25,930 nucleotides of DNA. It comes from a virus. Its lineage: Duplodnaviria; Caudoviricetes. Below the pieces are notes generated by a model, which was not told the origin of the DNA, did no database searches, and worked only from the letters and a program-made list of their open reading frames with translations. The position numbers and the translations under genes were made by a program. The first letter of the stretch is position 1. Each line of letters starts with the position of its first letter. The stretch covers positions 1 to 25,930 of the IMG/VR virus record IMGVR_UViG_3300037071_001344, one strand, 5' to 3'. Positions 1 to 25,930 of the stretch are shown here, piece after piece.

Positions 1-10
1 GAATCGCATC

Positions 11-382
11 GTGAAACGGCAAACCCCGTACCGACCCCGACAACCGATGGTGAAGCTGACGTTCGACCGGCGTGATGTCTCGGCGCAAGTCGTGTACTTC
101 GCGTACGATGCACAGGCTGATCTCACCAAGATTGGCACAACGTGGCTCGGACATCTCTCCGAGCGCGTCCGAACACACGAACGGGCTATCGGAAGACCGC
201 TCAGGCTACTCGGCACGATCTGGGGTGATCGGCACGCCGAGAAAGAAATTCATGACGATCTGGAGGCCACCAGAGATCACGGCGAGTGGTTCCGCGCATC
301 TCCAGACCTCGCGGCACTCGTTGCCATCCTGAACACGCACGGCTCTGCTGATGGTTTCTGGGGCGGATGGGAGGGATTCTGA
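11..382 (+). CDS. T5orf172/MUG113-like (GIY-YIG-related) domain protein
   Basis: VYF...KIGTT...RVR...AEKEIH...GEWF pattern typical of the family. Confidence 0.75.
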   Translation: MKRQTPYRPRQPMVKLTFDRRDVSAQVVYFAYDAQADLTKIGTTWLGHLSERVRTHERAIGRPLRLLGTIWGDRHAEKEIHDDLEATRDHGEWFRASPDLAALVAILNTHGSADGFWGGWEGF

Positions 383-465
383 TGGTCGTCAAGCGCGCGG
401 CGCTGCACTTCCCGGAGCTGTACCCGATCGTGCTACGCGACCTCGCCGCCGAGGAGGTGGCGTAG
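382..465 (+). CDS. 27-aa hypothetical peptide
   Basis: ATG overlaps the previous TGA and the ORF fills the gap exactly (MVVKRAALHFPELYPIVLRDLAAEEVA). Confidence 0.35.
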   Translation: MVVKRAALHFPELYPIVLRDLAAEEVA

Positions 466-468
466 GTC

Positions 469-768
469 ATGGCCGGCGAGCGAGAGCCCCTGATGTCCGT
501 GGGCCAGGTGGCCGAGCGCCTGAACGTCAGCCCACGCTCGGCGCTGCGCCTCATCGAGCGCCACGAGCTGCGAGGCGTGCGGATCGGTCGTCTCTGGCGC
601 GTGCGGGCCGAGGACGTCGAGCAGTTGGCGACGCCGGCCCCAGAGTCCTACACGGCCGGCGCCTTCGGACTGTCGAGCACGACCAACCTGACGCCGGCAC
701 CGGCAGGCGAGACGAGGTTCCGCGCACTCATGCGGAACAACGAGAAAGCGCCTCTCAGCGGTAACTGA
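469..768 (+). CDS. Excisionase-like HTH_17 DNA-binding protein
   Basis: LMSVGQVAERLNVSPRSALRLIERHELRGVRIGRLWRV; GGAGG upstream. Confidence 0.85.
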   Translation: MAGEREPLMSVGQVAERLNVSPRSALRLIERHELRGVRIGRLWRVRAEDVEQLATPAPESYTAGAFGLSSTTNLTPAPAGETRFRALMRNNEKAPLSGN

Positions 769-776
769 GAGGCGCT
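747..776. terminator. Perfect 12-bp stem-loop, possible terminator
   Basis: AGCGCCTCTCAG-cggtaa-CTGAGAGGCGCT; weak U-tracts on both strands; a second small hairpin lies at 783-800. Confidence 0.5.
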
Positions 777-814
777 CATTCATCGGGCTGGCAGGCCCGA
801 GGAGGTTAGTACCT

Positions 815-1009
815 GTGACGATCTTATCAGATTTGCCGCCGCTCGTGGACATCGTCAGGCTGGTGCTCGAAGTCGAGCGCGCCGACGAAGAAGCCTCGAT
901 TCATGAGGCCGTGTGTCGCTACCGCCGCCAGGGCCTCCGCTGCTCTACCTGCGCGTCATTGAACGAGCGGGCGGCACGGCTGGTTCGGCTCGCAGGCGGC
1001 GCCTCGTGA
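815..1009 (+). CDS. Hypothetical protein
   Basis: GAGGAGG RBS, GTG start, CxxC motif. Confidence 0.55.
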   Translation: MTILSDLPPLVDIVRLVLEVERADEEASIHEAVCRYRRQGLRCSTCASLNERAARLVRLAGGAS

Positions 1010-1218
1010 GGGGCGCCCCGTCCATCTACGGCGAACTGACCCCCGAGGCCGAGGCTTCGTATTCGCGCTGGATTATGGCTTTGTTCGATCTCACGGAGCA
1101 TGTCTCGTGGTGCAAGGCCGGCTGCCGAGACGCTGACTACCGCTGCCCGGTCGGGCGCGTGCTGCACGCCGCCGAGCAATCCACATGGAAGCTCTGGAAG
1201 GGGGCGAGAAGTGGCTGA
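1006..1218 (+). CDS. Hypothetical protein (Cys/His cluster)
   Basis: GTGA overlap with the previous gene; HVSWCKAGC...C...H. Confidence 0.55.
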   Translation: MRGAPSIYGELTPEAEASYSRWIMALFDLTEHVSWCKAGCRDADYRCPVGRVLHAAEQSTWKLWKGARSG

Positions 1219-1453
1219 TTTGCAAGAGTGCATTTCCCTGTTCCATGTGACCCACGCGACGCGCCCTCCAGGCCGTCCCATCCGAGTTATCCGTGTGGCA
1301 ATGCGCCACACGGCGACGTGGCGACGGGATTCCCGCTATCTCGCGCTGTCATGGAAACGCGCCGGCGATCTGCCCGAGGCGGTGCGGTGCGACAGGCTCG
1401 CGGCAACTGGCGAGCACCTGGAACTGGAGCGCGTCGGGCTGGTGGTGAGGTGA
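1211..1453 (+). CDS. Hypothetical protein
   Basis: Fits the chain of overlapping + strand ORFs. Confidence 0.4.
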   Translation: MADLQECISLFHVTHATRPPGRPIRVIRVAMRHTATWRRDSRYLALSWKRAGDLPEAVRCDRLAATGEHLELERVGLVVR

Positions 1454-1536
1454 AGGACATGCCCGAGTGGTTGGTGCCCGTCTGGGTCGGCTTCCTCGTC
1501 GGCGCCGTCGTCGTGTTCTGGCTGCTGACGTCATGA
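1450..1536 (+). CDS. Small single-TM membrane peptide
   Basis: GTGA and ATGA overlaps at both ends; WLVPVWVGFLVGAVVVFWLL. Confidence 0.5.
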   Translation: MKDMPEWLVPVWVGFLVGAVVVFWLLTS

Positions 1537-1835
1537 GCGATCAGCCGCTAGCTGACACGGTCCCCTGCCGGCGCTGCGGCGCCCCGAGGGTGGTGGGGAA
1601 GCAGTGCAAAGAGTGCCGGCTGAACACCATTCGTCGCCATTTCGACGGGGTGATACGAGAGGTGAGCAGGACGTCACCTGTCCCGCTGCAACGGTCCTGT
1701 AACCGGTGCGGTGCAACGCGACTCCCCTTTCAACACTGCCGTCCGTGTGAGATCGCGAAGGGAAGACGGGTCGGCAGTTTCGAGCTAACAGAGGCAACGA
1801 CACCGACGCAACGAAAAGAGAGGGCCACCCTGTGA
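1533..1835 (+). CDS. Double zinc-ribbon protein
   Basis: CRRC..CKEC and CNRC..CRPC; ATGA overlap. Confidence 0.6.
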   Translation: MSDQPLADTVPCRRCGAPRVVGKQCKECRLNTIRRHFDGVIREVSRTSPVPLQRSCNRCGATRLPFQHCRPCEIAKGRRVGSFELTEATTPTQRKERATL

Positions 1836-2098
1836 GCGACAACCTGCTCAGGCTCAAGCCCGAGGACATGGCCGAGCCCGTCAACCAGCCGATGAACGAG
1901 GACGTGATCTCGGCGATGACCGAGGCGCAGCTGCTCGAGGTCGTCGGCAAGCTCGGCGCCGCGCAGAGGTTCATCCTGCTGACCTTCGAGCAGTCGATGA
2001 GCCCGTCGTCGCGCAAGCCGCTGCGACTCGCCTACGGGGCCGTGAACGACGCGATCAGGCTGGCACAGGCGCTCGTCGACTCGACGAGGCGGTTCTGA
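1832..2098 (+). CDS. Hypothetical helical protein
   Basis: GTGA overlap, GAGGG RBS. Confidence 0.6.
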   Translation: MSDNLLRLKPEDMAEPVNQPMNEDVISAMTEAQLLEVVGKLGAAQRFILLTFEQSMSPSSRKPLRLAYGAVNDAIRLAQALVDSTRRF

Positions 2099-2391
2099 TG
2101 CCACGGAAGTACCCGCGCGGCGAGATCGGGAAGTGGCGAGACCCGCTTCCGCCGTTCCAGCGCGACAAGCACCTCTGGCAGCGGTTCTGCCGGACGGTCG
2201 AGCAGCGTATTGAGTGGATCAGAGCGGACGAGGGGATCGATGGGCGCCGCGAAGACTGGCAGACGTTCGAGCTGCGGTTGCCGGCCAGGGTACTGCCGTT
2301 CCGCCCGTACCGATCCCATATGCGAGACGCGCCGACAACCCCGAGAGACGCTAGGGGCCGGCTGATGGCCCGATCTATGGAGGCATCTTGA
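2098..2391 (+). CDS. Hypothetical protein
   Basis: TGATG overlap with the previous gene. Confidence 0.5.
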   Translation: MPRKYPRGEIGKWRDPLPPFQRDKHLWQRFCRTVEQRIEWIRADEGIDGRREDWQTFELRLPARVLPFRPYRSHMRDAPTTPRDARGRLMARSMEAS

Positions 2392-3149
2392 CTACCGACA
2401 TCGTGCGACAGGACGCGACCGTTGAGCCCGTCCGACTGCCAACCTACGAGATGGATCTGTCTGCCATCGAGCGGCTGATCGTGCTCGGTGACCTGTCCAA
2501 GCTCTCGCCCGACGAGCGCTGGAGCTACTACATCCAGGTCTGCCGGTCGGTCGGGCTCAACCCGGCGACCCAGCCGTTTCAGTACATCACGCTCTCCGGC
2601 AAGCTCGTCCTCTACGCCACGAAGGGCGCGGCCGAACAGCTCCGAGACAACAACCACGTCAGCATTGACATCACGAGCCGCGAGCGGATCGACGACCTGT
2701 ACGTGGTGACGGCTCGCGCGACGACGCCGGACGGCAGGCACGACGAAGAGATCGGGGCGGTACCGATCGGCACCCTCAAGGGTGACGCGCTCGCTAACGC
2801 ACTGATGAAGGCGACCACGAAGGCGAAGCGCCGGGTCACGCTGTCGATGATCGGGCTCGGCATGCTCGACGAGACCGAGGTCGAGACAATCCCGAACGTC
2901 CGCTATGAGACGAATAGCGACGTGCACGGGGATCGCGGCGGCGACCTCCAGCGGATCATCTCGCCGGAGCGCGCGACGCTTGAAGAAGAGTACCGTCGCT
3001 TGGCGACGCTCGCGCGTGCGCGCGACTACAGGCACGTCGCGAAGCTCAATGCCACCAACATCGCCGAGAAGACCGACGACGAGGTCGGACGGGCGGTCGC
3101 GACGCTCAAGAAGTGGGAAGCGTCACTCGGCGACGATGAGGCGTTCTGA
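2388..3149 (+). CDS. Phage single-strand annealing recombinase (Bet/RecT/Rad52-superfamily-like)
   Basis: VCRSVGLNPATQ...ALMKATTKAKRRVTLSMIGLG pattern; GGAGG RBS before TTG. Confidence 0.65.
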   Translation: MTTDIVRQDATVEPVRLPTYEMDLSAIERLIVLGDLSKLSPDERWSYYIQVCRSVGLNPATQPFQYITLSGKLVLYATKGAAEQLRDNNHVSIDITSRERIDDLYVVTARATTPDGRHDEEIGAVPIGTLKGDALANALMKATTKAKRRVTLSMIGLGMLDETEVETIPNVRYETNSDVHGDRGGDLQRIISPERATLEEEYRRLATLARARDYRHVAKLNATNIAEKTDDEVGRAVATLKKWEASLGDDEAF

Positions 3150-3150
3150 C

Positions 3151-3354
3151 ATGGCTATCTGCAAGCTCTGCGGCATCGAGATCGAGTTTGTTCGGACGGC
3201 GAAGGGCAAGCTCGCCCCAATCAACGTCAAGACCGGGAAGACGCACTTCGGCGACTGTCCGGTCTACCTCGCGCAGCGCAAGGCCGGCTATGCCCAGTCG
3301 TCTTTCGAGGACATGGCCGCGCCGAAGCCCGAGACGCGGGACTATCCCGGGTGA
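3151..3354 (+). CDS. Small Zn-binding protein
   Basis: CKLCGIEIEFVRTAKGK...HFGDC, a common small phage family. Confidence 0.6.
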   Translation: MAICKLCGIEIEFVRTAKGKLAPINVKTGKTHFGDCPVYLAQRKAGYAQSSFEDMAAPKPETRDYPG

Positions 3355-3773
3355 GGCCGGACTACGTCGGCCCCTGGGCGTGGTTGGAGCACCACTACGG
3401 ACTGATCGAGGAAGGCATGCGGCAGGCCGACTGCCTGATGGTCTGCGTAGAGCACAAGGGCCGACACCCGTTCATCGACGGAGGGTGTCACGAACTGCCG
3501 AGGCCGCTACCGAAGCGCGAGCGGGTCAGGATCGCCAACCAGGACCGGGAGCAGGAGGCCGCTCCCGTCCGGGTGCAGTTCGACGTGGACGATATCGCCG
3601 AGGCGATCGTCAAGGCCGAGTTGTATTTAGCTTCACGTCGCCAGGAGCGCGCGCCGGCCGCACAGGCACTCCAGGGCGCCCCCGCACCTAAAACCTCTCC
3701 TGAGCCCGTGAACGGCCAGCACGAGGCTCCTGCGCCCTCGCGCCGCATCCTGGACATGGACGATCAGCCATGA
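3351..3773 (+). CDS. Hypothetical protein
   Basis: GTGA and ATGA overlaps with both neighbours. Confidence 0.55.
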   Translation: MRPDYVGPWAWLEHHYGLIEEGMRQADCLMVCVEHKGRHPFIDGGCHELPRPLPKRERVRIANQDREQEAAPVRVQFDVDDIAEAIVKAELYLASRRQERAPAAQALQGAPAPKTSPEPVNGQHEAPAPSRRILDMDDQP

Positions 3774-5110
3774 AGCCAAGCCAGTTCCGACGCGACGGCG
3801 ACGAGTTCTTAGCGATCTGGGAGGGCGCCGGCGTCGGGATTGGTTTTAGCCGGATCAGGGAGTCGGACTCGGGGATGCTGTACGCCGAGCTTGACGTGCA
3901 GTCGATCCGCCCCGACGCGCAGGGGACGCTGCTCTCACCGTCCCGGTTCAACCTGATGGCAGCGACCGAGCGCAAGCGGTTGGCCGAACTGCTGGCGCAG
4001 CGCGCGCCCGACGTCGTCTGGGCCGATGCGTTAGAGGCGGCGATCGGCCGGGTGATCCGGGATTGGCGCACCCCAGAGCCACTGGTCGACCTCTGGGACG
4101 TGGAAGACCCGGGCTCACTGACCTATCTGACGAAGCCGCTGCTCGTCGAGAACGACACCAACATCTGGTATGCCGACGAGCAGTCGTTGAAGTCGTATCT
4201 GGCGATGGCGACGGCGGCGTCTGTCGTCTCAGGACTGGAATTGTCCGGCATTGGCTGGCCGAGCAAGCAGGGGACGGTCCTGTACTACGACTGGGAGACG
4301 TTCGACCAGCGCCAGCGTCGGCGCCTCACCAGGGTCGTCAACGGGCTCGGGCTTCCGATGCTCCGCAACATCAAATACCGGCGGATGACGCGCCCGCTGT
4401 TGGACGTGATCGGCCTAATCCGGGCCGAGGCGAGCAGGCTAGGGGCGGTACTCGTGATCTTCGATTCGCTCGGGTTTATGTGCGGCGGCGACCTCAATAA
4501 GCCGGAAATCGCGCTACCCGTCATCAACGCCGTGGGATCGATCCAGGGCGTTACCCGGCTGATCCTGGCGCACCACGGCAAGAGCGGCCGGCAGGACGGG
4601 GAGAAGCCCTCGGTATTCGGGTCGGCGTTCTTCGAGGCGGGATCACGCAACCGCTGGCTGATCCGAAAGGCACAGGGGGAGGAGGAATCGACGGTCAGGA
4701 TCGGCCTCTACAACGACAAGACCAGCGACGATCAGCGTCACAAACCGTTGGGCCTGGCATTCAACTTTGATGCCGAGCGAGACAGCGTGATGCTCAGCCG
4801 GGCCGAGATTGAAGACGAGCCGGAGCTGATGAAGTCAGCCACGGCAGCCGCCAGAATCCGAGCCATGCTGCGCCGTGCAGCCTACGGCCGAGCCACGGTG
4901 GAGGTCATCGCAGACGAGACCGGGCTGACCGGCAACACCGTCGCGAAAGAGCTTCGGCGAATGAAAGATACCGTCAACCTGAACAGCCCCGGAGGGGGGA
5001 AGGGAAAGAAAGGTGAGTGGGGTCTGATGGACCTCTCACCCCAAACCCAAACCCAAACTTTGCAAACCCATACCAACGGTTCGGGTTTAGCCGATGAACT
5101 CCCATTCTGA
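3770..5110 (+). CDS. AAA_25/RecA-fold replication ATPase or helicase with C-terminal HTH
   Basis: Walker A-like YADEQSLKS, VLYYDWE, Walker B LVIFDS, LAHHGK, VFGS; C-terminal ATVEVIADETGLTGNTVAKELRRM. Confidence 0.75.
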   Translation: MKPSQFRRDGDEFLAIWEGAGVGIGFSRIRESDSGMLYAELDVQSIRPDAQGTLLSPSRFNLMAATERKRLAELLAQRAPDVVWADALEAAIGRVIRDWRTPEPLVDLWDVEDPGSLTYLTKPLLVENDTNIWYADEQSLKSYLAMATAASVVSGLELSGIGWPSKQGTVLYYDWETFDQRQRRRLTRVVNGLGLPMLRNIKYRRMTRPLLDVIGLIRAEASRLGAVLVIFDSLGFMCGGDLNKPEIALPVINAVGSIQGVTRLILAHHGKSGRQDGEKPSVFGSAFFEAGSRNRWLIRKAQGEEESTVRIGLYNDKTSDDQRHKPLGLAFNFDAERDSVMLSRAEIEDEPELMKSATAAARIRAMLRRAAYGRATVEVIADETGLTGNTVAKELRRMKDTVNLNSPGGGKGKKGEWGLMDLSPQTQTQTLQTHTNGSGLADELPF

Positions 5111-5240
5111 TGGGCGGTTTGGGTTTGGTATGGGTTTGGGTATGGGTTTCCACCATTACACGCGCGCGCGTGTACGCTCGTGTTAAGTCCCCTACGGGGA
5201 CATAGGGGAAACGAGTATCAGTTTCCCAGTATGGGTTTAG
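5039..5240. repeat. Putative replication origin: inverted iteron-like repeats and palindromes
   Basis: (CCAAAC)x3 and AAACCCATACC (5064-5074), facing GGTATGGGTTT (5127-5137, 5139-5149) and GTATGGGTTT (5229-5238); palindrome TACACGCGCGCGCGTGTA (5157-5174). Confidence 0.6.
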
Positions 5241-5301
5241 GAAGAACGGCGATGGGATTTCATGGGGGCTCCGCCCCCACACCCCCGGAGGCGAACTGCT
5301 A

Positions 5302-5817
5302 ATGACCGTCCGCGTCCTCGTCGGCGATGCGCTCTCCGTGCTAAAGACGCTTCCGGATGCGTCAATTCAACTGTGCGTGACATCTCCGCCCTATTTCGGG
5401 CTCCGGAGCTATTCCACCGATCCGCAGATCTGGGGCGGCGACCCGGAGTGCGGGCACACGTTTATGCCGTCCGGCTCGTGCCCGTACTGCGGCGCGTGGC
5501 GCGGCGAGCTGGGCAGCGAGCCCACGCCATCCCTGTTCATCGAGCACCTCGTCTCGATCTTCGATGAGGTGTGGAGAGTTCTGCGGAAGGACGGCCTAGT
5601 TTTCTGTAACTTAGGCGATAGCTACGCTGGCTCTGGAAAGGGACCGCAAGGCTTAAGCGGCATGGGAAATCAAGACATCCGGATGGCCGGCGTGATTGAC
5701 CCGAAGGGGGACAAGAGCAAGACGACCTATCCGGGGGAGTGGGAACTACGGGCCGACCTGACTGACGAAGAAGTTGCCTATGTTTTGCGGGAGTTGGCGG
5801 CGTGCAAGAGCTTGTGA
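5302..5817 (+). CDS. N4C/N6A DNA methyltransferase (beta class), N-terminal half
   Basis: GDALSVL, catalytic TSPPY, VWRVLRKDG, NLGDSY; lacks the SAM-binding motif. Confidence 0.85.
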   Translation: MTVRVLVGDALSVLKTLPDASIQLCVTSPPYFGLRSYSTDPQIWGGDPECGHTFMPSGSCPYCGAWRGELGSEPTPSLFIEHLVSIFDEVWRVLRKDGLVFCNLGDSYAGSGKGPQGLSGMGNQDIRMAGVIDPKGDKSKTTYPGEWELRADLTDEEVAYVLRELAACKSL

Positions 5818-6320
5818 CACGAGCGGCAGAGCGCCATCAGGTTCTCGGGGGCGTGGTTCGTCTTCGTGAAGTCCCGATGGTGCAGATCGAGCGGGTAGTC
5901 GGGTCGGGCGTCGCACCGTTCGCAGGTGCCCTCAGCACGGGCGCGGATCTTCTGACGGTAGCCGCGGCCCCAACCGGGCGCGTATCCCGTCGTTCGGTTC
6001 TTGCCCTGATAGTTCGGGTTGTTTTCGCCGGCCAGCGATTCGGCAATCTGCATGAGCCAGTCTCGATTCTCGGCCTGAGCAAGGCCACGGATGCGGGCTT
6101 CCTCGCGCATCTCGGATGTCCACGCGGCGCGGGCTTTAGCGCCATGCTCCGGACGCTTCCGCCCCTGAAGTTTCGGCTTAGGCACGCCCTGCTGGCGTCG
6201 GCTCATAGCCGCGCGCCATTCGGGGGTACGGATGTAGGGCAGCGTATGCGCTCGGCAGAATGTCGCGGTAGGGGCGCAGGGCGCCCCACACTGCGAGCAC
6301 GGGTGCTTCGGACTTGGCAT
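5778..6320 (-). CDS. HNH homing endonuclease with NUMOD3-like segment
   Basis: GENNPNYQG, then CERC...LHHRD..KTN...NL..LCRSCH...H; N-terminal CxxC..C..H. Confidence 0.85.
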   Translation of the reverse strand: MPSPKHPCSQCGAPCAPTATFCRAHTLPYIRTPEWRAAMSRRQQGVPKPKLQGRKRPEHGAKARAAWTSEMREEARIRGLAQAENRDWLMQIAESLAGENNPNYQGKNRTTGYAPGWGRGYRQKIRARAEGTCERCDARPDYPLDLHHRDFTKTNHAPENLMALCRSCHKLLHAANSRKT

Positions 6321-6323
6321 GGT

Positions 6324-6593
6324 TCAGCCCCTCAGCCGGGGCGTGGCACGGTAAAAGAGGCCGTCTCGATCCTTGCCGCGCGAGAGGACGCCTCGTCGGG
6401 CCATCTGACCAATCTTTCGCCGTACCGCTGCGATGGTCGGGTCGGGATCGTACATCGCGGATTCGGGGCGTGTGGCGTCATACAGGCGAAACCCAACATC
6501 ACGGGCGCGGATACCGCAGTTTTCCCGTCCGTAGGATGCCCGAGACTCGGCTTGGATCGCGGCAATGATGTCGGCATCCGAGTACGTCGCCAT
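6324..6593 (-). CDS. Hypothetical protein, possible winged-helix
   Basis: GAGGG RBS; adjacent to both minus-strand neighbours; TIAAVRRKIGQMARRGVL...LFY ending. Confidence 0.55.
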   Translation of the reverse strand: MATYSDADIIAAIQAESRASYGRENCGIRARDVGFRLYDATRPESAMYDPDPTIAAVRRKIGQMARRGVLSRGKDRDGLFYRATPRLRG

Positions 6594-6824
6594 CTAGCTA
6601 CCCTCGTATTCGGTCAGCAGGCGGTCGGCGATCTCGGCAGCGGCGCACGAGACGGCCTCGTCATGCGAGCCGTGCTGGTGGTGGCACGTCGCGACGGCCG
6701 GCACGATTGCCGACCCGTCCTTGACCGCGCCGCAGGACGCGGGATAGTGGCAGATGTTCTGGAGGCTGGCGATGATCCGTCGTTCTGTCGGCTGCTGCGG
6801 TGCTCGTCGGCTGGCGGTGTTCAC
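6594..6824 (-). CDS. Hypothetical protein
   Basis: GTG start with GGAG RBS 8 nt upstream, just downstream of the minus-strand promoter. Confidence 0.55.
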   Translation of the reverse strand: MNTASRRAPQQPTERRIIASLQNICHYPASCGAVKDGSAIVPAVATCHHQHGSHDEAVSCAAAEIADRLLTEYEGS

Positions 6825-6854
6825 GGTAGGTACTCCGTACTTCAATCTAGGGGC

Positions 6855-6883
6855 ATTGTAGCATGAAACTCCGACTTGGTCAA
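6855..6883 (-). promoter_or_regulatory. Sigma70-type promoter driving the inverted HNH cassette
   Basis: Minus strand TTGACC-N17-TACAAT with TG extension (TGCTACAAT). Confidence 0.75.
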
Positions 6884-7840
6884 GAGGAAATCCCGCCGCA
6901 TTTGAAGCGGTTTTTCAAGCCCGTGGGAGGACTGAAGCAGAAGAACCTCATGCTCGTGCCCCAGCGGTTCGCCATCGCCATGCAGGAGCGCGGGTGGATC
7001 GTCCGCTCGGAAATCGTCTGGGCCAAGACCTCGGCCATGCCGGAGAGCGTCCGAGATCGTCCGACCTCGGCATGGGAGCCCATCTGGATGTTCAGCAAGA
7101 GCCAGCGGTATTTTTACGATGGGGATGCGGTGCGGCAGCCTCACGTGGCCCCCGAGCGGCAAGGCAAACCTAATACGGGATGGGACTATGGGGAGAATCG
7201 ACGGAAGATTGGGGAGCCGTCTAACTCTAAGCACGTCCTTGAGTACCACCCAGCCGGCGCCTCGCTCCGTAACGTCTGGACGCTCGGGCCTGAGCCGTCC
7301 TCGCTGGAGCACTACGCAGGATTTGTGACCGCCATCCCGCGCCGCTGCATCCTGGCCGGCACCAGCGAGAAGGGCGCGTGCCCGGCGTGCGGGGCACCGT
7401 GGGTGCGGGTGGTGGAGCGGGGGGTCAGTCGGTACAGCGAGGTCATGAACGGTCGCTCGTGGCGCGATGTGGATGACGACGCCTATGAGCGCGGCATCGT
7501 GCCCCGGCGTGGTGAGGGTGGGCATACGCGGCTACCCGGATCGAAGGGAGCCGGCGATTTGACACCGAAGGGGGGCGGGACTCTCGGCTGGGCACCTTCC
7601 TGCTCCTGTCCTCCGGCCTCGCCGATTCCTCAGACGGTCCTCGACCCATTCCTGGGCTCGGGCACAACCGCGATGGTCGCGGATCGACTCGGACGGGACG
7701 CCATCGGCATCGAGCTGAACGCCGAGTACGCCGAGATGGCGCGCAAGCGGATCGAGCAGGACGCCGGCAATCTCTTTGGCGATCCCGTCTCCGTCGAAGC
7801 GCCGGCACAGCTCGACCTGTTCGGGGAGGTGGCCGGATGA
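6863..7840 (+). CDS. N4C/N6A DNA methyltransferase, C-terminal half
   Basis: LKQKNLMLVP..GWIVRSEIVWAK..MPESVRDRPT, RNVW, SAM motif LDPFLGSGTT, GIELN. Confidence 0.88.
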   Translation: MKLRLGQEEIPPHLKRFFKPVGGLKQKNLMLVPQRFAIAMQERGWIVRSEIVWAKTSAMPESVRDRPTSAWEPIWMFSKSQRYFYDGDAVRQPHVAPERQGKPNTGWDYGENRRKIGEPSNSKHVLEYHPAGASLRNVWTLGPEPSSLEHYAGFVTAIPRRCILAGTSEKGACPACGAPWVRVVERGVSRYSEVMNGRSWRDVDDDAYERGIVPRRGEGGHTRLPGSKGAGDLTPKGGGTLGWAPSCSCPPASPIPQTVLDPFLGSGTTAMVADRLGRDAIGIELNAEYAEMARKRIEQDAGNLFGDPVSVEAPAQLDLFGEVAG

Positions 7841-8214
7841 CCGCAGATGCCCCAAAACGCGCGCTCAAGGGGGCCAGGAGCGATTTTCCTACGCAAGTGG
7901 ACTCTAGAGCCATCCCGGCATTTCGGGAGACGGAGAAGTCGTTTATGGCGTCCGTCGTCAAGTACGCCAATCTCATGGGCTGGCGGCACTACCACACCCA
8001 CCGCTCCGAGAAGTCGCCGGCCGGCTTTCCGGACCTCGTCCTCGTCCGTGCCCGGCACCCGAAACCTCGCGTCGTCTTCGCCGAGCTCAAGGCCCAACGT
8101 ACCCCGGTGACCGACGATCAGCGCGAGTGGATCGCCGACCTCCGAGCGTGCGGCCAGGAAGCCTACATCTGGCGCCCGTCCATGTGGCAGGCCGTCGAGA
8201 GGATTCTTCGATGA
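7837..8214 (+). CDS. VRR-NUC family nuclease
   Basis: GFPDLVLV...FAELK...Q..W PD-(D/E)xK pattern. Confidence 0.85.
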   Translation: MTADAPKRALKGARSDFPTQVDSRAIPAFRETEKSFMASVVKYANLMGWRHYHTHRSEKSPAGFPDLVLVRARHPKPRVVFAELKAQRTPVTDDQREWIADLRACGQEAYIWRPSMWQAVERILR

Positions 8215-8705
8215 TCGCACTCTCTGGCTACATCCTCTGCATCGTCGCAGCCAACGCCACGCTAGCGCTGGTCGGACTGGTGCCGGTCGGCTTCGGCCTG
8301 ATGGCCCCCGCTGGCGTCCTCTGGGCGGGACTCGCGCTCACGATGCGTGATCTGACTCAAGATCAACTCGGCAAGCGCGCGGTCCTGTTCGCGGTCGCGG
8401 CCGGTGCTGGCCTGTCGTGGCTGATCTCGCCAGCGTTCGCCCTGGCATCGGGCGCCGCGTTCCTCGTTAGCGAGCTGGCCGACTTCGCGGTCTATTCCCC
8501 GATTCGTCGGCGCCACTGGCTGACCGCTGTGGCCCTGTCCAACACGGTCGGGTTGCTGGTGGATTCAGTCCTGTTCCTCTGGTTCGCCTTCGGGAGCCTG
8601 GAGTTCCTGGCCGGGTTGGTGGTCGGGAAGGTGTGGGTCACGGCGGCGACGGTTGCGGTGCTGTGGATCGTTCGCAGCCGACGAGTCGAGGTGGTGACGG
8701 CATGA
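8211..8705 (+). CDS. yhhQ: VUT/YhhQ-family queuosine precursor transporter
   Basis: Multi-TM; RDLTQD, SELADFAVY, SNTVGLLVDSVLFL..AF. Confidence 0.8.
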   Translation: MIALSGYILCIVAANATLALVGLVPVGFGLMAPAGVLWAGLALTMRDLTQDQLGKRAVLFAVAAGAGLSWLISPAFALASGAAFLVSELADFAVYSPIRRRHWLTAVALSNTVGLLVDSVLFLWFAFGSLEFLAGLVVGKVWVTAATVAVLWIVRSRRVEVVTA

Positions 8706-8926
8706 CGACGTACGCAGTACTGATCGAGACGGCCGGCGGCCACTGTTCGACGTCGGGAACGGGCCTCACGAGGGCGGATGCGTTGGTCCGCATGCGCGAA
8801 GTCGCCGAGTACGACATGCGCGAGATGGGACTCGGCCCCGATGAGATCGAAGGGTGGCGCGACGGCTCACTGCTCGCGCCGGGCGCCATCTACAGCGTGA
8901 TCGCGGAGGACAGCTCGTGCTCGTAA
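8702..8926 (+). CDS. Hypothetical protein
   Basis: ATGA overlap, GAGG RBS. Confidence 0.5.
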   Translation: MTTYAVLIETAGGHCSTSGTGLTRADALVRMREVAEYDMREMGLGPDEIEGWRDGSLLAPGAIYSVIAEDSSCS

Positions 8927-9246
8927 TCGAAGAACTCGAAGACGAGGAGTACACCGTTGAACTGGAGATCGCGGTGCGCGGCCTGACGTGTATCTGCCCC
9001 GTCAACGGTCTAACCGACAGGTTCGACATCGCGGTGCGCTATCGGCCGATGCGCGGGCGTGTGCTGGAGCTGGGCGCCTTCCGTCGCGGCCTGGATCTCT
9101 ACGCCGAGGCCAGGATCGCCCACGAAGCACTGACTGTGGACGTGCTGACGACCATTGTCGAGCAGATCCAGCCGGCATCGGCCGAAGTCCTGACCACATG
9201 GGCGCCAGTCGAGGGTGTCGAGTGCATCGTCAGGGTGACTACGTGA
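8917..9246 (+). CDS. QueF/QueF-like T-fold enzyme
   Basis: CICPVNGLTD catalytic Cys/Asp, YRP, VLE, HE; GGAGG RBS before GTG. Confidence 0.75.
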   Translation: MLVIEELEDEEYTVELEIAVRGLTCICPVNGLTDRFDIAVRYRPMRGRVLELGAFRRGLDLYAEARIAHEALTVDVLTTIVEQIQPASAEVLTTWAPVEGVECIVRVTT

Positions 9247-9884
9247 TGTACCTGAGTGGGCAGGTCGGTATCGTCCTGGCGCGGCCTCACCCGAACCTCG
9301 GAGTGATGGCGAATCCACGTTCGCTCGGGGCCGGTCAGGTCGCTGAGATCGTGCGGCAGGGCATTCCGTGGGCCGCCGATAACGACGCCTTCACGAACTT
9401 CGATGAGGGCCGCTGGCTCACCTGGCTGGAGACGATGCCGGAGGCAGCTCGCGCGCTGTGCTTGTTCGCGGCAGCTCCCGACGTGGTTGGCGACGCCGAG
9501 GCGACGCTCGCACGTTCGTCGGGCTACCTGTCAGCCATCCGCGCTATGGGCTACCCCGTCGCCTACGTGGCGCAGGATGGGTTCGATCCGAGCGTCGTGC
9601 CGTGGGACGCCGTTGACTGGCTGTTCATCGGCGGCACCACGGCATTCAAGCGGGGCGAGGCCGGCGGCTACGCGGCTATCAGCGAGGGCAAGCGTCGCGG
9701 TAAGCGCGTCCACGTCGGGCGCGTGAACGGCGGCGGATTCCTCCGGCAGCTCGCGGCGGCCGGGGCTGACACGGCGGACGGAACCAAGCTCTGCTTCGGT
9801 CCCGACACGAACTATCGGCTCGTGACGGGATGGCTCGACGGTCTCGCCGCCCAACCGCCGATGACCCTGGAGGCCGTTGGATGA
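9246..9884 (+). CDS. DpdA-like (TGT-fold) 7-deazaguanine DNA transglycosylase
   Basis: WAADNDAF, PDVVGD, QDG, LFIGG, VHVGRVN, ADGT; clustered with yhhQ and queF. Confidence 0.7.
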   Translation: MYLSGQVGIVLARPHPNLGVMANPRSLGAGQVAEIVRQGIPWAADNDAFTNFDEGRWLTWLETMPEAARALCLFAAAPDVVGDAEATLARSSGYLSAIRAMGYPVAYVAQDGFDPSVVPWDAVDWLFIGGTTAFKRGEAGGYAAISEGKRRGKRVHVGRVNGGGFLRQLAAAGADTADGTKLCFGPDTNYRLVTGWLDGLAAQPPMTLEAVG

Positions 9885-9902
9885 ACGGTCAACTTCATGC
9901 AC

Positions 9903-9951
9903 TGGGACCACTTCGGTAGTAAGATGGTGGAAACGATGGGACCACTTTGGT
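9903..9951 (+). repeat. 15-bp direct repeat upstream of terS
   Basis: TGGGACCACTTCGGT (9903-9917) and TGGGACCACTTTGGT (9937-9951), with TAAGAT between them. Confidence 0.6.
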
Positions 9952-9981
9952 TGATACCGATTGATTCTTGGGAGCGTCATC

Positions 9982-10341
9982 GTGGCAGGTAAGGGCAGCC
10001 CTCGCCCGGGTAATGGCGGGCGTAGGCCGGGCGCCGGCCGACCGCGCAAGGAAGTCCTCAAGGCCAAGCAGCCCGGGCCCGTCCGGGCCGCTGAGGATGC
10101 CTTCCGCGATGCCCTGCCCGAACTGGCGAAGGTCGCGCTTGAGGCTGCCCTCAAGGACAAAGACCGCAAGATGATCGTCTACTGCATCAACCGCGCGCTC
10201 GGAGCGCCGGCGCAGAACATCGACATCGACGTCCGCAGAGCTGCCGATCGCATTGCCGCCTCCATCGGCGCCGACGCCGAGTTCCTGATCCGCCGGGCCC
10301 AACAGCTCGCCGAAGAGAACGCCGAGGCTCAGGCGCAGTGA
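9982..10341 (+). CDS. terS: Terminase small subunit (putative)
   Basis: GGRRPGAGRPRK N-terminus; directly upstream of and overlapping terL. Confidence 0.7.
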   Translation: MAGKGSPRPGNGGRRPGAGRPRKEVLKAKQPGPVRAAEDAFRDALPELAKVALEAALKDKDRKMIVYCINRALGAPAQNIDIDVRRAADRIAASIGADAEFLIRRAQQLAEENAEAQAQ

Positions 10342-11648
10342 GCAAGTACAGCTCGGCCGTGCTGGCGGCGCTGCCGCTCGCCGCTGCCGAGTGGGAACAG
10401 CAGCGCGGCGCTGCGATCGCCGCCGGCGCCTCCGTCTACACCTCTGACTGGGCACCACTGCCGCATCAGGTCGCCCCGCCCGGCGACTGGGATCTCTGGC
10501 TCCTGTTCGCCGGGCGTGGCGCCGGGAAGACCGACGCGGCGGCCTACTACACCGACCAGCACGTCAAGGGGCCAGCCTGCCTCCCTGGTATCCCAGGCGG
10601 CCACCGTATCGCCATCATCGCACCGACCCTCGGCGATGCTCTGGAAGCCTGCGTCAACGGGCCCAGCGGGCTCAAAGCGCACAACCCCGGCATCACCTCA
10701 GCCTCGGGCATGGGCGGCACGTTCGTCCGCTGGCCGTCCGGCGCTCAGGCCAAGCTCTTTGGCGCATCGTCGCCCGAAGACGTCGAGCGCCTCCGTGCTG
10801 GCGGGAATCGCTGCTTCGCCTGGTGCGAAGAACTGGCCGCCTGGCGGCAGCTTGACGAGTGCTGGGACCATCTCCAGTTCGGGCTCAGGCTCGGGCCCCA
10901 CCCGCGAGCGGTCGCGTCGACCACGCCGAAGCCGCGCAAGCTCCTGCGTTCCATGCTGACCGATCCGAAGGTGGCCGTCACCCGAGCGACCACGCACGAC
11001 AACCCGCACCTGGCCGAGATGGTCAGAGCCCGCCTGGAGAAGCGGTACGCCGGCACCCGCCTCGGCCGGCAGGAGATCGGCGGCGAGCTGCTCGAAGACG
11101 TCGACGGCGCCCTCTGGACGTACTCGATGCTCGAAGATCGCAGAGAGGCTCCCGACCTGACGCGCGTCGTGATCGGTGTTGACCCGTCAGGCGGCGGCAA
11201 CATGCAGGGGATCATCGTTGCCGGCCTCGGCATCGACGCTCGCGGCTACGTCCTCGCCGACCGTTCCTGCACCCTCTCGCCCGCTGGCTGGGGCGCCCGG
11301 GCCGTGCAAGCCTACATCGACTTCCAGGCCGATCGGATCGTTGCTGAGCGCAACTTTGGCGGTGACATGGTCTTGGCGACCGTCCAGACGGCAGCGAAGG
11401 ACATGGGCGTCACGGTCTCCGTCAAGATGGTCACGGCATCCCGAGGTAAGGTCGTTCGCGCGCAGCCGATCTCGGCACTCTACGAGCAGGGACGGGTCTC
11501 GCACGTTGAGGCGTTCACCGATCTGGAGGATCAGCTCTGCACCTGGACCCCCGAGGACGGGACATCGCCCGACCGCCTGGACGCGCTCGTCTGGGTCTTC
11601 ACCGAGCTGATCCCGCCCGATGGTGGGCGCCAAGCCTATGTGTACTGA
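10338..11648 (+). CDS. terL: Terminase large subunit
   Basis: AGRGAGKT Walker A, AWCEE Walker B, STTPK, GVDP, PDRLDA nuclease motifs. Confidence 0.95.
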   Translation: MSKYSSAVLAALPLAAAEWEQQRGAAIAAGASVYTSDWAPLPHQVAPPGDWDLWLLFAGRGAGKTDAAAYYTDQHVKGPACLPGIPGGHRIAIIAPTLGDALEACVNGPSGLKAHNPGITSASGMGGTFVRWPSGAQAKLFGASSPEDVERLRAGGNRCFAWCEELAAWRQLDECWDHLQFGLRLGPHPRAVASTTPKPRKLLRSMLTDPKVAVTRATTHDNPHLAEMVRARLEKRYAGTRLGRQEIGGELLEDVDGALWTYSMLEDRREAPDLTRVVIGVDPSGGGNMQGIIVAGLGIDARGYVLADRSCTLSPAGWGARAVQAYIDFQADRIVAERNFGGDMVLATVQTAAKDMGVTVSVKMVTASRGKVVRAQPISALYEQGRVSHVEAFTDLEDQLCTWTPEDGTSPDRLDALVWVFTELIPPDGGRQAYVY

Positions 11649-11662
11649 GAGGGGGTGATACC

Positions 11663-13687
11663 GTGGGATTCCTGGACTTCCTGCTGCATCCATCCGGCAA
11701 GGCGAGAGGCTGGGATCAACTCCCGTCGCCCGGTGCCGAGCGGAAAGCGAGCTGGACGATTGACGACTACCGCGCTGTCATCGTCTCCCCGCTGGTGCAT
11801 GGCCCGGGTGCGACCGACATCCTCAACGGCTGGCGCGGCGGTGATGGCAACTCGGCCGTGTTCGCCTGCCTCCAGGCGATCTCATCCGCCTATGTCGAGG
11901 CGCCCCTCACGGTCTACCGCCAGACCGCGCCGAAAGAACGCGAGCCGATGTTCGACTCGCCGCTTCAATCCCTGCTCGACTACCCGAATCCGTGCATGGA
12001 CATCCTGGAGATCATGGGCTACATCCAGTGGTGCAAGCATGTCGACGGGAACGCCTACCTCCGGAAGCTCAGAGCCGGCGACGACCTGACCGGCAACGTC
12101 GTGGAGCTGTGGCCGATCAGCCCGACCAGACTGGAAGCGCGGACGATCCAGGGGTCCGGCGAGTTCATCTCCTACTACCGCTACTACGTCCGGCCTGGCG
12201 TCTACGAAGACATCCCCGTCGAGAACATCATCCATTTCCGGATGGGGCTCAAGGATGGGGACCATCGCTATGGGGACTCGCCGCTCAAGCGGCTGGCCCG
12301 GGAAGTGAGCAGCGACGACCAGGCCACCCGATACGCGGACCGTTTGCTTGCCAACCTCGCGATCAACGGCCTCTCGCTGGAGTTCGACAAAGAGGCTCAG
12401 CCGATGACGAAGGCCGAGGCCGACGAAGCGAAGGCCCGCATTCAGGCGGCCTACGGCGGCGACAACGTCGGCGCGGTCAGCGTCATCTCTCCCGGCGGCA
12501 AGCTCGTGCAACACGGTTTCAGCCCCGAGCAGATGGACTTGAAGGTGCTGCACCGGGTGCCAGAGGAGCGGATCTCGGCGGTCTTGCGGTGCCCCGCCAT
12601 TGTCGCTGGTCTGGGCGCCGGGCTTGACCGCTCGACGTTCGCCAACTACGAAGAGGCGAATCAGTCATTCATCGAGCAGACCATCCTCAGCCTGTACCGA
12701 GACGATGACAAGAAGCTGACGCACTCTCTAGCATCGGACTTCACGAGCGACCGCAAGATCAGCATCGCCCACGACATAACCCAGATGCGGGCCTTGCAGG
12801 ACGACGAGGACAAGAAGGCGACCAGGTTGGCTGCCTACGTGGTCGCCGGCATCCTCGACGTCAACGAGGCGCGAGCTGAGATCGGCCGGGAGCCGAGAGC
12901 TGAGCAGGAGCAGCCGGCGCAGAATGAGACGCCGAATAATTCCCAGAATATTCCGCAGGAGCAGCGCAGCCGGCCGCGCATCCTCACCCTGCCGTACCGT
13001 GAGATCAAGGCGCCCGACGACCTGCCCGGCCTGTTCTCGGGACTGAAGGACGACCTCGACTCGACCTGGCAGTCCGAGATCGAATCGTTCCTGACCGCAC
13101 AACTCAGGAGGATCAATGCTCGACTCCGTGCTGGCGGCGATACGGCGGAAGCTCTGGTGGCTGAGGGCGAAGCATCGTTGCTCGGAGAGACCCTACGGCC
13201 GTTGCAGTCTGACGTCCTGTCCGCTGTGCATCGACTCGTGGTGGCGGAACTCGGGATTTCGTTCGACCTGGACGATCCGGCTTCCCGAGCATACCTGCGC
13301 GACGCCGGCGGGAACATCGTCGGCGTCACCGAGACGACCCGCGACGCTGTCCGGGCCGCCCTCATCGAGGGCCAGCAGGCCGGCGAGGGAATACCACAAC
13401 TCGCTGCGCGACTGGAGCAACTACCTGCGTTCAACCGCGCTCGCGCCATCACGGTCAGCCGGACAGAGCTGGGCAACTCGACGAACCTGGCAGCGATACA
13501 GAACTACCGCTCGTCGGGTGTCGTCGTCGGCGTCAGGGTCTTCGATGGCGACTACGACGCCGAGTGCATCGCGATGAACGGACGGGTGTTCAGCCTCGAA
13601 CAGGTGCCGCCGACGCTCCAGCACCCGCGCTGCCTGCGAGCGTTCGCGCCGATCACCGACGCATCAGAGCTGACGCGATCAGCATAG
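11663..13687 (+). CDS. HK97-type portal fused to a MuF/gp7-like minor head domain
   Basis: VFAC..IS, PNP, GNAY, ELWPI, IIHFR, G.SPL, NEARA in the portal part; RARAITVSRTE...C..MNG...HPRC at the C-terminus. Confidence 0.9.
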   Translation: MGFLDFLLHPSGKARGWDQLPSPGAERKASWTIDDYRAVIVSPLVHGPGATDILNGWRGGDGNSAVFACLQAISSAYVEAPLTVYRQTAPKEREPMFDSPLQSLLDYPNPCMDILEIMGYIQWCKHVDGNAYLRKLRAGDDLTGNVVELWPISPTRLEARTIQGSGEFISYYRYYVRPGVYEDIPVENIIHFRMGLKDGDHRYGDSPLKRLAREVSSDDQATRYADRLLANLAINGLSLEFDKEAQPMTKAEADEAKARIQAAYGGDNVGAVSVISPGGKLVQHGFSPEQMDLKVLHRVPEERISAVLRCPAIVAGLGAGLDRSTFANYEEANQSFIEQTILSLYRDDDKKLTHSLASDFTSDRKISIAHDITQMRALQDDEDKKATRLAAYVVAGILDVNEARAEIGREPRAEQEQPAQNETPNNSQNIPQEQRSRPRILTLPYREIKAPDDLPGLFSGLKDDLDSTWQSEIESFLTAQLRRINARLRAGGDTAEALVAEGEASLLGETLRPLQSDVLSAVHRLVVAELGISFDLDDPASRAYLRDAGGNIVGVTETTRDAVRAALIEGQQAGEGIPQLAARLEQLPAFNRARAITVSRTELGNSTNLAAIQNYRSSGVVVGVRVFDGDYDAECIAMNGRVFSLEQVPPTLQHPRCLRAFAPITDASELTRSA

Positions 13688-13696
13688 GGAGACATC

Positions 13697-14116
13697 ATGG
13701 CCCTCGACCCGAGCATTACTACCGCAGCCGCCAACGCGGCCTGTGACGCGGTTGTCGACCTGATCGACGCCGGCACACCACCCGGGCTGCTCAAGATCTA
13801 CGCCGGGACCGTCCCGACGAACGCCAACGCCGCGCTGGGCGGTGCGACCCTGCTCGGCACGCTGACGTTCAGTAACCCGGCCTTCGGCGCCGCCTCGGCA
13901 GGCGTGGCGACCGCCTCGGCGATCACGTCCGACACCTCGGCCGATGCGACTGGCACGGCGACGTTCTTCCGGATCACCAACGCGGCCGGCACGGTCATCA
14001 TCCAGGGCGAGGTCGGGACGTCAGGCTGCGACCTGAACCTGTCGTCAACCTCGATCACCATCGGCGGCACGATCGCCGTGTCGAGCCTGACGTACACCCA
14101 GCAGGGCCTGGCGTAA
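13697..14116 (+). CDS. Virion structural protein (small beta-rich)
   Basis: LKIYAGTVP...ATGTATFFRI...QGEVGTSG.DLNL pattern common in phage structural regions; Ala/Thr/Gly rich. Confidence 0.65.
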   Translation: MALDPSITTAAANAACDAVVDLIDAGTPPGLLKIYAGTVPTNANAALGGATLLGTLTFSNPAFGAASAGVATASAITSDTSADATGTATFFRITNAAGTVIIQGEVGTSGCDLNLSSTSITIGGTIAVSSLTYTQQGLA

Positions 14117-14229
14117 TGGCGTTCGCAGCCGGGGTCGTCAGCGGCGCTCTGGCGATGCTGGGTGGGCTGGTCGTCCTGGCTGCATGGATGACCCGGGATG
14201 ACAAGCACGACCCCGGACGGGGAGAGTAG
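14116..14229 (+). CDS. 37-aa membrane peptide
   Basis: TAATG overlap; hydrophobic N-terminal 24 aa. Confidence 0.45.
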   Translation: MAFAAGVVSGALAMLGGLVVLAAWMTRDDKHDPGRGE

Positions 14230-14232
14230 GTT

Positions 14233-14526
14233 ATGGCTGCGACACTCGCACAAGACGCATCGCTCGCCGCTGACGCCACCTTCCGACTGCGGGTGCAGTC
14301 GGCGCTCGTGCGGCGCGTCCATACGCTGCTGGCCGGCAATCTGAGCAGCGATCAGCTTTCGCTCGCTCGGGCGATCCTCTACGACCCGCCGGCCTACGCT
14401 GCGACCATCGCCTACGGTTGCGTTACGGAGCCGGCGATCAACGCGAGGGACGGCGTGCAAACGGCCGTGACGGACCCCGAGATTGCGAACGCCGTCAACG
14501 CTGTCGTCGTGCGGTACGTGAGGTAG
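14233..14526 (+). CDS. Hypothetical virion-associated protein
   Basis: RBS and tight spacing within the structural operon. Confidence 0.6.
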   Translation: MAATLAQDASLAADATFRLRVQSALVRRVHTLLAGNLSSDQLSLARAILYDPPAYAATIAYGCVTEPAINARDGVQTAVTDPEIANAVNAVVVRYVR

Positions 14527-14529
14527 GCG

Positions 14530-15021
14530 ATGGCAACCGCATCGCTCAACTACGCTGCCGCCGTCTCGATGACGGTGACGGCCCTGAACTCCAACACGTC
14601 ATCCGCGACGGCAGCCTGGGCCAGCGCGGTCGTGGACAACACCAGCAATAAGTACCTCGATGCGTTGGTGATGGTGGTACTTGATTACGCCAACACCGCG
14701 CCGGCCAACGACAAAGCGACCTATGTCTACGCTTACGGGGGACTGGAATCTGGCACCTACACCAACCCGATCAGCGGATCTGAAGGCGACGTGACGCTAC
14801 TCGACATCACGTCGAACCCGAACAACCTGCGTCTCATTGGCGTGATGCCGTACGGCACGGCGGATGAGGTCTGCGAGTCGAGCCCGATGAGTGTCGCAAA
14901 CGGCTTCGGCGGCATCCTCCCGCCCTACTGGGGCGTCGTGATTCTCGATTACACCGGCGCCGCCATTGCCGCTTCCGGAAACACCGTGAAGTGGGTCGGC
15001 GTCAAGATCGACGTGGCCTGA
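14530..15021 (+). CDS. Putative virion structural protein (beta-sandwich)
   Basis: GAGG RBS; composition and context. Confidence 0.6.
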   Translation: MATASLNYAAAVSMTVTALNSNTSSATAAWASAVVDNTSNKYLDALVMVVLDYANTAPANDKATYVYAYGGLESGTYTNPISGSEGDVTLLDITSNPNNLRLIGVMPYGTADEVCESSPMSVANGFGGILPPYWGVVILDYTGAAIAASGNTVKWVGVKIDVA

Positions 15022-15024
15022 CCG

Positions 15025-15858
15025 ATGCCTGCTGGAATCCTGCCGCGCGGAGGATGGGGGCACGCGAAGCCCCCGGCCGGTACGGCTATCGACTGGGGCA
15101 ACCCGCTGACGGCAGGACTGATCCGCTCGTGGCTCGTCAATGAGGCGGGCGGGAAGATGCTCTCTGACGGTGCGAAGAACTACCCGAGCTACCTGACGAC
15201 GGTCACGACTGCGCCAGCGTGGCGCCCCGGTCTGCGTGGGATGGGCGTCTCGTTTACTGATTTGGCATCGTACGCTCAGCCAACCGGGCCGGTCGTCAAC
15301 ACGGCGAAGGTCACGATAGAGGCGCTGGTCCGCTACGACAGTAGTCCTGGTGGGAGCCAGACACCGCGCGACCTGATCGGATTCGTTGACGGTCACGGCT
15401 CCGGCACGCAGGACAAGGTTCTTTCTATTTACCGTGACGGCGAGCCTCGGGCGTTCGCCTACGATGGCGCGAACCGCGACATCTTCGGCTCGGCGCAGAT
15501 TGCGATTGGCACGACAACGCATCTCGTGATGACCGCTGACGGCACCAATCTCACGCTGTATCGCAACGGCGTCCAGGTTGCACAAGTGGCCTGCGGGGAT
15601 ACCTACACGTCGTATACGCAGCCGAATATCGTCATCGGTGCTCTGAGTGGCAGTTCTGGGTCAACCGTCACGATCTTCGTGGCCCGCGTCTGGACTCGTG
15701 CATTGCGCCCAGGCGAGATCATGACGCTGGCCGCCGACCCCTTCTGCATCTACGCCCCGCCGGTCTGGCGGCGGTACTTCATGCCGTCTGTTTCCGGGGC
15801 AGCGGCGACATCACTGCCGCCGATTCGACCGTCGGTCTCGCACCTGATCGGGAGGTAA
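15025..15858 (+). CDS. LamG/concanavalin A-like lectin domain protein
   Basis: W.VNEAGG, TIEALV, THLVMTADGTNLTLYRNGVQ, VARVWTRAL..GEI. Confidence 0.8.
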   Translation: MPAGILPRGGWGHAKPPAGTAIDWGNPLTAGLIRSWLVNEAGGKMLSDGAKNYPSYLTTVTTAPAWRPGLRGMGVSFTDLASYAQPTGPVVNTAKVTIEALVRYDSSPGGSQTPRDLIGFVDGHGSGTQDKVLSIYRDGEPRAFAYDGANRDIFGSAQIAIGTTTHLVMTADGTNLTLYRNGVQVAQVACGDTYTSYTQPNIVIGALSGSSGSTVTIFVARVWTRALRPGEIMTLAADPFCIYAPPVWRRYFMPSVSGAAATSLPPIRPSVSHLIGR

Positions 15859-15862
15859 TCCT

Positions 15863-16342
15863 ATGGGCCGTGTCTACAGTGTGCCGATCCAGCTTACTGC
15901 CGTGACGACACAGGTTGATCTCTGGGACATCGCCCCGGCCGACGATAAGCCCGTCAAGCTGCATGCCGTCTACCTGGGCCAGAGCACCGAGCTTGGCGAC
16001 GCCGCCGAGGAGCAGCTCGGGATTCAGATCATCAGGGGCTTTGCCACGGTCGGGTCGGGCGGGTCGTCCGCGACCCCGACGCCGGTCGGCAACTCCATTG
16101 ACACGGCTGCTGGTGCTACTGTGCGCGTGCTCGATACGACGGTCGCGGTCGTTGGCGGTGGATCGACTACGCATCTGCACGCCGATACCTGGAACTTACG
16201 GGCGCCGTATCAAGTGATCTGGACACCAGAGATGCGCCCTGGCTGCTCGCAGGCCGACACTCGAATCATTATCCGCACGACGGGCGCGCCGGCCGACTCG
16301 GTGACGCTAGCGGGCGTCTGCTATTTCGAGGAGCTCGGCTAG
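15863..16342 (+). CDS. Putative virion structural protein
   Basis: GGAGGT RBS; beta-rich composition. Confidence 0.6.
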   Translation: MGRVYSVPIQLTAVTTQVDLWDIAPADDKPVKLHAVYLGQSTELGDAAEEQLGIQIIRGFATVGSGGSSATPTPVGNSIDTAAGATVRVLDTTVAVVGGGSTTHLHADTWNLRAPYQVIWTPEMRPGCSQADTRIIIRTTGAPADSVTLAGVCYFEELG

Positions 16343-16350
16343 GGTAGTCG

Positions 16351-17259
16351 ATGTACGTCTTCCGCCGGCCGTTTGACTACGCGGTACTCGCCGCTCGTCG
16401 GCTCGTGCCGTCGAAGGCTGCTACGAGCGTCACCGGCACCGGCGATATCAGCATCGGCGTGCCGGTGCTGGCGGCGACAGGATCGTTCACGACGACCGGC
16501 GCCGGCGCCATCAGCATCGGCGCTCCGATCATCGCCGGTACTGGGTCATTCGCGGTCACCGGGACGGGCGCGGTCAGTATTGCCGTGCCAGTCCTCGCGG
16601 CATCAGGCTCATTCGCCACAACGGGCACTGGCTCCATCAGTATCGGTATCCCGGTCCTGGCGGGCACCGGCACGGTCACCGGTCCACCTGGCAGTGGCGA
16701 TATCACCATTGCACCCCCTGTCATTGACGGGACGGGCTCGTTTGTCACGACCGGCAGCGGCGCTATCGCGATCTCCCCTCCGGTGCTCGCCGCTGCCGGT
16801 TCCTTCGCCACCACCGGGACAGGCGCCATCACCATCGGTGGGCCAGCGGTTGCCGGCTCCGGCACGGTAGCCGACCCTGGTACCGGCAGCGGCGCTATCA
16901 GCATCGGGCCGCCCCAGGTAGCAGGTACGGGCAGTTTCGCCACCACCGGGGCAGGAGCGGTCAGTATCAGCCCGCCAGTCCTGGCCGGGTCGGGCACGTT
17001 CGTTGGTCCGGCGAGCGGCACGGGCGTCATCACGATTCCAGCGCCCGTCCTGGCCGGCACCGGGACGCTGATCTATACCGGCGCCGGGACGATCACGATT
17101 CCTGGTCCACTGCTCTCGGGCTACTCGGTGTTGGCTACCAGGGCGGCAGCAAGCGACTCCGCGTATGGTGGAGCTACGGCGAGCGACGCCGCCTACGCTG
17201 GCGCTGGGGCCGGCGACCTGGCGCTCGTGGGAGCTACAGCAAACGATTCGGAGGTCTGA
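16351..17259 (+). CDS. Gly/Thr/Ser-rich ~21-aa repeat fibre-like protein
   Basis: About 11 copies of xTGxGAIxIxxPVLAGTGSF, plus 10-aa C-terminal repeats. Confidence 0.75.
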   Translation: MYVFRRPFDYAVLAARRLVPSKAATSVTGTGDISIGVPVLAATGSFTTTGAGAISIGAPIIAGTGSFAVTGTGAVSIAVPVLAASGSFATTGTGSISIGIPVLAGTGTVTGPPGSGDITIAPPVIDGTGSFVTTGSGAIAISPPVLAAAGSFATTGTGAITIGGPAVAGSGTVADPGTGSGAISIGPPQVAGTGSFATTGAGAVSISPPVLAGSGTFVGPASGTGVITIPAPVLAGTGTLIYTGAGTITIPGPLLSGYSVLATRAAASDSAYGGATASDAAYAGAGAGDLALVGATANDSEV

Positions 17260-17492
17260 TGTCAGCATTCACGAAAAGGGATCTGGTGACCTGTGGTGAC
17301 CATGTCGAGGTACTGGCTGCTACGCTTCGGAGCTTGCAAGACATGACCATCGTCGGGCACCCGGACGGCGACCGTTGCCCCTATCAGGTCGGGCATTCGA
17401 TGACAGAGCACTGCGTCATCGGCCTGGGGCTATTCGACAGCATCGAGACATTTGATGCCGCGATCGGCCGGCACGCGAGGGCACGCCGATGA
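17259..17492 (+). CDS. Hypothetical protein
   Basis: TGATG overlap, GGAGG RBS. Confidence 0.5.
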   Translation: MSAFTKRDLVTCGDHVEVLAATLRSLQDMTIVGHPDGDRCPYQVGHSMTEHCVIGLGLFDSIETFDAAIGRHARARR

Positions 17493-17776
17493 GCGCTTAT
17501 CAAAAGGGTCAGTCGGTCAGGCTGGCCGTCGCGTTCACGGACGCCAACGGGACGGCTTCCAACCCGACGACCGTTACCTGTGAGGTCGAGGAGCCGGACG
17601 GGACGGAGACCACGTACACCACGCCGACCATCACCAACCCGTCGACCGGCACCTTTCAGCTGATCGTGGTGCCCGATCAGAGCGGCATGTACTCCTACCG
17701 CTGGGAAGGCACCACCGGGACCAGCGTTGCCGTCGACGAGGATCAGTTCCACGTGCTCGGATCGGTCTTCCCATGA
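17489..17776 (+). CDS. Ig-like/BppU-like small structural protein
   Basis: GQSVRLAVAFTD...V..PDG...TG.F...PDQSGMYSYRWEG. Confidence 0.6.
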   Translation: MSAYQKGQSVRLAVAFTDANGTASNPTTVTCEVEEPDGTETTYTTPTITNPSTGTFQLIVVPDQSGMYSYRWEGTTGTSVAVDEDQFHVLGSVFP

Positions 17777-18210
17777 GCGATGACGACATCTGGCGAGAGG
17801 ACGCACGCACTGACCGGGCCGTCGAGCTTACGATGCTTGGTCGGGCAAAGACTGATGCGGACGGCGAGGTCGTCGCCCGCCATCGGTACAGCCGATCGCT
17901 GAAGCATGCCATCGTCGAGGCGACCTGGAACATCGACCCGTGGGGTAAGCGATCGTTCACATTGAGGCGTGAAGATCGTGGCGGTATCTGGGTCATGATC
18001 TGCGAGATCGAGGGGCAGCAGGATTGGGAGCAATACGGCGAGTGTCGGTCAGATGAAGATGCTTACGACCATTCGGCGCTCGCGATCTGTCGGGCCTTGC
18101 TGGATTTCGGCGCCGAGGACGATAAGACCATGACGCCCGATCAGGTCATAGCGATGCTTGAAGAACAGCGGCGCCGATGGACGGACTTGCTACGGGTGAA
18201 GCGCGCATGA
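17773..18210 (+). CDS. Hypothetical protein
   Basis: ATGA overlaps at both ends. Confidence 0.55.
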   Translation: MSDDDIWREDARTDRAVELTMLGRAKTDADGEVVARHRYSRSLKHAIVEATWNIDPWGKRSFTLRREDRGGIWVMICEIEGQQDWEQYGECRSDEDAYDHSALAICRALLDFGAEDDKTMTPDQVIAMLEEQRRRWTDLLRVKRA

Positions 18211-18836
18211 GACCGCTGGTCTCCGTGGTAACGCCGACCTGGCAACGGCCGGAGCTGCTGGCCGAGACGATCCGCCACCTTCGGGAGCAGGACTACCGCC
18301 CCTTCGAGCACATCGTCATCAGCGACGGCCTCGACCTCAAGGCCGCCGTCGTTGTCGATGATGCACGGCCAGACTCCGATGCGCTCAGCGCGCTCGAATG
18401 GATCGAACTCGGACGGAACTGGTCCGGGCTGATGCCGTCGTCGTTCGGCATAGCTCCGCTCCTGGTCGGCTACCTCGCCGCCGGCGGCGAGTACATCATG
18501 AACTGGTCGGACGACGACCGCGCCCTGACCCAGAGCCACATCAGCCGCCTCGTCGATCTCCTGGAATCCAGCGGCGCCGACTTCGTCTACCCTCGGGTCC
18601 GCATCTGGCGGAACGGCAACCCGGCCGGCCCGGAGACGAAGACGATCGGCACCGACCCGCCCCAGCACTCGCAGATCACGCACATGCTATTCCGAGCGTC
18701 CTGCCTGCACCGCTTTGGGATGCCGCGCTGGGGCACGCACCCGGTTGACTGGTCGCTGGTCGACGACTGGATGAAGGCGGGTGCTACCTGGGCAATGCTC
18801 GACGAATGCACGTTCTCTCACAGGTTGGATCAATGA
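18207..18836 (+). CDS. Glycosyltransferase family 2 (GT-A)
   Basis: LVSVVTPTWQR, EHIVISDG, GEYI..SDDD, DW. Confidence 0.88.
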   Translation: MRPLVSVVTPTWQRPELLAETIRHLREQDYRPFEHIVISDGLDLKAAVVVDDARPDSDALSALEWIELGRNWSGLMPSSFGIAPLLVGYLAAGGEYIMNWSDDDRALTQSHISRLVDLLESSGADFVYPRVRIWRNGNPAGPETKTIGTDPPQHSQITHMLFRASCLHRFGMPRWGTHPVDWSLVDDWMKAGATWAMLDECTFSHRLDQ

Positions 18837-19048
18837 GCGAGATGGGACGCTGCCGCGATTGCCGCTGGTGGGAAGACTCCGTGCAAGCGGAGGACAGCGG
18901 TAAGCGATTCTGTGGACTGGCTACCAGTGACGATGGCAGGGCTCTGCATGCGGGGACACCGTTCTGGGCAGTAGCAACAGATGGCGGCGAGGCGGTCGTG
19001 TTCACCAGCGCCGACTTCGGCTGCACCGAGTTTGAGGCGAAAGAGTGA
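18833..19048 (+). CDS. Small Cys-rich protein
   Basis: CRDCRWW...C...FGCTEFE. Confidence 0.6.
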   Translation: MSEMGRCRDCRWWEDSVQAEDSGKRFCGLATSDDGRALHAGTPFWAVATDGGEAVVFTSADFGCTEFEAKE

Positions 19049-19167
19049 GGACGGTTGTGCTGGCCTGCCTGCTGGCCGTGCTGTTCCAGATGGTCGGCCG
19101 GCGCTTCTGGCGCTGGTGGAGCTTCGGCAGTGAACTGCCGGCCGATCTTGTGCGGAGGTCTCAGTGA
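19045..19167 (+). CDS. 40-aa membrane peptide
   Basis: GTGA overlaps at both ends; MRTVVLACLLAVLFQMVGRRFWRWW. Confidence 0.45.
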   Translation: MRTVVLACLLAVLFQMVGRRFWRWWSFGSELPADLVRRSQ

Positions 19168-19754
19168 GTGCTGACCTGACCGTGGTTATCCCAACACAGG
19201 GCCGGGCGACGCTGCCGACGTGCCTGGAGTCGATGCGTCCGCTTCGGCAAGGCGACGTGCCGGCCCAGATCCTTGTGGTGGCCGATACCCACTCGCCGCT
19301 CCTGATGGACGTACAGGCGCTCTGCCGTGAGGAACGGGTCACCTACCTGGAGCTCGACGCCGGCTGGCACGATTGGGGCTACCCGCAGCTCCAGTATGGC
19401 TACGATCTGGCCCTCGGTGATTACATCATGAACATCGGCGACGACGACGTCTACACCGAAGGCGCCTTCGAGGTCATCAGGTCGGCCATCGCCGGGCTGC
19501 CGTCTCGCCGGCCGTTGCTGTTCCGCTCGCTGATGCACCCGAGCGTCAGCCGTCCGTGTGGCGATCCGCTCCTGCTCTGGCGGCTGCGCAACCAACTGAT
19601 ACGCGGGACCGTGACCGGTCAGAACCTCGTCGCCCCGAACGTGCCGGCCAAGCTGGGCACCTGGGTTGACGACTTCATCCACCTGGAGCAGACGGTGAAC
19701 CTGTGGGATGGACTGGTGGAGTGGCGTGACGAGGTCATAGCCAAGTGTTTTTAG
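19164..19754 (+). CDS. Glycosyltransferase family 2 (GT-A)
   Basis: LTVVIPT.GR, ILVVAD, ALGDYIMNIGDDD. Confidence 0.85.
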   Translation: MSADLTVVIPTQGRATLPTCLESMRPLRQGDVPAQILVVADTHSPLLMDVQALCREERVTYLELDAGWHDWGYPQLQYGYDLALGDYIMNIGDDDVYTEGAFEVIRSAIAGLPSRRPLLFRSLMHPSVSRPCGDPLLLWRLRNQLIRGTVTGQNLVAPNVPAKLGTWVDDFIHLEQTVNLWDGLVEWRDEVIAKCF

Positions 19755-20038
19755 AGGAACGGACACCGGATGGGCATATTCAAGTCTGGTTGCTGTACCG
19801 GCCGGAGCCGTTCGCGCCGTGGTCGGATGACGACCGCAGTATCCACCTCTGGGTCAGGCGTGCCGACGTCTTCACGAGCCGCGTTGTGGCTATCGCGTTC
19901 TTGGACAACCTGCTGGGCTATCAGGTGACCTGGCAGCCGTACAACGAGGCGTTTCCAGAACTGTGGATCGGCTGGGCCCGGGGCGACCGCTGGCTGCTCT
20001 GTCCGGCGCCGGTCGATCCGCCAGGAGGGAAGCTGTGA
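19745..20038 (+). CDS. Hypothetical protein
   Basis: Fills the gap; GTGA overlap with the next gene; start uncertain. Confidence 0.5.
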   Translation: MFLEERTPDGHIQVWLLYRPEPFAPWSDDDRSIHLWVRRADVFTSRVVAIAFLDNLLGYQVTWQPYNEAFPELWIGWARGDRWLLCPAPVDPPGGKL

Positions 20039-20682
20039 GGAAGCTCGTCTCCGTCGTGACCGGAACCTACCAGCGCGTCGACCTCCTGCTGGAGGCGATC
20101 CAGAACGTCCGCGCTCAGACGTACCGGCCGCTGGAGCACGTCATCGTCGCTGACGGCCCAGACTCGGAGCTGAGTTTCATGTTCGGTATGGAGGATGAGC
20201 ACCGCTGGGCCGACGATGGCATGGAAGACCCGCGCTGGGTGCCGATCCGCTTCGCCGAGCTGGGCTTCTGGTCGTCCGGCCTGCTTACCAATAGCATCAG
20301 CGCGGCGCCGTTCATGGTCGCGCAACTCCTTGCTCGTGGCGAGTATCAGATCACGATGTCGGATGACGAGCGCTTCCTCGACCCGGACGCGATCGCGAAG
20401 CTCGTAGACAACCTCGAAGCCTATGAGGCTGACTTCGCCTACTCGCAGGCCGAGATCACCTTCGCATGGAACAACCCGTCGTATGTCATCGGGACCGATC
20501 CGCCGCAGTCCGGGCAGATCACACAGTTTCTCTACAAGCGCGAGATGCTCGACAAAGGCATGCTGTTCCGGGTGCAGATCGGGAACGCGACCGACTGGGA
20601 CGCGGTCAGTCGCACGATGGCGAGCGGCGGCCAGTGGGCATTCGTCCCCGAGGTTCTGGTGACACATCGTGCTGATAAGTAG
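20035..20682 (+). CDS. Glycosyltransferase family 2 (paralog of 18207-18836)
   Basis: LVSVVTGTYQR, EHVIVADG, ARGEY..SDDE, IGTDPPQ, DW. Confidence 0.88.
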   Translation: MRKLVSVVTGTYQRVDLLLEAIQNVRAQTYRPLEHVIVADGPDSELSFMFGMEDEHRWADDGMEDPRWVPIRFAELGFWSSGLLTNSISAAPFMVAQLLARGEYQITMSDDERFLDPDAIAKLVDNLEAYEADFAYSQAEITFAWNNPSYVIGTDPPQSGQITQFLYKREMLDKGMLFRVQIGNATDWDAVSRTMASGGQWAFVPEVLVTHRADK

Positions 20683-20801
20683 GAGGCGACGGTGCCTCAT
20701 CCCGATCGCTCGCCGGTTGCGGCGGCACGACATCGTGCGGTTCTGTCCCTTCACGTACCGCCTCGGCCTCCTGGGTGGCCTGAGAGAGAGGATGGCAGTC
20801 C

Positions 20802-20996
20802 GTGGCTGACCGACTGAAAGATGCGCCCGTCATCGTCTCGTGCGGATCGTGCGGCTACTTGTTCGGGATGCTCGGCGATCTCGGCCAGAAGGCCCTGATC
20901 GACTACCACTACCAGACCTGTACCGACTACCTGAACGGCGAGGGGCTCAAGAAAGGGCGGCCGATTGCCTACCACTTCGAGGACGATGATGCCTGA
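20802..20996 (+). CDS. Small Zn-binding hypothetical protein
   Basis: CGSC...HYQTC; GAGGA RBS. Confidence 0.5.
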   Translation: MADRLKDAPVIVSCGSCGYLFGMLGDLGQKALIDYHYQTCTDYLNGEGLKKGRPIAYHFEDDDA

Positions 20997-22092
20997 CCGA
21001 CTGACCGGGCCGTCCATCCTCGCGCTCGTTGGCCGGCAGCAGACCGGCCCCGATCTCTGGCGCGTGCTCCAGCCGATCACGGCACTGGAAAAGCAGAACT
21101 ACCCGGCGGGCTGGGATTTCAAGGATGCCGACCTGCTGGGACTGGTTGCCGCTGCTGCCGAGGCGATCCTGATGCCGCGTATGGAGTGGCCGCCCGAGTA
21201 CCGGCGAGTCGCCGAGGCGTGGTTCGCCGACAACCGCGCGAAGGGCAAGACGACGATCTACGATGCCGACGACGACATCTTCACGGCAGCAGAGACCCAA
21301 CGCCGGGTCGAGCTGGGCTGGATGGAGGGCCACACCTACGAGCAGCTGGAGGCGTCGCGCTTCGAGCGGATCTGGGCCATGCAGCAGTGTGACGGCGTGA
21401 CGGTCAGCACCCAGAGGCTAGCCACCATCGTCCGCAGCTTCACCACGAAGCCCGTCATCGTCGTTCCCAACGCGATAGACCTCGCCTGGTTCAAAGGCGT
21501 TGTACGGGCCACCAGCCGCCAGATCCCGGGCCTCACGATCGGCTGGGCCGGCGGCCGGCGCCACGACCGCGACGTGGAGATGATGGCCGAGGCCTGGGGA
21601 CGGATCGCGCGACGCTACCCGGCCGTCCGCTTCGTCGTGCAGGGCCATGTGCCGCCGGTCATCCTGGAGAACGTCGACCGCGACCGGCTGGCTATCCTGC
21701 CGTGGATGCGCCTGGAGGAATACCCCTATGGCATCCGACAGATCGACATCGGCTGCTGTGCTGTCGCGGACACGCCGTTCAATCGCCCGAAGTCGAACAT
21801 CAAAGCGATGGAGTACGCAGCCGCCGGCGCCGCAGTCGTCGCGTCCCCGACCCTCTACGCCGGATTGGTGGACCACGGTTACAGCGGATTCATTGCTGAG
21901 TCAGCCGTGGAGTGGGACGATAGCCTGTCGCAGCTCGTGGAGAGCAACGCTACCCGGCGGATGATGGCGACGCGGTTGCTCCGGGCGGTCGAGAAGCGAC
22001 ACTCGCTGGCCGGCAACCTGTGGAGATGGCCGGCGGCATGGTCGACGATAGCCGAGAGTGCGAAGGTGCGCGGTGGCCTCATCCTGGCGTGA
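20986..22092 (+). CDS. Glycosyltransferase, GT-B fold (GT4-like)
   Basis: YDADDD, VTVST..L, VVPNAID, IGWAG, FN..KSNIKAMEY, VVASP. Confidence 0.88.
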   Translation: MMPDRLTGPSILALVGRQQTGPDLWRVLQPITALEKQNYPAGWDFKDADLLGLVAAAAEAILMPRMEWPPEYRRVAEAWFADNRAKGKTTIYDADDDIFTAAETQRRVELGWMEGHTYEQLEASRFERIWAMQQCDGVTVSTQRLATIVRSFTTKPVIVVPNAIDLAWFKGVVRATSRQIPGLTIGWAGGRRHDRDVEMMAEAWGRIARRYPAVRFVVQGHVPPVILENVDRDRLAILPWMRLEEYPYGIRQIDIGCCAVADTPFNRPKSNIKAMEYAAAGAAVVASPTLYAGLVDHGYSGFIAESAVEWDDSLSQLVESNATRRMMATRLLRAVEKRHSLAGNLWRWPAAWSTIAESAKVRGGLILA

Positions 22093-22108
22093 ACCTAACC
22101 CGCCCCGC

Positions 22109-22249
22109 ATGCAGGAGTACCGCTGCCGCGATTGCGGGCGCCTCCTGTTCAAAGCGGATGGCAAGGGCCGCGTTGAGGTCGTCTGCGCTGACCGGCGATG
22201 CCGCCGCATGCAGACGAAGACGCTCGACCAAGGGGGCCGAAGTGGCTGA
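22109..22249 (+). CDS. Mu Com-like zinc-finger protein
   Basis: EYRCRDCGRLLFK...VEVVC..RC pattern of the Com family. Confidence 0.75.
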   Translation: MQEYRCRDCGRLLFKADGKGRVEVVCADRRCRRMQTKTLDQGGRSG

Positions 22250-22529
22250 AGATCACCACTGCTCATGCTGTATGCACACTGTTTTTGATGGGATGGCGGC
22301 CGCCTTGCATCGGGCGGCGGAATCGAACCGCGAATGGGAGACACGCTTTGGCGAGCGATGCAGGAGCATCGCCGCGACGTATGACATCGCGCCGGAAGAG
22401 GTGGCCAGGATCATTGGGGAGGCCGTCGTGCAACGCCACATCGAGAATGGCGGGGAAATGCTGGCGGTTGCGGATGTGATCGAGGGGGCCAGCAAGGCGA
22501 CGACTATCGATCCGCCGTCTTCTCGGTAG
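22242..22529 (+). CDS. Hypothetical protein
   Basis: AGGGGG RBS, GTG start overlapping the com-like gene. Confidence 0.5.
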   Translation: MAEDHHCSCCMHTVFDGMAAALHRAAESNREWETRFGERCRSIAATYDIAPEEVARIIGEAVVQRHIENGGEMLAVADVIEGASKATTIDPPSSR

Positions 22530-22665
22530 CTCGCTGGCCGGCGTACTGACGCAGGGCGTGCAGGATCAAGCTGTGGAGCGACCGATCATCCTCCTGAGCT
22601 AGGCGCTTGAGGATGTCGCGAAGGTCGGCCGGTAGTCTCAGAGTCATCGGTGTGCGCTCCTGCAT
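22504..22665 (-). CDS. Arc-like ribbon-helix-helix repressor
   Basis: MTLRLPADLRDILKRLAQEDDRSLHSLILHALRQY. Confidence 0.85.
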   Translation of the reverse strand: MQERTPMTLRLPADLRDILKRLAQEDDRSLHSLILHALRQYAGQRATEKTADR

Positions 22666-22678
22666 GGGATCAATCGTA

Positions 22679-22736
22679 CACCAGACTGGTATCAGGTATC
22701 TGTCTGGTGGTAAGATGATACCACTTAGATGTCTGG
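22679..22736. promoter_or_regulatory. Divergent promoter/operator with interleaved inverted repeats
   Basis: CACCAGAC/GTCTGGTG (22679-86, 22702-09) and TGGTATCA/TGATACCA (22687-94, 22716-23) around TGGTAAGAT (extended -10-like). Confidence 0.65.
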
Positions 22737-22743
22737 AGGGAAG

Positions 22744-23298
22744 ATGCCGGAACAGGACAAGCAACCCAGCGCCCGAGCCCGTCTTCGTGCATGGATTCGT
22801 CAGCAGGTTGCCGGCAAGTCAGAGGTCAGCCTGCCCGATCTCGCCGAGCGCGCCGTCAAGTGGGTGAGGCAGGACAAGGCGCTTGAGAGGGCGATGCTGG
22901 AGGAGTTGTTGAGCGCGCTGGTCTACGAGGAATCGCGGCTCGTCCTGGCCGATTCCAGGAAGGCGCCCAGGGGAGCCGGCGAAACACTGGTTCAGATGGG
23001 CGACCAGATCGTCAGCCGAGGCGCCCTCAAGAGCAGGGCCGCTGCGATGGAGCGCTTCTGGAGTCGCGCTAGAGAGCACGCCGGCTCCCGACACGTCCTC
23101 GTGCTGGACATGACCGAAGACGACTTGGCGCTGGCCGAGGCCGAGCGCCGCAAGCGCGGCGATACCGAATACGAGTTCGCCGACCTCTGGGCCATGCTGC
23201 GCAAGCGTCTGGAGAAGGGGCAGCGCGTCCGCGATGTCTGGTCCGTCGAAGAGATCGAGGCTGCCCGCCAGTCGATCAAAGCCGCACGGGCTGCCTGA
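22744..23298 (+). CDS. Uncharacterised 184-aa helical protein upstream of the pentamer array
   Basis: GGAGGG RBS; stop codon abuts the array leader. Confidence 0.75.
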   Translation: MPEQDKQPSARARLRAWIRQQVAGKSEVSLPDLAERAVKWVRQDKALERAMLEELLSALVYEESRLVLADSRKAPRGAGETLVQMGDQIVSRGALKSRAAAMERFWSRAREHAGSRHVLVLDMTEDDLALAEAERRKRGDTEYEFADLWAMLRKRLEKGQRVRDVWSVEEIEAARQSIKAARAA

Positions 23299-23338
23299 CC
23301 GTGGTCTCGTTCACTACCCGGGTTACTTCCCGGTATTC

Positions 23339-23683
23339 GACAAGTCGCGTCTTCTCATGCCACGTCCCTGCATTTCGCACCGACATCCCATGTCTCGGCC
23401 CGCCTATGCTTGCCGCGCCGACAAACCTGGCCCCCTCTCGTCAAGCCCGACCCCGCTCGCCCCTCGCCTCGCCGACATCCCACGCCGCGCCCGCTCAGCA
23501 CTCGACGTGCCGCGTCAAGTCTCACCGACTTACCTATCCGCGCCTCGCCGTGTCCCACCGTCCCGGGCCGTGCCTCGTCACGCCATGCCGAACCGACATC
23601 CCGTCTCATACCCGCCTACATCACCCCTGGTCCCACCGACGTACCCGCCCCAACCGCGTCTCGTCCCGCCAGCCCTGATCGAC
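23339..23683. repeat. Pentamer-periodic array (7 units delimited by GAC); candidate guide ncRNA
   Basis: GAC at 23339, 23382, 23420, 23474, 23527, 23595, 23638 and 23681; intervals of 40, 35, 51, 50, 65, 40 and 40 nt parse into NN-NYC pentamers. Confidence 0.85.
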
Positions 23684-23700
23684 AACCACTGGAGGAACAC

Positions 23701-24456
23701 ATGGGAATCTTCGACACCGACACGTTCACGACCTATCACGCCCGCATCGTCTTTCGGGACCGCCTGATGGGCGGCATCCCGATGAACCCGAAGATCATCG
23801 AAGGCTGGCTTCGCTCGAAGGCTGGCATCGAAGCTGAGGAGGAGATCCGCCGCGCCATGCTCCGCACGCTACTGGAGCTGGGCGCCGACGTCTCGCCAGA
23901 CATGACCTTCGAGGAATTGGAGCGGGCTTCCGAGGGACTGGCCGCACAGCGCCAGACCAACGGTTTCAAGGTTGACGAAGGCGGTCTCTACATCGAGAGC
24001 CGCCAAGTCAAAGCGATGCTCAAGGAATCGGCCAACATTCTCTATCCGTACACCGGCCCGAAGTGGGGAATGGTCCAGAAGACTACGACGAAGAAAGGCG
24101 TAACCGAGACTAGAGACACCGGCGGGAAGAGCGCCAAGAGCTTCATCGCGGAGCGCGTCTTCGTCTCGCCCGATCGTCTCCACGTTGGCAGGCCGGACCC
24201 GGACGGGATTGAATTGTTCATCGGACATGTGACCGGCCCGTCCGGGCCGCAGTCGACTCTGACGTATCACCAGTACGTCGAGCGCGCGGTGATCGAGTTC
24301 GATGTGATGGTTTGCCGTAACGAGGTCAAGGCCGAACACTGGCCGGAGATCTGGGTGCATGCCCAGGAGAACGGCATCGGCGCGCTGCGCTCGCAGGGAT
24401 TCGGGCGGTTCGACATCGAGCAGTGGGAGCGCTCCCCTCTTGCGCTAACCGCCTAA
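23701..24456 (+). CDS. Stand-alone Cas7/Csm3-like RAMP protein
   Basis: N-terminal strand YHARIVFRDRLMGG, LYIESRQVKAMLKESA helix, C-terminal G-rich loop GIGALRSQGFGRF; GGAGG RBS at 23691. Confidence 0.8.
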   Translation: MGIFDTDTFTTYHARIVFRDRLMGGIPMNPKIIEGWLRSKAGIEAEEEIRRAMLRTLLELGADVSPDMTFEELERASEGLAAQRQTNGFKVDEGGLYIESRQVKAMLKESANILYPYTGPKWGMVQKTTTKKGVTETRDTGGKSAKSFIAERVFVSPDRLHVGRPDPDGIELFIGHVTGPSGPQSTLTYHQYVERAVIEFDVMVCRNEVKAEHWPEIWVHAQENGIGALRSQGFGRFDIEQWERSPLALTA

Positions 24457-24490
24457 CGGGCGCATACTAGACACAACTGAATCAGCTCTC

Positions 24491-24537
24491 GGGCTCCGAG
24501 CCCCTACCAGTTGCGCACAGCGACGGGAAGGGGCTCG
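24491..24537 (+). promoter_or_regulatory. Leader hairpin sequestering the protease RBS
   Basis: CGAGCCCCT (24497-24505) pairs with AGGGGCTCG (24529-24537); inner stem GTTGC/GCGAC. Confidence 0.6.
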
Positions 24538-24541
24538 TTGC

Positions 24542-25273
24542 ATGTTGGAATACAAGTCAGTCGCCTTCCGAGTAAAGGAAATCGTCGACTTGGCCGGCGG
24601 CGGTTGGGAAGTCGGCGGGTACGCGAGCACGTTCGGAGGCACCCCCGACTCATATGGGGATGTTGTCGCCAAAGGTGCATTCCTCGATTCGATTGCCGTC
24701 CGGCCGACGAAGTTCCTGTATGAGCACTTCGAGCCGATCGGCAAGCAACTTGAGATCCGAGAGGATGACGACGGCCTCTTCGGACGCTGGTCGATCACAA
24801 ACACCCGCGCCGGCGAGGATGCCTACAAGCTGATCAAGAGTGGCGTCCTCGACTCGCTCTCGATCGGGTATTTCACCGTTGAGGCCGAGTTCCGCGAGGA
24901 CGGCATCCGGGTGCTACGCAAGGTCGATCTCTTCGAGGTCTCCTGTGTGGCGATCCCGGCAAATCAGCGGGCAACGATCACCGACGTCAAGTCGCTCGGC
25001 CGTCCATTCGAGCAGCACTCCGAGACCGTCAAGGCGGTTATCGGCGAGTGGCTCTCGCGCGTGAAGTCTGGGTCAGACATCCGCGCTACCGATGGCCGGG
25101 CTCTCTCCGAGGCGCGCAAAGCCTTGATTGCTGCCATGAGCGGGTCGCTCCGAAGTGCAGCCGATGAGGTCGACGCGCTGCTCGTGCCGCCTGATCCGCC
25201 CGAGGTTATCAACGTCGGCGCGGAGCTACGCCGCCGGCGCTATCAGAGCGCCGGCCTGGAGCGACCCGCATGA
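24542..25273 (+). CDS. HK97-family prohead protease
   Basis: GYASTF, DSYGDVV..GAF, YEH..PIG, EDDDGL, LSIGY, LFEVSCVAIPAN. Confidence 0.95.
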   Translation: MLEYKSVAFRVKEIVDLAGGGWEVGGYASTFGGTPDSYGDVVAKGAFLDSIAVRPTKFLYEHFEPIGKQLEIREDDDGLFGRWSITNTRAGEDAYKLIKSGVLDSLSIGYFTVEAEFREDGIRVLRKVDLFEVSCVAIPANQRATITDVKSLGRPFEQHSETVKAVIGEWLSRVKSGSDIRATDGRALSEARKALIAAMSGSLRSAADEVDALLVPPDPPEVINVGAELRRRRYQSAGLERPA

Positions 25274-25930
25274 GCGTTTCATCTGCTGACCCAATCCTGA
25301 CCGTAGAGAAGGTCAGGAACATGAGCCTCAGCGAGTGCATGGCCGAGAGCCGCACCCGCTACGAGAAGTGTGCCGCCATCGAAGCGAAGCATCCGAACGG
25401 CGTCACCCCGGATGCGGCCGAGGACTTCGCCGAGGTCAAGCGCCTGCTGACCGAGGTCGACCTGATCGAGACCCGCACCGCCGAGCTTGAGGACGCCGGC
25501 AACCGCAGCCGCCGGATCACGGAGAACACGAAGCGGCTCGGCAAGCCCGCTGAGCGCCACGAGCAGCCAGCCGGCGCCGACTCCAAGAACATCCTGACGA
25601 TGTTCGGCTCTCAGTTCATCGAGGACCAGCAGTACAAGAGCGTCGTTGAGTCGGGCGTCCTCAACAACGGGATGGCCCGGCCAGAGTTCGGCATCCAGCT
25701 CAAGGGCTCGATGCTCGACTACATGACGCACAAGGCGCTGGTCTACTCGGCATCGGGCCAGGGCGGCAACCTCATCACCAACGATCGGCTGCCAGGCTTC
25801 CGCGAGATCCTTCAGCGGCAGTTGACGATTCTGGATCTGATTCCAACGTCGGCGACCACGTCGAACACGATCGAGTACGTCCGGGAAAAGACGTTCACCA
25901 ACAACGCTGCTGAGGTCGCCGAGGCGATCT
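25270..25930 (+). CDS. HK97-fold major capsid protein, truncated by the window end
   Basis: ATGA overlap; open to the end of the window; coiled delta domain, then GGNLITNDRLPG...LTILDLIP..ATTSNTIEYVRE..FTNNAAEVAE. Confidence 0.9.
   Translation, partial: MSVSSADPILTVEKVRNMSLSECMAESRTRYEKCAAIEAKHPNGVTPDAAEDFAEVKRLLTEVDLIETRTAELEDAGNRSRRITENTKRLGKPAERHEQPAGADSKNILTMFGSQFIEDQQYKSVVESGVLNNGMARPEFGIQLKGSMLDYMTHKALVYSASGQGGNLITNDRLPGFREILQRQLTILDLIPTSATTSNTIEYVREKTFTNNAAEVAEAI

What the first reader, a model, noticed from the sequence alone, without database searches (positions are those of the whole stretch)
23339..24456. Candidate non-CRISPR RNA-guided system: 5-nt-periodic array in front of a lone Cas7-like gene
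Seen in sequence: the spacer between the 184-aa ORF and the RAMP gene parses into seven units separated by GAC, each a run of pentamers. U1 aagtc gcgtc ttctc atgcc acgtc cctgc atttc gcacc; U2 atccc atgtc tcggc ccgcc tatgc ttgcc gcgcc; U3 aaacc tggcc ccctc tcgtc aagcc cgacc ccgctc gcccc tcgcc tcgcc (one hexamer); U4 atccc acgcc gcgcc cgctc agcac tcgac gtgcc gcgtc aagtc tcacc; U5 ttacc tatcc gcgcc tcgcc gtgtc ccacc gtccc gggcc gtgcc tcgtc acgcc atgcc gaacc; U6 atccc gtctc atacc cgcct acatc acccc tggtc ccacc; U7 gtacc cgccc caacc gcgtc tcgtc ccgcc agccc tgatc. By hand count 63/64 end in C, 59/64 have a pyrimidine before it, and the first two bases vary freely; six of seven unit lengths are exact multiples of 5. 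The minus strand reads GGY-NN (29/64) or GAC-NN (12/64). Established: Cas7-type RAMPs polymerise along guide RNA with a fixed footprint. Inference: one protomer binds each pentamer, the constant triplet is held by the protein, the NN dinucleotides spell a gapped target, and each GAC-delimited unit is a separate guide. I recall a recent description of phage VIPR systems with GGY/NN RNAs and a Cas7-like protein, which I cannot verify here. In this locus the GGY-like strand is antisense to the gene and the triplet is more relaxed, so it may be a variant.
Basis: partly seen in the sequence, partly recalled or inferred. Interest (0 to 1): 0.95.

Follow-up and report, generated by a model that had tools for sequence, protein, structure and literature searches.

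The report
C-rich VIPR guides target sibling phages
This phage carries a lone CRISPR-related (Cas7-fold) gene behind seven short units written in five-base steps, a variant of the VIPR RNA-guided system described in 2026 whose guides are likely C-rich rather than G-rich, and one unit matches a capsid-maturation gene of sibling phages but not its own copy, so it likely silences competitors.

Summary

Under VIPR's one-base-skip rule, unit U5 matches the prohead-protease gene of a sibling phage at 24 of 26 bases, skipping codon third positions. The phage's own copy has 7 mismatches, and none of 300 shuffles did better than 5. The other six units have no target yet.

Unlike SUSP1, arrays in this family are C-rich on the gene strand (115 of 150 rows same-strand only) and often sit between a stop codon and a ribosome-binding site. 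The guanine-reading residues are lost.

A sibling phage holds a TIGR-Tas system in the same slot, behind the same promoter region.

VIPR is published. I found no C-rich form in print, but its figures were unseen. This scan noted the C-rich branch before on other DNA.

The parts
22504..22665 (-). Arc/ribbon-helix-helix gene (53 aa), divergent; likely regulator of the cassette
   Evidence: PF03869 above cut-off; 83% identical copy in the same slot of sibling record G408
22655..22723 (+). Likely promoter region of the cassette; an extended -10-like motif at 22708-22716 seen by eye (consensus recalled)
   Evidence: 69 bases identical to the region before the TIGR-Tas cassette of L282; the sigma-70 scan found no full promoter on either strand
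22744..23298 (+). Accessory gene (vap-like), 184 aa, mostly helical, no known family
   Evidence: 18 homologs; a relative within 3 kb upstream of the RAMP gene in 34 of 103 rows with room; model pLDDT 87, pTM 0.55; no PDB match at E<=0.001; no Atlas hit at 0.9
23315..23335 (+). Short hairpin just before the first linker; role unknown (leader on the plus strand, or tail on the minus strand)
   Evidence: fold; similar short hairpins seen by eye before arrays of L053, L054, L056
23339..23683 (+). Guide array: seven units of 8, 7, 10, 10, 13, 8 and 8 five-base steps (NN plus N-Y-C), eight GAC linkers
23530..23594 (+). Unit U5: predicted guide against the prohead-protease gene of sibling phages
   Evidence: 24 of 26 in L270 (11034-11072); 23 of 26 in L279-L281 and L284; 22 of 26 in L018, L276/L282, L277, L283; one-base skip only
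23691..23695 (+). Ribosome-binding site of the RAMP gene; only 17 bases lie between the last linker and the start codon
   Evidence: sequence
23701..24456 (+). Vipr-like RAMP protein, 251 aa; G-loop at residues 225-235
   Evidence: model pLDDT 89.6; Foldseek top hits Cmr, type VII Cas7, Cas7-11, Csm; profile match to SUSP1-type Vipr, probability 84.6, E 6.8e-6; 1727 clusters at E<=0.001
24791..24829 (+). The phage's own copy of the U5 site, in its prohead-protease gene (24542-25273): 7 of 26 mismatches

Best explanation
This is a three-part phage cassette (accessory gene, seven-unit pentamer array, lone Cas7-fold gene) that likely works as a VIPR-type RNA-guided DNA binder with C-rich guides, and its unit U5 matches the prohead-protease gene of sibling phages by the one-base-skip rule. 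Shown: the array grammar, the fold, the skip rule in natural matches, the U5 match and the mismatched self copy. Inferred steps: (1) one sense transcript runs through accessory gene, array and RAMP gene; (2) it is cut at or near the GAC linkers, which break the five-base phase, into 35-65-base guides without a structured tail; (3) one protomer binds each step, holding the N-Y-C triplet with the C in the pyrimidine pocket (R230, aligned to SUSP1 R179) and exposing NN; (4) the filament pairs with one DNA strand, skipping every third base, the codon wobble position; (5) binding blocks transcription in a co-infecting or resident relative, since neither protein shows a nuclease match.
For: U5: 2 mismatches in 26 in 6.86 million letters, against 5 or more in all 300 shuffles. 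The best sites are the same codons of orthologous proteases, and there is no such hit at skip 0, 2 or 3. Family: of 588 guides, 14 have strong matches at skip 1, against 1, 1 and 2 at skips 0, 2 and 3 and 1 and 4 in two shuffles. Targets include other elements' RAMP and accessory genes. Strand: C-rich array on the gene strand alone in 115 of 150 rows, whereas SUSP1 and 5 of 8 other G-type loci are G-rich on the gene strand. A ribosome-binding site plus start follows within 40 bases on the C strand in 59 of 115 arrays, on the G strand in 6 of 126. 16 of 108 arrays fill the gap from a stop codon to the next start. Stems before arrays hold 15 G-U pairs on the C strand against 4 on the G strand. 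On the G strand the third triplet base is a purine in 52% of 7253 steps, which the SUSP1 pocket excludes. SUSP1 D177 and W178 align to A228 and L229; none of 143 family G-loops has an aromatic there, while all 9 G-type ones do. L040 holds both kinds on one strand, each beside its own array polarity.
Against: No RNA, binding or repression data. Six of seven units have no convincing target. The best U5 site still has 2 mismatches. The 'strong match' tier was set after seeing the counts, and 1-4 of the 14 are expected by chance. The G-U count is small (p = 0.019, related loci included) and is not significant at the other end (5 against 2). Mismatch types in natural matches favour neither strand. 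A hairpin before the first unit would be a 3' tail, as in SUSP1, if the G strand were the RNA. Three rows have arrays only on the opposite strand and three on both. Homology to SUSP1 Vipr is remote, so residue equivalences are approximate; R138 is not kept even among G-types.
Confidence: 0.66

Rival explanations
1. Same system and targets, but the guide is the G-rich minus strand, made from an antisense promoter, with a relaxed G-N-N triplet like the published 'NNNNG' consensus.
For: All tested VIPR guides are G-rich, and the paper lists NNNGG, YNNNG and NNNNG variants and staggered arrays. 29 of 64 steps read GGY on the minus strand. The hairpin at 23315-23335 would be a 3' tail. Target matches are the same for either strand.
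Against: The promoter would have to lie inside the RAMP coding sequence here and inside various genes elsewhere. Only 27.5% of family steps read GGY and the pyrimidine position is 52% purine. The guanine-reading residues are lost. True G-type systems are G-rich on the gene strand even in 62-67% GC phages.
Confidence: 0.22
2. C-rich guides act on mRNA (blocking translation) rather than on DNA.
For: A plus-strand U5 would be complementary to the protease mRNA. Of six guides with a securely placed target gene, four are complementary to the mRNA. SUSP1 Vipr also binds single-stranded RNA in vitro.
Against: Two of the six (L017, L114) read like the coding strand, so they could pair only with DNA. 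RNA-bound SUSP1 filaments were mostly incomplete.
Confidence: 0.08
3. The array is a degenerate repeat or structural element with no guide role.
For: Six units lack a target; no expression data.
Against: Arrays accompany 121 of 150 family rows; skip-1 matches exceed controls; the U5 match is far beyond shuffles.
Confidence: 0.03

Closest known systems
VIPR type II of Escherichia phage SUSP1 (bioRxiv 10.64898/2026.04.26.720920, whole text read; structures 10.64898/2026.04.26.720927, parts 1-2 of 6 read)
   Same: Phage-borne lone RAMP gene plus accessory gene; five-base steps with two variable bases; one-base skip at the codon wobble position; targets in competing elements, including other VIPR genes; no self match.
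   Different: Array C-rich, not G-rich, on the gene strand; invariant base is a single C; units of 7-13 steps joined by a bare GAC with no 3' tail; G-loop A-L-R-S instead of D-W-R-P; 251 aa against 195; separate branch in a quick tree (SH-aLRT 99, long branches); the two accessory proteins were not compared.
Other VIPR types with staggered arrays or NNNGG/YNNNG/NNNNG consensus (same paper, legends of figs S17-S18 only)
   Same: Tail-less arrays in which one guide ends where the next begins; the minus strand here fits NNNNG.
   Different: Figures, tables S1-S3 and data S1-S4 were not visible, so this family may already be one of the seven types. The text says nothing on a C-rich or opposite-strand form. 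The published overlap is 1 base; this array's linker is 3 bases (4 in some relatives).
Non-canonical VIPR arrays in 10.64898/2026.10.21.760802 (passages and section 4.22 read)
   Same: Reports 21 clusters with non-GGY triplets beside Vipr-like folds.
   Different: Named examples are GAC/NN, CAC/NN, WGT/NN and TGH/NN; the passages read give no N-Y-C form with GAC punctuation and no targets. Fig. S10 was not seen.
Class 1 CRISPR Cas7/Csm3/Cmr4
   Same: RAMP fold.
   Different: No CRISPR-like repeats in the window; no cas1 and no Pfam RAMP match in the 43.9-kb record; gapped rather than contiguous pairing.

Membership tests
VIPR (broad) | RAMP fold with G-loop and thumb | tested here: met
   model pLDDT 89.6, long hairpin at 169-194, G-loop 225-235; top folds are Cas7-group proteins, TM about 0.45
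VIPR (broad) | Homology to described Vipr proteins | tested here: met
   remote: probability 84.6, E 6.8e-6 against 9 SUSP1-type proteins; 21.5 against SUSP1 alone; the paper's seed X1U2U4 was not compared
VIPR (broad) | Minimal locus (vipr plus accessory gene), no CRISPR array or cas1 | tested here: met
VIPR (broad) | Tandem five-base steps with hypervariable NN | tested here: met
VIPR (broad) | GGY/NN 'or a related consensus' | tested here: inconclusive
   minus strand fits NNNNG (63 of 64) but GGY only 29 of 64; the plus strand fits no listed consensus; RNA strand unknown
VIPR (broad) | One-base-skip target code, skip at codon wobble position | tested here: met
   by sequence matches only: U5; family 14 guides against 1, 1, 2 and 1, 4 in controls
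VIPR (broad) | No self target at 80% or more | tested here: inconclusive
   best self matches have 3-7 mismatches; U6 and U7 reach 13 of 16 (81%), a level also reached at wrong skips, so chance; U5 19 of 26
VIPR (broad) | Array RNA is made and co-purifies with the protein; repression of the target | not testable with these tools
   needs experiments
VIPR type II (SUSP1) | GGY/NN on the gene strand | tested here: not met
   SUSP1 G-rich on gene strand; here C-rich
VIPR type II (SUSP1) | 9-16 repeats followed by a structured 3' tail | tested here: not met
   4 of 7 units have 7-8 steps; only 3 bases between units
VIPR type II (SUSP1) | G-reading residues D177, W178 | tested here: not met
   A228, L229; no aromatic in 143 family G-loops
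VIPR types I, III-VII | Placement in the published tree and accessory-gene class | not testable with these tools
   figures and data files not held
Class 1 CRISPR-Cas | Repeat-spacer array and further cas genes | tested here: not met
   (only cas1 and Pfam RAMPs were searched in the whole record)

The most novel reading that the evidence does not exclude
A large VIPR branch (over 1000 protein clusters) has rewired its scaffold from GGY to N-Y-C, cuts tail-less guides out of the operon mRNA at GAC, and sits in an exchangeable phage slot whose promoter, regulator and accessory protein serve either VIPR or the unrelated TIGR-Tas system, making the accessory protein a general partner of RNA-guided DNA binders in phage-phage conflict.
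Probability: 0.3. Interest if true: 0.78.

Novelty: new variant of a known kind. Interest (0 to 1): 0.58.

Why it matters
If the guides are C-rich, Vipr filaments can read two different scaffolds. That would give a second, orthogonal programmable system and show how a RAMP changes base preference with two or three G-loop residues. Three-base punctuation would be the most compact multi-guide array known for this class. This locus offers a ready test pair: a natural target in a sibling phage (24 of 26) and the phage's own site (19 of 26). The slot shared with TIGR-Tas suggests phages swap RNA-guided weapons behind one promoter. The basic system is already published, which caps the surprise.

Tried and rejected
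Sequence libraries gave nothing for the RAMP protein: Pfam, NCBIfam, PDB sequences. Rfam gave no match. The promoter/terminator scan found none on either strand. No RNA holder was listed, which is no evidence either way. The wide VIA fold search could not be started.

Other codes: positions 2-3 as the pairing bases gave more short hits but only two at 18 bases with 1 mismatch and one at 20 bases, and no shuffle control was run. A three-base contiguous code is rejected: the third base equals the skipped base in only 59 of 131 cases (50 expected, p = 0.03; 45 of 97 against 36, p = 0.012, after dropping four doubtful guides). This weak excess is unexplained.

Targets for U1-U4, U6 and U7: none beyond chance in the fetched loci, in the phage's own record, or at amino-acid level in 287 fetched proteins. 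A gapped search of the whole public collections was not run, so these six remain open.

Mismatch type and position did not decide the RNA strand. No reciprocal targeting of this phage by the sibling's TIGR spacers was found in a rough scan. Host: four genome hits are all Chloroflexota bins, but only 3 of 401 genomes searched in that phylum carry the gene, so the host is a weak guess. The long ORF 23410-24456 through the array is not taken as the real start: the ribosome-binding site and family alignment begin at 23701.

Full report
OBSERVATION. The window is part of a phage: terminase, portal and prohead protease genes are present, and a 43,873-base record of the same phage is rated complete. 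Of 64 steps, 63 end in C and 59 have a pyrimidine before it; there are eight GAC linkers and one hexamer. Lag-5 autocorrelation has z = 4.85 (0 of 1000 shuffles) and the parse score is 135 against at most 65.

THE PROTEIN. The 251-aa product has no Pfam, NCBIfam or PDB sequence match. Its model (pLDDT 89.6) matches Cmr, type VII Cas7, Cas7-11 and Csm chains best (E from 6.5e-7, TM about 0.45). The family is large: 1727 clusters at E<=0.001, 1006 at 1e-10. A profile of 50 members matches a profile of 9 SUSP1-type Vipr proteins with probability 84.6 and E 6.8e-6. No cas1 or Pfam RAMP match lies in the whole record, and no CRISPR-like repeat in the window. An unnamed 184-aa gene precedes the array; relatives of it precede the RAMP gene in 34 of 103 rows with enough flank. 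It has no fold match.

ARRAYS IN RELATIVES. Among 150 distinct gene rows, 115 have a C-last array on the gene strand only, 3 on both strands, 3 on the opposite strand only, and 29 none, 23 of these with a short flank. Linkers are mostly GAC (890) or CGAC (207). In 873 closed units (7253 steps) positions 1-2 carry 2.0 bits and position 3 1.9 bits; the final C (97.7%) is partly fixed by how units were selected.

THE CODE. 588 guides of 8-16 steps were laid on 2.26 million unmasked bases of fetched loci. Strong matches (tier set after seeing the counts) were found for 14 guides at a one-base skip, 1, 1 and 2 at skips 0, 2 and 3, and 1 and 4 in two shuffles. Securely placed targets are other elements' RAMP genes (one guide perfect in 3 loci, one perfect in 8, one at 23 of 26), an accessory gene, and three genes that look like DNA methylases (label recalled, not tested). 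In these the skipped base is the codon third position. Matches span whole units, and the linker is not matched.

A TARGET FOR THIS LOCUS. After fetching sibling phages by their portal and protease genes, unit U5 matched codons 85-97 of the prohead protease of L270 at 24 of 26 bases. The same site gave 23 of 26 in L279-L281 (probably one phage) and L284, and 22 of 26 in L018, L276/L282, L277 and L283. The phage's own copy gave 19 of 26. Over 6.86 million letters, 300 shuffles of U5 reached at best 5 mismatches. Skips 0, 2 and 3 gave nothing. The other six units have no match beyond chance in what was fetched.

WHICH STRAND IS THE RNA. In SUSP1 the G-rich steps lie on the gene strand, as in 5 of 8 other G-type loci, including 62-67% GC phages; the other 3 showed no array. 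Here the polarity is reversed throughout. Four lines favour the C strand. (a) A ribosome-binding site plus start follows within 40 bases on the C strand in 59 of 115 arrays, on the G strand in 6 of 126; 16 of 108 arrays fill the gap from stop to start; here 17 bases separate array and start codon. The three flipped arrays appear by eye to lead into a divergent gene on their C strand (the automatic call missed them). (b) Stems before arrays hold 15 G-U pairs on the C strand against 4 (p = 0.019; not significant at the far end). (c) In SUSP1, D177 reads G1, W178 stacks on G2 and R179 holds a pyrimidine in a pocket that excludes purines. Here these align to A228, L229 and R230. None of 143 matched family G-loops (146 proteins) has an aromatic at the W position, while all 9 G-type proteins do. 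Read on the G strand, the pocket position would be a purine in 52% of steps; read on the C strand it is the invariant C. (d) L040 carries a G-type gene with G-rich arrays and a C-type gene with a C-rich array side by side on one strand. Against: no RNA data; mismatch types favour neither strand; a hairpin before the array could be a 3' tail of a G-strand RNA. I put the C strand at about 0.75.

MECHANISM. Shown by sequence: grammar, fold, skip rule, U5 match, self mismatch. Inferred from the SUSP1 work: one protomer per step, pairing with one strand of double-stranded DNA, transcriptional block. Inferred from anatomy alone: processing at GAC from the operon transcript, by an unknown nuclease. 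DNA rather than mRNA is favoured because 2 of 6 securely placed guides read like the coding strand.

AN EXCHANGEABLE SLOT. The cassette lies between a glycosyltransferase-like gene (label from recall) and the protease gene. In L270, L277, L279-L281 and L284 the interval is short and lacks the cassette. In record G408 it holds the same ribbon-helix-helix gene (83%), 69 identical bases of upstream region, a 184-aa gene with weak similarity to the accessory gene (probability 38, E 3e-4, C-terminal 69 columns), and a TIGR-Tas endonuclease (NF052498 above cut-off). CC-spacer-TG boxes lie on the sense strand before and after that gene.

WHAT IS KNOWN. Read: 10.64898/2026.04.26.720920 whole text, its supplement searched and part 5 of 5 read; 10.64898/2026.04.26.720927 parts 1-2 of 6; 10.64898/2026.10.15.759431 part 1 of 8 and a term search; 10.64898/2026.10.21.760802 passages and section 4.22; PMC12045711 passages. 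The locus works like VIPR and meets its broad features, but fails those of type II. The first paper mentions NNNNG consensus and staggered arrays, and the fourth non-GGY triplets. Their figures and data files were not visible and may include this family. Searches found no description of a C-rich form. This scan's earlier unchecked notes reach the same C-rich reading on other phages; I had stated that reading before looking, and they are not independent proof.

VERDICT. Real; a new variant of a known kind; interest 0.58.

Noticed in passing
L282:7856-9930 (record G408): TIGR-Tas endonuclease with arrays, ribbon-helix-helix gene, shared upstream region and a vap-like gene occupy the same slot as the VIPR-like cassette.
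   Followed up: partly
L040:3811-6074: A G-type Vipr with G-rich arrays and a C-type Vipr with a C-rich array lie in tandem on one strand.
   Followed up: partly
L009, L059, L060, L066, L080, L090, L107, just after the RAMP gene: A subgroup without phage context seen nearby carries one short, near-identical unit behind a conserved GC hairpin, instead of a long array; target not sought separately.
   Followed up: no
L020:10826-10870; L196:9859-9898; L114:614-678: Guides match the RAMP genes of other family members at conserved motifs: conflict between VIPR-like systems.
   Followed up: partly
family-wide matches: The third base of each step equals the skipped target base somewhat more often than chance (59 of 131 against 50); could be a trace of how guides are copied from targets.
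   Followed up: partly
first step after each GAC: The first NN is biased to TA, AA and TT (357 of 873 units), a possible weak target or processing preference.
   Followed up: no
L022, L023, L046, L049, L050, L203, L210, L212: Several phages carry extra arrays kilobases from the RAMP gene, in front of other genes.
   Followed up: no
L032:10001-11074: The RAMP gene is found in two reading-frame pieces.
   Followed up: no
L001 (PP395641.1, Microcystis phage Mae-JY09, 37713-38459 and downstream): A phage record in GenBank carries the same C-type system, annotated as hypothetical proteins; a possible experimental model.
   Followed up: partly
window 24495-24550: Inverted repeat between the RAMP gene and the protease start, with a similar stretch in L282; seen by eye, not folded.
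   Followed up: no
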